From Candidatus Enterousia sp. (GTDB taxonomy: Bacteria; Pseudomonadota; Alphaproteobacteria; Rs-D84): DNA of 64,000 nt. The stretch covers positions 1,715-65,714 of the forward strand of contig JAZNXD010000023.1 of the NCBI GenBank assembly GCA_045593685.1, given 5' to 3'. A program made the translations under genes and the position numbers. Below are positions 1 through 64,000 of the stretch, piece after piece; the stretch's first letter is position 1, and the number at the start of each line of letters is the position of its first letter. The notes under the pieces are model-generated. The model saw nothing but the letters and a program-made list of their open reading frames with translations. It was not told the origin of the DNA and searched no databases.

Positions 1-870
1 CCGCGTGTTGGGTCGACCGGTACGACCGCGGGGCGTTCTTATTATCAGCCTGCGGACTATGAACGCCTGGCGGACAGTGGACTGTACGTTGGGTTGTCTG
101 TTGCCTATACCGCATCTGTTATGGGGGATATATCCGCCGACTATACCGGCGAAGAAGATGCGTATACCGTGCCCGGTGCGTTCCAGGGGGCGGATTTTGA
201 TTCGGACAGTGTAATACCATTACAGTTGTCGGTTGGTGCGGCGATTAATAATGATATCAGAATTGATTTTTCGTATTTGCGTTATTCGGGTATTGGCTAT
301 CCCAAGACGGTTCAGACATCCGACGGCGCCGGCGATTTTGTCGAGGCCCAGGTTGACGGTGGTGCCATCACCGCAAATTCAACCATGTTAAATGTATATT
401 ATAATATTGATTCATTTACCGGATATTTGGCGGGCGGGTCTTTACGCCCATATGTTGGTGCGGGTGTTGGTATATCGCTAAATACGATTGCGGATTATGT
501 CGTGTATGACAATACGTTCTATTCGGTTATGGATCCGGCATATGCGGGTGCGGGTCAATTAACGGGGATTTCCGATATTTATGCATATCACAACGGCGGC
601 ACAAGTGAAGAATTCGCCTTTATGCTAGAAGGTGGTGTTACGACCGAAATGGAGGGTGGAATAAAACTGGACTTCTTTGTGCGTTACGCCAACCTGGGCA
701 AGGTCAAGACATCGGGCAGTATTGTCCTTTCGCAAATTGAATGGTTGGGTGACGGTGCCGGTGGCGAATACGAAGCCCCATACGACAGTGTGTTCCATTA
801 TACCAACTGGTATGAAAGTGGACGTTTGGGGTTGGTTGATGTCGGCATCAGGATGAGATTGCAATTCTAA
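1..870 (+). CDS. outer-membrane beta-barrel protein (porin/OmpA-like barrel family), N-terminus outside window
   Basis: The frame of ORF 94..870 is open back to base 1 (PRVGSTGTTAGRSYYQPADYERLADSGLYVGLSVAYT...), so codon 94 (TTG) is probably not the start. Alternating-hydrophobic strands, Gly/Tyr/Asn loops and a C-terminal ...IRMRLQF ending in Phe resemble an OMP beta-signal. Same style as 29720..30490 and 30507..31142. Confidence 0.6.
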   Translation, partial: PRVGSTGTTAGRSYYQPADYERLADSGLYVGLSVAYTASVMGDISADYTGEEDAYTVPGAFQGADFDSDSVIPLQLSVGAAINNDIRIDFSYLRYSGIGYPKTVQTSDGAGDFVEAQVDGGAITANSTMLNVYYNIDSFTGYLAGGSLRPYVGAGVGISLNTIADYVVYDNTFYSVMDPAYAGAGQLTGISDIYAYHNGGTSEEFAFMLEGGVTTEMEGGIKLDFFVRYANLGKVKTSGSIVLSQIEWLGDGAGGEYEAPYDSVFHYTNWYESGRLGLVDVGIRMRLQF

Positions 871-933
871 GGGAATATTGTGTGCCGGGCATGTCCCGGT
901 TCCACACGTTTTTAACATTGGGCGGCAGAGAGA

Positions 934-2655
934 ATGAAAACCAAAAAATCTATCTTGTATTATTCTTTATTGGCGGCGGTATCTTGTATGCCGGTCATAT
1001 CCCACGCGGGTATCCGTGTTGGAAATCTGTCGCGCACCAATGCCCAGGGCTATCAGCAGGTAAACGAAATGCGTTATAATGCCGCCGCAAATAATGCCGC
1101 GGCGATGGCCAATACGGTTGCTGCAATCCCGGTCGATTTACCTGTGCCGGTTGATAATCCGGATTTGGCGGCCCAGGTACGTTCTGCGCATGCTGACTCA
1201 CCGGTTTCCATGGCGCAACTGGAACGCTGCTCGATGATATATCCAAATGGTGAATTTAAGTGGGCAACCCCCACCGTTGGGCGTGGTGCGGGTGGTGCAT
1301 CAACATGCACGGCGGTTGTCGAATTGCGTGCATACCAGGCCGGACAAAATGGTGAAGATTTGGTTGTCGCACGTGCAAATTTACCCGCGGGCGAAGCGGT
1401 ACGTTGTAACATATCTGACTTCCCCGAGGTTACATGGCAACCGGCCGCCGAACAGGTTGAATTCCCCGCCGACCACGAACCGACCATGGATGATGTGGTG
1501 GCCGTCATGAACCACGAACAAAAACAGGATGCGGGCTTTAAGATTGCTGCCGGTGCGATTTTGGGTGGCCTGGGGGGCAACGCCATGGGCAAAAACGAAC
1601 CGGGCAAAGATGGAATTTTGGGTGGTGGAAAACACAAAACGCAAAGCACGATTATTGGCGCCCTGGGTGGTGCCGCATTGATGGTTGGGCATACCCAAAC
1701 GGGCAAGGTTGCGGGTGACACAATATTATCTGCGGGTGTTAATGCGACCGCCGGTGCGGTTGTGGGAAACATGGTGGCCACCGGGGATGCGGTTATGCGT
1801 ATCGAAGATTGTACGGTCGATGGCCGTGATACAACATGTCTGTGGGGCGTCGTTGCCACGGTCAAAGAAGATGGCCTGGGGACAGAAAAGAAGGGCGATA
1901 AAGAGTATTCATATGTTGGGTTTTATCACTCGGAAAACGAAAGTACGATAAAGTGTTTGGAACGCGATGGCAAGTATACAAATTGCGTCCCCCAGGAATT
2001 AATATCTATCTGTCTTGACGGATCCAGCGCAAATATCGAATGCACGGATTTAGATAAACTGAAATCGCAAAATTATCCAGGGATCAGTTATTATACATAT
2101 GTCACAGAAGGCTATAATACCCGTGGCCTGGGCAATCATTTATCAGCCCCCAGTTCGTCTGGACCCGGTTATATAAAAATAAAAAGTGCCAAGATTGCAG
2201 ATAAAAAAGAACCCGCAATGATTGTCGGTGTCAAGGATTCTGCCTTTGGTCATAAAAGGTCGGATTGGGCCAGTATTAAAAAGAATATAAAAAATGAAGA
2301 CATCTATTTACGCAGCACATCAAACCAACCGTACCGTCCCGATATCAAAGGGCAAGATCCAATAGTCTATGATATCCAAAATTTCTATCCGATGTATCGT
2401 GATGCCGAAGATGGTGCCCTTATTGACTTTGGGAACAAGGCACGCTTAAAATCCACATTGACCGGTGCGGGGGTTGGTGGTGCGCTGGGGGCGTTTGCTG
2501 GATATCAGGGCGCACAACAAGATGTCGAAGAACGCTGGGTTACCGCCGTGCGCGAATACAAAGATTCCCTGCAAAAGTTTTATTGTGCAACCGGCACGCG
2601 TTTCCTGACCCAGTATAATGATTTGGTTACAATTCCGGCATTGATTTTGGAATAA
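934..2655 (+). CDS. secreted hypothetical protein with glycine-zipper-like Gly/Ala-rich segments
   Basis: 573-aa ORF with signal peptide MKTKKSILYYSLLAAVSCMPVISHAG. Central GGLGGNAMG...GALGGAALMVG and C-terminal GAGVGGALGAFAG segments, several Cys. Followed by an intrinsic terminator. I recognise no family. Confidence 0.55.
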   Translation: MKTKKSILYYSLLAAVSCMPVISHAGIRVGNLSRTNAQGYQQVNEMRYNAAANNAAAMANTVAAIPVDLPVPVDNPDLAAQVRSAHADSPVSMAQLERCSMIYPNGEFKWATPTVGRGAGGASTCTAVVELRAYQAGQNGEDLVVARANLPAGEAVRCNISDFPEVTWQPAAEQVEFPADHEPTMDDVVAVMNHEQKQDAGFKIAAGAILGGLGGNAMGKNEPGKDGILGGGKHKTQSTIIGALGGAALMVGHTQTGKVAGDTILSAGVNATAGAVVGNMVATGDAVMRIEDCTVDGRDTTCLWGVVATVKEDGLGTEKKGDKEYSYVGFYHSENESTIKCLERDGKYTNCVPQELISICLDGSSANIECTDLDKLKSQNYPGISYYTYVTEGYNTRGLGNHLSAPSSSGPGYIKIKSAKIADKKEPAMIVGVKDSAFGHKRSDWASIKKNIKNEDIYLRSTSNQPYRPDIKGQDPIVYDIQNFYPMYRDAEDGALIDFGNKARLKSTLTGAGVGGALGAFAGYQGAQQDVEERWVTAVREYKDSLQKFYCATGTRFLTQYNDLVTIPALILE

Positions 2656-2684
2656 AAAACGCCCGGTCTTACCGGGCTTTTTTA
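2655..2684. terminator. bidirectional intrinsic terminator
   Basis: Hairpin GCCCGGTCTTACCGGGC (2661-2677) flanked by an A-run and a T-run, between convergent genes 934..2655 and sodB. Confidence 0.7.
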
Positions 2685-3269
2685 ATTGCGCAAATTTTCC
2701 GCCACAAAATTCCAATTAACTAAATTGTCCAAAAAGTTATCTATAAAATCCGCGCGCTTGTTTTTATAGTCCAAATAATACGCGTGTTCCCATACGTCCA
2801 GGTTTAATAGTGGCTTCATATTATATACCATCGGGGTATCTGCATTTGCTGTATTTATAATTTTTAATCTGTCGCCATCACGAACCAGCCACGTATAACC
2901 ACTGCCAAAAAGTGAAGTCGCGGCGGATTTAAATTGGTCTTTAAAGTTTTGGGCGCTGCCAAAAGAATCAATTATTTCCTGGGGGATTTGCGCGGTACAT
3001 TTCGGACACATGCCCTGAAAGAAAAAGTTATGATTGTATATCTGTGCGGCATTATCAAAAATCTTTTTTTCTGATGGTTTGCCGGCCGATTGAATAATTA
3101 TTTCATCCAGTGACACAGATTCATACGGCGTATTTTCGATTAATTTATTCAAGTTGTCTATATACGTTGCCACGTGTTTGCCGTGATGCGTTTCCAGCGT
3201 TTCCTGGGATATATAGGGCGCCAACGCATCCGTTGTATATGGCAAGGGAAATTGACTCAGTGCGAACAT
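2682..3269 (-). CDS. sodB: superoxide dismutase (Fe/Mn family, Fe-type likely)
   Basis: MFALSQFPLPYTTDALAPYISQETLETHHGKHVATY...DVWEHAYYLDYKNKRADFI are hallmark Fe/Mn-SOD motifs. Start moved to the ATG at 3269, preceded by AGGAGAAAAAT (SD). The upstream extension of the ORF track has no support. Confidence 0.9.
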   Translation of the reverse strand: MFALSQFPLPYTTDALAPYISQETLETHHGKHVATYIDNLNKLIENTPYESVSLDEIIIQSAGKPSEKKIFDNAAQIYNHNFFFQGMCPKCTAQIPQEIIDSFGSAQNFKDQFKSAATSLFGSGYTWLVRDGDRLKIINTANADTPMVYNMKPLLNLDVWEHAYYLDYKNKRADFIDNFLDNLVNWNFVAENLRN

Positions 3270-3402
3270 ATTTTTCTCCTTTTGTTTTTTAATAATGCAA
3301 TATGTGCATGCCAATCACAACAGGAATAAAATTTTATTTACAAAAGCACTTGCGCCCATTGCAAAATATTGTCTATAATCATCGTGCGAAAGGAGTCTAA
3401 AT

Positions 3403-4065
3403 ATGAAAAAAATATCAATTTTATCTGCGATTTTTGGGTTAACTGTTTTTGGCACGGCATCTGCGGCCGATATTACCATATATCACTCACCATCATGCCC
3501 ACATTGCCATCATGCCCGTGAATTTATTTCCAGTACATTGATTTATGAATACCCGGACCTAAAAGTGACCGAGGTTAATGTTACCGACCCCGCCAATATG
3601 GAAAAGTTCCAGGCTGCTTTAACCAAATGTGAATTTGAATCCGGCGGTGTGCCCGTGTTGGTAATTGGTGACAAATGTGAACAGGGCTATGCCGATTTTA
3701 TGCAGGACACATTGCGTCAGCATATTGAAATCGATTTGACCGATGAACAAAAGGCCACGGCCGCCGCAAACAAACAGGCAATGGCCACAGATGCGGAAAA
3801 ATTTAAATCCGAACATGCCGACCGTGTAAATGCTATTTCTGAATATGTTCCCGCGAATGCGGAACCGGCGGCCAAACCAGCCGACGGGGCGGCATCAGAA
3901 ACCACTTCTGACCAGTCTGCCAACACAACCACAGAATCCGACACAACCGCCGCCGCACCGGTTAAAAATGATGGTGGTGTTATTTGGTTCTGGGGTCTGT
4001 TGATTGTATTGGTCGCGGGATTGGGTTATGTCCTGGTTCGTGGTGACAAGAAAAAGAAAAAATAA
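3403..4065 (+). CDS. thioredoxin-fold thiol:disulfide oxidoreductase (DsbA-like CPHC motif), signal peptide plus C-terminal membrane anchor
   Basis: Signal peptide MKKISILSAIFGLTVFGTASA. Active-site-like SPSCPHCHHAREF (CPHC as in DsbA). Low-complexity Ala/Thr/Glu linker. C-terminal TM VIWFWGLLIVLVAGLGYVLV followed by KKKKK. Confidence 0.55.
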   Translation: MKKISILSAIFGLTVFGTASAADITIYHSPSCPHCHHAREFISSTLIYEYPDLKVTEVNVTDPANMEKFQAALTKCEFESGGVPVLVIGDKCEQGYADFMQDTLRQHIEIDLTDEQKATAAANKQAMATDAEKFKSEHADRVNAISEYVPANAEPAAKPADGAASETTSDQSANTTTESDTTAAAPVKNDGGVIWFWGLLIVLVAGLGYVLVRGDKKKKK

Positions 4066-4090
4066 TAACACACAATAAATCGGAACGAAT

Positions 4091-4852
4091 ATGTTTGATT
4101 TAACTGTACTTGATTATATATATGTGGGCGTCATATTGGCGTCCACAATTTGGGCAACAATTCGTGGTGGTGTCTTTGAAACGATTGCGACATTATCGTG
4201 GGTCGTTGCGGCCGTCTCTGCCCGTTTTGCATCGCCTTGGTTGGACGGATTGTTTCAATCGTGGTTTGATTTGCCGGAATCCACCGTTGGTACATTGGTT
4301 GCGTCTTATTTTGTTATCTTTTTTGCCGTGTTAATTTTGGTTGGTTTTGTAAACCAAAAATTGCGCGATAAAATCCAGGACAGCATTATGAACGTCACCG
4401 ACAAGACGTTGGGGGTTATATTTGGCATTATTCGCGGTGTTGTTGTTATGGGTGTTTTTTACTGGGGGGCGTTGTGGTATTATTCTGATATGCCCACATT
4501 GCCTCAGTGGTTGGCCCAGGCACGTACACGCCCAATCATGCAAATGACGGCGGTAAAATTGGATGACTGGTTTTTTCCCGGTCCCGAAAACAGGTTGTTG
4601 GCCCGTGATGTCGCCGGTACACATCATGCGATTGAAATCTATAATAATCTGATAAATCCGGCCATAGGCGCGTCCAAAAAGGCGGACACGCCCGATGCCC
4701 CCACAAAGGCCAACGATGCGGACACCGGATACAAATCGTCTGAACGTGCCGCCCTTGAAAATCAATTACTGCAAATCGAAAGTGTTGCCCGTGCCGTGGA
4801 ACAGCGCGAAGCGCAACAAAACGATTCCGAAACTGTTGAAGAAACAGAATAA
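4091..4852 (+). CDS. cvpA: CvpA-family membrane protein (colicin V production protein homolog)
   Basis: N-terminus MFDLTVLDYIYVGVILASTIWATIRGGVFETIATLSWVVAAV and four predicted TM segments are typical of CvpA. Acidic C-terminal tail. Confidence 0.75.
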   Translation: MFDLTVLDYIYVGVILASTIWATIRGGVFETIATLSWVVAAVSARFASPWLDGLFQSWFDLPESTVGTLVASYFVIFFAVLILVGFVNQKLRDKIQDSIMNVTDKTLGVIFGIIRGVVVMGVFYWGALWYYSDMPTLPQWLAQARTRPIMQMTAVKLDDWFFPGPENRLLARDVAGTHHAIEIYNNLINPAIGASKKADTPDAPTKANDADTGYKSSERAALENQLLQIESVARAVEQREAQQNDSETVEETE

Positions 4853-4854
4853 CA

Positions 4855-4879
4855 AAATCCCCAATCGGGGATTTTTTTG
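4855..4879 (+). terminator. intrinsic terminator after cvpA
   Basis: ATCCCCAATCGGGGAT hairpin followed by TTTTTTT. Confidence 0.7.
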
Positions 4880-4895
4880 TTGTTGAAATATTTAT

Positions 4896-5978
4896 TTGTC
4901 AATATATAATTGTACAGTAGTAAAGGTGTATATATTGTCAAAGTTTTGTGTTTTTTGTGGAAATCCACCAACCGATAAAAATATGGAACACGTTGTTCCA
5001 CAATGGTTGATTAAAATGACGGGTGATGAAAAACGTCTTTGTAATTTAAAGACCATCCTGCCGCGTGATATACCATTTATTCAATTTAAATTCCCCGCGT
5101 GCGAGGCTTGTAATTCCAAGTATTCTGATATGGAGGGCTCGGTCAAGAACATTATTGTTAAAATCCTGGACGGCCAATCTGTAAACGCATCCGAAATAAA
5201 CCTTCTGATGGATTGGATGGACAAGGTTCGCATAGGCCTGTGGCTGGGGGCGTTATATCTGAAAAAACAGGTTGACCAAATATCGCCACACATGCACATA
5301 GAATCCCGCATGGGGCTAAAAGATCGCATACTGATTATAGAACGACAAAATCACCGGGACAAACGCCTTTCGTTTGCGGGACCTGCCCAGCAAACATTTA
5401 TGCACAATCCGTGCGCGTTTCAAATGATAATAAATAATTATATCTTTACAAATGTTTCGGAATACGGATTGGTGTCACGACGTCTGGGGTTTCCATATTG
5501 TGACCGGGTCAAGTTTCTTGACATAGATAACGCCCAGTTTAACACATACAAACGTGCCCCGGGTCGTGTTATCAATCCTGTGGTTCGTGGGCTTAATGGC
5601 GCACCTGACAAAACTATAATCTATCAATCTTGTTCCCCCGCCCAGGCGAACATGTTCCCAGATTTATACAAAAGTGATTATGTCACGGCGCACAGTCTGG
5701 ATGCGGCCACTGGTCTTGGCGGGATTTTTTATCAGAAAAATGCCAACGGTGCACTTTATTTGCCACCCACGGCCCGGGTAAATCTGACACCAAAATTTAC
5801 CACCAAAACCAACGGTCAAATTGTTTCGCAGGTATTTGAATTGCAAAACTATGTTATCGATAATACATATACCCTAAAATTTGCATCCCCCGACGTTGCC
5901 GCCGCCCAGCAAAAAATGAATCAACAATTAATGGCGTTAAATAATATGTATATTCGCGCCTGTCAGAACAAGAAATAG
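4896..5978 (+). CDS. HNH-type (CxxC...EH..P...CxxCN) nuclease-domain protein with large uncharacterised C-terminal domain
   Basis: N-terminal CVFCGNPPTDKNMEHVVPQWL...FPACEACNSKY matches the zinc-ribbon/beta-beta-alpha-Me arrangement of HNH endonucleases (HNH_5-like). The remaining ~270 aa are unrecognised. The true start may be an internal TTG near 4935. Confidence 0.45.
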   Translation: MSIYNCTVVKVYILSKFCVFCGNPPTDKNMEHVVPQWLIKMTGDEKRLCNLKTILPRDIPFIQFKFPACEACNSKYSDMEGSVKNIIVKILDGQSVNASEINLLMDWMDKVRIGLWLGALYLKKQVDQISPHMHIESRMGLKDRILIIERQNHRDKRLSFAGPAQQTFMHNPCAFQMIINNYIFTNVSEYGLVSRRLGFPYCDRVKFLDIDNAQFNTYKRAPGRVINPVVRGLNGAPDKTIIYQSCSPAQANMFPDLYKSDYVTAHSLDAATGLGGIFYQKNANGALYLPPTARVNLTPKFTTKTNGQIVSQVFELQNYVIDNTYTLKFASPDVAAAQQKMNQQLMALNNMYIRACQNKK

Positions 5979-6058
5979 TGCGGGGAATTCATACCTGCTG
6001 ACATTATGGTGGGGTTATTGTATCCTTTATCTTGTACCAGAAGGAGAGAGAACCCACC

Positions 6059-6574
6059 ATGTTACTAAAATCAAAAATATGTTTTACCGTATTGGCCGTT
6101 TATGAAATGGTCGCGGTGTCTGTTTTGCATTTTCAGCGTATCTGTGACGCTATGTTTCCGACCGCCTTTTGCGACAGTTGGTATCGTTACTTTTTGTTTT
6201 GCGTCATTGTTCCATTAATTGCCGGATTGATATTAATGTGGATACGTGAAATAGTTCGCGCCCATCGTCGTCGCAAATTTTTTCGTCGTGCCCGCAATAC
6301 GGTTCGAACGGTAATGTCTACAATCCGCGGCCGCGTATCTGAACACATTGATATGCACGATATGGAACGGATTGTTACGGCGGCTGTGTTGGTCGGTATA
6401 AAAAAATACGCAGACAAACATCCCGGCCTGCGTCAGAACGTAAATCATATAATGGATGTTGCAACCGGTGAAGCCGAACTGGACATCATGGCAACGTCCG
6501 ATGAAATTCGTGCGCCCCGTTCGCGTGGGACATCAAATAAACGCACCAAGGGCACAGCCCCCCGGCGTAAATAA
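6059..6574 (+). CDS. hypothetical membrane protein with basic C-terminal tail
   Basis: ATG at 6059 is preceded by AAGGAGAGAG. Two hydrophobic segments, then Arg-rich stretches (RAHRRRKFFRRARN, ...RSRGTSNKRTKGTAPRRK). Confidence 0.5.
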   Translation: MLLKSKICFTVLAVYEMVAVSVLHFQRICDAMFPTAFCDSWYRYFLFCVIVPLIAGLILMWIREIVRAHRRRKFFRRARNTVRTVMSTIRGRVSEHIDMHDMERIVTAAVLVGIKKYADKHPGLRQNVNHIMDVATGEAELDIMATSDEIRAPRSRGTSNKRTKGTAPRRK

Positions 6575-6593
6575 TATTAATTTCCTTTCCTAA

Positions 6594-6622
6594 TAAAAAA
6601 TCCCCATACGGGGATTTTTATT
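6594..6622. terminator. bidirectional intrinsic terminator
   Basis: AATCCCCATACGGGGATT hairpin flanked by A- and T-runs, between convergent genes. Confidence 0.7.
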
Positions 6623-7205
6623 TTGTTTTTTGTAATTCCTGTGCCAATCGATAAAAATTTTTTGCAACGGTGCACTTTGCTTTGATGCAAATATCCTTAG
6701 ATTTTTTATCATCAATGGGTACGACGATTTTATCGCATGGTTGTCCTGTTATCCGACAATACGGCTGTTTTTGTTTTTGGGTTATCAAAGAAAAGGGTTT
6801 TCTTTCCTGATAGGTTCCTTCCATTTTTTCATACAGTTCACGAAAAACATCGACAACCGGTTCCATAAGTGTGGTGGCCAGTAACATCATTGTCCCAACC
6901 TGTTCGACCGAAGTTACAGGCATTGATATGGTTGCTTTTGGATCTACTTTGGTTAGCTTTGATATGTAAAACGTTGTCTCGCGAAACGCGTTTTTTAGAT
7001 TTCTAATATTTTCATCTTGTTCCAAGGAATCACAAACCGATTCCACAAGTGCGTTCGCCAATACCATCATTGTTCCGGCCTGTTCACTTGAAGTTATACG
7101 CACTGATAGATATGCATTTGGATCTACCCCGGTTATTTTTATTATTTTGTCTAATGTCTCACGAAGCGCTGTTTGTTTATCCTTATTTGCTGCTGCCTTA
7201 CTCAT
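6618..7205 (-). CDS. hypothetical protein with internal tandem duplication
   Basis: 195-aa ORF. Two ~45-aa repeats (KITGVDPNAYLSVRITSSEQAGTMMVLANALVESV / KLTKVDPKATISMPVTSVEQVGTMMLLATTLMEPV) followed by a Cys-containing C-terminal segment. Confidence 0.5.
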   Translation of the reverse strand: MSKAAANKDKQTALRETLDKIIKITGVDPNAYLSVRITSSEQAGTMMVLANALVESVCDSLEQDENIRNLKNAFRETTFYISKLTKVDPKATISMPVTSVEQVGTMMLLATTLMEPVVDVFRELYEKMEGTYQERKPFSLITQKQKQPYCRITGQPCDKIVVPIDDKKSKDICIKAKCTVAKNFYRLAQELQKTK

Positions 7206-7255
7206 ATTTTTTACCCTTTTTGCGCAGCATTATAGTGACAAATTTGTAACCTGTC

Positions 7256-7283
7256 AAACAAAAACCCGCCTTTTGGCGGGTTG
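7256..7283 (-). terminator. intrinsic terminator downstream of the ferredoxin gene
   Basis: ACCCGCCAAAAGGCGGGT hairpin followed by a T-rich run (TTTTTGTTTG) on the minus strand. Confidence 0.6.
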
Positions 7284-7287
7284 TGAA

Positions 7288-7467
7288 TTATGCATCTGGT
7301 GTAATTGCGCCCACCGGACAAATCGATGCGCATGTTCCGCACGAAATGCACTTTGCCGGGTCAATCACGCATTTGCCATCGGGGCCAACAGATATTGCGC
7401 ATACTGGACACATTCCTATACATGTATGACATCCAATGCAGTTACCCTGATTAATTTTATAAGCCAT
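7288..7467 (-). CDS. 2x[4Fe-4S] ferredoxin (59 aa; below ORF-track cutoff)
   Basis: Hand translation of the minus strand gives MAYKINQGNCIGCHTCIGMCPVCAISVGPDGKCVIDPAKCISCGTCASICPVGAITPDA*. It has two CxxCxxCxxxCP motifs and an AGGAG SD 9 nt upstream. The plus-strand ORF 7147..7575 is its antisense artefact. Confidence 0.85.
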   Translation of the reverse strand: MAYKINQGNCIGCHTCIGMCPVCAISVGPDGKCVIDPAKCISCGTCASICPVGAITPDA

Positions 7468-7487
7468 TTTATTATACTCCTATTTTT

Positions 7488-8201
7488 TTATTCACGATTA
7501 AACAGACTTAACAGATACTGGAACATTGCAACAAAAGATATGTATAAATGCAATGCGCCCAACACGGCCAACTGATTCTTTTGGTTTTCATCACCTATAA
7601 CCGCATATGCGCGTTTCAGGTTTTGCATATCGTATGCCGTAAACAGCGCAAATACCAACACTCCAATAAAGCAAACGATTGTGCCGAATGTGCCACCCAT
7701 CATCGCCGGCCATATAAATGACAGCAATCCAACCAAAATCAAACCTATCATCCCCATGGTTAAAAAGATTCCCAAAAATGACAGGTCTTTTACCGTTTTA
7801 TATCCGAATATCGCCATGCATGCAAACATTAATGCCGCAACAACAAACGCCATTAATATGGACGCAGGATTCACCGACAAAGCCACCGCAATCAACGGTG
7901 TCATGGTCACACCTATCAATATTGCGTACAGCATTAATAACCCTGCCGCCGTCGTTGGCTTCATGTTGAATACGCGCACCTGGGCCCAAATGGACAATGC
8001 CAATCCGCCAAACAATAACACATAGTACAACCCCGACATGCCGCCCGTGTTAAAATTAAACAGATACTGTAACCCGCCACCCCAAATTGTCATATATGCG
8101 GCCACGGCCGTGACGCCAACCGCCCCAAACATTAATGCAAATATACGTTTCAGATATAATTCCAGACCACCTGATGCCCGGGCCGATTTAATTTTATTCA
8201 T
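7488..8201 (-). CDS. BAX-inhibitor-1/YccA-family membrane protein
   Basis: 237 aa with ~7 TM segments. N-terminus ...LELYLKRIFALMFGAVGVTAVAAYM and overall pattern are typical of the Bax1-I/YbhL/YccA family. Confidence 0.75.
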   Translation of the reverse strand: MNKIKSARASGGLELYLKRIFALMFGAVGVTAVAAYMTIWGGGLQYLFNFNTGGMSGLYYVLLFGGLALSIWAQVRVFNMKPTTAAGLLMLYAILIGVTMTPLIAVALSVNPASILMAFVVAALMFACMAIFGYKTVKDLSFLGIFLTMGMIGLILVGLLSFIWPAMMGGTFGTIVCFIGVLVFALFTAYDMQNLKRAYAVIGDENQKNQLAVLGALHLYISFVAMFQYLLSLFNRE

Positions 8202-8276
8202 AAATCTTTCTCCTTGTTATTTATCAAATATATAATACAATAAAGTGTGTATTTCAAGATTAAAAGGATATAAATT

Positions 8277-8507
8277 ATGTCATCAAAATATGATAGAGAA
8301 CGTAAACAGCGCCGTGCGGAGCTTGAAGAACGTGTGGACTTGGTACACAATCCCAGAAAAAGCGACAGTATTGCTGCACTCTGCAAAGAACTGGAACGCG
8401 CGAAAAAAACGCTTGCAGGAAAAATGGAACTGGGCGATGACAAGGCGATAACAAAACTGCGCGAGATAATAGATAACTTAAATAGAACAATAGAACGTTC
8501 CAAATAA
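8277..8507 (+). CDS. small coiled-coil hypothetical protein
   Basis: 76-aa charged helical ORF. Its C-terminus (ITKLREIIDNLNRTIERS) resembles that of the next ORF. Confidence 0.4.
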   Translation: MSSKYDRERKQRRAELEERVDLVHNPRKSDSIAALCKELERAKKTLAGKMELGDDKAITKLREIIDNLNRTIERSK

Positions 8508-8521
8508 TTCAGGGGTATATC

Positions 8522-8779
8522 ATGCAAGATTTTAAATACGGACAAACGCGCTATGATATCAGTCGCGCCGCCACTGCGGTTGAGATTCAAAGCATTGCCG
8601 AGTGTTTTGACAGCAAACGTCGTCGCGCCGCATCTCTGTGCGAGATACAAAAACGCGCAGCAGAAATTAAAGAACAGCTTTTAAAATTAAATCCAGACGC
8701 ACATGATTATGCGTCGCGCTATGCCCGCCTGACCGAGATTTTAAATAATTTGCGGGGCACCCTGGAAAGATGTCACTAG
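8522..8779 (+). CDS. small coiled-coil hypothetical protein (weak paralog of 8277..8507)
   Basis: 85-aa ORF with C-terminus ARLTEILNNLRGTLERC. Overlaps the lgt start by 10 nt, suggesting co-transcription. Confidence 0.4.
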   Translation: MQDFKYGQTRYDISRAATAVEIQSIAECFDSKRRRAASLCEIQKRAAEIKEQLLKLNPDAHDYASRYARLTEILNNLRGTLERCH

Positions 8780-9567
8780 TTCTAGATCCTATTTCACCGG
8801 TTGCGTTTAGCGTGCTGGGCCTGGATGTGCGCTGGTACGCGTTGGCGTATGTCGCGGGTTTTGTTATTGGGTATTGGTTATTTAAACGCCTGATGAACGC
8901 CAATAACAGCGCGATAAGACTTAGCCGGAAACAACTGGATGATTTGTTAACCTGGGTTGTGTTCGGGGTTATTTTGGGCGGTCGCCTGGGGTATGTCCTG
9001 TTTTATGACCTGGGATATTTTTTATCGCATCCGCTGGAAATTTTTGCCGTTTGGCATGGCGGGATGAGCTTTCATGGTGGCTTGCTTGGTGTTATCATCG
9101 CAACATTTTTATTTGCGCGTTCACAAAAGTTAAACCCGTGGTCTGTGCTGGATATAATGGCGGTTTGTGCGCCAATCGGGTTGTTTTTCGGTCGCATTGC
9201 AAACTTTATTAACCGTGAAGTTATGGGCCGCCCCAGTGATGCGCCATGGGCGGTTGTGTTTCGTGGTGACACTCCAATCCCACGTCACCCCAGCCCCCTG
9301 TACGAAGCCATGACCGAAGGCGCGCTGTTATTTGTGATTATGTATTGCCTGTATCGATATACCCGATTGCGTAATCGTCCCGGTGCATTGGCGGGCATTA
9401 TGGGCATGGGGTATGCGATATTTCGTGGCTTTTGTGAGTTATTTCGTGCGCCCGATGCCCAGATTGGTTTCTTGACATCCTGGGGATTGACAATGGGACA
9501 ATTATTATCGGCGATAATGTTTTTTGCGGGCGCATCAATTTTTGTGTTTGCAATACGCAAAAAATAA
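8770..9567 (+). CDS. lgt: prolipoprotein diacylglyceryl transferase
   Basis: ISPVAFSVLGLDVRWYALAYVAGFVIGYW, HGGMSFHGGLLGV, GRIANFINREVMGR and HPSPLYEA are classic Lgt motifs. Confidence 0.9.
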   Translation: MSLVLDPISPVAFSVLGLDVRWYALAYVAGFVIGYWLFKRLMNANNSAIRLSRKQLDDLLTWVVFGVILGGRLGYVLFYDLGYFLSHPLEIFAVWHGGMSFHGGLLGVIIATFLFARSQKLNPWSVLDIMAVCAPIGLFFGRIANFINREVMGRPSDAPWAVVFRGDTPIPRHPSPLYEAMTEGALLFVIMYCLYRYTRLRNRPGALAGIMGMGYAIFRGFCELFRAPDAQIGFLTSWGLTMGQLLSAIMFFAGASIFVFAIRKK

Positions 9568-9643
9568 TGTACAATACACGCCGTTCGGTTATTGTGACAA
9601 AGCGACCAAAACCGTAGGTTGAAAGACCGACGGACACAGTTTC

Positions 9644-9733
9644 GGATGGTTGGCAGAGCGGTCGAATGCGGCGGTCTTGAAAACCGTTGTGGGGGCAACT
9701 CCACCGGGGGTTCGAATCCCTCACCATCCGCCA
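9644..9733 (+). tRNA. tRNA-Ser (anticodon UGA), class II with long variable arm, CCA encoded
   Basis: 90 nt. Acceptor GGATGGT/ACCATCC, anticodon stem GCGGT/ACCGT with loop CTTGAAA, long variable arm, T-loop TTCGAAT. Confidence 0.9.
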
Positions 9734-9743
9734 TAAATAAAAA

Positions 9744-9768
9744 ATACACCCATGGGGTGTTTTTTTAT
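9744..9768 (+). terminator. intrinsic terminator after tRNA-Ser
   Basis: ACACCCATGGGGTGT hairpin plus TTTTTTT. Confidence 0.65.
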
Positions 9769-9894
9769 TTATGTTGATGTGTGTCTTGGGATTTGGCCCG
9801 CAACAAAGTTGCGCCTGGTTCGACAATGAGTAGGTTTTGCAAGCATCGTACAGCAAAACCGTCAGGAATGCCCCGCAGGCATGACATGCCGAGG

Positions 9895-9917
9895 GAATCC
9901 TCACCATCCGCCATAAA
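9895..9917 (+). repeat. direct repeat of the 3' end of tRNA-Ser (att-like scar)
   Basis: GAATCCTCACCATCCGCCATAAA matches GAATCCCTCACCATCCGCCATAAA at 9713-9736 with a single 1-nt indel. Confidence 0.6.
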
Positions 9918-9942
9918 AAACAAATGCCCAAACGGGCATTTT

Positions 9943-10188
9943 TTATATTCTGTTTTCTTTCAAAGCCGAAAATATTTCCGCAAATTCTGTCAAACTGGTA
10001 TCGGTTGCGTTTATAATTTTTGCAATCGTTGCGCACGATGGCCAACGCGGGGTTCCATCTGGGGAAAATTGTTTGCTTTTGTTAAAGGTTGTGGCATCCA
10101 GTCCGCTAAGCCGTGCCAAGCCCGAACAGGTTAACCCCCGTGATTTTGCCAGTCTTTCGATTGTTTTCCAAAGTAATTTATGCTGCAT
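9943..10188 (-). CDS. short HTH DNA-binding protein (phage-repressor N-terminal-domain-like)
   Basis: 81 aa from the ATG at 10188, preceded by AGGGGGAA. MQHKLLWKTIERLAKSRGLTCSGLARLSGLDATTFNKSK...PRWPS. Clear paralog of 44348..44593. Confidence 0.6.
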   Translation of the reverse strand: MQHKLLWKTIERLAKSRGLTCSGLARLSGLDATTFNKSKQFSPDGTPRWPSCATIAKIINATDTSLTEFAEIFSALKENRI

Positions 10189-10391
10189 AATTCCCCCTTT
10201 CGCGTTGTTTGTAATTAGAATCACGATGTCGTTTCGCGCACAAGTTGAATTATTTCATAAATAATTGTGTTAATCAAGGACAAAAAGAGAAAAAGAACGT
10301 TGCGGCAACCGTTGGTTGAAATGGTTTTTTATTTTCTTCATTGTCAATATATGATATAATCATCGTGATGAAAGATTGAAAGGATATAAGT

Positions 10392-10799
10392 ATGGACGAT
10401 AAGAAACAGAATTTTAAACGGGCACAGCAACGGGTTATTACATATGGGGCTGTTATGAATACACTTAATGCTATTGCTAAACGCTCGGGAACAGATACGG
10501 CATCCTATAATCATAATCTGAAAGATTTCGAAGGACGCTCTGTGTCCGGGTTTGAATTTTCATCTAATGAATTGGCGGCTCAGTTGGCGAAATTGTTGGA
10601 TGATTTGGGTATAAAATATTCGCATGCCTATGACGGAATCAAATCCCGGGCGGGGCGTTTGGAAATTGCCGCTGCTGATCGTACGCGTGCAGACGAACTA
10701 TTTAAAAATTGGTCATCATGGATTATTGTTGAACCACGTATTACAGGTAACGCAGAACTGGATGCGAAATGGCAACGTGTGGTCAGTAAATCAAGATAA
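10392..10799 (+). CDS. hypothetical protein
   Basis: 135-aa ORF, divergent from the HTH gene and followed by a terminator. I recognise no family. Confidence 0.45.
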   Translation: MDDKKQNFKRAQQRVITYGAVMNTLNAIAKRSGTDTASYNHNLKDFEGRSVSGFEFSSNELAAQLAKLLDDLGIKYSHAYDGIKSRAGRLEIAAADRTRADELFKNWSSWIIVEPRITGNAELDAKWQRVVSKSR

Positions 10800-10801
10800 A
10801 A

Positions 10802-10828
10802 GAACGGTGCAAATTGCACCGTTTTTAA
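10802..10828. terminator. bidirectional intrinsic terminator
   Basis: ACGGTGCAAATTGCACCGT hairpin with flanking A/T runs, between convergent genes. Confidence 0.65.
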
Positions 10829-11526
10829 TCACGCCATACAACTGATTTAAACATTGTGTTTATTTTGCTTATCAACTCAGAATCTGTAAAGAACTGATTC
10901 CGCATAGCGTCTGTTGTTTTATTCTCATCGGTTTCAAAGTGCGGAATATACTTTTGTATCGCAATATTTTTTACATCACGCATCGCCAGGATTTCCGCAA
11001 TTTCGATTAAGTCGTTTTTACTAATAAAACGCGGATCGCATGTTACGCGAACCTCGAAATCTTTATTGTGGGAAATTAATATATCCAAACTGCGCACCAT
11101 ATTGTCGTACGCAATATGTTGACCCGTCAAATCCGGATATTTATCGCGCGTAGCCTTGAAATCCAGCCCGACCCAGTCAATTACATCAATCACTTTTTCC
11201 AGTATATTTGGATAAAAACCATTGGTGTGCAGTCCGATTTTAAACCCCAATTCACGCACACGCCGCATGTAATCAACCGCGACATCACCTTGCATTAACG
11301 CTTCGCCACCTGAAAAAACAATGGCTTCCAGTTTTCCAACACGTGATTTTATCCAATCAAAGACACGCGTCGGATCATAATCCCCGTCCCCGGGGCATAA
11401 TAAATGGGGATTGGAACAATACACGCACCGCAAAGGACAACCCGTCAGAAACAAAACCGCGGCCAGTTTCCCTGGGTAGTCAATGGTGGTAAATGAAACC
11501 AATCCCCCAATTTGAACTTCACGCAT
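10825..11526 (-). CDS. nrdG: anaerobic ribonucleoside-triphosphate reductase activating protein (radical SAM)
   Basis: FTTIDYPGKLAAVLFLTGCPLRCVYCSNPHL carries the CxxxCxxC radical-SAM cluster motif. Located immediately downstream of nrdD. Confidence 0.85.
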   Translation of the reverse strand: MREVQIGGLVSFTTIDYPGKLAAVLFLTGCPLRCVYCSNPHLLCPGDGDYDPTRVFDWIKSRVGKLEAIVFSGGEALMQGDVAVDYMRRVRELGFKIGLHTNGFYPNILEKVIDVIDWVGLDFKATRDKYPDLTGQHIAYDNMVRSLDILISHNKDFEVRVTCDPRFISKNDLIEIAEILAMRDVKNIAIQKYIPHFETDENKTTDAMRNQFFTDSELISKINTMFKSVVWRD

Positions 11527-11531
11527 GATAA

Positions 11532-11714
11532 TTATGCCGCACGCTTCAACAAATCACAATGGCGGGCGCCCGCAGACAGACAGTTGCCCTCGGTAAAGGT
11601 TTTACGTTCACAGAATTCAGAATATTTACCAATATTGAAATTTTTAACGGGGCGAATAAATCCCATTGAACGTGAAAAAACTTCGCATGGTGTTCTGTTT
11701 GCTGTATTTGTCAT
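11532..11714 (-). CDS. stand-alone glycyl-radical segment of class III RNR (NrdD C-terminal-like, 60 aa)
   Basis: EVFSRSMGFIRPVKNFNIGKYSEFCERKTF matches the conserved C-terminal glycyl-radical region of NrdD (EV.SR..GY.RPV.NWN.GK..EF..R). It has its own SD, AAGGGAGGAA, 7 nt before the ATG, and is in a different frame from nrdD. Confidence 0.7.
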   Translation of the reverse strand: MTNTANRTPCEVFSRSMGFIRPVKNFNIGKYSEFCERKTFTEGNCLSAGARHCDLLKRAA

Positions 11715-11755
11715 AATAATTTCCTCCCTTTCTGATTTGTTTATGACGTTAACTT

Positions 11756-13792
11756 TTATTGTTCATTGTTGTCCTGGTTTGCGGCATTTTCTGCATCACA
11801 CTTTGGACAGAATTCGTGTTTGCCCGGCAAATATCCATGTTTTGGACAGATTGAAAATGTCGGTGTCAGTGTCATATATGGCACTTTGTAATTTTCAAAT
11901 ATTGTCCGCACAATCTTTTGGGCGGCATCCCCACTTGACACGGGTTCCCCCATATACAGGTGCAACATTGTGCCCCCGGTATATTTACGTTGTAGTTCTT
12001 CCTGGTGTTCCAGTGCAACAAACGGATCATCCGTAAAGTTCACCGGCAACTGGGTTGAATTTGTATAGTATGGTGCATCCTTGGTTCCCGCGGTGATGAT
12101 ATCCGGAAAATTCTTGACGTCTGTCTTGGCAAAGCGATACGAACATCCTTCGGCCGGCGTTGCCTCCAAATTATACAGATTTCCTGTTTGTTCCTGGAAA
12201 GTGGCCAGGTTTTCACGAATAAAGTCCATCACATCCAAAACCAACTTCTTACCCATTGGTGTTGCAATGTTTTCGCGGTCGCCCGTAAAGTTACGAACCA
12301 TTTCATTTGCGCCATTTACGCCGATTGTTGAAAAGTGATGATTCCAATCACCCAAATAGCGTTTTGTAAACGGATACAACCCACGTTCCATGTTCTTGGA
12401 TATAATATCGCGTTTGATTTCCAATGCATCACGTCCCAAATCCAACAGGCGCTTTAATTCCGTAAACAATCCTTCGCGATTACCGCGGTGGATATATCCC
12501 AACCGTGCCAGGTTGATTGTTATAACCCCAATCGAGCCCGTTTTTTCGGCCGATCCAAACAACCCGCCCCCACGTTTTAGTAATTCACGCACATCCAATC
12601 TCAGACGACAGCACATTGAACGCACGTCCGTCGGATTTAAATCAGAATTCAAGAAATTTTGGAAATTCGGGATTCCGTACTTTGCCGCCAAATCAAACAA
12701 AGGCTTTACATTTGGATGTTCCCATGGAAAGTCCGGCGTAATGTTATATGTCGGAATAGGGAACGTAAACGGACGTCCCAACGCATCCCCTTCGGTCATA
12801 ACATCCAAAAATGCCTTGTTAATCAAATCCATTTCGGGTTGCAGTTCACCATATGTGAAATCGACCTGCTTTTTTCCAACAAACGGACGCTGATTCTTTA
12901 AATCTTCTGGGCATGTCCAATCGAACGTAAAGTTAATAAATGGCGTCTGTGTTCCCCAACGACATGGAACGGCACAGTTAAAGATAAGTGTTTGCATCGC
13001 GTTCTTTACATCCGCGTACGTCAAATTATCAATACGCACATACGGTGCCAAATATGTATCTACGGATGAAAACGCCTGGGCGCCTGCAAATTCATTTTGC
13101 AATGTCCCCAAGAAATTCACCATATGTGAAATGGCCGTTGCCATATGACGCGCGGGTTGGCACTGTAAATAGCCTTCAACGCCGTTAAAACCTTCGTACA
13201 ACAATTCACGCAGGGACCATCCCGCACAATATCCGGTCAACCATCCCAAATCATGGACGTGAATCGCCGCTGTTTTATGTGCCTCAGCAACCGCCCGCGG
13301 ATACAGGCTTAACCAATATTCCGCGGTAACGCGTTCGCTGGTACGCAATATCAGGCCACCGATGGAATAGCCGACATTTGCATTTTCTTTGATGCGCCAA
13401 TTTGACCCACCAACATAACCTTCGATAATATCAACCGCATCAACCATAGATTCACGAATTTCCGTTCGTTTTTGACGATATATAATATATGCTTCGGCGG
13501 TTTTGTATGCACGATTATCCATCAAGGTCTGAATAACAACATCTTGAATCGCTTCGACCGTTGGTGTTTTTTCTGCAAATTTGTTATCCAGGCGCTTTAA
13601 AACATCCTGGGTTATCTTGACGATTTCGACATCTGATATTTCTGTTGTAACGGCAACGGCCTTTTTAATCGCATCATAAATCTTTTTGGAATCAAAAGGC
13701 ACTGTTTCACCGCTGCGCTTTTGAACCGCCACCAGGTGCGTGGTCAACGTAGGTGTAATCTGAATTTTTATTTCATTTTGTGTTTCTGACAT
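11756..13792 (-). CDS. nrdD: anaerobic ribonucleoside-triphosphate reductase large chain (lacks the glycyl-radical tail)
   Basis: N-terminal ATP-cone (VQKRSGETVPFDSKKIYDAIKKAV), a long class III RNR core, and a C-terminal Zn-ribbon-like CPKHG...CPKCD followed by a stop. Start set at the ATG at 13792 (GGAG SD) rather than the GTG at 13819. Confidence 0.9.
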   Translation of the reverse strand: MSETQNEIKIQITPTLTTHLVAVQKRSGETVPFDSKKIYDAIKKAVAVTTEISDVEIVKITQDVLKRLDNKFAEKTPTVEAIQDVVIQTLMDNRAYKTAEAYIIYRQKRTEIRESMVDAVDIIEGYVGGSNWRIKENANVGYSIGGLILRTSERVTAEYWLSLYPRAVAEAHKTAAIHVHDLGWLTGYCAGWSLRELLYEGFNGVEGYLQCQPARHMATAISHMVNFLGTLQNEFAGAQAFSSVDTYLAPYVRIDNLTYADVKNAMQTLIFNCAVPCRWGTQTPFINFTFDWTCPEDLKNQRPFVGKKQVDFTYGELQPEMDLINKAFLDVMTEGDALGRPFTFPIPTYNITPDFPWEHPNVKPLFDLAAKYGIPNFQNFLNSDLNPTDVRSMCCRLRLDVRELLKRGGGLFGSAEKTGSIGVITINLARLGYIHRGNREGLFTELKRLLDLGRDALEIKRDIISKNMERGLYPFTKRYLGDWNHHFSTIGVNGANEMVRNFTGDRENIATPMGKKLVLDVMDFIRENLATFQEQTGNLYNLEATPAEGCSYRFAKTDVKNFPDIITAGTKDAPYYTNSTQLPVNFTDDPFVALEHQEELQRKYTGGTMLHLYMGEPVSSGDAAQKIVRTIFENYKVPYMTLTPTFSICPKHGYLPGKHEFCPKCDAENAANQDNNEQ

Positions 13793-13815
13793 TTTAAAAC
13801 TCCAATCTTGTAAAA

Positions 13816-13864
13816 ACACAACATATAGTGGTTATTTGTTTTGTTTGATAACAATATATAGTGT
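13816..13864 (-). promoter_or_regulatory. two putative NrdR boxes upstream of nrdD
   Basis: ACACAACATATAGTGG (13816-13831) and TAACAATATATAGTGT (13849-13864) each match 14/16 positions of the published NrdR-box consensus acaCwAtATaTwGtgt. Centre-to-centre spacing is 33 bp. Confidence 0.45.
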
Positions 13865-14211
13865 ATGGCAAAAACTATCAACCGATAAAAAGCAAAAAAA
13901 ATTTTATTTTTCGCTTTACTTTTAAAAAGGCGGATATTCCGCATGGTTGAGCGTATAAACAGAATCGGAAAATCTGTACTAATCATACATTTGTGTATAA
14001 AAAGGCAATTTTTTTTATTGGGCACGATTCGTTTTTTTGATGTTTTTACAAAATATAGACAAGAATATTCGATTCGAATACTATATATTGTGTTGGTTCT
14101 GATTCGGGGCGGATTTATATTATGTGTTGTTTTTCCTATTAAAAATGGCTATATTCAATATATCGTAACCATGGTGGTTGCGTATGTGTTTAACGAAATT
14201 AAGGCATTATT

Positions 14212-15801
14212 ATGATTAAAAACATATATGAAATGCTGCAAGATGTATGTTCACGGAACAAGGACGGTATTTTCTTTGTACGTCAGAACGAAACCTATGC
14301 AGATTTGTTAAAGCGTGTGAAACAGCGTGCCGTATTATTGGCCCAGCGTTTCGGTATTAAAAAGGGTGACACGGTTGCAATTTTATCGGGCAATACGCCG
14401 GATTTTTTGCGTTCGTACTTTGCCATTACGTCCCAGGGTGCACGTGCATTGATGTTGGATACGGGTTTAAATACCACGGAACATATTAACATGATGAAGC
14501 GCACAGACTGTAAATTGGTCTTGGCGCAAAAGCATATGTTTATCGAAGATGCGCCATGTGAAATGTTTGATATCGAAAGCGTTGATGACACGGATGAAAA
14601 TGATTTTGTTATGGCGCAAACCGAACGTTCCGACATTGCACAGTTATCGTTTACATCTGGTTCAACCGGCAACCCCAAGGTTGTGGGATTAACGCATGAA
14701 AATTTGATTTCATTATCCGATGGCGCCCAGTTTTACAAGGATGTGATTTTGCCGGGCTATACCTTTTATGGATTTTTGCCCCTGTATCATATATATGGTG
14801 TTGTTATTAACATCATTGTCCCGGTCGCATTACAGGGCAAACTGTTGTTACAGCCCGTCTTAAAACCCCAAGAATTCATCAAGGATTTCAAGCAATACAA
14901 ACCCGAAGTCATCCCCGCGGTTCCCCGCATATGGGAAGTGTTCTATAAAAAGATTGTGGACAGCGCGCGGGACAAGCATGTTTGGACATTAATGCGTGTG
15001 ATTGTATCCATGCGCAAAATATTGCGTGCCATCGGCCTGGGGGGATTGGTCGCTAGGGTAACAAAACCCGTTCACGATGCCTTTGGTGGCAATACGCGCG
15101 TATTGGTTTCGGCCGGCGCAACGTTAAAACCGTCTATTCGCAAATTCTATGAAAGTATGGGATTTGTTGTTGGGGATTGTTATGGTTTGACCGAAACGAC
15201 GGGGCCGGCGAACTTTAATTTTGCATTTCGTAAACCTGACGGTTCAATGTATTATGCCGGACCATTGCCCGGGAACGAGATTCAGATTCACAATCCTGAC
15301 AAGAACGGCATTGGTGAAATTTGGGTTCGTGGTAATATGGTTATGCCGGGATATTTGGAAAATGATACCGCCAACGCCGAAGCGTTTGAAAACGGCTGGT
15401 TTAAAACCGGTGATATCGGCTGCCTGGACAAATATGGCCGTCTGACGGTCAAGGGACGCCAAAAACAGGTTATTGTTTTGGACAGCGGTAAAAACGTATA
15501 TCCCGACGAACTGGAAGATTTGTACATGCAAAATGACGAAATCTTGAACGCGGCGGTTTTCGAATACGTTATCAAGGATAAAATCGTGCCTTTTGCGGTA
15601 TTTCAGGTAAAACCCGGCACGACAATCGAACGTGTCGCATTATTGATTAAGAAGTCAAATTTGGCCATCGCGCAATATAAATGGGTAAAGCATTTTGCCA
15701 TTACCGAAGAAGAATTGCCTTCTACGTCTGCGAAAAAGGTGAAACATTTTGCCGTTCGCGATATGTTGGATGGCGGTGCATTTACGCGTGCCGATAACTA
15801 A
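14212..15801 (+). CDS. AMP-dependent synthetase/ligase (long-chain fatty acid-CoA ligase-like)
   Basis: AMP-binding motif LSFTSGSTGNPKVVGLTHENL, plus GDCYGLTETTG and WFKTGDIGCLDKYGRLTVKGRQK. Confidence 0.8.
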   Translation: MIKNIYEMLQDVCSRNKDGIFFVRQNETYADLLKRVKQRAVLLAQRFGIKKGDTVAILSGNTPDFLRSYFAITSQGARALMLDTGLNTTEHINMMKRTDCKLVLAQKHMFIEDAPCEMFDIESVDDTDENDFVMAQTERSDIAQLSFTSGSTGNPKVVGLTHENLISLSDGAQFYKDVILPGYTFYGFLPLYHIYGVVINIIVPVALQGKLLLQPVLKPQEFIKDFKQYKPEVIPAVPRIWEVFYKKIVDSARDKHVWTLMRVIVSMRKILRAIGLGGLVARVTKPVHDAFGGNTRVLVSAGATLKPSIRKFYESMGFVVGDCYGLTETTGPANFNFAFRKPDGSMYYAGPLPGNEIQIHNPDKNGIGEIWVRGNMVMPGYLENDTANAEAFENGWFKTGDIGCLDKYGRLTVKGRQKQVIVLDSGKNVYPDELEDLYMQNDEILNAAVFEYVIKDKIVPFAVFQVKPGTTIERVALLIKKSNLAIAQYKWVKHFAITEEELPSTSAKKVKHFAVRDMLDGGAFTRADN

Positions 15802-15819
15802 GAAAAACAAACCTGATGG

Positions 15820-15853
15820 GGCAGGGCGGAAAAACCGCCCTGTGTATTTTTTA
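15820..15853 (+). terminator. intrinsic terminator
   Basis: CAGGGCGGAAAAACCGCCCTG hairpin followed by a T-run. Confidence 0.7.
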
Positions 15854-15921
15854 TTCTTTATATTGACAAAATGATATTATGTACTATAATATAGAGTGTA
15901 ATAAAGAGTACGGAGGCTTAT

Positions 15922-16494
15922 ATGTCGAACCCGAAAAAACGCACCCCAATCGGTGTGTTCGAAGTTTTAAAATCAATCATGGATGCCAAGGTGGTGCCCC
16001 TGCGTGAAGCGGTAAATACGGGCAATCGTGCCCAAACGGAATTACCGGTTTTATGTGAACGCATTTCAAATCTGCAAACATTTATTCGTAACAGTCGTTA
16101 TGACCCGGCCGATGTACGCGAAGCGGAAACAGAAATTACAGAATATGAATATCAGTTGCATGGTGTTCAGAAAAAAATTGCCCGTGGTCAATCGGCCGAA
16201 AAAGATTTGGTTTATGCCGATAATTTTTATGCATCATATGCGGACACGTGTCGTCAAATTCGCAATATGCCAATGGTTGATGAACTGCGCCGTCAATGCA
16301 GGGCATTGGAAGACAAATTGTCGCGCCTGGAAGATAATATGTTCGCATGTGAAATAAATTTGGATGAAACCGCGCGCTCGTCTGCGGTTGTCGCCCAATC
16401 CCGTGATGACTTGGACGCTTATTCCCGTGAATACCAGGAACAAAGTGCCCAGTTGGATTTGTTGCGTGCCCAACTGGCCACATTACAAAAATAA
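15922..16494 (+). CDS. hypothetical coiled-coil protein
   Basis: 190-aa charged ORF with heptad-like C-terminal half. Has its own terminator. I recognise no family. Confidence 0.45.
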   Translation: MSNPKKRTPIGVFEVLKSIMDAKVVPLREAVNTGNRAQTELPVLCERISNLQTFIRNSRYDPADVREAETEITEYEYQLHGVQKKIARGQSAEKDLVYADNFYASYADTCRQIRNMPMVDELRRQCRALEDKLSRLEDNMFACEINLDETARSSAVVAQSRDDLDAYSREYQEQSAQLDLLRAQLATLQK

Positions 16495-16520
16495 AGAACG
16501 CCCGTTTGGGCGTTTTTTAT
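16495..16520. terminator. bidirectional intrinsic terminator
   Basis: AACGCCCGTTTGGGCGTT hairpin with flanking A/T runs. Confidence 0.7.
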
Positions 16521-17764
16521 TGATTGCATACCACAACAAAAGGTGGTCGTGATGCAGACTGATTGATTCCCAACGGACCACAGTCCATACAGTTAAATCT
16601 TCTGTTTTGTGAATGTGCAGAATCCATGGGTACTTCTATGCCCTTGACACCTTCAACGCCACTGATATATGTCCGACTGGGGAATCCAAAGTAAAATGCG
16701 CGTGTTGCGCCATCGCACTCGGACACATTTCCCGGATAACAACGCGGATCCGTCAATTTATTTGGGTCGGGTACACATGAACTGACACAGGTTTCAGGGT
16801 CTGTAATCATTTGCTCGCAATCTGTACACGAAGTGTGTGGTACGCGCAACGTAGCGCCCAAGGCCCCCCCATAAACCGCATCCCCAACAACATGTGCGCA
16901 TTTTGTTGTTGTTGTATTTAATGTTGGATCCATCACGCATTCCCACTCCAATGTATTGTAATTCAGTCGCGCAATCATTTTATTCGGGCAACTTTTTTCC
17001 GGAAAAGGATTTATGCATTCCCAAACATCTTCCACGATAACGGCGGTCTGATTATCTGCGCACAGTGGTTTTCTGGATTCGTCCGGTACACATTCATACA
17101 AATCAGAATCCCAAATCATATCCCCGCCACAGTCTGTTTTAGTATTATATGTCACACATTGCCAACGTCCAAAGCGATACACCTTGGTTGTGCCAACGGG
17201 GCATATAACATCCGGGGCTGTGGCGATTTCATATTGTTTCCCAACGTCTGGTGTTTCATACTGGGTCAGATATACCAACTGGCCATCTTCTAATTTCATT
17301 TCTTCTATAATTGCATTTGGGACTTTTCTTTTTGTAACGGTTCCGCCCGACATAATCATCTTGTCCTGAAATATTCCAAAAGTCCCCGCGTCTGCATAGT
17401 GCTTTTCCAGTATTTCCATCATGCCATTATAAATATTTTCATCCAATGGCGCGGTCGCAGTTATGATATAGTTAAATATCTTCTTTTTTGTATTATCTGT
17501 CCCACAATCAACTTTTTTAAATCTGTTGTCCAGGCATACAAATCGACTGACGATACCGTTTTGTTCAATACATATATCGTCAAAAACCATATCATTGATT
17601 TGCGCGTTATGCACGGCGGTTGCGCACTGTGCGATTGTTCGCAAATCAGATTGAGTAATCGCATACCCTGTTTCGTGTTTTTCCATGCGCTGGCTGGGGC
17701 TGTCCAACATATAGTATCCTGCCATAAAGACGGCGACCAAAATCATGATAAAAATATTCATCAT
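16517..17764 (-). CDS. membrane-anchored/secreted cysteine-rich protein with repeated [WY]-[QE]-C-[VI] modules
   Basis: N-terminal hydrophobic anchor MMNIFIMILVAVFMAGYYML. About 30 Cys. Four modules: RWQCVTYNTKTDC, LYECVPDESRKPLC, VWECINPFPEKSC, EWECVMDPTLNTTTTKC. Confidence 0.55.
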   Translation of the reverse strand: MMNIFIMILVAVFMAGYYMLDSPSQRMEKHETGYAITQSDLRTIAQCATAVHNAQINDMVFDDICIEQNGIVSRFVCLDNRFKKVDCGTDNTKKKIFNYIITATAPLDENIYNGMMEILEKHYADAGTFGIFQDKMIMSGGTVTKRKVPNAIIEEMKLEDGQLVYLTQYETPDVGKQYEIATAPDVICPVGTTKVYRFGRWQCVTYNTKTDCGGDMIWDSDLYECVPDESRKPLCADNQTAVIVEDVWECINPFPEKSCPNKMIARLNYNTLEWECVMDPTLNTTTTKCAHVVGDAVYGGALGATLRVPHTSCTDCEQMITDPETCVSSCVPDPNKLTDPRCYPGNVSECDGATRAFYFGFPSRTYISGVEGVKGIEVPMDSAHSQNRRFNCMDCGPLGINQSASRPPFVVVCNQ

Positions 17765-17834
17765 TCCCCCTTGCGATTTATAAAAAGTCTAGGTAATATA
17801 CAAATAAATTGCAACAGGAAAAACGGATTTGTCG

Positions 17835-18320
17835 ATGAAAAAATTTTTTATAATATTGTTTGTGCTGATTATTTCCGCCTGTGGATTTCATCCTATGTTT
17901 TCTGGCACAGATACGGATATTTATGTTGCCCCAATTTCCGGGATTAACGGGATTGATTTGCGCAATGCGCTGTGGGCGCGCTTTGGTGGTCAACGTGGTC
18001 CCGACGCAACATATACCCTGACCGTAAAATTGGATGAACCTGTGACCCAGTACAAGGCACTGGAACGAACGGGCGATGCCACCTGGCAGGAAATATCCCT
18101 GACTGCAACATATACGTTGGCGCATAATGGTGTAACGATTGCGACGGGTATGGAACGTGCATCGGAATCTTATACCTTTGTGCGTTATTTGGTTGCTTCT
18201 AATGCATCGTATAACAATGCGGTTCAAAACACAATTCGCGTATTGGCGGAAAAAATCAGTGCACGCGCCATCGCGGAAACATACAAAGATTCGCATAATA
18301 ACCCGGGGACACAAAAATAA
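17835..18320 (+). CDS. lptE: LPS-assembly lipoprotein LptE
   Basis: Lipobox FVLIISACGFHPMF, ~160 aa, directly upstream of holA (conserved lptE-holA synteny). The ATG at 17835 is preferred over the TTG at 17829. Confidence 0.7.
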   Translation: MKKFFIILFVLIISACGFHPMFSGTDTDIYVAPISGINGIDLRNALWARFGGQRGPDATYTLTVKLDEPVTQYKALERTGDATWQEISLTATYTLAHNGVTIATGMERASESYTFVRYLVASNASYNNAVQNTIRVLAEKISARAIAETYKDSHNNPGTQK

Positions 18321-19309
18321 TGAAATGGCGTGATTCAGATTTTAAATCGGGTATTGAAAAAATTCGCGCGGTATTAATTTATGGCCCCGACGCCGGTCAG
18401 ATAGATGAATATTGTGATATGGCGATTGAAAAACTGGGGATTGAAAAAGACAATATGTTTGCGCTGGATTCGGACGATTTGCGCGAAAAACAGGACGCCC
18501 TTTTTGCCGAGGCTTGTACCCCCTCCATGTTTGGTGGTCGCAAAATGGTTATTATTTCCAATGCGGGTGATGCCTGTGCAAAACAGGTGGCGGATTTGGT
18601 GTCCCATTCCGGGTTGTGTGCAACGGTAATTGTGACGGGCACTGATTTGCGTGCCGGTGGTGGATTACGTTCATTGTTCGAAGGGGCCACGGACATGGCG
18701 GCCTTGGCGTGTTATACCGATGATGCAAAAACCCTGGCGACATTGATTCGCAATGAATTATCGGCCGCGTCCGGTATTCAACAGATAACCCCCGATGCAA
18801 TGGCGTATATGACAACGCATCTTGGTGGGGATCGTGGGATAACGCGTGGTTTCCTGCGCAAGATTGCGCTATATGTCGACGATAAACGTATTGTGGATTT
18901 GTCGGACGTTGAAAAATGTTTGCCGGATACGGGCGCGGCGGATATTGATGACTTTTTGTATTCGTTAACCGCCGGTCATATTCAACAGACCATGATGGCC
19001 CTGGACAGACTGTTGTACGATAACAAAGAACCGAATATGTTAATACGCATGTTGGACGGGCATTTCAAGAAATTACAAACTGCGATTGTAAACGGTCAAT
19101 TACCCCGCCTGTTTTGGAAGGTAGAAGACAAGTTTAAAATGGCGATGCGCATTTGGTCCGAAGCCGAAGTTACGGCCGTTCTTATGCGACTTAATGAATT
19201 GGAACGTCAATTACGCACCACCGGCATGCCGGGTGAAATTTTGTTGCGTGATTTCGCGCTTAAATTATCTATGCGTGCCGCCAAATTGGCAATAAAACGA
19301 AGGAATTAA
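18320..19309 (+). CDS. holA: DNA polymerase III subunit delta
   Basis: 329 aa. N-terminal ...AVLIYGPDAGQIDEY..., helical C-terminal domain, position after lptE. Confidence 0.75.
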   Translation: MKWRDSDFKSGIEKIRAVLIYGPDAGQIDEYCDMAIEKLGIEKDNMFALDSDDLREKQDALFAEACTPSMFGGRKMVIISNAGDACAKQVADLVSHSGLCATVIVTGTDLRAGGGLRSLFEGATDMAALACYTDDAKTLATLIRNELSAASGIQQITPDAMAYMTTHLGGDRGITRGFLRKIALYVDDKRIVDLSDVEKCLPDTGAADIDDFLYSLTAGHIQQTMMALDRLLYDNKEPNMLIRMLDGHFKKLQTAIVNGQLPRLFWKVEDKFKMAMRIWSEAEVTAVLMRLNELERQLRTTGMPGEILLRDFALKLSMRAAKLAIKRRN

Positions 19310-19311
19310 TA

Positions 19312-20073
19312 ATGTTATCATCTGTTTACGCCCCCAAAGATTTCAAGCGTTTACGTGCCGCAGGCGATGTTGTTGCGCGCTGTTTTGATTATATATCTCC
19401 GTATATCCGTGCGGGCATTTCCACGGGCGAAATTGATCGTATGGTTGCCGAATTTTTAAAAGAAAACGGTGCCCGTTCATCTGATTTGGGGTATATGGGG
19501 TATCCAAAACATATATGCACGTCTGTTAATGATGTTATTGTTCATGGCATCCCCAGTGATGAAGTAATATTAAAGGATGGCGATATTGTAAATGTCGACC
19601 TTACTGCCGAGTACAAGGGATTCCACGGCGATGCGTCACGCATGTTTACAATCGGTCGTGTTTCCCCCCAGGCGCAAAAACTGGTAAATGTATGCCAGGA
19701 TGCATTAAATGCCGCGATTTCGATTTGTGCGCCTGGTGTGCCCTTATCTGAAATTGGAAAAACCATAGAATCTGTGGTAACGCCGCACGGTTTTTCGATA
19801 TCACGTGACTTTGTTGGTCACGGCATTGGCAAGGTTATGCATGACGAACCCCAAATTTATCATTTTTATGATCGTCGCTGGGACCGGGTCAAGATGGTTC
19901 CCGGATTGGTATTTACGATTGAACCTATGATAAACACTGGCTCGCCCGATTGTAAAATAGATGAAGATGGCTGGACCGCCCGCACGGTTGATGGCGGATT
20001 ATCGGCCCAGTGGGAACATACAATCGGCATTACCGAAGATGGTGCGATAATATTTACTGAAAAAATGGTTTGA
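19312..20073 (+). CDS. map: type I methionine aminopeptidase
   Basis: VIVHGIPSDEVILKDGDIVNVDLTAEYKGFHGDASRMF, GHGIGKVMHDEP and EPMINTG...WEHTI are metal-ligand motifs of MetAP-I. Confidence 0.92.
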   Translation: MLSSVYAPKDFKRLRAAGDVVARCFDYISPYIRAGISTGEIDRMVAEFLKENGARSSDLGYMGYPKHICTSVNDVIVHGIPSDEVILKDGDIVNVDLTAEYKGFHGDASRMFTIGRVSPQAQKLVNVCQDALNAAISICAPGVPLSEIGKTIESVVTPHGFSISRDFVGHGIGKVMHDEPQIYHFYDRRWDRVKMVPGLVFTIEPMINTGSPDCKIDEDGWTARTVDGGLSAQWEHTIGITEDGAIIFTEKMV

Positions 20074-20079
20074 TTATTC

Positions 20080-20781
20080 ATGCCAAAAACAGACGAATTA
20101 TTTCATGCCGGCCATCGCGAACGTCTGAAACAGAAATTGTTGGAAGGCAAATTAACGGGACCAGAAAAACTGGAACTGTTATTGACCTATGCGATACCGC
20201 GTCGTGATGTGCGCGTATTGGCACGAACATTGATTGAAAAATTTGGCGGGGTATATTTTGTTTTGTCTGCCCCATACGAAGAATTGATACGTGTCCCCGG
20301 CGTTGGTCACAATACGGCCGTTGCTATTCGGCTGTTTCATGAATTGTCCCTGGTGTCATATCAGGAACGTGCGGTTCGTGCAGATTATATGACGGATGAC
20401 AAATTTATTCGTGATTATTGTCGCAGATTGGTATCCGGCGCCACCGTCGAAGAATTCCATGTGCTATACCTGGATGGGAACCGCCGTCTGATTACCGAAG
20501 AAACACACAGTCGTGGCACCTTTGACCAGACCGACGTTTATCCACGCGAAGTGGCACGTCGTGCATTGTCCCTGAATGCGATATTTGTGATATTGGTTCA
20601 TAATCATCCCGTGTCCGACGATAATTTTTCGGCCGATGATGCCACCGCCACTTCCCGTATCGAAGCGTGCCTGAACACATTTGGAATTGCCCTGATTGAT
20701 CATTATGTTGTAACGTCTGGTGGGATTGTTCACTCTATGCGTGCGACACCATTTCTGAACAAATCGTCATTTTTTAAATAA
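20080..20781 (+). CDS. radC: RadC-family JAB-domain protein
   Basis: GHRERLKQKLLEG N-terminus, HhH region, and JAMM-like motif ILVHNHPVSDDNFSADD. Confidence 0.85.
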   Translation: MPKTDELFHAGHRERLKQKLLEGKLTGPEKLELLLTYAIPRRDVRVLARTLIEKFGGVYFVLSAPYEELIRVPGVGHNTAVAIRLFHELSLVSYQERAVRADYMTDDKFIRDYCRRLVSGATVEEFHVLYLDGNRRLITEETHSRGTFDQTDVYPREVARRALSLNAIFVILVHNHPVSDDNFSADDATATSRIEACLNTFGIALIDHYVVTSGGIVHSMRATPFLNKSSFFK

Positions 20782-21240
20782 TTATTCTGCGTTTAGCGTA
20801 TCCAAATCCGGTCCCGAATCCTGGATGTCTAAAACTTCATAGTACTGGGCCATTTCTTTTAATTTTGGGCCGCGCGCATCCAGTAATTTGTTAACCTCGG
20901 TCATTGGGACTGCTATTGTTCTGCATCCGCGTGCAAACAGGTCCTGGCCATAAATCATATTTATGACGGGTTTTGCCAACGTTAAACCGCCAAAAATCAA
21001 GATTAAATTACGCATGTTGATTAATATGTTGTCGTACTTGGCGCCACGAATCATCGATATTGCCCACCCAAATATCAACACCCCGGTCAGCACCGCTATT
21101 GCAACCCATGCGTATTCAATAAATGTTTCAAAACTGCGTAATATGCACGAAGGATCTTCTACATAAAGAAAACCCGAATCCGCACGAATATTGTGGAATC
21201 CGGAATTTTCAAGCAGTCTAAAAATCGTATCTGTATTCAT
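20782..21240 (-). CDS. hypothetical membrane protein
   Basis: 152-aa ORF with two predicted TM helices. 9 nt downstream of 21250..22296 on the same strand. Confidence 0.45.
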   Translation of the reverse strand: MNTDTIFRLLENSGFHNIRADSGFLYVEDPSCILRSFETFIEYAWVAIAVLTGVLIFGWAISMIRGAKYDNILINMRNLILIFGGLTLAKPVINMIYGQDLFARGCRTIAVPMTEVNKLLDARGPKLKEMAQYYEVLDIQDSGPDLDTLNAE

Positions 21241-21249
21241 TTTGTTATA

Positions 21250-22296
21250 TCAGGCACCTTGTTTTTTTGCATTTGCAAAAAATCCCGGTATTGAAAAGTC
21301 TTCATCGTTCGCGGCAATCCCCGCCCATCCGAACAAATCACCCATCAATCCACCATCATCACGCTTGGCCTTTTTAAAGGGCAGTATATTTTTTAATTTT
21401 CCAATTTTTCCCTGATGCTCTGCCTTGGGGGCGCTGGGGATTTTATCTTCGTTTTCTGCAAATTCCGATGCCAGTTGTGCCAATGTTGCATCCGTGTCGT
21501 TATCGTCCAAGACTTCGATTTGCGCATCTGCCGTGTCTTCAATCTGATTGTTCACAATGTCTTCACGCAACGGTGTCATGCTTTCCAGCAACTGTTCCAG
21601 TGTCTTTTCCATTGGCGCAGCGGGGACCTCTTCATCAATCATGTCGCCAATCGTGACCTGTTCGATTTCTGCATCTTGCGTCCCGGTGTCTTCCATCACA
21701 GGTGCCATCAATGGCGCATCGATATTGACTTCTGCGATTATTTCCTGGGGGATATCCTGTGTTGTTGCATCTTCTGTAACTTCAACTGCGGTCATGGGCG
21801 CTGTTTCCGATACGGGCTCAGCGACCTCTGGCTGGGCTTCCTCGTGCGTTCCCCCCAGTATGGATAAAATAGGTATAACCTTGTCTTCTGTATTTTCCGC
21901 CTCAACCGACACGATTTCTTTGATGTCTTCTGTGGCATCCACGATATCATCGGCGCTTTCTGTTTCTAAAACTTCGGTGATTTCCGCATGTTCATATTCT
22001 GCAACGGTTTCAGAATTTGTCTCGGAAATGACCGGAGTTTCTATTGGCCTCTGTTCTTCCTGTTGGGGCGTGTCCTGGTGCACATCGTCTGATAAAACGG
22101 GGGCAACGGCCGCCGCAGTTACATACGCGCTGTCTTCCATCTTGTTGGCCAGGGCATTATCTGAATCGACCGGAACACCAAATAATATTGTATCCTTGTC
22201 CAATCCCAATGCATCGCGTACTTCGTCAAAAGCCGCGCGAATTTCAGACATTTCAAACACTTCGTTCCCAGAAATATAGATTATTTTTGTTTTCAT
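21250..22296 (-). CDS. highly acidic low-complexity hypothetical protein
   Basis: 348 aa. Structured N-terminus (MKTKIIYISGNEVFEMSEIRAAFDEV), long Glu/Asp/Thr/Val-rich middle, basic/amphipathic C-terminus. Plus-strand ORFs across it are antisense artefacts. Confidence 0.45.
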   Translation of the reverse strand: MKTKIIYISGNEVFEMSEIRAAFDEVRDALGLDKDTILFGVPVDSDNALANKMEDSAYVTAAAVAPVLSDDVHQDTPQQEEQRPIETPVISETNSETVAEYEHAEITEVLETESADDIVDATEDIKEIVSVEAENTEDKVIPILSILGGTHEEAQPEVAEPVSETAPMTAVEVTEDATTQDIPQEIIAEVNIDAPLMAPVMEDTGTQDAEIEQVTIGDMIDEEVPAAPMEKTLEQLLESMTPLREDIVNNQIEDTADAQIEVLDDNDTDATLAQLASEFAENEDKIPSAPKAEHQGKIGKLKNILPFKKAKRDDGGLMGDLFGWAGIAANDEDFSIPGFFANAKKQGA

Positions 22297-22379
22297 ATAA
22301 CGTAACCCCCACAGTACATAGACATACTATATCACATTTTGGGGTTGAACGCATATAAAAAATATCTTAAACTGGAAAC

Positions 22380-22592
22380 ATGGCAGATATAAAACAACAA
22401 ATTTTTCAGGAATTGACCCATTTGGAAGAGGCCGCCGCCCGTCTTCGTGGCACCGCCATCCACGCCGGCAAGCAAACAGATTTAGAGGTCGCCATCCTGA
22501 CCGAACAGGTTCGTTCCCTGCGTGACAAGAATGCCCGCGCATCGGACATGATTGATAAATCCATATCCATATTAAAGAAGTTAAAGAAATGA
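22380..22592 (+). CDS. small coiled-coil protein upstream of zapA (ZapB/DUF4164-like by position)
   Basis: 70-aa helical ORF overlapping the zapA start by 4 nt. The functional call rests on position only. Confidence 0.35.
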   Translation: MADIKQQIFQELTHLEEAAARLRGTAIHAGKQTDLEVAILTEQVRSLRDKNARASDMIDKSISILKKLKK

Positions 22593-22867
22593 GTGTTGTT
22601 TCCATACCTATTGTCAATAAAAATTACCCCATGGGATGCGAAGATGGCCAGGAATCCCGACTAATCGAACTGGGTAAAATGGTGGATGCCCGCGCCCGTG
22701 AAATTTTGGATAAAATCGGCCCATTGCCGGAAAGTGCGCTGTTGGCAACGCTGTGTATTGTGTTGGCGGACGAAGTACGCAACCGCCCCGCGCCCGCCGC
22801 GACCGAGGCTGACCTGCGTGAAATCCTGGCCCGTATTCGCGAGATTAAGCATAAAATCGCACAATAA
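22589..22867 (+). CDS. zapA: cell division protein ZapA
   Basis: 92 aa. VVSIPIVNKNYPMGCEDGQESRLIELGKMVDARAREI... fits the ZapA pattern (V.I.G..Y.L.C..GEE..L..LA..VD). Confidence 0.7.
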   Translation: MSVVSIPIVNKNYPMGCEDGQESRLIELGKMVDARAREILDKIGPLPESALLATLCIVLADEVRNRPAPAATEADLREILARIREIKHKIAQ

Positions 22868-22892
22868 AAACCCGCATTTGCGGGTTTTTATT
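22866..22892. terminator. bidirectional intrinsic terminator
   Basis: AACCCGCATTTGCGGGTT hairpin with flanking A/T runs. Confidence 0.7.
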
Positions 22893-24276
22893 ATGCCATG
22901 CGCTGCGTTTGTTTTTGCAACATCGCCAGTTGTGTTTCACGGCCCGTTTTCCAGCCTTCCAAAACGCATATTGCATCAATCACAGATTCCATCTGTCTGG
23001 GGGTCAGGTCTGAAATCTTGGTATTGATATTCAAACCTGTCATTTTTTGAATCTGTCTTTTATAGGCGTTTGTGTTATTTTCGTGTGGTGGTGCATACAC
23101 AAAAATTGCGCGTGCAATGGTCAGGTTTCTGTATGAATCTGATCGCAACAGTTCGGCCAATGCCGCACGCCCCTTTTCAACGCTTGGGAATACTGCAAAA
23201 CCACCGGCTTTGCCGATTGCGCCGTTTTCGCGTGACAAAGAGGTATAGCGCAAATTGCCCGGGTTTTGATTTCGCCATGCGCGTGTTCCGCCACTGCGTT
23301 TTACCTTTTTGCCGTTATCAAATATGTATATCACATCCTGGCCTGCCTCGGTCGAATGGGTTACCATTGGCTCAGCTTTTTTTGTTGGGGTGGCAACCAA
23401 TTTTTTTTGTCCGAAATGCGCCTGTTCATAACCCAGTGCGGCAATTTTTTTAATGTCCGCGGCAAAAACGTTGGACGTATTATACGTTGCAAACAGGTTG
23501 CCAATGCTTTCACGGTTGTGCCCCGCGTACATATGTTGGCCATTTGCATCTGGAACAAAGGCGCCGTTCTTTACGTGCCCACGCCCCAGGTACATTACCG
23601 CATGAAACATATTGCGACTGTTGCGAAAGCGCGGAACGATAACAATCGACCCCGGTGTAATGCTGTCGGCGCTAAAATTCTTGGTGGCAAATTGCTGAAT
23701 TGCGGTTTGGCGCACGGAATCCGGCGTGTTTACATTAATTTTACGCTTTACCAAATAGTTTGCCAATGCCGCATTATATGCAGAATCTGATTCAAACATC
23801 ACGCCTTCACGGATGCAACCCGGTGTATTTGCATATTTTGTACGCATTTGGTTTTTGAATTCTTTACATGCCATGCGTGCGCAATCTGGGATAATTGTTG
23901 TTGTATCACCAATTTCATCCTGCGCGCGTGTCAGATGGGTGTACTGTCCATACATACAATGCTGACCAACCGGTGCGCCCGGCAATTCACGTCGCACGGC
24001 CGCACGATACCCATGTTTGCCGACAAAAGGTTTAATGTTTTTTTGTGCCGTTAACATATTTTCCATATACGCATCACATAAACTATCGGCCCGTTGTTCT
24101 GTCTTTAACTTTAATTCGCGTTCTTGTGCTTTTTGTGTCGAATCAAGGCGCAGGGCATACTCGTACAGGTTGAAATGACCGTCGTCCTTGTCTCCGTTGT
24201 TCAACGCACCGGACGCACTGGGTAAAACAAAAGTACCGCCAAACAAAATGTACGGCAAAGTCCATTTTAAAGTCAT
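22891..24276 (-). CDS. secreted hypothetical protein (possible Cys/His hydrolase-like middle domain; C-terminal NPGNLRY-motif domain)
   Basis: Signal peptide MTLKWTLPYILFGGTFVLPSASG. Candidate catalytic Cys (GQHCMYGQY) and His (FHAVMYLGRGH). C-terminal WRNQNPGNLRY...GFAVFPS segment. The domain calls are weak. Confidence 0.45.
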   Translation of the reverse strand: MTLKWTLPYILFGGTFVLPSASGALNNGDKDDGHFNLYEYALRLDSTQKAQERELKLKTEQRADSLCDAYMENMLTAQKNIKPFVGKHGYRAAVRRELPGAPVGQHCMYGQYTHLTRAQDEIGDTTTIIPDCARMACKEFKNQMRTKYANTPGCIREGVMFESDSAYNAALANYLVKRKINVNTPDSVRQTAIQQFATKNFSADSITPGSIVIVPRFRNSRNMFHAVMYLGRGHVKNGAFVPDANGQHMYAGHNRESIGNLFATYNTSNVFAADIKKIAALGYEQAHFGQKKLVATPTKKAEPMVTHSTEAGQDVIYIFDNGKKVKRSGGTRAWRNQNPGNLRYTSLSRENGAIGKAGGFAVFPSVEKGRAALAELLRSDSYRNLTIARAIFVYAPPHENNTNAYKRQIQKMTGLNINTKISDLTPRQMESVIDAICVLEGWKTGRETQLAMLQKQTQRMA

Positions 24277-24522
24277 TTTTTACTCCTTTGCAATCAAACA
24301 GATACCACAACGCATAATCTGCGTATGTATCTTCTGCCGTTATTTGTTTTGATTGGTTCACCGCGATAAAGAAAATTCGCGATGTACATTCAGACAAATT
24401 GACGAATCAAGATGCCCCGACTTGCCATATAACTCTTTTGGCAGCCCGCCCCACGACTGGGGAACCAAAGTCTGTTCGTTATATATATAATAAAAATATG
24501 GTTTTTGTCAAGCGTTTTTGAT

Positions 24523-24552
24523 AAGAAAAAATCCCGTGCGGGGATTTTTTCT
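24523..24552 (-). terminator. intrinsic terminator after parC
   Basis: ATCCCCGCACGGGAT hairpin plus T-run on the minus strand. Confidence 0.7.
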
Positions 24553-24553
24553 C

Positions 24554-26785
24554 TTATTTGCTAAATTTTCCACTGCGCGGGAACCCGACCGGAACGGTTC
24601 GGCCCTGGGACGCGCGCTTGCCACGCCATGGGGCCCAATTTTCCAACTTGGTCGTCCCGCGACCGGTTGTCCATCCAAAGCCATCGGCTTCGTCAAAGAA
24701 CATTATATCCAAAACATAGGTACGTTCGGCGTTATATTTTTGTAAAATTACGCCTTTGCCACGCGACATTTGTGGAACTTCGGCCGTTGGGAATATCAAC
24801 AGTTTGTCATTTGAACCCGACATGGCGACCGTATCACCGGTAACCGCAACACACATATGGGCGGGATTTTTTGCATCCACGTTCATAACCTGTTTGCCGT
24901 TCTTGGTCTGGGCAACGCACGCATCGCCGGAAATGATAAAGCCATTTCCATGTCGTGATACCAACATATATTTCGCATTAACATCCAAAACAAAGGCATG
25001 CACAATGTCTTCGTCGGCGCCAATATCGGCCATCATACGCACAGATTCGCCAAACCCACGTGCCGACGGCAATTCGTTCGCGGACAGTGTGAACATTTTG
25101 CCCATTGCGCCAAATAAATTAATTTTTTCGGTTGACTGTGCATGGAAAGCAGTTTGTAATTCGTCGCCTTCTTTGAATTTTAAATCCAACGAATTCAAAT
25201 CCATATGTCCCTTGGCGGCACGTATCCACCCCATTTTTGACAGTATAATGGTCAACGGTTCTTTTTCGATAAATTCATCTGCATTAACGACGATTTCTTC
25301 GGTCTGCTCCGCCCAGGTGGTACGACGCCGTCCCAACTTGGTCTTTTTATCATATGTCTTTTTTATATCCGTAAACCATGCCTTTAACTGTTCGTTTTGT
25401 GCATCGTCACTGGCCAACAGTGCCTGTAACTTCTCTTGTTCTTCACGCAGGGCGGCATCTTCGCGCTTAATCTCCATTTCTTCCAGTTTGCGCAGGGAAC
25501 GCAGACGTGTATTCAAAATCGCTTCGACCTGAATTTCGGTCAGGTTAAATTCCGCAATCAATACCGCCTTGGCATCATCTTCGTTTCTAATGATTTCAAT
25601 AACCCTGTCCAGGTTTAAATACACCACCAACAATCCGCCCAGGATTTCCAACCGGCGCGCAATATTATTCAAACGCCATTGTGTTCGCCGACACAGAACG
25701 CTTTTCTGATGCGCAATAAATTCGCGCAAAACATCGCCAATCGGCATAACGCGTGGTGCACCCTTGGAATCGATAACGTTAAAGTTCATGTTAAAGCGCG
25801 ATTCCAAATCCGTCATCGCAAACAGGTGCGCCATCATTTTATCGGCGGGAATATTGCGTGATTTTGGTGTGATAACGATACGGACATCGGTTGTTGATTC
25901 ATCGACGATATCATCGACCAATGGTAATTTCTTGCCGTCAATCAATGTTGCAATCTGTTCCACCAACTTAGATTTAACAATCCCGTATGGGATTTCGGAA
26001 ATAACAACCTGCCATGCGCCGCGTTCCAATTCTTCGACCGCCCATCGTGCGCGCACACGAAACGCCCCGCGCCCCGTGTCATAGTTTTTAACAATTGTAT
26101 CAAAACTGTCGATTAATACGCCGCCTGTTGGGAAATCCGGACCGGTCATTTTTTTGATAATCTGGGCGGTTGTTGCGCCGGGATTATCCACCACCAGGTT
26201 CAGTGCATCACAAACCTCGGCCACGTTGTGTGTTGGGATATTGGTTGCCATACCCACGGCAATCCCCATACCACCATTTGCCAACAGGTTCGGAAACGCC
26301 CCCGGCATAACGACGGGTTCTATTGTTGTGCCGTCAAAGTTCGGCATCATATCAACACTGTCTTCGTCCAACCCCTCCATAATCAGCATGGCGGCTTCGG
26401 TCATTTTGGATTCGGTATATCGATATGCCGCCTGGGGGTCGCCGTCAATGTTGCCAAAGTTTCCCTGGCCATCGATTAATGGATATCGCACAGAAAAATC
26501 CTGGGCCAGGCGCACCATCGCATCATACACAGAACTGTCCCCGTGTGGGTGATAGTGACCCAACACATCCCCAACCACGGTCGCACATTTACGGAACGCG
26601 GCGTTTGGTGCCAATTTTTGGCGCAACATAGAATACAGTATGCGTCGATGAACCGGCTTTAATCCGTCGCGCACATCGGGCAGGGCGCGTGATACAATCG
26701 TGCTGACCGCATACGACAGGTATCGTTCCGACAGCGCATCTGATAATTGTTGTGAATCAATATTTTCGATAATTTCTTTACTCAT
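24554..26785 (-). CDS. parC: DNA topoisomerase IV subunit A
   Basis: [40 protein letters not shown]..., active-site region AAYRYTE. Called ParC rather than GyrA on its 743-aa length. Confidence 0.85.
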
Positions 26786-26825
26786 GATGATGAAAATTTA
26801 GAACATTTCAAAAAAAATAACAACA

Positions 26826-26852
26826 CAAAAATTCCCCCAAACGGGGGATTTT
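26826..26852 (-). terminator. intrinsic terminator
   Basis: ATCCCCCGTTTGGGGGAAT hairpin plus T-run on the minus strand. Confidence 0.7.
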
Positions 26853-26854
26853 AT

Positions 26855-28033
26855 TTATTTGTTTTTATTTGTGTTCATGACGCATTCTTTGTATTCGTCC
26901 GGACTGGTTTTTGTCCAGCATTGATCATTAACGGATTGTGTGTCACCATAACTGGCTTTTGTTTTTCCGCGCCCATACATTAAATCTAACTTGGTCAGTC
27001 CGATTGCCTTGGCGCAATAATTGTTTGTTGCATTGTTTTTATTGAATATATATCCGGTGTCGCACTTTACGCACGTCCCATCAATCGGATGCGGTCCACC
27101 ACGATTGTTGGTGGCGCAATCAATACATGTGTGGTCGGTTACGCTGGCAAAGGTTTGTCCGGCGTTTTTGCATTTGTATTTGTAACAGTTGTCGACCATT
27201 TCCAATGCGTGCATATCATCGCGATATCCCGATATGCTCCATCCATTGCACATATTGGTCGATGCCTGCGCCATGGAACATGTCGATGCATTAATGGGCT
27301 CGCAATCTGTATTGCTGATATTTGGTTGATAACCATTTTTACAAACCAATATTCGCGAGCTAGCATTTGCAGGATATACTTGCAGGTCTTTACCCATGGC
27401 GCTAAATTCCATCTGGCGTGCCCATGCCCCATTCCCACTGGGCAGAAATTTATCAATCGCCAATAAAATATCGTGTTCTACATTACCTACATTTTTTTCT
27501 GCGTTCGGGGCATAACATTTTCTACGTTTTGATGTTTGAAAATATGAAAAAGTATATTCGATATTTGACCAGTTTTCATTAGGTTTGATGTTATTGTAAT
27601 TTTCGCGCAGAAATGGTGTTATGTCGCATGTTCCGGCGTAATCTGAAACCTTGGTCAGACATTTGTCGCCCGTATATCCTGCGCGACACAGCCATATACA
27701 TGTATTATTCCCCAACGGTTCCGCAAAGAGCGAAGAATTGTCGTCGTTCCCCATAAACTGGGTTGGGCAAAAATACGCCCCATATTGATTAACCTGCCTG
27801 GCCAACATAAACAAATACGCATAGCCGTCGCTGATTTCTAATTTTGCCTTGTACGCATTACAGTCTGCGGCAATTAATTCTTTGCCGATGCAGCCCTGGG
27901 TGTTTGTTTCGTTGCAAAGAATCCAATTTAACTTACCGCCCCATGCATTTTGTATGTCGGTTGACAATATCGTGTGCGCAAATGCCGATGTTGACAGTAA
28001 TGCATACGAAAACAAGAATACTAATCGTTTCAT
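26855..28033 (-). CDS. secreted cysteine-rich protein with C-x-x-G-Y-type (EGF/furin-repeat-like) motifs
   Basis: Start set at the ATG at 28033 (GGGGGAAATTC upstream) giving signal peptide MKRLVFLFSYALLSTSAFA. Motifs CIWLCRAGYTGDKC, VCKNGYQPNISNTDC, CVKCDTGYIFNKNNATNNYC. More than 30 Cys. Confidence 0.55.
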   Translation of the reverse strand: MKRLVFLFSYALLSTSAFAHTILSTDIQNAWGGKLNWILCNETNTQGCIGKELIAADCNAYKAKLEISDGYAYLFMLARQVNQYGAYFCPTQFMGNDDNSSLFAEPLGNNTCIWLCRAGYTGDKCLTKVSDYAGTCDITPFLRENYNNIKPNENWSNIEYTFSYFQTSKRRKCYAPNAEKNVGNVEHDILLAIDKFLPSGNGAWARQMEFSAMGKDLQVYPANASSRILVCKNGYQPNISNTDCEPINASTCSMAQASTNMCNGWSISGYRDDMHALEMVDNCYKYKCKNAGQTFASVTDHTCIDCATNNRGGPHPIDGTCVKCDTGYIFNKNNATNNYCAKAIGLTKLDLMYGRGKTKASYGDTQSVNDQCWTKTSPDEYKECVMNTNKNK

Positions 28034-28049
28034 GAATTTCCCCCTGTGT

Positions 28050-28326
28050 AAAAAAAGACCGCCAGGGATTATTGACGGTCGGGGTGCTAGAAAAATCATA
28101 TCAAAGAATGACCCCGTTGGTCTTTGGGGCATATGCCCCTGTTGTATAACCAACGGCACCCCGACATTTAAACGGGGAAACATAACAAAAGGCGCATCCG
28201 CGCCATTTTTATGCGGATATCAGTGTACGTATCATACACCGCTTTGATAAAGGCTTTTCTAAGGCCCCGAACCCACATCCCTGTGGATTCATAAAAATTT
28301 TAACAAATAATCAAACCCAATGTCAA
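28050..28326 (-). promoter_or_regulatory. promoter plus ~240-nt structured leader with two intrinsic terminators (leader family copy C)
   Basis: On the minus strand: TTGACA (28321-28326), 18-nt spacer, TAAAAT (28297-28302); 5' hairpin CCACA/TGTGG; internal terminator GGCGCGGATGCGCC+T-run (28191-28204); complementary segments CCCCG / GTCGGGGTGC / GCACCCCGAC; terminal hairpin GACCG..CGGTC + T7 (28050-28080) immediately before the RBS. Confidence 0.45.
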
Positions 28327-28366
28327 TCAATTAGATAAATAAAAGTTTAGTAAATAATTTATCACA

Positions 28367-28674
28367 TTTGTCATCCCGTGGCTTGACCCCGGAACCCAGG
28401 TTGTATCTTCCTTTTGTCATCCCGTGGCTTGACCCCGGAACCCAGGTTGTACCTTCCTTTTGTCATCCCGTGGCTTGACCCCGGAACCCAGGTTGTATCT
28501 TCCCTTTGTCATCCCGTGGCTTGACCACGGAACCCAGGTTGTATCTTCCTTTTGTCATCCCGTGGCTTGACCCCGGCTCCCAGGTTGTATCTTCCCTTTG
28601 TCATCCCGTGGCTTGACCACGGGACCCAGGTTATACATCAACTTTGTCATTCCCGCGCAGGCGGGAACAGGGTC
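28367..28674. repeat. tandem array of six 46-bp repeats plus one variant unit
   Basis: The unit TTTGTCATCCCGTGGCTTGACC(C/A)CGG(A/G)ACCCAGGTTGTATCTTCC(T/C) starts at 28367, 28413, 28459, 28505, 28551 and 28597 (exact 46-bp period). A seventh unit at 28643 is the variant TTTGTCATTCCCGCGCAGGCGGGAACAGGGTC. Units contain the palindrome CCCGTGG..CCACGGG. Confidence 0.9.
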
Positions 28675-28797
28675 AAAAAAGTTAACAAACAGATGGATAA
28701 AAGTTTGGTTGTTTTTTTTACAATTTTTATTCACAAAACATAAAATGATTTTGTAAATTATTTACCAAACTAAGCTTTCATTTGTTGTGACAACAAA

Positions 28798-29625
28798 CTA
28801 CTCGTCCAATGCCAATATAAAGATGCCGCGCTTATTTGCCTGGGCGATAACGGCGGGTTTGTTTACAACAAAGCATGTTTTGGTATTAACGACAATTCCG
28901 CGCAGATGTGCGTCCGCCACCGCGTTTACCGTGTCAACACCAATCGCGGGGATGTCTATTCTTAAATCCTGGCCCGGTTTTGTCATCTTGGCAAAGACCC
29001 CACTTGCCTTGCGTTTATTCTTTCGCATTGCGACAACCCGTTCCAGCATTTTTGCCGTTCCTTCGGCGGCTTCGACCGCTATGACCTGTTTATCGACCAC
29101 GACCGATGCGCCAATGTCCGCCATGCCAATGGTGTGTGAAACCTCAATCGCGCGTTCGATATTTTTGTTGTCATCTGCGCTGGGTTTTGTTTGGGTCTGA
29201 ACCCCCGCATTTTCAAAGGCCAATTCCGGTGCCAAATCCTGGGCGGCAACAATTTCAAATCCCTGTTTTTCCAAAACACTATTCAATGCAACAGCCATAG
29301 AATCATACCCCCGTTGATGCTTCATTATTTTCATCAGTGTTATAAATGTCCACAAATCCGGTCGCAAATCCGTCAAATTCGGATGCCCCAGTGAGCCCAC
29401 AAAAACCAATTTTTTAATTTTACGTCTTTTAAATTCGCGTATCGCGCGTCCCGCCCCCCCCAGGCGCACAACCATATCCGGTTTTAAATCGGGGTTAACA
29501 AAATTTTTTAATCCCACCACGAATACGTCCCAGCCCGCGCGGCGCAACGCATCCCGCGTAAAAAACGGCAGGTCCAACGCCCCCGCAACCATTGCGATTT
29601 TATTATCTTGGTTTTTACTTGTCAT
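28798..29625 (-). CDS. lpxI: UDP-2,3-diacylglucosamine pyrophosphatase LpxI (DUF1009 family)
   Basis: KIAMVAGALDLPF..., KKLVFVGSLGHPN, GMADIGASVVVDKQVIAVEAAEGTAKMLERV and IDIPAIGVDTV match LpxI. The ATG at 29625 is preferred. Confidence 0.75.
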   Translation of the reverse strand: MTSKNQDNKIAMVAGALDLPFFTRDALRRAGWDVFVVGLKNFVNPDLKPDMVVRLGGAGRAIREFKRRKIKKLVFVGSLGHPNLTDLRPDLWTFITLMKIMKHQRGYDSMAVALNSVLEKQGFEIVAAQDLAPELAFENAGVQTQTKPSADDNKNIERAIEVSHTIGMADIGASVVVDKQVIAVEAAEGTAKMLERVVAMRKNKRKASGVFAKMTKPGQDLRIDIPAIGVDTVNAVADAHLRGIVVNTKTCFVVNKPAVIAQANKRGIFILALDE

Positions 29626-29719
29626 ATCCACATGGTACGAATAAATCAGACTGGAATCAAGTTGCAATTTATGTTAAAATCAATTATCAATACTAAGAAT
29701 AATAATGGGTATGGTCAAA

Positions 29720-30490
29720 ATGAAGAAAATATCATATTTGGGTATCTTGTTGGCTGTGTTTGGTGTGTCATGCGCCAATGCCGACTATGACGATGCAAAA
29801 TTTATGCGTGAAATTGGACGCGGCCTGGATTTAATCAGCGCCCAAACCACCGCCCCAGTTATAGAAGAGGTGGCGCCCGGTGAACTGGGGGCCGAAGTAT
29901 ATGAATTTGCCGGTGCGGTATCTGATACAAATATTCAAATGTTTATCCCCGCGTCCATGTATATGCGTATTGGTGGTGGGCTGAATTTGGGTTTTGCAAC
30001 GGACCGTGCGCAATACAATGGTCGCGAATATGAATCTTCGGGATCGTACACAACACAAATCGGTTTGGGGTGGAATTTGTCGTCCTATGTTCGCACGGAA
30101 ATAGATTTTCAAAATTCTGCGTTTAAATTTTCCGACCTGGACAATCATCGGGCGACATATCAAACGATTGGTGGTATGCTGTACTTTGATTTTGCACGTC
30201 GCTATGTTCAAACCGGTGACGTAACACATCGTCGTACATTTGTGCCGTACATGGGAATTGGCGTGGCGTTTGGTGCATATGAATTTCAGGGCGCAAACGG
30301 TGCCCATGGCGCGGTTATTGCGGCGCCACGTGCCACATTGGGCTTTAACGTTATGCTGACGGATTTGTTTGGTGTCGATATCGCGTACCAGTATCAGATG
30401 ATGATTGGTGACGGCTTTGGTTGGGATGTTCGCGCCGGTGGCGTTGATAACATCAGCAACATTATGGCATCAATTCGTATGAATTTCTAA
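29720..30490 (+). CDS. outer-membrane beta-barrel protein (porin/OmpA-like barrel family)
   Basis: Signal peptide MKKISYLGILLAVFGVSCANA (ORF opens at 29705). Beta-strand periodicity and C-terminal MASIRMNF. Confidence 0.6.
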   Translation: MKKISYLGILLAVFGVSCANADYDDAKFMREIGRGLDLISAQTTAPVIEEVAPGELGAEVYEFAGAVSDTNIQMFIPASMYMRIGGGLNLGFATDRAQYNGREYESSGSYTTQIGLGWNLSSYVRTEIDFQNSAFKFSDLDNHRATYQTIGGMLYFDFARRYVQTGDVTHRRTFVPYMGIGVAFGAYEFQGANGAHGAVIAAPRATLGFNVMLTDLFGVDIAYQYQMMIGDGFGWDVRAGGVDNISNIMASIRMNF

Positions 30491-30506
30491 ATCGGGGGTG
30501 TTTGAT

Positions 30507-31142
30507 ATGAATTTTAAGTTTTTATTACCTGTATTATTTGTTGTTCCCGCTGTGGCGGATGCGGCGATTCCATATCGCGTGGAACAGTTGAAGATGCCGA
30601 CCCCGCAAAACGAAGACCTGTCTGATCTGAACCGTTTTTATATCGGTGGCGCCTATAACTTTTCCATGTGGTCGGATTATACCGATGATACGGATGTTTC
30701 CATCGCTGGAAAAAACACATCCAGTTTCGAAGTCATGGCCGGTCTGCGTATTTATGATACTTTCCGTATCGAAGCGAACTATCTGCGCACCACGGCGGAT
30801 TGGAACGCATTTTCATTTACCGGGGACACGTTTTTTATAAACGCAGTTTGGGATGCGCGCATTGATTCTATGTATCGTCTGTTCCGTACCCAGATGTTGG
30901 TCCCATATGTTGGATTTGGTGCCGGTCTGTCATGGAACAGTGCCGATGATGGCGTCCATCTGGATAACAAGATTGCGCCGGCCGTGGCCGCCCTGGCGGG
31001 GGTCAGTGTTGAATTTAACAAAATATTTGCCCTGGATTTCGGGTACAGATATTTTTACATGTTTAATCCGGGCGTGGACGTTGTGTCCGACCTGAATCCG
31101 GCCGCGCATCAGTTCCGTGCCGGTGCACGTATCAGTTTCTAA
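30507..31142 (+). CDS. outer-membrane beta-barrel protein (paralog of the preceding gene)
   Basis: Signal peptide MNFKFLLPVLFVVPAVADA (GGGGG SD 8 nt upstream of the ATG at 30507). C-terminal FRAGARISF. Confidence 0.6.
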   Translation: MNFKFLLPVLFVVPAVADAAIPYRVEQLKMPTPQNEDLSDLNRFYIGGAYNFSMWSDYTDDTDVSIAGKNTSSFEVMAGLRIYDTFRIEANYLRTTADWNAFSFTGDTFFINAVWDARIDSMYRLFRTQMLVPYVGFGAGLSWNSADDGVHLDNKIAPAVAALAGVSVEFNKIFALDFGYRYFYMFNPGVDVVSDLNPAAHQFRAGARISF

Positions 31143-32068
31143 TGGCAAATACATGTCCTTTTTTTGGAATATGCGGTGGATGCAAATATGATTTTGCATC
31201 CACTGATTACAGAACGAAAAAAATGGATGAATTGCGTGGCATCCCAACAACCGGCGCGCCCGTGTGGGTTGGGGCGGGGCTGCGTCGTCGCGCCGATTTT
31301 GCATTTGCGCCCGGTCAATTTGGTTTCTTTGCGCGCGGTTCTAAAAATATAGTTCCTGTACGAAATTGTCCAAATCTGGTGCCGGAAATAAATCAAATTT
31401 TACCATCGGTTGCAGATTTGCCATGGATTGTGGCGGGCGCATGCCTGGTGACCGCGTGCGACAATGGTATCGATATTGCAATTACGTCCAACGTATCCTA
31501 TTTTTCGCCCGAATTTCGAAACGCGGTTTCGCGTCTGCCGGCAATTCGTATTACATGGAACGGTCATGTAATAAAACAAACCGCCATGCCAATAATTAAT
31601 TTTTCCGGTCGCTCGGTTGAATATCCCGTTGGCGCCTTTTTACAGCCCAGTATTCCCGGCGCCGACGCACTGCGCGATTTGGTTACATCGCGTGCGGGTG
31701 GTGCGGGACGTGTGGCGGATTTGTTTTGTGGGTTGGGGAATTTTACATTTGCATTAAATGCCGACGGCTTTGATATTGTGGGTACGGGCGTTCAGCGCGA
31801 TTTGTTCAAACGGCCCCTGACGGTCGGTATGCTGAATCAATACGATTGTGTGGTTATGGATCCGCCCCGTGCCGGCGCCATGGCCCAGTGTCAAGAATTG
31901 GTTCGCAGCAACGTTCCGCGCATAATCTATGTGTCGTGCAATCCGCAGACATTTATGCGTGATATGGAAATTTTGACCCGTGGCGGATATAAAAACACCG
32001 AATTGATTCCCGTTGATCAATTTGCCGGCTCGCAACATTGGGAACTGTTCGGTGTTTTTGAAAAATAA
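31142..32068 (+). CDS. class I SAM-dependent RNA (uracil-5)-methyltransferase, TrmA/RlmD family, without TRAM domain
   Basis: N-terminal Cys cluster CPFFGICGGCKY, SAM motif DLFCGLGNFTFAL, VVMDPPRAGA, IIYVSCNPQTFMRD. Confidence 0.7.
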   Translation: MANTCPFFGICGGCKYDFASTDYRTKKMDELRGIPTTGAPVWVGAGLRRRADFAFAPGQFGFFARGSKNIVPVRNCPNLVPEINQILPSVADLPWIVAGACLVTACDNGIDIAITSNVSYFSPEFRNAVSRLPAIRITWNGHVIKQTAMPIINFSGRSVEYPVGAFLQPSIPGADALRDLVTSRAGGAGRVADLFCGLGNFTFALNADGFDIVGTGVQRDLFKRPLTVGMLNQYDCVVMDPPRAGAMAQCQELVRSNVPRIIYVSCNPQTFMRDMEILTRGGYKNTELIPVDQFAGSQHWELFGVFEK

Positions 32069-34135
32069 TTATTTTGTGTTCTTCAAAGATTGGATTTTCA
32101 TCTGTGTCTCAGTCGACAGACCGTATGGCACATAATTTTTCCTGATAAATTTACGCGCCACGGCCATGCAGTGTTCGTGATTGTTGGGCGATGTGTCGCG
32201 CAAAGAAGATTGCACAAATCCACAAAACACCCGCCCCCAGTACCAGTCTTTTTGTACCTCGAACATATCGTATTTGTTCAGATACTTAAACAGTTCGATT
32301 GCAACCTTGATATAATTTAAATCTAATTTATCCCTGCCGGCATTATTCATAATTGAACCGGGACGTCTGCGATATTCGTATACAATCTTTGGTATGAAAC
32401 TTGCCTTGCGTACCCATGTACAGTATGCGCGAAAGAAGAACTCATCTTCCCGCTTCATGCCAACCGGAAATTTTATACCGTATTTTTCAATAATATCGCG
32501 GCGGTAAATCTTGCCCCATGTGCATGGATAGCACAATTCCTGCATGGGTCCCGCTGCGACCATGGTTCTGTCGTACGGGACCGCAAAATACTGCTCGTCG
32601 ATTTTTCTCAGATGTTCGTCGGCCTCGTATGTAATATGTGGGGCCCCAACGGCCAAATCGGCATTTTTTTCGATTATTCTGTTGTACAACGTTTCGCATG
32701 TATCCGGCATAAACATGTCATCGGAATCGCAGAACATAATATATTGCCCCATTGCATGACCCAGGCCATTATTGTACGCGGCGGGAACGCCACCGTTTTG
32801 CTTGTTTTGTACTATCTTTACGCGGTGATCTTTTTTTGCGTATTCGCGCACAATTTGCATGGAACCATCGGTGCCACAATCGTCCACGCATATTATTTCA
32901 ATGTCCCCCATTGTCTGATTTACCAAAGATTTCATACAGCCATCAATATACTTTTCAACATTGTAAACGGGGACGATAATCGATATTTTTGGCGCATTTG
33001 GATATGTTTTTACGCTATTGACGGGTACTTTGAACTTAACTTTATCTTTTGTTTTTTTTAACAATGGCAAAAATCCAAACAATTTAAAATATGCATATAC
33101 GCGCGAAAAATAGATTTTTACAAATCCATTGGCTTTTTCCCTGCGTGACAGGATTGTTCTTGTGAATTCCTTGTAAACATCTGGGGCGTAGCTGTGCATG
33201 ATTTTCAGTATCTTTTTGCCCGGCACATAATACATTGGCAGACTCCAACGCAATTTCATAAAATTATCACACATCAACGCCCTTGATTCGTCCGGATTGC
33301 GGGATTGATTGCATATGTTTATCAGGGTTGCCTCGATAACCATGGCATCTAATTTATCGGCTTTGTTTATATTCTTTATCAGCGTGTTGAATATAAAATC
33401 TATCATATGTGTGTAATCAATCGCGGGCATATCGGGGATTTTGTTGCCCCAGTTAATTAATTCACGACTGATGGTCAGCACGGATTCAACCTTCTTGTGA
33501 CTGACGGTGTTATTCGATGCGGAATCCGGTCGCAGTGGATAAAAATACGCCGTTTGATAATCTGAAACATGTATCTTGTTGCATAAATATACCGCCTTGA
33601 ACAAAAAGCATATATCTTCGGCCAGGACCACCCCCACCGGAAAACGCAGGTTGTGCGCATCCAAAAAAGACTTTTTATAAATTGCGGATTGAAAGTCGTA
33701 ATTAAAAAGCGTTTTTCGTTTTTTTGCCTCGGTGCTGTATGGGGTAATCCATCTGCGGCCGTCGGGTTCAATAACGACGAACAGGCCTTTGGATATTTCG
33801 GCTTCGTCTTTTATTGCGCCGTTGTATAATTTTTTATAATAATCCAAATCGACATAATCGTCCGCATCGACAAAGCCAATGTATTCACCGGTTGCGGCAT
33901 CGATTGCGGTGTTGCGTGCCGCCGACACGCCCATATTTTTTTCTTGTTCAATAATGCGAATTCGTGAATCTTTTTCTGCGCGTGACTTTAATATGGACAA
34001 AGTATTGTCTGTTGATTTGTCGTCAACGCATATAATTTCAATATCGTTTAATAACTGTTTCTGGACGCTGTCCAAACAGCGTTCGATATATTTTTCCATA
34101 TTATAGCATGGGATAATAATGGATACTTTTGGCAT
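32069..34135 (-). CDS. two-domain family-2 glycosyltransferase (tandem GT2 modules)
   Basis: Module 1: MPKVSIIIPCYNMEKYIERCLDSV...IICVDDKSTD...FVDADD. Module 2: PKISIIVPVYNVEKYIDGCMKSL...IICVDDCGTD...FCDSDD. Start moved to the ATG at 34135 (AGGAAAGG SD) because the longer ORF runs into rpmA. Confidence 0.75.
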   Translation of the reverse strand: MPKVSIIIPCYNMEKYIERCLDSVQKQLLNDIEIICVDDKSTDNTLSILKSRAEKDSRIRIIEQEKNMGVSAARNTAIDAATGEYIGFVDADDYVDLDYYKKLYNGAIKDEAEISKGLFVVIEPDGRRWITPYSTEAKKRKTLFNYDFQSAIYKKSFLDAHNLRFPVGVVLAEDICFLFKAVYLCNKIHVSDYQTAYFYPLRPDSASNNTVSHKKVESVLTISRELINWGNKIPDMPAIDYTHMIDFIFNTLIKNINKADKLDAMVIEATLINICNQSRNPDESRALMCDNFMKLRWSLPMYYVPGKKILKIMHSYAPDVYKEFTRTILSRREKANGFVKIYFSRVYAYFKLFGFLPLLKKTKDKVKFKVPVNSVKTYPNAPKISIIVPVYNVEKYIDGCMKSLVNQTMGDIEIICVDDCGTDGSMQIVREYAKKDHRVKIVQNKQNGGVPAAYNNGLGHAMGQYIMFCDSDDMFMPDTCETLYNRIIEKNADLAVGAPHITYEADEHLRKIDEQYFAVPYDRTMVAAGPMQELCYPCTWGKIYRRDIIEKYGIKFPVGMKREDEFFFRAYCTWVRKASFIPKIVYEYRRRPGSIMNNAGRDKLDLNYIKVAIELFKYLNKYDMFEVQKDWYWGRVFCGFVQSSLRDTSPNNHEHCMAVARKFIRKNYVPYGLSTETQMKIQSLKNTK

Positions 34136-34223
34136 GACCTTTCCTATATCTATGTAACACACGGCTATCCTAGGAAAAAGATATTTATTTTGCAATAAAA
34201 AAACCGCCAAACGGCGGCTTTTA

Positions 34224-34490
34224 TTATTTTGCTTCGTCTTCTGGAACGACGGAAACCGTTCTGCGGTCGCCATTGCCCTTTTTGAACTTAACAATACCCG
34301 CAATCTTCGCAAAGATTGTATGATCTTTACCCATACCAACATTCAGGCCCGGGTGCACGGATGTGCCGCGCTGGCGAATAATGATATTGCCTGGGATTAC
34401 GCGGGACCCGCCAGACTTTTTAATACCTAATCTGCGCCCTTCCGAGTCGCGTCCGTTCGTTGATGCCGAACCAGCTTTCTTATGTGCCAT
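34224..34490 (-). CDS. rpmA: 50S ribosomal protein L27
   Basis: [28 protein letters not shown]...IIRQRGT..HPG.NVG.GKDHT.FA. Confidence 0.95.
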
Positions 34491-34502
34491 AGTTCTGCCT
34501 CC

Positions 34503-34802
34503 TTATGCTTTGATTTCTTTGATTTTCAAAACAGTAATAAACTGACGATGACCGGCTGTGCGGCGATAGTTTTGGCGACGTTTTTTCTTGAACACCAAAA
34601 TTTTGTCAGCGCGTTTCTGTTCAATAACTTCTGCAACAACCTTGGCGCCTTCTACAAAAGGTGTGCCAATTTTGTCTGCGACCATTAAAACCTGGTCAAA
34701 TTCAACCGTACCTTCGGCACTCAGTTTTTCAACCTTGATAATATCGCCCTGTGCAACGCGATATTGTTTGCCGCCGGTTTGAAAAATTGCAAAATCGCTC
34801 AT
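34503..34802 (-). CDS. rplU: 50S ribosomal protein L21
   Basis: [27 protein letters not shown]...[15 protein letters not shown]. rplU-rpmA operon order. Confidence 0.95.
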
Positions 34803-34956
34803 TTTCTTTCTCTTGTGTTTGTTTTGTTAAACATATTTTTACGTCATTTGACGAAAAGTTTATGCAAATTTTATGTTTTTTTATATAAAAGTCAAGCGTT
34901 TTGTCGAAAAAATTATGCAAAATTGCTGTTTTTTGTGCGTAAAAGAATTTTTTGCA

Positions 34957-34983
34957 TAAAAAACACCCCAAACGGGGTGTTTT
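34957..34983 (-). terminator. intrinsic terminator after rpmG
   Basis: ACACCCCGTTTGGGGTGT hairpin plus T-run on the minus strand. Confidence 0.65.
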
Positions 34984-35008
34984 AATAAACCGAAAAACGC
35001 AAACCGTA

Positions 35009-35188
35009 TTAGTGCGAAACCTTCGCTTCGGTCATGACAACATGCTTGCGCAGTTTTTTGTCATATTTGCGGAATTTCATTTTGCCCTGAGTATTTTCGG
35101 ACTTAGTATTTTTAGTCGTAATATAGAAAACGCCAGTTTCGTTGTTTCTTAACTGTACAACTTCTTTGCTGCCTTTTTTAGATGCCAT
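35009..35188 (-). CDS. rpmG: 50S ribosomal protein L33 (59 aa; below ORF-track cutoff)
   Basis: Hand translation gives MASKKGSKEVVQLRNNETGVFYITTKNTKSENTQGKMKFRKYDKKLRKHVVMTEAKVSH*, which fits the L33 pattern (...Y.T.KN......KLE..KY....RKH....E.K). Confidence 0.85.
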   Translation of the reverse strand: MASKKGSKEVVQLRNNETGVFYITTKNTKSENTQGKMKFRKYDKKLRKHVVMTEAKVSH

Positions 35189-35284
35189 TTTATTTGCCTT
35201 TTAATTATTCTGCGCCGATTGTATGTTAAATTTTACTGGAAATCAAGTTTTTTTTATCATAAAATATAAAAACAGTAAAAAAAG

Positions 35285-35369
<85 letters not shown>

Positions 35370-35446
35370 AAACTCACCTTGTTTGCGCGTATAACATCGG
35401 GCCATAGGCGACTACGAAGTGCTGCGAAGCGACTAGGAAGCGCAAC

Positions 35447-35478
35447 GCGACACCACGGTCAAGCGTCGGAATGACAAG
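35447..35478 (-). repeat. dispersed palindromic element (same family as the 28367 array, inverted)
   Basis: The reverse complement reads CTTGTCATTCCGACGCTTGACCGTGGTGTCGC (compare TTGTCATCCCGTGGCTTGACCACGG). Confidence 0.6.
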
Positions 35479-35576
35479 TTTGTTTAATTTAAAACAAATT
35501 TTAAATTTACGGACTGACAGAATTTTTTGCAAAAATTCTGTGGGGCGTTCAACTAAACTTTTATTCATTTTTCTAA

Positions 35577-35828
35577 TTGACATTTTGGTTGTGCGTTTAC
35601 TACAATACCCATGTCATGGCGGGTTGCCATGATGGGGTGTGAAGACCCGTTTATTGGCGTCAGAATAAGAACCTGTGGCGCATGCGTGCGCTGTTTTTTT
35701 ATTCTGATGATATTCTCCTGATCAATCCCACTTGGTCAGGAGGGCTTGTGAATATATTGAATAAGCAGCACAATTCCAATAAATTGTCTTCAACCTCCTG
35801 ACCACCTGAATAATTCGGTGGTTTTTTG
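35577..35828 (+). promoter_or_regulatory. promoter plus ~215-nt structured leader ending in an intrinsic terminator (leader family copy A)
   Basis: TTGACA (35577-82), 18-nt spacer, TACAAT (35601-06). Hairpin CATGGC/GCCATG. Conserved block GATGGGGTGTGAAGACCCGTTTATTGGCGTC. Internal GCGCA/TGCGC hairpin+T-run (35678-35700). CTCCTGA / GGTCAGGAGG / CCTCCTGACC triple. 17-nt loop GTGAATATATTGAATAA (35748-64). Terminator CCACC..GGTGG+T6 (35802-27). Confidence 0.55.
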
Positions 35829-35856
35829 TTTGTTATAACGGGGGAAATGTACGGGT

Positions 35857-36585
35857 TTGCGTCGTTTTTTGTTAATTTTTGCGATATTATTTATTGCGCC
35901 AATTGTTGGGCGCGCGGCCACATGTACATCAACCGAAACCGTCACCAAATGTGCCAAAATTCCGACAGAGATATATGCGTATGAATATGAAAACGGTCAA
36001 TATACTTCTGACTCATGGTTCGTTGGATACAATGATGTTGTATTATCGGGTAATTCTGCATCAAAAAATTTCGTTTCTAGTATTTTAGGAGCAACATGTA
36101 CGATAAATTCCCCCTTTAACGCAAGTATTGATGGCTCATTTGGACCGGCGGTGCCTGATTTTTATACTGCATACCAGGCGTGTGCAGAAATTGGTGCTTG
36201 GGAGATAAGAACTTTCTCTTTTATCAGCAAACTGGATGGTGATATATGCCCGGACGGTTTTTATACGGTTCCATACAATGTTTCCTGTGGCACCGGCATG
36301 GTTGATACGGCCAATGTGCCGAATTGCAGCGATGATACATCTGGCGAATCATGTTTAATTCCCGCCACATCAGCCCCCGCACCAGAGGTTTTATGCACCA
36401 TTGGTATCAGCCAAATTAAAACATCAACCGGATTATCCTTTGCGTTATATGCAGAAAAAAAGACCCAGCCATCATTGGCAATAAAATATAATAATGGCAT
36501 TTGCTATGGCAAGTTAGAATCTGGAAGTGCATCTAGTACAATAAATTTCAACTATAATGACGCCGTTTATCATCTGGTAAACTAA
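35857..36585 (+). CDS. secreted cysteine-containing hypothetical protein
   Basis: TTG start with GGGGGAA SD upstream. Signal peptide MRRFLLIFAILFIAPIVGRAA. 242 aa, ~12 Cys. I recognise no family. Confidence 0.55.
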   Translation: MRRFLLIFAILFIAPIVGRAATCTSTETVTKCAKIPTEIYAYEYENGQYTSDSWFVGYNDVVLSGNSASKNFVSSILGATCTINSPFNASIDGSFGPAVPDFYTAYQACAEIGAWEIRTFSFISKLDGDICPDGFYTVPYNVSCGTGMVDTANVPNCSDDTSGESCLIPATSAPAPEVLCTIGISQIKTSTGLSFALYAEKKTQPSLAIKYNNGICYGKLESGSASSTINFNYNDAVYHLVN

Positions 36586-36662
36586 CCGCTCTCTTTGTCT
36601 CGCTTGCCGGGAACCGCCCATGCAAATACTTATTTGTGCGGGCCCCAGGGGCATAACACCAC

Positions 36663-36690
36663 TTTTGTCATTCCCGCGACGGCGGGGACC
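36663..36690 (+). repeat. dispersed palindromic element (GTCATTCCCGCG...CGGGGAC type)
   Basis: TTTTGTCATTCCCGCGACGGCGGGGACC resembles the variant unit at 28643. Confidence 0.6.
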
Positions 36691-36726
36691 ATTGCCTTTA
36701 CTTGCATTAAGCCACCACTAACCACT

Positions 36727-36757
36727 AAAAAAATCCCGCCAATTTGGCGGGTGTTTT
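36727..36757. terminator. bidirectional intrinsic terminator
   Basis: CCCGCCAATTTGGCGGG hairpin flanked by A7 and T5. Confidence 0.7.
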
Positions 36758-37758
36758 TATTTGATTAATTTGCCCATCGCAACGGCGGTATCTGACATGC
36801 GGTTTGAAAAACCCCACTCGTTATCATACCATGCGGTTACGTGCGCCAATTTATCGCCCAAAACCTTGGTCTGTCCCGCATCAAAGATGGAACTGTGCGC
36901 ATCATGGGTAAAGTCAATCGATACCAAAGGCAAATCATTATATCCAAATGTTTCGGATTGTGCGGCCTTCATCGCGCCGTTGATTTCTTCGACACTTGCA
37001 TCTTTGTTCAGGTTCACAACCAATTCCACAACCGATACGTCCGGTGTTGGAACGCGTATCGCCATACCGTCCAGTTTGCCCGCCAATTCCGGCAATACCA
37101 ATCCGATTGCCTTGGCTGCGCCCGTACTGGTCGGAATCATGGACAGGTTTGCCGCGCGTGCACGACGAAAGTCCTTGTGATTCTTGTCTAATAACTGTTG
37201 GTCGCCCGTGTATGCATGAACGGTCGTCATCCATCCCGACAAAACACCAAATTTATCATTTAACACTTTGACCACCGGGGCCAAGCAATTCGTTGTGCAC
37301 GATGCATTTGACACAATCAAATCATCTGCGGTCAGTGTATCTTGGTTAACACCATAGACAATCGTTTTATCTGCCCCCGCCGATGGTGCGGACACCAATA
37401 CGCGTTTCGCGCCCGCGTCCAAATGCACGCGTGCTTTGTCCGCCGCTGTAAAGATACCGGTACATTCCATAACGACATCTATATCTAATTCGCCCCATGG
37501 TAATTTTTCCGGGTCGCGTTCGGAAATGCACTTAATTTTTTGATTGCCAACCAAAATATATTCGCCTTCTAATTTGACATCCATCGGTAAATTTCCGTGC
37601 ACAGAATCATACTTTAACAGATATGCATTTTGTTCCGCCGGCGCCAAATCATTTACCGCCACAAATTCGATATCATCACGTTTTGATTCCAACGCCGCCC
37701 GCAACACCAAGCGTCCGATACGTCCGAAACCATTAATTGCTACTCTTAATTTTGACAT
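36757..37758 (-). CDS. gap: type I glyceraldehyde-3-phosphate dehydrogenase
   Basis: MSKLRVAINGFGRIGRLVLRA, active site SNASCTTNCLAP, WYDNEWGFSNR. ATG at 37758 with AAAGGAA SD. Confidence 0.92.
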   Translation of the reverse strand: MSKLRVAINGFGRIGRLVLRAALESKRDDIEFVAVNDLAPAEQNAYLLKYDSVHGNLPMDVKLEGEYILVGNQKIKCISERDPEKLPWGELDIDVVMECTGIFTAADKARVHLDAGAKRVLVSAPSAGADKTIVYGVNQDTLTADDLIVSNASCTTNCLAPVVKVLNDKFGVLSGWMTTVHAYTGDQQLLDKNHKDFRRARAANLSMIPTSTGAAKAIGLVLPELAGKLDGMAIRVPTPDVSVVELVVNLNKDASVEEINGAMKAAQSETFGYNDLPLVSIDFTHDAHSSIFDAGQTKVLGDKLAHVTAWYDNEWGFSNRMSDTAVAMGKLIK

Positions 37759-37869
37759 AAATATTTCCTTTCGTTTTTTATAATTGGACAAATTTATCAT
37801 AGCACCAGAATTTTCAAATTTACAATATTTTATTTACATTTGGGATAATTTGACTATAATCAACGCCAA

Positions 37870-38757
37870 ATGAAGCGCAGTGCATATATCATAGCCGGTC
37901 CGACCGCATCGGGTAAATCAGAATTTGCCCATCGTCTGGCGCGCCGTATCAATGGCACCATAATAAATTGTGACAGTGTTCAAATATACCGCGGAATTGA
38001 AAACATTTCGGCCAGTCCTTTTGCCTCCCGCCCATTATCTGACAACATAGACGGTATTCCGTATCGGTTGTTTTCCATATTGCCATTATCGGAACAAATA
38101 TCGGTTATGGATTATTTAAAATTGGCGCAATCAGAATATATGGCGGCGCACGCGGCGGGGCGTACCCCAATATTTGTTGGTGGAACGGGGTATTATATCA
38201 ATGCGTTGGTTCACGGTATTTCGCCGATGCCGGACATTTCGGACGAAAACCGCGCCCGTGCCCGTGACATGGTTGCGCGCGATTTACCCGGGGCGTTACA
38301 GTTATTACCTTCGGATTTCACCGCAACCGACCCCCAGCGTGTTTCCCGCGCGCTAGAGGTGTTTTTTCAAACCGGCCGTCACATCACAGAATTTCATGCG
38401 TCACCGCGCACGGGTGCGGTTGCGCCCGATGCATTTCGGGTTTTAATTAATCCTGATATTAATATATTGCGTGAACGTATCGCATCGCGTATACCTGAAA
38501 TGTTATCTGGTGGCGCCATGGACGAAGCAGGGCGGGTTATTGAATCTGGTTGGGATGAAGACCGCGCGATTGGCGCATCCCAGTTATGCAAGTTTATTCG
38601 TGGTGAACTGTCCCGGGACGAGTGTATAAAAAATTGGATAACCAAAACCAACCAATATGCCAAGCGTCAACGCACATGGTTTCGTACCCAGTATTCGCCC
38701 GACGTAATAATAAACTGCGCCGGCGGAACCGACGCAGACATTGACCTGATTGTTTAG
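37870..38757 (+). CDS. miaA: tRNA dimethylallyltransferase
   Basis: P-loop IIAGPTASGKSEFAHRLA, INCDSVQIYRG, FVGGTGYYINAL, TKTNQYAKRQRTWFR. Confidence 0.88.
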   Translation: MKRSAYIIAGPTASGKSEFAHRLARRINGTIINCDSVQIYRGIENISASPFASRPLSDNIDGIPYRLFSILPLSEQISVMDYLKLAQSEYMAAHAAGRTPIFVGGTGYYINALVHGISPMPDISDENRARARDMVARDLPGALQLLPSDFTATDPQRVSRALEVFFQTGRHITEFHASPRTGAVAPDAFRVLINPDINILRERIASRIPEMLSGGAMDEAGRVIESGWDEDRAIGASQLCKFIRGELSRDECIKNWITKTNQYAKRQRTWFRTQYSPDVIINCAGGTDADIDLIV

Positions 38758-38768
38758 TCTTTTGTATT

Positions 38769-39326
38769 TTATTTTTTCTTTGTATAAACTAAAACCTTAA
38801 CGAATCCGCACAGAACATCTTGTTCCGTTTTATAATCGTGCATTGCGCGTGCAACGGAATGTTTGGTATTATTTTTTTGTTTTCTGCGTGGGGATATCTG
38901 TGCAGAATAGCGCTTGGCGGCCTGACGTGCCAACAATCTATTAATATATTGGTTTTCATCCCATAACAGTTGTTGCAGTCTTTTGTATTCTGCTTCCTTG
39001 GTTTGATTTGGGTTTTTTCTGACGGTGTATTCGGCCAAATATTGTGAAATCAAATCGATAAGCGGATACAAGAAGTTGGGATCCGTTGCCATACCATCGC
39101 GCAGATCCAGCATTCGAATATACAATTTTGTTTCACGCAAAGCATAGTCTTCAATCTTTGGGGAATATGTAAAACATGTGCGCCAAGAATCGCCCAGTAC
39201 TTCATATGTTTGGTACGAACCGCCATATGTTTCGATAACGTGTTCTGAAATATTGCGTGCATATTGGCGCAACTGTTCCGAAACTATTGCGCTCTTTTTT
39301 TTGGGGTGCTTGCTTGTGTTTGGCAT
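38769..39326 (-). CDS. hypothetical protein
   Basis: 185-aa ORF downstream of the kinase-like gene on the same strand, in a stretch that looks AT-rich by eye. I recognise no family. Confidence 0.45.
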   Translation of the reverse strand: MPNTSKHPKKKSAIVSEQLRQYARNISEHVIETYGGSYQTYEVLGDSWRTCFTYSPKIEDYALRETKLYIRMLDLRDGMATDPNFLYPLIDLISQYLAEYTVRKNPNQTKEAEYKRLQQLLWDENQYINRLLARQAAKRYSAQISPRRKQKNNTKHSVARAMHDYKTEQDVLCGFVKVLVYTKKK

Positions 39327-39379
39327 AATGTCCTCTTTTTATTATTTATGATTACATTATAGTCCAAAAATATAATTTG

Positions 39380-40099
39380 TCAAGCCTTGGCTTGTAACTT
39401 CTCGTATTCACGCCGAATTTCATCGCCTATGCCGGATTTTCGCATTTTTTCAGAAAATTGCACACAGTTTTCCAGTTCTGTTTCCAAAGTTCCCCATCCG
39501 GAATATTCCCAATCGATAATTCCGACTATTTTCATTGTTTTTTCATCAACGATGATATTGTTACATATATCATTATGATTCCAGCCATCACCGTCCCCGT
39601 TTTTCAGGTCCGATATTTCCGCCGGATCTGTGTTATGCATTGCATTTATAAATCCCGCCAACTGTCTGCCCCAGCGTTTTTTATACTTTACGATGGTTTT
39701 CAGTGGCAGACGATTTAAATTCTTCCCGGGAATAAAGTTGTATTTATAAAAAGTATATTTGTCTGTATTTAAAATATCTATATTTAATATTTGCAACGGC
39801 ACAATATTGGCAAACGCATCCGTGATACGTTTTTCGCGCATAATTTTTTCTGTTGGTATTTCGCGGTCAAAGTGTTTGCGAATTTTACACACATATTTAT
39901 TATCAACGATAAATCCGATGTTCCATCCGCCCTTGATGACGCGCACGTGTTTAAATTCTGCATTTGTCAGGGTCGCCCGCAACGCGTTATATTTTTTGCG
40001 GTAATCATATAAATCCACGCGTCGAATTTTTTCACGCAATGTTTTGTTCGGAATCAATCCGACCAAGAAATCACAAACTTCAAAATACAGACGCCACAT
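39380..40099 (-). CDS. aminoglycoside/choline-kinase-like phosphotransferase (APH family fold)
   Basis: Catalytic-loop-like WNHNDICNNIIVDEKTMKIVGIIDWEYSGWG (H.D....N ... D.E motif of APH/ChoK kinases). Confidence 0.6.
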   Translation of the reverse strand: MWRLYFEVCDFLVGLIPNKTLREKIRRVDLYDYRKKYNALRATLTNAEFKHVRVIKGGWNIGFIVDNKYVCKIRKHFDREIPTEKIMREKRITDAFANIVPLQILNIDILNTDKYTFYKYNFIPGKNLNRLPLKTIVKYKKRWGRQLAGFINAMHNTDPAEISDLKNGDGDGWNHNDICNNIIVDEKTMKIVGIIDWEYSGWGTLETELENCVQFSEKMRKSGIGDEIRREYEKLQAKA

Positions 40100-40167
40100 T
40101 ATAAATCCACCCCTTTGGACAACATGTCATAAATGGTATTGAATTTTATGAAAAAAACAAGTATTTT

Positions 40168-42366
40168 ATGACTATGTTTAATTCCGGCACAGTTGTCAAA
40201 GTCTTGGTATCTAATATTCCAAATGCGGGTTACGATTATCGTCTGACCACGCCGGCGGACATTGGCGCCTTTGTATCGGTACGTGTTATGAACCGCCCAT
40301 GTGTTGGTGTTATTTGGGGATTGGGGGACAGTGGTCTGGCGCCCGAAAAAATCAAGAACATATCTGCGGTACACGATGCCAAATTGAACATCACAGATTT
40401 ACAGTGGATTAAACGCATGTCAGATTGGACACTGATTCCGCCCGGCATGGTATTGCGTTTAATTGTAAATATTCCCGATGCTTTTTCGCCCCCCCGCACG
40501 GAACAGTTGTATTCTTTTAACTTTGACACACCGGCCCGCATGACGGAAAATCGTATTGCGGTAATGGATGCGTTTACATCAAATGATAACGAACCCATGA
40601 CGATATCGGATATACAAAACATTTCACATGTATCGGGTGCGGTTATTCGGGGGATGATTAAGAACGAAACATTAATTGCATGTGATGTTCGCGAAAAGCG
40701 CGCGGACGATTTTTCATATACCTATACGGATTCGGGCTCTGTCACATTAAATCCGGAACAGCGTATTGCCGCGGATAAAATTGGCGATGCGATAACCACG
40801 GGCGGTTTTTCGGTGTATTTATTGGACGGCATCACGGGCAGTGGCAAGACCCAGGTATACTTTGATTCGGCATTTCGCGCATATCGGGCCGGCAAATCTG
40901 TTTTGCTGATGATGCCGGAAATTGCCCTGACTGCGCAATTTATGACGCGTTTCACCCGGCGTTTTGGTGCCCCCCCCGTAATTTGGCACAGTAATCTGAC
41001 CGCCGCCCGCCGTCGTCAAATATGGCGTGGTGTTTTAAGTGGCAAAATCCGCATGGTTGTCGGCACGCGCAGTGCATTGTTTTTGCCGTGGATGGATTTG
41101 GGATTAATCGTAATTGACGAAGAACACGACACGTCTTATAAACAGGAAGACATGGGCAATTACCATGCACGTGACATGGCGATTTTACGTGCCAAGATTT
41201 CGGGCTTTCCGGTTGTGTTGGCATCGGCGACACCTGCGGCGGAAACGCTGGAAAATGTAAATGCGGGCAAATATACGCGATTGTGCCTGACGTCGCGATT
41301 TGGCGGGGCGCAAATACCGGAAATAAAAACGATTGATTTACGTGAATCGCGTCCCACGCCATATGTTGCCGATAATGCCGAACAGACGGGTTTTCTGTCT
41401 GCGCCCCTGTGCGATGCGATTGGCGAAACACTAAATGCGGGGCGTCAAACGATGTTATTTATCAATCGTCGTGGTTTTGCGCCGATTACCCAATGTAAAA
41501 AGTGCGGTTGGACGGCGACCTGTCCGGATTGCAGTGTTGGCATGACCTATCACAAGCGCGTTGGAAAATTATTATGTCACATGTGTGGCCGAACCGCGCC
41601 ACTAAACAGGGCGTGTCCCGATTGCGGCACCGATGTATCGATGCGTGGTGTTGGCCTGGAAAAGATTCAGCAAGAGGTTGCCGTTCGTTTCCCCACCGCG
41701 CGCACCGCATTGGTGTCCAGTGATATTATCACGTCGCGCATGGCGCTGGAACGCTTGGTAAATAAAATGGAATCCGGGGAAATAGACATTGTTATTGGCA
41801 CACAAATCCTGGCCAAGGGACATCATTTTCCGAATCTGACATTGGTTGGTGTTGTTGATGCCGATATGGGATTGTTCGGTACCGATTTTCGCGCCGCCGA
41901 ACATACTTTTCAACAGTTATTCCAGGTCGCCGGTCGTGCCGGCCGTGGCGAATTCCCGGGGCGCGTATTACTGCAAACGTATCAGCCCGAACATCCCGTC
42001 CTAACTGCGATATGTGCGGGCGATCGTGACACCTTTATGGCCGATGACATGGCGGCCCGTCGCGTGGCGCAAATGCCACCCTATGGTCAGTTAATTGCGA
42101 TTATTATCGAAGGTCAACGCGAATCGGTCTTGCAACGTTACTGTGCCGACCTGGCATCCGTTGCGCCGGTTGTAAACGGTGCCCGCATAATGGGCCCCAT
42201 CACCGCCCAGGTATATCAAATACGTAATTGGTATCGCATGCGTTTTTTAATTGCGGGTGGCGCGACCGCGGGATTGCAACCGATTGTATCGCGTTGGTTG
42301 GGCAAAATAAAAACGCCCGCCAATATTCGGATTAAGATAGATGTAAATCCGATTAATTTTATGTAA
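40168..42366 (+). CDS. priA: primosomal replication-restart helicase PriA
   Basis: Walker A LLDGITGSGKTQVY, DEEHDTSYKQ, Zn-finger CKKCGWTATCPDCSVGMTYHKRVGKLLCHMCG...CPDCG. 732 aa. Confidence 0.9.
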   Translation: MTMFNSGTVVKVLVSNIPNAGYDYRLTTPADIGAFVSVRVMNRPCVGVIWGLGDSGLAPEKIKNISAVHDAKLNITDLQWIKRMSDWTLIPPGMVLRLIVNIPDAFSPPRTEQLYSFNFDTPARMTENRIAVMDAFTSNDNEPMTISDIQNISHVSGAVIRGMIKNETLIACDVREKRADDFSYTYTDSGSVTLNPEQRIAADKIGDAITTGGFSVYLLDGITGSGKTQVYFDSAFRAYRAGKSVLLMMPEIALTAQFMTRFTRRFGAPPVIWHSNLTAARRRQIWRGVLSGKIRMVVGTRSALFLPWMDLGLIVIDEEHDTSYKQEDMGNYHARDMAILRAKISGFPVVLASATPAAETLENVNAGKYTRLCLTSRFGGAQIPEIKTIDLRESRPTPYVADNAEQTGFLSAPLCDAIGETLNAGRQTMLFINRRGFAPITQCKKCGWTATCPDCSVGMTYHKRVGKLLCHMCGRTAPLNRACPDCGTDVSMRGVGLEKIQQEVAVRFPTARTALVSSDIITSRMALERLVNKMESGEIDIVIGTQILAKGHHFPNLTLVGVVDADMGLFGTDFRAAEHTFQQLFQVAGRAGRGEFPGRVLLQTYQPEHPVLTAICAGDRDTFMADDMAARRVAQMPPYGQLIAIIIEGQRESVLQRYCADLASVAPVVNGARIMGPITAQVYQIRNWYRMRFLIAGGATAGLQPIVSRWLGKIKTPANIRIKIDVNPINFM

Positions 42367-42375
42367 TTTTTGTTG

Positions 42376-42582
42376 TTGAAAATCATACACGATTTTTTTA
42401 TCATGACAACGTCGCAATGGTGTTTATTGCGATGGGGCGTCGAAACCCGTTATAAGGCATCGATTCAGATGAAAAAAAACTCCAACCCCGGGTTGGAGGG
42501 CGGTGAATATATTGAATAAACCCGCTATTCCTTATAATAGTTTCGAACCTCCAACCGCTTTGACCAACAATGCGGTTTTTTT
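42376..42582 (+). promoter_or_regulatory. promoter plus ~175-nt structured leader ending in an intrinsic terminator (leader family copy B)
   Basis: TTGAAA (42376-81), 17-nt spacer, TATCAT (42399-404). Hairpin CGCAAT/ATTGCG. Block GATGGGGCGTCGAAACCCGTTATAAGGCATC (42431-61). CTCCAACC / GGTTGGAGG / CCTCCAACC triple. Identical 17-nt loop GTGAATATATTGAATAA (42503-19). Terminator ACCGC..GCGGT+T7 (42554-82). Confidence 0.55.
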
Positions 42583-42600
42583 GAAAGAAAGGGGGAAATT

Positions 42601-43857
42601 TTGAAACGCTATTTTGTTCGGTTTGTGGGTACGGTTTTATCTGCGTTAACGGCATTTTTGACAACGGATCGTGCCGAATCCGCGCCACATTTTGATTATG
42701 AAAAAACATTCACATTGGGCAATGATAAATATACAATCACCGTTTACACCGGTGCGGCATGGTACGTTGGTTGGGTAAACCTAAACCCAAAAACAAATTC
42801 CGATGCCACGGTGGATTCAAGATGGAACAATGTATGGCGCTCTTATAATGCAGAATATTATGATCAGCCAATGGTTATCGATTATAACGCCACATCGGGC
42901 AGTTCGTCATCTGGGTATACCGGGGTTTTGATATCCGAACGCAGATTCACACGACAAATGGACTCTTATAACCCGATAAAGTTTAGCCGTTATGTGGATT
43001 CCGATGCCGAGCAGTATTTGCTGTTTGATAAATGGGTCAATTGGATTATTGATATGCCATTACTGGCATATTCGCGCAGCAGCAGTACATTTACCAATGT
43101 TGGTTGTTGTCAATATACCCCGACCGGACACACCCCGGGCAGTTACGGCTTTTCATACAGTGGTGATGGCCGTGCTGCGGATGTATGCCCGTGTTTCTAT
43201 ACCACCGCGGACAAGGTTTATACCGGTAATTCTTGCGAACAATATCAAGGCAGGGGCAAAGATTTTTGTACCGGTACATCGGTAATGGGTGTTGGTGATG
43301 AAACCAGTTCTAATTGGCCCGCCGTGGTGCGCGACGTGTTCTTTTGCTATACATATTCGGGCTGCACCAGCAGTGACACAATGTATAAATCATTTGACCC
43401 TGTAAATTATACGGGGCTAAGTGGTTGTCACATGATACGTGTCCCAATGGTCGGTTTGGTTGGTGCATATGAAAATGATTTGCAATATAATGTCGATTAT
43501 GTTTTGTTCGCAAACGGCAGTGTTGGTTTTAACGTGTTTAACCCCGAATTGGTCGAAGAAATGGATTGCGAAGCGGGCTCTAACAATCAAAAGTTCATGA
43601 GTTGCGCATCCGGCGCCACGCCAAATCTTGGTTATTTAACGTACGGTGGAACGGATGGTTGCTATACATGCCCAACTGTTGCTGGGATTTCGGTTGGTGG
43701 TTATGCGCTAAGTAATACTTCCTTCTATGTGGACGAAGAAACCGCGGGTGTTGGTGCGTGTAAATTTATAAAGCCAACATCGTCGGACACCGGTGGTGTA
43801 TTTGAGTTGACCACGTACGCGGGCGCCAGCCAAACCTGTTATGGATTTGAATCATAA
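42601..43857 (+). CDS. secreted cysteine-containing hypothetical protein
   Basis: TTG start after GGGGGAAATT. N-terminal signal/anchor MKRYFVRFVGTVLSALTAFLTT. 418 aa, ~20 Cys, Tyr/Gly/Ser/Thr-rich. I recognise no family. Confidence 0.55.
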   Translation: MKRYFVRFVGTVLSALTAFLTTDRAESAPHFDYEKTFTLGNDKYTITVYTGAAWYVGWVNLNPKTNSDATVDSRWNNVWRSYNAEYYDQPMVIDYNATSGSSSSGYTGVLISERRFTRQMDSYNPIKFSRYVDSDAEQYLLFDKWVNWIIDMPLLAYSRSSSTFTNVGCCQYTPTGHTPGSYGFSYSGDGRAADVCPCFYTTADKVYTGNSCEQYQGRGKDFCTGTSVMGVGDETSSNWPAVVRDVFFCYTYSGCTSSDTMYKSFDPVNYTGLSGCHMIRVPMVGLVGAYENDLQYNVDYVLFANGSVGFNVFNPELVEEMDCEAGSNNQKFMSCASGATPNLGYLTYGGTDGCYTCPTVAGISVGGYALSNTSFYVDEETAGVGACKFIKPTSSDTGGVFELTTYAGASQTCYGFES

Positions 43858-43865
43858 AATAAAAA

Positions 43866-43893
43866 CTTGCCCACCACACGGTGGGTTTTTTTA
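43866..43893 (+). terminator. intrinsic terminator
   Basis: CCCACCACACGGTGGG hairpin plus T7. Confidence 0.7.
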
Positions 43894-43913
43894 TGTGTTT
43901 TTTCAAAAATAAC

Positions 43914-43951
43914 TGTCATCCCACGGCTTGACCGCGGGACCCAGGTTTGTC
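43914..43951 (+). repeat. dispersed palindromic element (same family as the 28367 array)
   Basis: TGTCATCCCACGGCTTGACCGCGGGACCCAGGTTTGTC. It is the source of the spurious VIPRLDRGTQ peptide in ORF 43867..44172. Confidence 0.7.
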
Positions 43952-44145
43952 AAAAAAAACACCGCCGTTGCCGGCGGTATTTCCGAGTGCCCCGAAAGGA
44001 AGGAAAGGAGAAAAAGAAATTGGGCACTCTAAACTTGTTTCTGGGGTCCCAGAGTCCAGAGGAGAGAGAATGTAGGAGGGAGTCTGAACCTCTGGTCCCC
44101 ACAGATGCTTTCGCACCTGGTCATCGGGATTTGTCCCCTCTGACG
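43952..44145 (-). ncRNA. candidate ~190-nt small RNA with CU-rich (anti-SD-like) hairpin loops
   Basis: On the minus strand: TTGACA (44175-80), 17-nt spacer, TATATT (44152-57). Two long hairpins (GGGGACCAGAGG...CCTCTGG...CCCC with loop containing CTCCCTCCTAC; GAGTGCCC...GGGCACTC with loop TTTCTTTTTCTCCTTTCCTTCCTTTC). Terminator ACCGCCGGCAACGGCGGT + T8 (43952-43978). No convincing ORF or RBS. Confidence 0.5.
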
Positions 44146-44347
44146 AATCGAAATATAGTATACAAAAAATGATTTGTCAAGACTTTTGTCAAAAAAATTT
44201 TTTGTGTGGTGAATTTTTTCTTTCTTGTGCCCCGGTTCCTAGGAAATGCTACTGCTTGTAAGGCGTGCCTGTGTGGAATAAAATCAACATATACTAGACG
44301 GCGGATGTTTTGTTCTAGTGAATTAAAAAAATAACAGGGAGAGAATA

Positions 44348-44593
44348 ATGACACACGAAGAAGTATGGCGCGCAATCGAACGCTTTGCAACCGAACACGG
44401 CATGTCCTGTTCCGGGTTGGCGAAATGCAGCGGACTGGATCCAACAACGTTTAATCGTTCCAAACGCTGGTCCAAAGAGGGCCAGCCCCGTTGGCCATCG
44501 ACAAACAGCATTTCCAAAATTTTGGCATCCACCGGTGCCAAGATAACGGATTTTACCAAGTTTATCGGTGCCACCGACGGCGCCCGGGATTAA
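44348..44593 (+). CDS. short HTH DNA-binding protein (paralog of 9943..10188)
   Basis: MTHEEVWRAIERFATEHGMSCSGLAKCSGLDPTTFNRSKRWSKEGQPRWPSTNSISKIL aligns along its full length with the 9943 protein. SD GGGAGAG upstream. Confidence 0.6.
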   Translation: MTHEEVWRAIERFATEHGMSCSGLAKCSGLDPTTFNRSKRWSKEGQPRWPSTNSISKILASTGAKITDFTKFIGATDGARD

Positions 44594-44686
44594 CACACAT
44601 ACGGATTTCGACACCCCAAACCACGGCCATATTTTGTCCGTGGTTTTTTATTGGACAATAATGATAATGTTCGCTAATATAAACAT

Positions 44687-45106
44687 ATGCTAAATGGCGT
44701 TCGTATTTTTGCATCTGATAAAATATGGCGACAAATCTTGGCGGATTTTGGGGCAACTGTTTTGGACGCGCCAACCGCTGTGGATATAAATTTTGATGAA
44801 TTGGATATCCACGATATTATTTCCCCCTTGCGGTTAAAGGCACTGATTCTGTCCGCCACGGATGGCGCAGATGTTCTTGTTCATATCTTTGGTCGGCATG
44901 TATCATTGCCACATTTGCAATCACAAATAGTCATATTGTTGTATAAAACGGGTGGGTTATCTGCATCCGGGTTGCGTGGCGCACTGGGGTTTGCACCGGA
45001 CGTTACCACACATACGATTGATACGGCGATATATCAACTGCGTCAAAAATATGGACGTGATTTTATCAAAAATATTGATGGGGTGTATAAAATTGGCCGG
45101 TTATAA
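44687..45106 (+). CDS. winged-helix (OmpR/PhoB C-terminal-type) DNA-binding protein without a recognisable receiver domain
   Basis: C-terminal LQSQIVILLYKTGGLSASGLRGALGFAPDVTTHTIDTAIYQLRQKYGRDFIKNIDGVYKIG resembles a trans_reg_C winged helix. Confidence 0.5.
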   Translation: MLNGVRIFASDKIWRQILADFGATVLDAPTAVDINFDELDIHDIISPLRLKALILSATDGADVLVHIFGRHVSLPHLQSQIVILLYKTGGLSASGLRGALGFAPDVTTHTIDTAIYQLRQKYGRDFIKNIDGVYKIGRL

Positions 45107-45758
45107 ATTAATATCTTTTGACAAAATCCCCAGCACCCAGGACTATGCCCACGAATTAATTGCGCGTGGCGGTGCATCCGATCACACCGCCATTTGGGCA
45201 TTGGCGCAATCGGCGGGGCGGGGGCGTTTTCGTCGTGCATGGGTTTCACACCATGGTAATTTGTACGTCAGTTTTATTTTTGATTGTCCCGAACGTGATC
45301 CGCGCATATCATACGCGGTTGCGGTTGCGGTGGCTGAAACGATTGCTTCGTTTGGAATTGGTCCAACTATAAAATGGCCAAACGATATTTTGGTTGATGG
45401 GAAAAAAATTGCGGGTTGCTTGATTGAATATTCGGGGCGCTTTGTTGTTGTTGGCGTTGGGATAAATATAAAATCAAATCCGACCGTCGAACGTTATAAA
45501 ACCACCAAGATGGATAATTTTTCTGATGTGCCATTGGAATCGCTATTAAATCGTTTGATGCGCAATATAGACCGTTGGCGTCGCACGGATTTTCGTGCCG
45601 TGCGTGAACGGTGGCTGGAATTGGCGGCGTGTTTAAATTGCCCCGTCCGGTACCAGGGACAAATGGCAACATTGGTTGGGATAAACGAAAATGGTGCACT
45701 GATTTTGCGTCGTGATACGCGCTATTTATTGGTATACGGTGATGAAATAAGTGTTTAA
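45051..45758 (+). CDS. birA: biotin-[acetyl-CoA-carboxylase] ligase (group I BirA)
   Basis: FDKIPSTQDYA, AQSAGRGRFRRAWVS (GRGR.GR.W motif), KWPNDILVDGKKIAGCLIE. The start is uncertain (ATG at 45051 or 45078); both overlap the upstream gene. Confidence 0.8.
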   Translation: MDVILSKILMGCIKLAGYKLISFDKIPSTQDYAHELIARGGASDHTAIWALAQSAGRGRFRRAWVSHHGNLYVSFIFDCPERDPRISYAVAVAVAETIASFGIGPTIKWPNDILVDGKKIAGCLIEYSGRFVVVGVGINIKSNPTVERYKTTKMDNFSDVPLESLLNRLMRNIDRWRRTDFRAVRERWLELAACLNCPVRYQGQMATLVGINENGALILRRDTRYLLVYGDEISV

Positions 45759-45793
45759 AAAGCCCGGAAACCCGGTTGTGTGAAAATAAATAC

Positions 45794-45905
45794 TTGACTT
45801 TTTATTAAAAATATGATAGTATGCAAGACATAAACAGCACAAATTATATCCACATTTGGTGTGGAATTTTTTTTTACCCATGTTTCGACATGGGTATTTT
45901 TTTTA
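45794..45905 (+). promoter_or_regulatory. promoter followed by two tandem intrinsic terminators ahead of the lysis/structural genes
   Basis: TTGACT (45794-99), 17-nt spacer, TAGTAT (45817-22). Hairpin CCACA/TGTGG + T9 (45850-75). Hairpin ACCCATG/CATGGGT + T8 (45876-45904). The first gene starts at 45920. Confidence 0.5.
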
Positions 45906-45919
45906 CCTGTGGGGGGAAC

Positions 45920-46330
45920 ATGCAACTGACATTAATAAATAATCCGGATGCGTCCGCGGGATTGGCGTATCAAATTGCGCGCATTGTTTATGCGCAAACG
46001 GGCGCCCAAACCCTGACCGGTGTCGAAGCGATGACGTCTATGATAAAAAATCTGTCGGACAAATCCGGTATTGCGATTGAACAAATAATCGGGGATAAAA
46101 ATATCTTTGATGCGCTGTCACCGGATTCGCCACGTCATGAACGTATGCGCATATTTGCAAATGATCGTGCGTTTCAAATGTGCCTGCGGGTGGCGCGACG
46201 CATGTTGCGCGGTGGCCTGGGGGATACGTGTTATGGTGCGACATGTTTTCACTATGCGGATCAAATGCCGGATTGGGCACGTGCCCGTGGTTATATTGCG
46301 GACGTGGATGGCATGCTGTTTTATCTTTAA
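45920..46330 (+). CDS. cell-wall hydrolase (SleB/Hydrolase_2-like), putative endolysin
   Basis: The ATG at 45920 follows GGGGGGAAC. ...AYQIARIVYAQTGAQTLTGVEAMTSMIKN... and C-terminal GATCFHYADQMPDWA...DGMLFY resemble the Hydrolase_2 end motif (YFH...P.WA....G.H.FY). Confidence 0.5.
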   Translation: MQLTLINNPDASAGLAYQIARIVYAQTGAQTLTGVEAMTSMIKNLSDKSGIAIEQIIGDKNIFDALSPDSPRHERMRIFANDRAFQMCLRVARRMLRGGLGDTCYGATCFHYADQMPDWARARGYIADVDGMLFYL

Positions 46331-46342
46331 AGCGGGGGAAAT

Positions 46343-46540
46343 ATGACACGAATAATACGTGGTGGATATCTGTCGGGATATCGCACATACATAATTTCTG
46401 CGACTGGCATAATATCTGCGATTGGTGCCTATCTTGTTGGCGAAGCCGATTTGTTTGTCATGTTGCAATCTGTATTTACATTGGCGGGAATTTATTTCCT
46501 GCGTCGTTCAAATGAAACCAAAGGAAAAGAAAATGGATAA
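46343..46540 (+). CDS. holin-like small membrane protein
   Basis: 65 aa with two TM helices and a charged C-terminus (RRSNETKGKENG). Sits directly after the hydrolase gene. Confidence 0.45.
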   Translation: MTRIIRGGYLSGYRTYIISATGIISAIGAYLVGEADLFVMLQSVFTLAGIYFLRRSNETKGKENG

Positions 46541-47189
46541 CATCCCAGAAAAATTTTTAAACACAGACGGTACGGTTAATACATCTGCATTGATAAAATC
46601 GTATACGGAATTGGAAAAAAAGATGGGGACAATGGTAACTGTTCCAACCGCGCAATCGGATGCATCTGTCCAAGAAAAATTTAATCGTGCGATTGGTGTC
46701 CCACTTAGTCCATCAGAATATCCGACACATGATTTGTATGATGATGAAAATCTGCGTGAAAAATTTTTTCAAATTGGATTAACCAGTACCCAGGTTGAAA
46801 AAATTTATGACATTGCAAATGAATTTTTATCACCAATAATTTCAGATTTATTTTCTGTTCGTGATGAAACAAATGCAATAAATGAATTAAAAAATTTTTT
46901 TGGTGGCACAGAAAAAATGAACGAAGCATTAAACGCAATAAATGCATTTGGCCAGCGATTTTTACCACGCGATGCATTTGAAACTATGTGCGCCACACCC
47001 CAGGGAATCCAAGGCATCTACCGCATGATGCAATCGATGGAACCCGATGTAAAAACAGATACAAACGAAACAAAAAATTTATCAGATTCTGATTTGCGTC
47101 GCATGATGCGTGATCCAAAATATTGGCGTGATGGTGATGCCGAATATATTCGCAAAATAGAAAATGGATTTAAAAAATTATATTCATAA
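46533..47189 (+). CDS. phage scaffold/capsid-assembly-like protein
   Basis: The ATG at 46533 follows AAGGAAAAG. MDNIPEKFLNTDGTVNTSALIKSYTELEKKMG is typical of podovirus scaffold N-termini. Acidic and helical, positioned before the capsid gene. Confidence 0.45.
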   Translation: MDNIPEKFLNTDGTVNTSALIKSYTELEKKMGTMVTVPTAQSDASVQEKFNRAIGVPLSPSEYPTHDLYDDENLREKFFQIGLTSTQVEKIYDIANEFLSPIISDLFSVRDETNAINELKNFFGGTEKMNEALNAINAFGQRFLPRDAFETMCATPQGIQGIYRMMQSMEPDVKTDTNETKNLSDSDLRRMMRDPKYWRDGDAEYIRKIENGFKKLYS

Positions 47190-47301
47190 ATAAAAAAATA
47201 ACTTTTCTTCTTTACTAATATTCATATTTCATGATAAAATATACAGTAAGAACAAAACGGATTTGTTCTGTCCAAAAAACTTTAGTAAAAGGAGAGAAAG
47301 G

Positions 47302-47763
47302 ATGGGATTTTTATTTAAAAGATCTGCAAAAAAAGTAGAAGCAGCAAAACCGGTTGCAAAACCTGCTGCCAAGAAAGCACCTGCGAAAAAAGTAGCGGCA
47401 AAACCTGCTGCCAAGAAAGCACCTGCGAAAAAAGTAGCGGCAAAACCTGTTGCGAAGAAAGCACCTGCGAAAAAAGTGGCGGCTGCAAAACCTGTTGCAA
47501 AAAAAGCACCTGCGAAAAAAGTAGCGGCAAAACCTGTTGCGAAAAAAGCACCTGCGAAAAAAGTAGCGGCAAAACCTGTTGCAAAAAAAGCACCTGCGAA
47601 AAAAGTAGTGGCAAAACCCGTTGCGAAAAAAGCACCTGCGAAAAAAGTAGCGGCAAAACCAGTTGCAAAAAAAGCACCTGCGAAAAAAGTAGCGACCAAA
47701 CCGGTTGCAAAAAAGCCATGCGCCAAAAAGGCATGTGCAAAAAAAGTTTGCAAGAAAAAATAA
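47302..47763 (+). CDS. histone H1-like Lys/Ala-rich repeat protein
   Basis: The ATG at 47302 follows AAAGGAGAGAAAGG. About 8.5 copies of [14 protein letters not shown] and a Cys-containing [17 protein letters not shown] tail. Has its own promoter-like TTTACT-18-TAAAAT and its own terminator. Confidence 0.7.
47341..47718 (+). repeat. 42-bp in-frame tandem repeat (coding, ~9 copies)
   Basis: GCAAAACCTGTTGCGAAAAAAGCACCTGCGAAAAAAGTAGCG-type units. They generate long antisense ORF artefacts (47229..47753, 47315..47740). Confidence 0.9.
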
Positions 47764-47774
47764 TCTAATCTTTA

Positions 47775-47848
47775 CCCCGCGTTTGCGGGGTTTTATTTAA
47801 ATCAGTATCAGTCAGATAATCGTGCACAGTCTGACTGATATTTTTTTA
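47775..47848 (+). terminator. two consecutive intrinsic terminators between the H1-like and capsid genes
   Basis: CCCCGCGTTTGCGGGG + TTTT (47775-94). An 11-bp stem TATCAGTCAGA/TCTGACTGATA + T7 (47806-47). Confidence 0.6.
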
Positions 47849-47986
47849 TGGACAATCCATATCGCATGTGGACCCGAATTTTATTTTTGTTTTTATGGCG
47901 CATTAATTTGCATAACCAAAACACAAAATCTTATGCGCGTTGTTTTATAACAATGCAGTTTAATTTTTTTACCAAAGGATTTTTGT

Positions 47987-48811
47987 ATGTCTGTTTCCAT
48001 AGATAATGTATTTGTGAAACATTTCGAAGCCGATGTTCACCTGGCGTATCAGCAAACTGGTACCAAACTGCGTTCGACCGTTCGCAGCAAATCGGGTGTT
48101 GTTGGTGCGTCTACTACTTTTCAAAAGGTTGGTCGTGGCACGGCCAGTACTAAATCACGTCATGGCATTGTACCCGTTATGAATTTGAATCATGAACCGG
48201 TTGAATGTTTGTTAATGGATTATTATGCCGGCGATTGGGTTGACAGTTTGGACGAATTAAAGACAAACATTGATGAACGCCGTGTTGTTGCATCAGCCGG
48301 TGCATATGCATTGGGACGAAAAACCGATGAATTGATTATCGCGGCAATGCAGGGCGCAACCGCAAATGTCGGTGATTATACATCGGGCCTGACCAAAGAT
48401 TTGGTTTTATCTGCACTGGAAATATTAAATACAAATGACGTACCCGATGATGGTCGTCGTTTTGCCGTTGTTGGCGTGCACCAGTGGAACGAACTGTTGT
48501 CGATGGATGAATTTGTGTCTGCCGATTATGTTTCTGATACCCCGTTGTTAAACGGATTCGAAGCACGCAAATGGTTGGGTATTACATGGGTATTGCACAA
48601 TGGTTTACCAATCAGTGAAAACAACCGTGATTGTTTTATCTATCATGCATCCAGTATCGGTCATGCCTGTGGCCAGGAAGTTAAAACAGATATTTCATGG
48701 CATGGTGAACGTGCTGCGCACTTTATCAGCAACAGCATGTCCCAGGGCGCGGTCCTGATTGATGGCGACGGCATTGTACGTGTCAAATGTTCTGACACGC
48801 AGTCTGCGTAA
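47987..48811 (+). CDS. phage major capsid protein
   Basis: 274 aa. The N-terminal pattern F.K.FEADVHLAYQQTGTKLRSTVR....G....FQKVG and the position after the scaffold are typical of small podovirus/P22-BPP-1-type capsid proteins, as far as I recall. Confidence 0.6.
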   Translation: MSVSIDNVFVKHFEADVHLAYQQTGTKLRSTVRSKSGVVGASTTFQKVGRGTASTKSRHGIVPVMNLNHEPVECLLMDYYAGDWVDSLDELKTNIDERRVVASAGAYALGRKTDELIIAAMQGATANVGDYTSGLTKDLVLSALEILNTNDVPDDGRRFAVVGVHQWNELLSMDEFVSADYVSDTPLLNGFEARKWLGITWVLHNGLPISENNRDCFIYHASSIGHACGQEVKTDISWHGERAAHFISNSMSQGAVLIDGDGIVRVKCSDTQSA

Positions 48812-48851
48812 AATTTCACAATACATAACCATAACCCAAAGGAATAAACAT

Positions 48852-49085
48852 ATGGCTTTTCAGAATAAAAATTTATCTGTCATTGCGTATGCAAATGGAT
48901 TTACATTGTGGCATTACAGCAGTGCTTCTGAGACATTGGCAACAATTTCCGCCAACGGATATTTCAACAGTGTTAAAACATTGATGAATATTGGCGACAT
49001 TATCATCATCAATGCATCAGATAATACCGCGATTAAGAAAATCAATGTCACGGAACTAAATGTGACGACGGTTGCATTGGCATAA
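48852..49085 (+). CDS. small phage structural-module protein (possible decoration/cement or head-completion protein)
   Basis: 77 aa from the ATG at 48852 (AAAGGAA SD). MAFQNKNLSVIAYANGFTLWHY... The call rests on position only. Confidence 0.35.
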   Translation: MAFQNKNLSVIAYANGFTLWHYSSASETLATISANGYFNSVKTLMNIGDIIIINASDNTAIKKINVTELNVTTVALA

Positions 49086-49155
49086 TATACCAATCTTTAT
49101 AAATTGGCCGGTAATAAATGCCGGCCTGATTTTTACTAATTAAAAAAGGGACAAA

Positions 49156-49674
49156 ATGCTTACGAAAATAGACCTTTGTACCATGGCGTTATTAAAACTG
49201 GGCGAAGCGCCAATTCAATCTTTGTCTGATGATGTTGCATCTGCGAAATTATCGCGTACTTTATTTGACCCTGTTATGGATGCGTTAATCAGTATTCATC
49301 CATGGCGTTTTGCAACGGCCGAAATAAAATTGACCAAGAACACAGACGGCAATTTTTTGATACCGTCCAATGTGTTGCGTGTGCTAAGGGCATCTGGGCG
49401 TATTATTGGCGACCGCGTAATTTCTGATGCGCAAACCGTCACGATTACGGCGACTGTGCGTACGGAACCGGACAAGTATCCTTCGTATTTTATTTCGTTG
49501 GCGGCCACCCGCCTGGCTATGGAGTTTTGTATCCCGCTGTTGGGCGACCAGTCTGTATTTCGTATGTTGGTCGCGTTGTATGAAACAGAATTACAAACGG
49601 CCAAATTTATTGACAGCACGACATCCATATCCGGCGCCATAGAAGATTTTTCATTAATTAATTCGCGTTATTAA
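49156..49674 (+). CDS. phage head-tail adaptor / tail tubular protein A-like
   Basis: MLTKIDLCTMALLKLGEAPIQSLSDD...HPWRFA matches the N-terminal pattern (N.AL..LG...I.S......W.FA) I associate with podovirus adaptor/tubular-A proteins. Confidence 0.4.
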   Translation: MLTKIDLCTMALLKLGEAPIQSLSDDVASAKLSRTLFDPVMDALISIHPWRFATAEIKLTKNTDGNFLIPSNVLRVLRASGRIIGDRVISDAQTVTITATVRTEPDKYPSYFISLAATRLAMEFCIPLLGDQSVFRMLVALYETELQTAKFIDSTTSISGAIEDFSLINSRY

Positions 49675-49699
49675 ATATTTTTTAAAGGGGGGGACAGTA

Positions 49700-51415
49700 A
49701 TGGCTGATTTTATTAAAACACAAAACTCTTTTGCAAATGGCGAAGTTGGATCGGAATTTTATGTGCACGATGGCATCAATGGCCTGTCCAAATTGGAAAA
49801 TATGGATGTGTTGTCGGGCGGTGGACTGACACGGCGTTCTGGTTTGCGAACGGTTTGCGCTTTGCCGGGCGCGGCGCGTTTAATATCGTTTTCTGTGTCC
49901 GATGGCGAAGAATATCTGATTGCGCTGACCGATGGGCATATGTACATATATCGTGACGATAAAAAGTACCAAGATTTAATAACGCCATGGGCATATGATG
50001 ATTTGTCGCATGTACAATACGCGCAGCGATTTGGGACGATGATATTTGTTCATCCCAATTTCATCCCCCAGGTTTTACGGAAATCCGGCGACAGATTTTA
50101 TATCTCGGATTTTTCTTTTTCGCGCAATGATGCGGACATGACTCTGCGGGTTCCGTTTGTTTCGTTTGATGATACCACAGATATCAGCATAACGGTTACA
50201 TCATGTGTCCTGGGTAACAACTATGCGACATTTACAACCAATCTAGATTTTTGGACACCGGATAATGTTAATGGCCGCCTTTTTTTATTGGAACGCCAAT
50301 GGGTCGTCCATGAATACATATCGCCGACCCAGATTATCGCATACACAAATGGCACATATTCCATCCCGTCCAGTCCCGTAACCGATTGGCGCGAATCCGC
50401 GTTCAGTGCGCGTCGTGGTTGGCCACGCAGTATCACCTTTCACCAGGACCGATTGGTCTTTGGCGGGTCGCGTGATTGGCCGTCTGGGATTTGGATGTCC
50501 CAGGTTGGGCGCCACAATAATTTTGACATTGGTACGGGCCTGGATGACGAAGCGATATTTGTGTCACTAATGTCGCAGCAGCGTCAACATATCTGCGCCA
50601 CGGTCAGCAGTGATAACCTGCAAATATTAACCAACGTCGGCGAATGGGCAATATCGAATTCGCCACTGACACCATCTGCGGTTGATGTGAAACAGCATAC
50701 TTCGGTCGGATCGTACGTTACGCGACATTTGCCGCCCCAAACCATAGAAGGTGCAACCATTTTTGTTGCCGCAAATGGTTGTGATATTCGCGAATTGGGG
50801 TTGGATGAACTGGGGGAAAATTATCGTGCAAATGATTTATCGGCTTTTTCCAAACATATTATGCACAATCCCATTGATATGGCATACAATTCTGCAACGC
50901 GAAAATTGTACGTGGTTCGTACCGATGGCATTATGGCGGTATTGAACCAAAATGCGGCATTGGGTATTTCGGCATGGGGAACGTACACGACGTCGGGACG
51001 TTTTATGTCGGTGTCTGTGTGCGATAAAAAAACGTACGTTGTCGTATCACGTGGTGATGATGTATTTTTGGAATACTTTGATGCATCCGCTTTGCGCGAT
51101 TGTGATAAATATGATTTTTCATTTATTGCATCGGGTATTCCGTTGCGGTCATCGGGGCACAGCGCCACACGCCTCCGCCTGCGTAAAATCAGTGCCCGTG
51201 TATTACAAACCAAATCACTGAATATAAATTCGCATCGTATTACATTACCAAATGAAATTTATACGATTGATTCCCCCGAATTCAGTGGGGACGTTTCCAT
51301 AAATCTGCTGGGGACCGTGCACGACTGTATGAATTCCCCGTGGACAATACATGGCACAGACCCGCAACCGGCAACGATTTTATCGGTAACAATGCACGGT
51401 TGGTATTCGGTATAA
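49700..51415 (+). CDS. phage nozzle / tail tubular protein B-like (stabilisation protein)
   Basis: 571 aa. N-terminal NSFANGEVGSEFYVHDGINGLSKLENMDVLSGGGLTRRSGLR pattern and position after the adaptor-like gene. Confidence 0.45.
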   Translation: MADFIKTQNSFANGEVGSEFYVHDGINGLSKLENMDVLSGGGLTRRSGLRTVCALPGAARLISFSVSDGEEYLIALTDGHMYIYRDDKKYQDLITPWAYDDLSHVQYAQRFGTMIFVHPNFIPQVLRKSGDRFYISDFSFSRNDADMTLRVPFVSFDDTTDISITVTSCVLGNNYATFTTNLDFWTPDNVNGRLFLLERQWVVHEYISPTQIIAYTNGTYSIPSSPVTDWRESAFSARRGWPRSITFHQDRLVFGGSRDWPSGIWMSQVGRHNNFDIGTGLDDEAIFVSLMSQQRQHICATVSSDNLQILTNVGEWAISNSPLTPSAVDVKQHTSVGSYVTRHLPPQTIEGATIFVAANGCDIRELGLDELGENYRANDLSAFSKHIMHNPIDMAYNSATRKLYVVRTDGIMAVLNQNAALGISAWGTYTTSGRFMSVSVCDKKTYVVVSRGDDVFLEYFDASALRDCDKYDFSFIASGIPLRSSGHSATRLRLRKISARVLQTKSLNINSHRITLPNEIYTIDSPEFSGDVSINLLGTVHDCMNSPWTIHGTDPQPATILSVTMHGWYSV

Positions 51416-51441
51416 CAATCAACACAAACAAAGGATAAAAT

Positions 51442-51789
51442 ATGGGACAACTTGTATCAGATGTAACAGAAATACTGGATTATAAAGACGCCAAGAAACA
51501 GGCAAAATCACAACGCCAAGAAATCTTGGCCCAGATGGCATCAGACGAAAAAGAAAAAAAGAATTTGATAAAAAAAGCCCTGGCCACCCAGCGTGCAAAA
51601 TTTGGTGCATCTGGCATGTCGGGCACAGGCATTACCGAAGGCGCCGTGTTGCGTCGTCTAAAAAATGAAACATCCGCACCATATGAAAAAAAGCGTCGCG
51701 AAAATTTAACCAGGTTAAAACAGACCCGTGCATCCAGACCAAACCTGTTAAAATCGATTTTATCACGGTTTGACGATTTGGTTGGCTAA
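51442..51789 (+). CDS. phage internal/ejection-like small basic protein
   Basis: 115 aa, Lys/Arg-rich and helical. The call rests on position only. Confidence 0.35.
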   Translation: MGQLVSDVTEILDYKDAKKQAKSQRQEILAQMASDEKEKKNLIKKALATQRAKFGASGMSGTGITEGAVLRRLKNETSAPYEKKRRENLTRLKQTRASRPNLLKSILSRFDDLVG

Positions 51790-51809
51790 TCACGGGGCAG
51801 GGGGATAAA

Positions 51810-52010
51810 ATGTACAAAATATCTTATACCGCCGAAATTGATTGTACCCACGCGGTTATCCAAGACAAACTGTCCGGCGGGGCGGTTTTGGGATTATATC
51901 GCAATCTGTTGGGGGTATTGGAAAACGCATTGCCAAAATTAATAAATGATTATGGCTATATAACCGAAAGCGCACCAAACGAAAATGCTGATGACTATGG
52001 GGTATTATGA
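51810..52010 (+). CDS. small hypothetical phage protein upstream of terL
   Basis: 66-aa ORF overlapping the start of the TerL ORF. It sits where a small terminase subunit would be, but I see no motif support. Confidence 0.3.
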   Translation: MYKISYTAEIDCTHAVIQDKLSGGAVLGLYRNLLGVLENALPKLINDYGYITESAPNENADDYGVL

Positions 52011-52596
52011 ATTTTTGGACCAATGGAATCGGATTTTGGGGTACAAGACCCCCGCGCATCACAGGCGTATTATGGAATTTCTGGTTGACGTTTGGACAAA
52101 TTCGCCACGCCGTGGTTTGTTGATGGCATTTCGACATTCGGGCAAGTCCACGGTTGTTGGGATTTTCGTTGCCTGTGTTTTATATATGCACCCGGAAACC
52201 CGAATTTTGGTATTGTCGGCGGAAAATGGTTTGTCGGGTCGTATGGTGGCGCACGTTCGGCATATCCTTGAAAATCATCCGTGGTGTGCCGATTTGGTGC
52301 CCCAGAATAAAAAGGAATGGGCCGCCGGTCGCATCACGATAAATCGCCCCATTGGTATTCGCGAACCATCGGTCATATGCCAGGGGATTCATGGTAACAT
52401 AACGGGTATGCGTGCGGATTTAATTATTTGCGACGATGTCGAAGTGCCAAATACCATCAACACCCCGCAAAAGCGTGAAAACCTGCGTGAAAGATTACGG
52501 GAATTGGATTTTATCCTGTCACCAAATGGGGCCATGATTTACATTGGAACGCCCCATACGCACGACACGATATATCGCACATCGGACACGGACTAG
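51985..52596 (+). CDS. terL: terminase large subunit, N-terminal ATPase half (gene interrupted)
   Basis: Walker A LLMAFRHSGKSTVVG, Walker B ADLIICDDVE, then IGTPHTHDTIY, then a stop after 6 more codons. Confidence 0.75.
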   Translation: MLMTMGYYEFLDQWNRILGYKTPAHHRRIMEFLVDVWTNSPRRGLLMAFRHSGKSTVVGIFVACVLYMHPETRILVLSAENGLSGRMVAHVRHILENHPWCADLVPQNKKEWAAGRITINRPIGIREPSVICQGIHGNITGMRADLIICDDVEVPNTINTPQKRENLRERLRELDFILSPNGAMIYIGTPHTHDTIYRTSDTD

Positions 52597-53231
52597 TTAA
52601 TACTGCTGACAAACGTGCGCAGTTTTTCCAACAATTCTGTCCCGGCATCGCCGAACATCGGCAAATATGTTTCGTATTCCGGCATATCGGCCTGAACCTG
52701 GGCCCGCGCCCGCTCTGACAGCGGACTAGATATAATCTCGTTTGCGGTGGCCCACAGTCTGTATGCATCATATGTTTGCTTTACAATGCGCCATTTGTCC
52801 AATAACTGGGGTCGTGCCCCCAGTGCCGATTGAATGGCAACGGGCCACTCTTCGCCAAATTTTCGTACAATCGGCAAAGAAACGAACATATCCAATCCAT
52901 GTTGATCCGGTGTAAAAGAATCCAGGCCTTCCTGTAATTCACGCCATTGTGCATCGGTCAGGGCAATCGAAGTCATGGCATCACTCATCATGCCACCATA
53001 CGGTAACAGTTCACGCTCAATGGAATCCATTGGGGTTTTGCCGCTGCGTAAATTTTCAATATGTTGAATCAGGTTTTTACCCGCCGGCATATCACGCAAT
53101 TCGGCAATTACATCATCGGTCGCATCCTGGACAAGAATTGGGTTAATCGCCAACCATCCGCCGACTATAACATGTTCTTGGCGATACAGGTTTAACAGTC
53201 TTTGTGCCGTTGTTCTGATTTTTGCCTTCAT
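52593..53231 (-). CDS. hypothetical protein (last gene of the dnaB-repressor block)
   Basis: 212-aa ORF. Its stop overlaps the TerL-N stop within CTAG (52593-52596). I recognise no family. Confidence 0.45.
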   Translation of the reverse strand: MKAKIRTTAQRLLNLYRQEHVIVGGWLAINPILVQDATDDVIAELRDMPAGKNLIQHIENLRSGKTPMDSIERELLPYGGMMSDAMTSIALTDAQWRELQEGLDSFTPDQHGLDMFVSLPIVRKFGEEWPVAIQSALGARPQLLDKWRIVKQTYDAYRLWATANEIISSPLSERARAQVQADMPEYETYLPMFGDAGTELLEKLRTFVSSIN

Positions 53232-53257
53232 GGTAATCTCTCTCCTGTGTGTGGTGT

Positions 53258-54271
53258 TTATTCCATAACAATCATAACAACTTTATGCATTGTCTGTCCG
53301 TTAATCTTTTCGTCGGGACCGGAAATTTGACCATAAATTTTTCCCTTGGAATCCTGGCGAACACTGACGATTTGTGCGCTGACCGATGTTTCAGAATCCA
53401 ACGCATCAAAATCCGCATCAATGCATACTGCCATGTCACCCGGTTTGGCGGGGGTTAACGCATCCGCAAAAACATAAGATTTTTCTGGGATAAATCCGCC
53501 CAGTCTTTTTGTGTTTGGCACAACTGCGTATATGCCCGCGCGTCCTTCCAATGTCATTGGCGACACAATCATTGTTTTGTCGGACTTTTTAAATGCGATT
53601 GATTTTCCCGACGGCGTACCAAATACAGGCACCAATTTTTTACGTGCACTGTCATACAACTTGGCACCATACAGACCGCCGTGCATATCAATACTGGACA
53701 TAGGGTTCCCCGGCACCAAAACAGATTTTACGCGTTCTTTGACCTTGCTGATATGTTTGTTTAATTCGCCCGATTTATACAGGTTTGCAATTTTATCAAA
53801 CAAATCTTCGGCCCCCATCGCAAAGGATTTTGCCAATGGTTCAATTTCATTTTTATAGATTTCGCGTTGACCAACTTCGATTTTATGATACACCGACAAT
53901 GTCATCCCGGCTTCTTTTGCGGCCTGGGCGATTGTTTTTCCGGACTGCTGACGAATTTTGCGCAGACCACTGCCGAATACTTTCAGTCCGCTGTTTTCAT
54001 TGTCGTTCAGGCGACGTTTGATTTCATTTTGCCATTGCCCCGCAACATCATCAGATTCTTTGATGAATATATCGGATAATTTACACCCCAGGATATTACA
54101 AATATTCAATAACTGTTTTTGGTTCAGGCGTCGCACCCCTTTTTCAATTTTTGAAACCGCGGACAGCGACAAACCCGCCTGGCGTGCCAGTTCGGTCATT
54201 TTCATACCGTTTGCCAAACGTATGTTACGGATATTATTTGGAAAAATAATTTCTTCTTGGGCCATGTGCAA
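53258..54271 (-). CDS. tandem XRE-family HTH regulator with C-terminal beta-rich (LexA/S24-like, apparently non-catalytic) domain
   Basis: Two HTH_3-like modules (IRNIRLANGMKMTELARQAGLSLSAVSKIEKG; LRKIRQQSGKTIAQAAKEAGMTLSVYHKIEVG). The C-terminal ~130 aa has no GDSM/Ser-Lys dyad that I can see. Confidence 0.65.
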   Translation of the reverse strand: MHMAQEEIIFPNNIRNIRLANGMKMTELARQAGLSLSAVSKIEKGVRRLNQKQLLNICNILGCKLSDIFIKESDDVAGQWQNEIKRRLNDNENSGLKVFGSGLRKIRQQSGKTIAQAAKEAGMTLSVYHKIEVGQREIYKNEIEPLAKSFAMGAEDLFDKIANLYKSGELNKHISKVKERVKSVLVPGNPMSSIDMHGGLYGAKLYDSARKKLVPVFGTPSGKSIAFKKSDKTMIVSPMTLEGRAGIYAVVPNTKRLGGFIPEKSYVFADALTPAKPGDMAVCIDADFDALDSETSVSAQIVSVRQDSKGKIYGQISGPDEKINGQTMHKVVMIVME

Positions 54272-54342
54272 ACTCCTAAATAACTATTTCTTGACAAAAT
54301 AATAGTCAATTTAGGAACGCGGTGCAAGGAAATAATTATAAA

Positions 54343-55908
54343 TTACAACGGCATATCGTCCGGGATATCGTCTGGGTTAATCGCGGTTGGTGCAAAATCG
54401 GCATCGTTCCCCAGGCTGGCCGCAGAAATCGTTGGTGCGGGCTGGGCGAATTCATTGTCGCCACGCGATTCAAACTCGTCCAAGTTATCGAACAGACTGT
54501 AATCACCAAAGAACGCGGTTCGTACGGTTTCCGGGCGTCCATGGCGGTTTTTTCCGATGATGATATCAGCTTTGCCCTTGGCACGTTCATATCGTTTTTG
54601 CCATGATTCGACCATTGCATTATTTGTTGTATTTGATATACGTTCGGATGGATCACGGTTTTGCAGATAGTATTCTTCACGATACGTAAACATAACGATG
54701 TCGGCGTCTTGTTCAATGGAACCCGATTCACGCAAATCCGACAGCATTGGTCGTTTATCATCACGTGATTCCACACTACGTGACAACTGGGACAGGGCAA
54801 TAACCGGCACATCCAATTCCTTGGCCAGCATCTTTAACCCACGGGTGATTTCGGAAATTTCCTGGACGCGGTTATCGCTATGTTTGCCCCCCGGGGACGT
54901 CATCAACTGTAAATAGTCAATTACAATCAGTGCGATTCCACCATGCTTGCGCGACAGGCGTCGTGCACGTGTTCGCATCATTGGGACCGACATGCCCGGT
55001 GTATCATCGATAAACAGTGGCACCTTGCCGATTGCGGCGGAATATTGTGACATTTTCAAGAAATCTTCATCCGTCAGGTTTCCTTCGCGCATTGCGGATG
55101 CCGGTACCTTGGACTGGGAAGACAGCACACGTGCCGCCAACTGGGATGCCGACATTTCAAGGCTGAAAAACACAACTGCGCCCTTGTAATTTTTATTGGC
55201 GCGACCATATGCGATTGCGTTTGCCGCATTAAAGGCCATATTCATCGCCAGTGTTGTTTTTCCCATCGCGGGTCGTCCCGCAATGATAATCAGGTCGGAA
55301 TGATGCAACCCACTGATTGATTTATCCAATGCGTTCAACCCGGTGGTCAATCCCGACAACTGACCGTCTGCCTTGTACGCAATTTCCGCTTCGGCCAGGG
55401 CGCTTTGCAACGCGGTTGAAATTGATGTGATTTCGCGTTCCGAAGACCCCGTTGTTGCCATATCGAACAATTTTTGTTCCGCGATTTCTATTTGTCGCGT
55501 CACAGGATTGTCCAGGTCTTCTATGAACGCCTTGTCTGTAATTTCCTGGCCCAGTGCAATCAGGTCGCGCCGCAATGCGTGTTCGTATACGATGCGTCCA
55601 TATTGTTCAACATTAACAACCGTTGCGCCCGCGCCAGATAACTGGGTTAAATAGTCCACGCCGCCCACGGACTCCAAAACCCCTTGTTGGTCCAGATAGT
55701 TCTTGGCGGTAATAATATCAAACGGGATGCCTGCGGCAAATTGACGTTCGGCCAGTTTATATATTTCCTGGTGCGCGGGGTGTGAAAAATGCGTGTGACT
55801 CAGGAATTCTCCCACCCGTTCCAACGCGCGATTATTCATCAACACCGCCGCCAATACGGCCTGTTCGGCTTCTAGATTTGTCGGTAACGTTTTGGGGGTA
55901 AAATCCAT
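54343..55908 (-). CDS. dnaB: replicative DNA helicase DnaB with ~45-aa acidic C-terminal extension
   Basis: LPTNLEAEQAVLAAVLMNN, Walker A IIAGRPAMGKTTLAMN, LIVIDYLQLM, VIALSQLSR. Ends ...NPDDIPDDMPL. Confidence 0.92.
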   Translation of the reverse strand: MDFTPKTLPTNLEAEQAVLAAVLMNNRALERVGEFLSHTHFSHPAHQEIYKLAERQFAAGIPFDIITAKNYLDQQGVLESVGGVDYLTQLSGAGATVVNVEQYGRIVYEHALRRDLIALGQEITDKAFIEDLDNPVTRQIEIAEQKLFDMATTGSSEREITSISTALQSALAEAEIAYKADGQLSGLTTGLNALDKSISGLHHSDLIIIAGRPAMGKTTLAMNMAFNAANAIAYGRANKNYKGAVVFFSLEMSASQLAARVLSSQSKVPASAMREGNLTDEDFLKMSQYSAAIGKVPLFIDDTPGMSVPMMRTRARRLSRKHGGIALIVIDYLQLMTSPGGKHSDNRVQEISEITRGLKMLAKELDVPVIALSQLSRSVESRDDKRPMLSDLRESGSIEQDADIVMFTYREEYYLQNRDPSERISNTTNNAMVESWQKRYERAKGKADIIIGKNRHGRPETVRTAFFGDYSLFDNLDEFESRGDNEFAQPAPTISAASLGNDADFAPTAINPDDIPDDMPL

Positions 55909-56776
55909 GTCAAATTCCTTTACTTCTATGCCAATGGTATATGAAAAAAATGCTTTTTCAACGCCTTTTTTGCGCGGATATAAATTGTTGAAAATTCCGA
56001 TAGTTAACGCGTGTGGCGCGCCCGCATGGCCCGAATTATATCCGTTGGATAAAATCGATGAATTGCGCCAAATTGTGGGCGCGCGCCATTTTATGTCGCA
56101 AATGATGTTGGAATTTGTCCCAACGGAACGTGCGCGATTGGATCCGGGCGGATTGCGTTTTTATGACGACCAATTCGATACGCATACTGCGCGCATAGGC
56201 GCACATCAGATTACGGGCGTCACGCTATATTGGGATCCGTCCACCGGGCGACGTAAACGTGACGGCAGTGCCTGTGTCCTGTTGTATCGTGATGATAAAA
56301 ACCGGAACGTTTTTATTCACGATATTTTATATCTGACCGTATCTGACAGCGAACAGTTCCCATTATCGTGCCAATGTGACATGGTATTGAATTTTATGCA
56401 TACACGTCATTTAAATCGTATAACGATTGAAACAAATGGGATTGGTGGCGGTTTGCCCGAAATTATGCGCGATTGCGCCACCCGCACCGGTCAGAACATA
56501 TATGTAAACCGCGTTCAAAATACGAAATCAAAATCAGAACGCATACTAGATGCCATAGAACCCCTGTTAAGCACCGGTCGCCTGCATGCCCACACGCACG
56601 TGCGAAACACGCCGCTGTTGGCGGAAATGTTGGGGTGGACGCCGGTTGGCGCGTATGGTACGCACGATGATGGTCTGGATGCGGTGGCGGGCGCGATTGC
56701 CCAACCCCCGATTATCGTACGTCCATCGGGTCACGTGATAAAAACCTTTACCGCGAACACAAACTTTTCTGTTTAA
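55892..56776 (+). CDS. terL: terminase large subunit, C-terminal nuclease half (gene interrupted; homology probably begins near 55970)
   Basis: ...AWPELYPLDKIDELRQIVGARHFMSQMMLEF, VTLYWDPSTGRRKRDGSACVLL, ITIETNGIGGG and THDDGLDAVAGAI resemble RNaseH-like TerL nuclease motifs. The first ~25 codons of the ORF overlap the dnaB start/RBS antisense and are probably not TerL. Confidence 0.7.
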   Translation: MGVKSMSNSFTSMPMVYEKNAFSTPFLRGYKLLKIPIVNACGAPAWPELYPLDKIDELRQIVGARHFMSQMMLEFVPTERARLDPGGLRFYDDQFDTHTARIGAHQITGVTLYWDPSTGRRKRDGSACVLLYRDDKNRNVFIHDILYLTVSDSEQFPLSCQCDMVLNFMHTRHLNRITIETNGIGGGLPEIMRDCATRTGQNIYVNRVQNTKSKSERILDAIEPLLSTGRLHAHTHVRNTPLLAEMLGWTPVGAYGTHDDGLDAVAGAIAQPPIIVRPSGHVIKTFTANTNFSV

Positions 56777-56797
56777 TTAACCAAAAGGACAAAATAA

Positions 56798-58036
56798 ATG
56801 CAAAAAAATTTACAAAATCTGTATAAACGCGCCCTGGATATGCGTGGTCCCTGGATTGCCCGTTGGGATGCGGCGCGACGGTATGCAATGCCGGCCGCCG
56901 ACGATGATGCGGCGACATTGTTTGATGCAACCGCGATGGATGCATCAGATAACCTGGCGGCATCGATTTATACATTGTTAACGCCACCTGAATCCATGTG
57001 GTTGCAACTGGTTGGTGAAAGTGACCTGTCCCAAAATGCAGATTATGCGACGGCCATTTTGCGTGCAAACCTGAACGATTCAAATTTTTACACCACGATA
57101 CATCAGTGCTATATGGATCTGGTTGTATTGGGAACTGCGTGTTTATTTATGGCTGAATCTCCGATTGGGGCATCATCTGCATTTACATTTACCGCAATTC
57201 CGATGTCGGACATTGCCGTATTACCAAATGCGGTATTTCATACGACATCAATGTCCGCGCGTGAAGTCATGGATAAGTATCCCACGTGGACGGCGCCCTC
57301 AAATCTGCGTGATACGATTAAGCAAGACCCCGAAACGCCATTAAAATTGGTACAAAGTCTGGTTGATAATGAATTTACCGCATGGTTGGACGTTGGTGGT
57401 GATATTGAAAATAATATTGTTGCAACGGGAACATTTGAAACCAATCCGTATATAATATTCCGTTGGTCTGTGGCCAGTGGTGAATTATACGGTCGCGGTC
57501 CGGTTTTGCGCGCATTGCCCGATATCAAGACCGCAAACAAAGTCGTTGAATTGGTGCTGAAAAACGCGACGATTGCCGTTTCGGGTATATGGATGGCGGA
57601 TGACGATGGCGTAATTAATTTGCAGAACATTAATCTGACCCCCGGCGCAATTATACCCAAGGCGGTTGGTTCTTCGGGGCTGACCCCATTGACCAGTGGC
57701 GCCAACTTTGACGTGTCCCAGTTAATATTAAAAGACCTGCGCGAACGTATTCGTCATGCATTGTTGGCAGACCGGCTGGGGTTGTTGTCTGACAAAGAAA
57801 TGACGGCCACAGAAATAGTTGCCCGTAATGCCGATATGATGCGGATTTTGGGGGCGACGTACGGGCGGCTGTTGCATGAATTTATCCGTCCACTGTGCGA
57901 TCGTGGGTTACAGATTTTGTCGCGTCGTGGTGTAATCGAACCTATTCGTTTAAACGGGGATGCCGAATTAAAATACATTGCACCTATTGCACAAATGACG
58001 GCGATGGACGGTATGCTTGGGGGGACTGAATTATGA
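56798..58036 (+). CDS. phage portal (head-to-tail connector) protein
   Basis: 412 aa. N-terminal LYKRALDMRGPWIARWDAARRYAMP...LFDATAMDASDNLAASIYTLLTPPESMWLQL fits the podovirus connector family pattern. Directly follows terL. Confidence 0.65.
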   Translation: MQKNLQNLYKRALDMRGPWIARWDAARRYAMPAADDDAATLFDATAMDASDNLAASIYTLLTPPESMWLQLVGESDLSQNADYATAILRANLNDSNFYTTIHQCYMDLVVLGTACLFMAESPIGASSAFTFTAIPMSDIAVLPNAVFHTTSMSAREVMDKYPTWTAPSNLRDTIKQDPETPLKLVQSLVDNEFTAWLDVGGDIENNIVATGTFETNPYIIFRWSVASGELYGRGPVLRALPDIKTANKVVELVLKNATIAVSGIWMADDDGVINLQNINLTPGAIIPKAVGSSGLTPLTSGANFDVSQLILKDLRERIRHALLADRLGLLSDKEMTATEIVARNADMMRILGATYGRLLHEFIRPLCDRGLQILSRRGVIEPIRLNGDAELKYIAPIAQMTAMDGMLGGTEL

Positions 58037-58233
58037 CAACGCCGGAACATGATTATGCCCGTTGTTTTTCGACGCCTGCGGGCATACGGGTATTACAGCA
58101 TATGAAATCAATAACCCATGGGCGAACATTTGGCCCAAACGCAACCGATAACGAATTGCGCTGGGCGGAATCCCAGCGCGCATTTGTTCGTCACATCGAA
58201 ACCATGATTTCGCGGGGCAGGGGGGACGGATAA
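58033..58233 (+). CDS. small Bbp19-like phage protein
   Basis: 66 aa. ...FSTPAGIRVLQHMKS...ELRWAESQRAFVRHIETMI resembles the small conserved protein found after the portal in BPP-1-like podoviruses (from memory). Confidence 0.4.
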   Translation: MTTPEHDYARCFSTPAGIRVLQHMKSITHGRTFGPNATDNELRWAESQRAFVRHIETMISRGRGDG

Positions 58234-58469
58234 TGAAAACATTGGATTTTTTACGCAACAGTTGGTTTTTAATAGTTTTTATCGGCGGTCTGATTTATTG
58301 GGCCGCCCGCCAGGATTTATCCGTTGCCGAACATGAACACTTTGACAGTCGTATAACATCCCTTGAAAATCGGACCACGATATTAGAGACGGGCATCGGT
58401 CAAATTCAAATAAAAATCGACGACATCAAAGAAGATTTAACCCTGATTAAGGGCGCGGTTATAAAATAA
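58233..58469 (+). CDS. small membrane-anchored coiled-coil protein (spanin/holin-like by architecture)
   Basis: 78 aa. N-terminal TM WFLIVFIGGLIYWA followed by a coiled coil. Confidence 0.35.
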   Translation: MKTLDFLRNSWFLIVFIGGLIYWAARQDLSVAEHEHFDSRITSLENRTTILETGIGQIQIKIDDIKEDLTLIKGAVIK

Positions 58470-58498
58470 GATAAAATCGGTAAATGGTATTTTTGTAT

Positions 58499-58825
58499 CT
58501 AGTGCGCCAATAAATGCACAATAATACTGATAAAAAACGCCACACTTATTACCCCCAACAGTATTTTTTGTGTTCTGTGTGATCCCGCGCCATCACAGTG
58601 TTCACACGCGCATCTGCAATCGCGCCCAACCATCCACCATGACACCCCCAGCATCACGCCCGAAAAAACAAACAGCCATGGCTCTAACCAATGGGGCAAT
58701 ATATGCATATGTGCCATATCTGGGGCAAATACCCCGATAATGGCCAACAGCAACGGCAACCCACAACAAAATATATGTGGCGCAATCGTCGCAATAATTC
58801 CAATCTTAACAGCCTTGTTTTTCAT
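58499..58825 (-). CDS. MerC-like small membrane protein
   Basis: 108 aa, 4 TM. IAPHIFCCGLPLLLAI and CRCACEHCDG Cys clusters resemble MerC-domain proteins. Confidence 0.4.
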   Translation of the reverse strand: MKNKAVKIGIIATIAPHIFCCGLPLLLAIIGVFAPDMAHMHILPHWLEPWLFVFSGVMLGVSWWMVGRDCRCACEHCDGAGSHRTQKILLGVISVAFFISIIVHLLAH

Positions 58826-58913
58826 AATAAACCTTTGCGCACAATTATATCGCAGAATAAAATATTATCAATATAAAAAAGTTGACAATGTTCCTATTTG
58901 TGGTACTTTTTTG

Positions 58914-59804
58914 ATGATGACATCACACAGAATAGATTTTGACATCCCCGCCAATTATGCCTTTCAGGATGAATCTGCGGTATATCAATTCACCAATGAA
59001 AATATATCTGGATATCTGGGGGCGTGCGATAATTTGCGCGATGGCAATGTTTTGGCGGTCGGTGCATCGGGGGATCATGCGTTCGAAGCGTACCTTGCCG
59101 GTGCCAAACATGTCGATACATTTGACATAAATTCTTATCAAAGACATATGATTGAATTAAAGACCCATATGATACGGAATTTAAAGTATTCCGCTTTTAT
59201 GGATTATTTTTTTTATGGGCAACCCGCATCCAATGAAAAGATATTAAAGCCGATATTGCCCCTGTTTTCATTTGGATTAATGCGTTTCTTTAAATCTGGA
59301 TTATTGGCAAATTTTTGTCTTCACAATAACCCATGTTATGATATTTCTAACTTGCAGTATTTATCTTCTGAATCCAAGTATAATGAATTGGCGTCCAAAT
59401 TGCCGGAACATATAAATTTCGTGCATTGCCCACTGGAATATATACCGACCGTATTTAATAAAAAATACAACGTCGTAATGCTGTCAAACATTTTTGATTA
59501 TATGTATACAAACATTGCCCCCAGGGAAGAAAGAATACATCACTTTTACAATCAAATACTGTCCCCGATAACAAACAACATATTAACACCCGATAATGGG
59601 ACGATATTTTTCAACTACATATGGAATTGCAAAAATCCAGATAGTTGGGTTGATTTCTTTTATTGTTTTCGTGAAAAGCATCAAATTTCAGACAATCAAA
59701 CCTTCTCGGTTCGTTGTACGTTGCCCGCGCTTATCGGCGATGATATTGATGTCGCGTTAATGTTACGCACGCGTCAGATGCAAAATCGCACCAGGTTAAA
59801 ATAA
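58914..59804 (+). CDS. DUF3419/BtaA-like SAM-dependent transferase-fold protein
   Basis: VLAVGASGDHAFEAYLAGAKHVDTFDINSYQRHMIELK resembles the BtaA/DUF3419 N-terminal SAM-binding region. The ATG at 58914 is chosen because the longer ORF overlaps the convergent MerC-like gene. Confidence 0.45.
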   Translation: MMTSHRIDFDIPANYAFQDESAVYQFTNENISGYLGACDNLRDGNVLAVGASGDHAFEAYLAGAKHVDTFDINSYQRHMIELKTHMIRNLKYSAFMDYFFYGQPASNEKILKPILPLFSFGLMRFFKSGLLANFCLHNNPCYDISNLQYLSSESKYNELASKLPEHINFVHCPLEYIPTVFNKKYNVVMLSNIFDYMYTNIAPREERIHHFYNQILSPITNNILTPDNGTIFFNYIWNCKNPDSWVDFFYCFREKHQISDNQTFSVRCTLPALIGDDIDVALMLRTRQMQNRTRLK

Positions 59805-59872
59805 TCGTGACAAATTTGAATTTTTATGGTAAACCTGTGGGTGAATTCTAATCATAACCCAGGAAGTCACAC

Positions 59873-60841
59873 ATGCCCAAGGTATCAATTATTGTTCCAA
59901 TATACAACGTAGAAGAATTTATTCGCCCCTGCATAGACAGCATTTTATCCCAAACATTAAAGAATATTGAAATCATATTGGTTGACGACGGTTCAACAGA
60001 TTTATGTCCTGCGATTTGTGACCAATACGCCAAACGCGACAAACGTGTCCGTGTTATACACAAGGAAAACCAGGGCCTGGGCGCAACATACAATCGTGGC
60101 ATAGATGCCGCAACCGGTGACTATATCGGTATTGTCGAAGCGGACGATATTGCCCGTCCGGAAATGTTTGAACATTTGTACGAATTGGCCAAAAGGCACG
60201 ATGCCGACATTGCCAAATGTGAATGGTATAATTGGCACAGTCGCAACAACGCACTTTACAAAGATAACAATTTTTATTGGGCCAACAGTTACGAAGTTAT
60301 AAATGCCCGCACACATCCCCAAATGCTTCAGGCAACCGCATCAATTTGGTCTGCGATATACAATCGTAAATGGTTAAAGAAATCGGGCGTTCGTTTTTTG
60401 GAAACCCCCGGGGCCAGTTACCAGGATGTATCCTTTACCATCAAGGCGTTTTGCATGGCCGAACGTATGGTTATAACAACCGACGCGTTCTATCTGTACC
60501 GCCAGGATAACGAAAACGCATCCGTCAAATCACGTGCCAAGGTTCGTGTTATTTTCGACGAATTTGCCGAAGTGGATCGTTTCTTTAACGATTATCCGGA
60601 ATACAAGCGTTCAATGATGTGGGTGCACAAAATGTTTAAACAGTGGAAAGATTTTACATGGAATTTGGAACGCATCGCACCCGAATTCAAGGTGGAATTT
60701 TTACAGGAATTTTCCCGTATTTTCAATGGGTATTTGGCCGAAGGCGTTTTGCCAATGGAATTCATGCATCAAATAGATTGGCGACAAATGATGGCGATTA
60801 TGCGTGAACCGGTGTTGTATTGCCACTTAAATTATGCATAA
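59873..60841 (+). CDS. family-2 glycosyltransferase
   Basis: MPKVSIIVPIYNVEEFIRPCIDSILSQTLKNIEIILVDDGSTD...GIVEADD. Confidence 0.8.
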   Translation: MPKVSIIVPIYNVEEFIRPCIDSILSQTLKNIEIILVDDGSTDLCPAICDQYAKRDKRVRVIHKENQGLGATYNRGIDAATGDYIGIVEADDIARPEMFEHLYELAKRHDADIAKCEWYNWHSRNNALYKDNNFYWANSYEVINARTHPQMLQATASIWSAIYNRKWLKKSGVRFLETPGASYQDVSFTIKAFCMAERMVITTDAFYLYRQDNENASVKSRAKVRVIFDEFAEVDRFFNDYPEYKRSMMWVHKMFKQWKDFTWNLERIAPEFKVEFLQEFSRIFNGYLAEGVLPMEFMHQIDWRQMMAIMREPVLYCHLNYA

Positions 60842-60922
60842 TACACGATTTTTTCTTTGACAGATGCGCTTTGTCGGTTTAACATCGCGGTGAAATAAGT
60901 TTTTTTTCAAGAGAAGGGTATC

Positions 60923-61870
60923 ATGGCGGAAACAGTATTGGTAACAGGTGGTGCGGGCTTTATAGGTTCGCATTTATGTAATCGTTTGGTGAACGAAGGC
61001 AAAGAAGTTATCTGTTTGGATAATTTTTTTACAGGGTCCAAGGATAATATACGACATTTGTTGGGGCGGCCAAATTTTGAATTGGTGCGTCATGATGTAA
61101 CGGAAAAATACACCGCCGAAGTTGATCAGATTTACAATTTGGCATGCCCGGCCAGTCCCCCCCACTATCAATACAATGCGATAAAAACAATTCAGACATC
61201 TGTATTGGGAACACTGAACATGCTGGAATTGGCGAACTATCGCTGGTGTCCGATACTTCAGGCATCCACATCCGAAGTCTATGGCGACCCACAAATTCAT
61301 CCCCAGGTTGAAACATATTGGGGCAATGTAAACCCTATTGGCGTGCGCAGTTGTTATGACGAAGGTAAACGTTGCGCGGAAACGTTAATGATGGATTATC
61401 ACAGACAATGTGGCGTAAAATCGCGTATTATTCGTATCTTCAATACATATGGTCCGAATATGGCCCTGAATGACGGGCGTGTTGTTTCCAATTTTATTGT
61501 CCAGGCCCTTAAAAACCAGGATATAACCATATATGGCGATGGATCCCAGACCCGTTCTTTTTGCTATGTCGATGACCTGGTCGAAGGTATGGTTCGCATG
61601 ATGAACAATAAAAACGACTTTGTTGGACCGGTTAATTTGGGTAACCCATCTGAACGCACAATTATGGAATTTGCAAAATTGATAATAGAATTAACAAATT
61701 CAAAATCCAAGATTGTGTACCAACCATTGCCCGGTGATGATCCGACCCAACGTAAACCGGATATCAGTTTGGCCAAGAAACAACTGGATTGGGAACCGCG
61801 CGTAGATATTCGTACGGGACTGGCAAAAACAATCGAATATTTTGACGGAATTTTATCAAAACAGCGCTAA
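60923..61870 (+). CDS. UDP-glucuronate decarboxylase (UDP-xylose synthase), SDR family
   Basis: [91 protein letters not shown]. Confidence 0.88.
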
Positions 61871-61873
61871 TTA

Positions 61874-61949
61874 TGGCGTCCCCAGCAGGACTCGAACCTG
61901 CATCTAATTCTTAGGAGGAATTTGTTCTATCCTGTTGAACTATGGGGAC
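61874..61949 (-). tRNA. tRNA-Arg (anticodon CCU), CCA encoded
   Basis: 76 nt. Acceptor GTCCCCA/TGGGGAC, anticodon stem AATTC/GAATT with loop CTCCTAA, T-loop TTCGAGT. Confidence 0.9.
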
Positions 61950-62048
61950 GAATTCTGGGGTATTTTATTCTTAACAATAAAATATTGCAACCGATAAATT
62001 CGAACTGTATAATACCCTGGCAATTTTATTCGGAAAGGATTTGTTTTA

Positions 62049-62987
62049 ATGGGCAGCAAACTTATCGGTTACGGTTCCTATTTACCGGAACGCACGGTGA
62101 CCAACCGGGAATTTGAACACATAATGGATACGTCGGACGAATGGATAACGACACGCACGGGAATTCGTGAACGCCATTTTGCACGCCCCGATGAAACGGT
62201 TGTTGACATGGCAACGATTGCGGCCCGTCGTGCATTGGAAAATGCCAATTTAACCCCAGAAGATATTGATTTGGTTATCGTTGCCAATGTTACCGCCGAA
62301 TTACCTTTCCCATCCATCGGGGTCCAGGTTTTGGGAAAACTGGGGGTACAAAATAATATTCCCGCCTTTGACGTTCGTGGCGCATGTACCGGTTTTATAT
62401 ATGCATTACATTGTGCACGTGGCTTTTTTACGGCCGGTATGCATCATCGCATTATGCTGATTGGGGCGGAAAAGATGTCCCGTTTTGTGGATATGTCTGA
62501 CCGATCGACTGCGATATTATTTGGCGACGGGGCGGGTGCATTGATATTTGAACACAGTTCGTCCGGCTATTCCGGCATCATTGATACGATTGTTATGTCA
62601 AATGGCGCCGACTTTAAGTATCTGCACGGCACGCCCGATAACAAGATTGTAATGAACGGTCCCGAAACATATAAAAAGGCGGTCCAATGCATGCCCGATG
62701 CCGCCCGCTATATAATGGAACATGCGGGGATTACGGCCCAAAACATAGACTGGATAATCCCGCACCAGGCGAACCTGCGCATAATACAAAGTTGTGCGGA
62801 AAAATTGGAATTCCCATTGGACAAGATTTTGGTGACGGTTGACCGACACGCGAACACCAGTGGCGCATCCGGCGTCTTGGCTTTGGCCTATGCGTTGGAT
62901 AACGGGCTTATAAAACATGGTCAATTAATTTTATATCCCGCCTTTGGCAGTGGATTGACATGGGGCGCCGCATTGATTAGAATATAA
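62049..62987 (+). CDS. fabH: 3-oxoacyl-ACP synthase III
   Basis: GSYLPERTVTNREFEHIMDTSDEWITTRTGIRERHFA, active-site RGACTGFIYAL, IPHQANLRI, GNTSGASG. Confidence 0.92.
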   Translation: MGSKLIGYGSYLPERTVTNREFEHIMDTSDEWITTRTGIRERHFARPDETVVDMATIAARRALENANLTPEDIDLVIVANVTAELPFPSIGVQVLGKLGVQNNIPAFDVRGACTGFIYALHCARGFFTAGMHHRIMLIGAEKMSRFVDMSDRSTAILFGDGAGALIFEHSSSGYSGIIDTIVMSNGADFKYLHGTPDNKIVMNGPETYKKAVQCMPDAARYIMEHAGITAQNIDWIIPHQANLRIIQSCAEKLEFPLDKILVTVDRHANTSGASGVLALAYALDNGLIKHGQLILYPAFGSGLTWGAALIRI

Positions 62988-63017
62988 TTAACACAAGAAA
63001 CACAAAAGGGTATTGAT

Positions 63018-63311
63018 ATGGCAACAGTAACAAGAAGTGATTTTGCAAACAGATTGCGTGAACGTTTTGGATTGACAACGGCGGATGCATATAAAATGGT
63101 CGATGTTGTCTTTGATGAAATTCGTGCGGCCCTGATTCACGGGGAAGAGGTTAAATTTGCCGGTCTGGGCAGTTTCAAGATTTTAGAGAAAAATGCGCGC
63201 ATGGGGCGCAATCCCAAAACAGGCGAGAGTGCAATTATCTCTGCACGTCGTGTTGCCACCTTTCGCCCCAGCAATGAATTCCGTGAACGTGTCGCGGCGG
63301 GCACAAAATAA
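63018..63311 (+). CDS. ihfA: integration host factor subunit alpha
   Basis: TVTRSDFANRL...GLGSFKILEKNARMGRNPKTGESAIISARRVATFRPS. fabH-ihfA synteny is typical of Alphaproteobacteria. Confidence 0.85.
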   Translation: MATVTRSDFANRLRERFGLTTADAYKMVDVVFDEIRAALIHGEEVKFAGLGSFKILEKNARMGRNPKTGESAIISARRVATFRPSNEFRERVAAGTK

Positions 63312-63340
63312 AAATCCCCCGTTTGGGGGATTTTTTTTAA
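63309..63340. terminator. bidirectional intrinsic terminator
   Basis: AATCCCCCGTTTGGGGGATT hairpin flanked by A5 and T8. Confidence 0.7.
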
Positions 63341-64000
63341 CCGACTATCTTCTGCCACAATGTCTTTTTCTTTGGGGCTTTCTTACGCTTGCGTCGTTGT
63401 GCATTTACGGTTGTCTTTTTTGCATCAACATGTTGCGCATTTTTCTTTTTTGCATCGGTTGACGGTGTATATGCCCCCAATAAATCTTCGGTTTTATTCT
63501 GTTCTGGGGCGACACGTTGGATTGAATATTGATCAATATTCATCAAACTATCATCGCCAACGATAACAATTTCTGTTTCAAATTCGGCCTCCATCTTGGC
63601 CAATTCTGCGCGTTTATGATTTAACAGATAGATTGCAACATCGGTTGGCACCGTCATAATAATTTTCTGTGCGGCCTTGGCCAACAGTTTTTCCTGTAAA
63701 TGACGGAACAAGATGACCGCCGCCGTCTGAATTGATGGCACAACACCCGCACCCATACAGTGTGGGCACGCCACATAGGACGATTCCATAAAACTGCTGC
63801 GCAGACGCTGGCGCGACAACATCAACACGCCAAAGTTGTTAATTTTTGCAACTTGGGTACGTGCACGATCGCGTTTCATAACTTCGCGCATTTTCAATTC
63901 CAATTTACGGTTGTTCTTCTCTTCTTCCATATCGATAAAGTCAACCGCAACAATTCCCGCCAAATCACGCAGGCGTAATTGCAATGCGATTTCTTCGGCC
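63337..64000 (-). CDS. rne: ribonuclease E/G, C-terminal part (N-terminus outside window)
   Basis: LRDLAGIVAVDFIDMEEEKNNRKLE...RDRARTQVAKINNFGVLMLSRQRLR...CPHCMGAGV (Zn-link). Lys-rich tail. The frame stays open to the window edge. Confidence 0.85.
   Translation of the reverse strand, partial: AEEIALQLRLRDLAGIVAVDFIDMEEEKNNRKLELKMREVMKRDRARTQVAKINNFGVLMLSRQRLRSSFMESSYVACPHCMGAGVVPSIQTAAVILFRHLQEKLLAKAAQKIIMTVPTDVAIYLLNHKRAELAKMEAEFETEIVIVGDDSLMNIDQYSIQRVAPEQNKTEDLLGAYTPSTDAKKKNAQHVDAKKTTVNAQRRKRKKAPKKKTLWQKIVG

Follow-up and report, generated by a model that had tools for sequence, protein, structure and literature searches.

The large terminase subunits (TerLs) of the T7 type (T7 gp19; PhiV-1 TerL, PDB 8dgc; 4bij; NF033889) combine ATPase motifs with an RNase-H-like nuclease bearing conserved acidic residues, and normally package DNA sequence-specifically (PMC7947584). 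The alphaproteobacterial gene transfer agents (GTAs) of the RcGTA type, which are viriforms as defined in PMC9662315, are encoded by chromosomal, phage-derived head, tail and packaging clusters that are vertically inherited under purifying selection and lack replication and integration genes; the ancestor of RcGTA itself was a phage that packaged by the headful mechanism (PMC7947584). The closest intact homologues of the TerL, capsid, tube and portal proteins considered here come from T7-like elements of Micavibrio, Azospirillum, Rhodospirillales and IMG/VR contigs (L092-L240), with the gene order portal-scaffold-capsid-tubeA-tubeB-...-TerL-hydrolase. Excisable elements that interrupt genes are typified by the skin element in sigK of B. 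subtilis and the heterocyst nifD element, whereas in the excludon-type loci of Listeria the 5' regions of divergent genes overlap and one transcript is antisense to the other.

The cluster described here lies in a 64,000-nucleotide stretch of a Candidatus Enterousia sp. contig (the window, to which all coordinates refer). Its hosts, the Ca. Enterousia-type gut alphaproteobacteria of the order Rs-D84, have reduced genomes of about 0.75-1.0 Mb. As with T7-type terminases, portal, scaffold, capsid and tail tube A and B genes surround terL, and the cluster is in turn flanked by host genes (priA, lipB and glycosyltransferases). Its first part comprises:

45794..45822, plus strand: sigma-70-like promoter candidate ahead of the structural genes, TTGACT-17-TAGTAT (consensus scan)
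45821..46330, plus strand: protein resembling cell-wall hydrolases, which opens the cluster, position unchanged in Enterousia loci (weak Pfam Hydrolase_2; phrog_938 endolysin)
46422..47189, plus strand: T7-type scaffold (capsid assembly) protein, syntenic in all loci (PF05396 Phage_T7_Capsid, 2.4e-8)
47987..48811, plus strand: major capsid protein, 81-95% identity across species (PF19821, 1.2e-70; phrog_3437, 6e-71)
49106..49126, plus strand: predicted terminator-like hairpin just past the capsid region (sequence scan), in what we take to be a placement like that of the T7 terminator after gene 10
49156..49674, plus strand: tail tubular protein A homologue (PF17212, phrog_394; dN/dS 0.153)
49700..51415, plus strand: tail tubular protein B (nozzle) homologue (phrog_376, 4.5e-79; dN/dS 0.165)
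51442..51789, plus strand: conserved 115-aa protein without a family match in Pfam, PHROGs or NCBIfam, and without stop codons in any of 76 loci (dN/dS 0.164)
51810..52010, plus strand: what remains (66 aa) of a T7-fibre-N-domain-like protein after an in-frame internal deletion (compared with L003, 9430-10020)

The cluster contains no replication genes, polymerase, or integrase or other integration genes, its position next to lipB and priA is fixed across species, and it is best described not as a prophage but as a domesticated T7-like cluster that belongs to the chromosome and is passed on vertically. Having conserved T7-like structural genes without replication or integration genes, it resembles a GTA; it differs from RcGTA in its T7-like podovirus ancestry, its split TerL, the essential host genes nested within it and the lack of a CtrA-box signal. 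A helper-mobilised element, either an active satellite or a defective phage, that carries the split terL and its nested host genes as cargo of a mobile island would suit the viral label of related clusters in IMG/VR and the presence of a CI-like regulator. We nevertheless judge this very unlikely, given the fixed chromosomal position, the absence of integrase, att-like repeats and replication genes, a divergence comparable to that of neighboring host genes such as lipB, and the fact that the IMG/VR relatives belong to the intact-terL type. Those intact elements also differ from the Enterousia cluster: their terL is one ORF (about 480-505 aa), they possess additional fibre and internal virion genes (as in L164), and they enclose no host gene.

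The Enterousia TerL, which shares at most 36% identity with cultured phages, departs from the T7 type in that two genes encode it, one polypeptide each, with 3.3 kb of opposite-strand host genes in the gap:

51985..52596, plus strand: TerL-N, T7-type large terminase ATPase core, 203 aa (NF033889 termin_lrg_T7 profile)
52593..53231, minus strand: u212, conserved all-helical 212-aa protein (homologues, AF2)
53258..54271, minus strand: double-HTH (XRE/Cro-CI type) regulator, 337 aa, C-terminal half uncharacterised (two HTH_3 stretches, Pfam)
54280..54313, minus strand: near-invariant predicted promoter ahead of the XRE gene, TTGACT-17-TAGTTA (alignment of 76 species)
54343..55908, minus strand: dnaB, cellular-type replicative DNA helicase, 521 aa (NF006606, TIGR00665; Pfam DnaB and DnaB_C)
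55909..55981, minus strand: dnaB RBS, 5' UTR and promoter candidate TTGAAA-16-TACCAT, 55961 to 55934 (promoter scan, synonymous-site entropy)
55907..56776, plus strand: TerL-C, comprising a short leader, then the 'PFLRGYKLLKIP' segment, lid-like helices and the RNase-H-like nuclease (NF033889 profile, AF2, Foldseek)
56798..58036, plus strand: portal (head-to-tail connector) protein (PF12236, 1.7e-82)
58033..58469, plus strand: two small conserved ORFs closing the cluster, syntenic in 66 loci, one of 66 aa (weak phrog_5977 match) and one of 78 aa (N-terminal hydrophobic segment)

An earlier note on this DNA had proposed that the two plus-strand ORFs are ordered halves of one TerL, and both profiles and intact homologues bear this out; every ORF that it listed is present at the coordinates given. 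TerL-N matches positions 3-191 of the 500 in the NCBIfam profile NF033889 (226 bits; cutoff 150) and TerL-C positions 224-500 (99 bits), while phrog_38 of PHROGs is hit by the two of them, TerL-N covering profile positions 273-459 and TerL-C 483-701; they are thus consecutive, non-overlapping parts of one family model. Because intact relatives (477-503 aa) align with TerL-C such that their residue ~208 pairs with its residue ~23, no portion of TerL is missing. TerL-N, alignable to residues 52-212 of T7-type TerL (PDB 8dgc/4bij), retains Walker A (FRHSGKST), Walker B with the catalytic glutamate (LIICDDVE) and motif III (GTPHT), its ORF stopping 14 residues past the last of these. TerL-C likewise keeps its nuclease motifs (YWDPS, ETNG, HDDGLDA), and its AF2 model (pLDDT 82; nuclease at residues 84-265) recovered 8dgc_E (4e-11) and the P22, SPP1 and HCMV nuclease domains in Foldseek searches, confirming the fold. 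In the model of TerL-C alone residues 1-28 are of low confidence, which is consistent with dependence on the N-half. The break itself falls in a variable loop directly after ATPase motif III (GTPHTHDTIY), about 80 residues ahead of the nuclease fold; it is inside the ATPase module and not at the ATPase-nuclease linker, where the note had put the dnaB start, although that start (55908) is itself confirmed in the sequence. TerL-C thereby retains a segment of the ATPase module (the PFLxGY strand and lid helices with invariant W, F, Q and M) that has no use in the absence of the N-half.

At least 573 matching stretches were found in species-representative genomes. Gene order is identical in all 80 loci examined, each compared as far as its contig reaches, and a synteny comparison of the kind suggested in the note returned the canonical order and orientation in 72/72 informative loci, with a TerL-N to TerL-C spacing of 3291-3367 nt; since these represent different Ca. 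Enterousia-type species, the layout is not a product of chance. Most related records are short-read MAGs, and the note had named an assembly error at 52.59 or 55.95 kb as a possibility; a chimeric join of this kind, or a binning artefact, is refuted and of practically no probability, as more than 70 assemblies, made independently by many laboratories and from many hosts, show the same junctions; one of them is a circular 958-kb long-read (metaFlye) genome with the same layout (OZ007020.1; L028). The ORFs are uninterrupted in every orthologue (TerL-N 80/80, TerL-C 69/69). The dN/dS values of 0.086 for TerL-N and 0.156 for TerL-C, similar to those of DnaB (0.058), capsid (0.062) and portal (0.065) and set beside 0.155 for lipB, are rough, with dS about 1.2-1.7 and synonymous sites near saturation; they nonetheless show both halves to be held by purifying selection as separate ORFs, in keeping with the note's suggestion that the domains persist as separate polypeptides. 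Its alternative portrayal of a broken phage packaging gene, or of a module inserted into a prophage, does not survive the uniform layout and spacing in a vertically inherited, non-replicative cluster. The opposite-strand interruption, tight junctions and lack of nearby phage replication genes might indeed suggest that terL was disabled, in a prophage undergoing decay, by a recent insertion or rearrangement, leaving pseudogene fragments among which dnaB landed by chance. This scenario is refuted, and we give it next to no credence, by the sharing of the layout among different GTDB species with dS above 1, by the open frames and dN/dS values, and by the intact catalytic motifs and conserved TerL-C start codon.

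At one junction the TerL-N and u212 stop codons overlap in a single CTAG (52593-52596), as previously noted, and in all loci examined these codons overlap or abut. At the other, the ORF first delimited as 55892-56776 stands as the nuclease half with a revised start: the conserved codon is the ATG at 55907, not the TTG at 55892, and TerL-C has its own SD-like GGGGG. The dnaB and terL-C start codons share one CATG, with CATG/ATG kept in 72 of 73 loci. The dnaB upstream region is nested in the first ~25 terL-C codons with nucleotides near-invariant across loci, and synonymous-site entropy over terL-C codons 7-30 is 0.05-0.23 against a gene mean of 0.72; this conservation shows the dnaB 5' UTR and candidate promoter to be embedded within terL-C codons. 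The dnaB 5' codons are without excess synonymous constraint, and no conserved promoter was found for terL-C. Given the back-to-back CATG and the stop-on-stop layout, any terL-C/portal transcript would have to start inside, or read through, the antisense of the dnaB block, and one may speculate that expression of the genes completing the particle antagonises that of dnaB and the regulator. The overlapping starts and the candidate dnaB promoter within terL-C liken the locus, at the level of sequence, to an excludon, with the difference that an essential replication gene is here joined to a packaging gene.

The three minus-strand genes reported between the halves (DnaB, double-HTH and 212-aa proteins) are upheld by their ORFs and, for the first two, by profile matches. 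DnaB, full-length according to the note, is of the cellular type (NF006606, 613.7 bits, cutoff 540; TIGR00665, 506.9 bits, cutoff 385), falling below the cutoff for phage_DnaB TIGR03600; its identity across species is 75-96%. The XRE regulator (likely start ATG at 54265; 72-93% identity; dN/dS 0.073) has a predicted promoter overlapping the dyad TTGAC-N9-GTCAA, which is probably its autoregulatory operator. No further copy of this dyad lies near the structural genes, and CtrA boxes show no enrichment, so that a regulatory link from either to those genes is unsupported. Searches of Pfam, PHROGs and NCBIfam assign the u212 protein (dN/dS 0.176; AF2 pLDDT 74) to no family, Foldseek gives it no hit with E below 1, and every one of its more than 1200 homologues is annotated hypothetical; it is always linked to the XRE gene, including in a lineage with ftsZ and portal between the TerL halves (type B, as against type A, Enterousia).

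The note had dismissed an intron, intein, recombinase or target duplication, and we concur: Pfam, PHROGs and NCBIfam searches of the block yielded no recombinase family, and its junctions have no direct or inverted repeats beyond chance. The near-constant block length, and a protein of uncharacterised function within it, could be taken to favor programmed excision in producer cells restoring a single terL frame, as for skin and nifD, where a gene is likewise parted by several kilobases of unrelated genes. We consider this highly improbable, since recombinase and flanking repeats are lacking, TerL-C is provided with a conserved ATG and an SD-like sequence of its own, dnaB would be lost, and in one lineage (L157) there is nothing to excise.

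In L157 the TerL halves, broken at the same point as in Enterousia, are natural neighbors about 270 nt apart, which also contradicts the earlier insertion reading; 11 type B species share the break point, with ftsZ and portal between the halves. Intact terL occurs in 145/160 more distant loci. An unrooted tree, by neighbor-joining only, separates the split forms from 49 intact forms with 100/100 bootstrap support. In such a tree a single origin could be a spurious outcome of long-branch attraction, the domesticated copies being fast-evolving. From the adjacent halves of L157 and the type B arrangement at the same break, the terL split is very likely older than the arrival of the dnaB block.

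We therefore regard it as probable that the split terL, common to hundreds of species of gut bacteria, is an ancient, selected arrangement in a domesticated T7-like cluster, and that host genes later entered the gap. The gene would have been cut in two, at the loop after motif III, in the common ancestor of at least three lineages, leaving TerL-N with the Walker A, Walker B and motif III core and TerL-C with the next strand segment, lid-like helices and nuclease. The halves would be translated separately and most probably reassemble non-covalently as a two-subunit terminase. The gap would subsequently have acquired dnaB, the double-HTH regulator and u212, reversed, in Enterousia, and ftsZ and portal in the sister lineage. 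The role of the cluster is most likely that of a GTA-like DNA-packaging particle. As T7-type TerLs are normally sequence-specific, random packaging of host DNA is a less suited task for it, and the absence of an identifiable small terminase, and of internal core proteins and a full tail fibre from the cluster, speaks against such a particle, as does the state of the fibre-like gene: about 183 aa in most relatives (weak PF03906 match in type B), it is deleted internally here and absent in some species.

The same absences are compatible with separate exaptation of the TerL pieces, for instance TerL-C as a lone nuclease and TerL-N as an ATPase paired with another partner, the capsid then being a DNA-free compartment or non-transfer structure. 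TerL-C does evolve faster (51-80% against 74-89% identity for TerL-N, besides its higher dN/dS), and the halves sit in different transcription contexts. We hold this to be unlikely beside the two-subunit terminase, because TerL-C keeps its ATPase-module segment, because types A and B invariably keep portal, scaffold, capsid and tube along with both TerL parts, and because in both types the portal gene adjoins terL-C.

The region had been read in an earlier note as a terminase large-subunit gene divided by three minus-strand genes, and we found all of these open reading frames (ORFs) as described, with coordinates that hold:

51985-52596, plus strand: TerL-N, the N-terminal half of a large terminase (203 aa)
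52593-53231, minus strand: u212, a 212-aa protein
between u212 and dnaB, minus strand: XRE, 337 aa, carrying two HTH_3 domains
start codon at 55908-55906, minus strand: dnaB
55907-56776, plus strand: TerL-C, the C-terminal half, within the ORF 55892-56776

That the two plus-strand ORFs are halves of one terminase is borne out by their consecutive coverage of two family models. TerL-N matched the NCBIfam model for T7-type large terminases (NF033889) at positions 3-191 (226 bits against a cutoff of 150) and the ORF 55892-56776 at positions 224-500 (99 bits, alone below the cutoff of 150), and phrog_38 of PHROGs was covered at 273-459 by the N-half and at 483-701 by the C-half. TerL-N contains the ATPase motifs, namely Walker A (FRHSGKST), Walker B with the catalytic glutamate (LIICDDVE), and motif III (GTPHT), and aligns to residues 52-212 of the T7-type large terminases PDB 8dgc/4bij with all three in register. 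Neither the single TerL-C sequence nor a profile of it could be mapped onto solved structures; only a fold search succeeded. The AlphaFold2 (AF2) model of TerL-C (pLDDT 82; residues 1-28 of low confidence) predicts two helices at 47-66 and an RNase-H-like nuclease at about 84-265, and a Foldseek search with it recovered the TerL of the T7-like phage PhiV-1 as the best match (8dgc_E, E = 4e-11, 280 aligned columns), with the nuclease domains of P22, SPP1, HCMV, and Sf6 ranking next. The acidic residues D110, E175, D254, D255, and D258, which are conserved nuclease residues, are invariant in TerL-C, and the nuclease motifs YWDPS, ETNG, and HDDGLDA are unchanged across C-half alignments reaching down to 29% identity. 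The best identity of the terminase to cultured phages is about 36%.

Intact relatives (477-503 aa) show "GTPHTxxTIY", then a variable loop of 4-17 residues, then "PFLxGYxxLxIP...W PE...F.SQMML". The TerL-N stop falls 14 residues past the GTP, and TerL-C begins with a short leader followed by PFLRGYKLLKIP; as judged from this comparison, no terminase residues are lost between the two. The earlier note had placed the break at the interdomain linker; we instead locate the cut inside the ATPase module, about 80 residues ahead of the nuclease, because the TerL-C model puts the nuclease at about 84-265 and the fold matches agree. By analogy with solved large terminases, we take the C-half to hold a strand of the core as well as the lid subdomain, and both products would therefore have to reassemble for an active ATPase. 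Whereas a T7-type large terminase carries the ATPase and nuclease on one polypeptide, here they are divided between two ORFs, with about 3.3 kb in between, in 72 of 72 loci; the Enterousia terminase is thus a split variant rather than a canonical T7-type member.

When one genome was scanned for each species, at least 573 TerL-N relatives were recovered. The 80 best, at 74-89% identity, all come from MAGs of Ca. Enterousia or of unnamed gut Alphaproteobacteria, and every TerL-N match among them ends near residue 200; likewise, the best 120 protein matches to TerL-N have lengths of 187-220 aa without exception. The hosts are members of the order Rs-D84, whose genomes measure about 0.75-1.0 Mb according to a paper that leaves phage genes unmentioned (PMC12306168). 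We compared gene order by tblastn of all window proteins against the best 80 loci. In these, the plus-strand order of the 5′ part is lipB, hydrolase, scaffold, capsid, a small ORF, tube A, tube B, u115 (a conserved 115-aa ORF, 51442-51789), a fibre-like ORF, and TerL-N, after which the minus strand takes over with u212, XRE, and DnaB and the plus strand resumes with TerL-C, portal, and a pair of small ORFs. This order and orientation were kept in all 72 loci with sufficient sequence, the other 8 of the 80 being uninformative because their contigs run out; throughout, 3291-3367 nt separate the end of TerL-N from the start codon of TerL-C. One of these loci lies in a circular 958,618-bp long-read genome (OZ007020.1). 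An assembly artefact, such as a chimeric junction at 52.59 or 55.95 kb, is rejected by the recurrence of the arrangement in 72/72 loci, including this circular genome, and the same clade-wide synteny shows that this is no recent insertion.

Uninterrupted reading frames and median dN/dS of cluster genes (dS is about 1.2-1.7, with synonymous sites near saturation, so that the ratios are rough)
TerL-N: uninterrupted ORFs 80/80; median dN/dS 0.086
TerL-C: uninterrupted ORFs 69/69; median dN/dS 0.156
DnaB: median dN/dS 0.058
Capsid: median dN/dS 0.062
Portal: median dN/dS 0.065
XRE: median dN/dS 0.073
Tube A: median dN/dS 0.153
Tube B: median dN/dS 0.165
u212: median dN/dS 0.176
lipB (host): median dN/dS 0.155

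Both terminase halves are under purifying selection, and the lack of a single stop codon in either over such divergence is a robust signal. The suggestion that the two domains persist as separate ORFs is thereby sustained, and pseudogenisation of the halves is rejected by their intact reading frames and low dN/dS.

The helicase encoded between the halves scored above the cutoffs of NF006606 (613.7 bits; cutoff 540) and TIGR00665 (506.9; cutoff 385) and matched both PF00772 (N-terminal) and PF03796 (C-terminal), with the Phage_DnaB model remaining below its cutoff; these profiles place it with the cellular type of replicative helicase. The genome size of about 0.75-1.0 Mb (PMC12306168) and its dN/dS of 0.058 suggest that this may be the only, essential dnaB copy in the genome. 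For u212 we obtained no family match in Pfam, PHROGs, or NCBIfam, and its 1268 homologues are all hypothetical proteins; its AF2 model is predicted to be all-helical and returned nothing below E = 1 in a Foldseek search of the PDB. The earlier note had seen no recombinase, inverted repeats, or convincing target duplication, and our searches of the three-gene block and its junctions agree: there is no family match to a recombinase or transposase in Pfam, PHROGs, or NCBIfam, and the direct and inverted repeats across 52300-56200 are short pairs at chance level. Insertion of an IS, transposon, or island is accordingly rejected, given this lack of recombinase and junction repeats and the presence of the block in 72/72 loci, the strict synteny across related loci speaking specifically against a mobile island. 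The repeats and recombinase expected of excision and rejoining, or of inversion, are equally missing. An intron, intein, or programmed excision is countered by the opposite-strand genes, the lack of repeats, TerL-C having its own start codon, and the adjacent halves of a relative (L157, described below).

At the downstream junction, the ATG start codons of dnaB (55908-55906, minus strand) and of TerL-C (55907-55909) overlap in a CATG conserved in 72 of 73 loci, and in divergent members TerL-C starts exactly at this shared CATG. At the upstream junction, the stop codons of TerL-N and u212 have a CTAG in common, and they overlap or abut in all loci; this CTAG is real, as first reported, and so is the dnaB start position, 55908. 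Normalised synonymous entropy averages 0.72 over terL-C as a whole but is 0.05-0.23 in codons 7-30 (55910-55981), and this stretch holds a minus-strand promoter-like element, TTGAAA-16-TACCAT, together with an AAGGA ahead of the dnaB ATG. Because of the low entropy and these elements, we place a candidate dnaB promoter and 5′ UTR within terL-C. Within dnaB we found no conserved terL-C promoter, and synonymous constraint on dnaB codons 1-54 is within the gene-wide range. Transcripts of TerL-C and portal would have to start inside the dnaB block, on its antisense strand, or read through it, which suggests a transcriptional antagonism between TerL-C/portal and this block. In excludon-type loci, divergent genes have their promoters and 5′ regions inside each other; here, at the DNA level only, the start codons overlap and the dnaB promoter-like element lies within terL-C.

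At 54280-54313, the dnaB-XRE intergenic region contains a near-invariant dyad, TTGAC-N9-GTCAA, over a likewise near-invariant sigma-70-like XRE promoter, with conservation in 76 species; the dyad is probably the autoregulatory operator of the double-HTH protein. This putative operator is conserved only at XRE's own promoter and not at the structural genes. Direct repression of the structural genes by XRE found no support, the window having 4 dyad matches against 2.55 expected and none at the cluster promoter, and neither did CtrA control, for which TTAA-N7-TTAA had 2 matches against 3.1 expected, with no enrichment of the boxes.

An exhaustive representative search with TerL-C recovered many 270-300-aa proteins with 35-45% identity and the same starting point. 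Using their alignment to find more distant loci, we sorted 160 of these by the form of terL. An intact terL was present in 145 of them, in the T7 order portal-scaffold-capsid-tubeA-tubeB-...-TerL-hydrolase; these derive from Micavibrio, Azospirillum, Rhodospirillales, and IMG/VR contigs. In 11 gut/termite MAGs (type B, as against the dnaB-containing type A of Enterousia), TerL-N is followed by 0-4 kb of variable genes, FtsZ, portal, and TerL-C, all on one strand (e.g., L084:6698-8410, L091:7050-8465; ftsZ and portal lie between the halves across L081-L091 generally), with an XRE-u212 pair downstream. The FtsZ is a true one (PF00091, 1e-45, and FtsZ_C). The same gap hence houses different essential cell-cycle genes, ftsZ in type B and dnaB in Enterousia. 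In one type B locus (L084:14878-16693), a u212 homologue is followed by a 328-aa paralogue that also matches Enterousia u212, which looks like a tandem duplication of the family. Finally, an Alphaproteobacteria MAG, SZUA-605 (L157:9100-10846; type C), encodes a 202-aa TerL-N and TerL-C in neighboring genes separated by about 270 nt, with a break point identical to that of Enterousia, so that a relative with two separate neighboring parts, which the earlier note had listed as evidence against its reading, does exist. In this locus a host ABC-F gene directly follows the halves, ftsZ lies about 9 kb downstream, and no portal is present within 20 kb.

A neighbor-joining tree of concatenated TerL (67 sequences, 479 columns), which is unrooted and possibly subject to long-branch effects, separated the split forms from 49 intact forms with 100/100 bootstrap. 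This bipartition and the identical break point favor a single ancient split of terL, with different genes captured afterwards, and likewise favor a split older than the dnaB block.

The cluster comprises T7-like scaffold, capsid, tube A, tube B, portal, TerL, hydrolase, and small ORFs; we identified in it no polymerase, primase, or integrase, and no small terminase or internal core proteins. It is flanked by the host genes priA, lipB, and glycosyltransferases, with nrdD, a gyrA/parC-type topoisomerase, and gapA farther off. In an intact relative (L164), genes for a tail fibre and a 748-aa virion protein, both absent in Enterousia, are placed between tube B and TerL. Like gene transfer agents (GTAs; viriforms), the cluster combines phage-derived structural and packaging genes without replication or integration modules with a fixed locus, vertical inheritance across the host clade, and purifying selection. 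Since the portal and both TerL parts remain under selection, the most economical reading is a putative domesticated GTA-like DNA-packaging particle; counting against it are the usual sequence specificity of T7-type terminases (PMC7947584) and the small terminase and core proteins that we did not find. A more extended scenario, which we regard as unlikely, is that Rs-D84 and its sister lineages keep a hitherto undescribed T7-derived GTA-like particle with a two-subunit terminase and dnaB or ftsZ captured between the terminase genes, in which particle completion (by TerL-C and portal) would be transcriptionally antagonistic to cell proliferation and particle production terminal and all-or-none, or in which, alternatively, the nested essential genes would anchor the cluster against deletion.

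Literature searches on Enterousia/Rs-D84 phage genes, T7-like GTAs, and split terminases returned no prior account of the cluster, no split T7-type TerL, and no dnaB or ftsZ nested in a terminase. If the GTA-like reading is true, a particle derived from a T7-like podovirus would be conserved in hundreds of gut species that are uncultured and have very small genomes, and gene exchange could offset genome decay in such reduced lineages. Their terminase would be a natural, long-lived packaging motor that is cut within the ATPase module and still selected, offering a system for studying terminase subunit assembly. The nesting of replication (dnaB) or division (ftsZ) genes between terminase genes would present a gene-order puzzle, of which the start-codon and promoter space shared by dnaB and terL-C is a part. 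For annotation, such loci should not be taken for broken prophages, nor their short "terminase" ORFs for pseudogenes.

Several further features of the locus deserve mention. A 66-aa ORF ahead of TerL-N (51810-52010) is an in-frame internally deleted form of a protein of about 183 aa (cf. the related locus L003:9430-10020) that resembles the T7 tail-fibre N-terminal domain; the gene is absent in several more divergent species. Between scaffold and capsid lies a Lys-rich low-complexity ORF (47263-47763) with a weak HC2 histone-like match; this stretch has long ORFs on both strands and poor similarity to related loci. Strong terminator-like hairpins follow this ORF (47774-47791) and the capsid region (49106-49126), the second recalling the T7 terminator past the capsid gene. 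A 418-aa ORF between priA and lipB (42601-43857), has no family match and no counterpart in related loci, so that the conserved neighborhood of the cluster is variable here, at its left edge. A few species have an extra 0.6-0.9 kb on one side of portal, either towards TerL-C or towards the small ORFs (L005:14790-15372, L065:4973-5847, L010:14314-15242). One MAG contains two diverged copies of the cluster, dnaB block included, on two contigs (JAZTWT010000002.1 and JAZTWT010000011.1), and this bin most likely mixes two Enterousia species.
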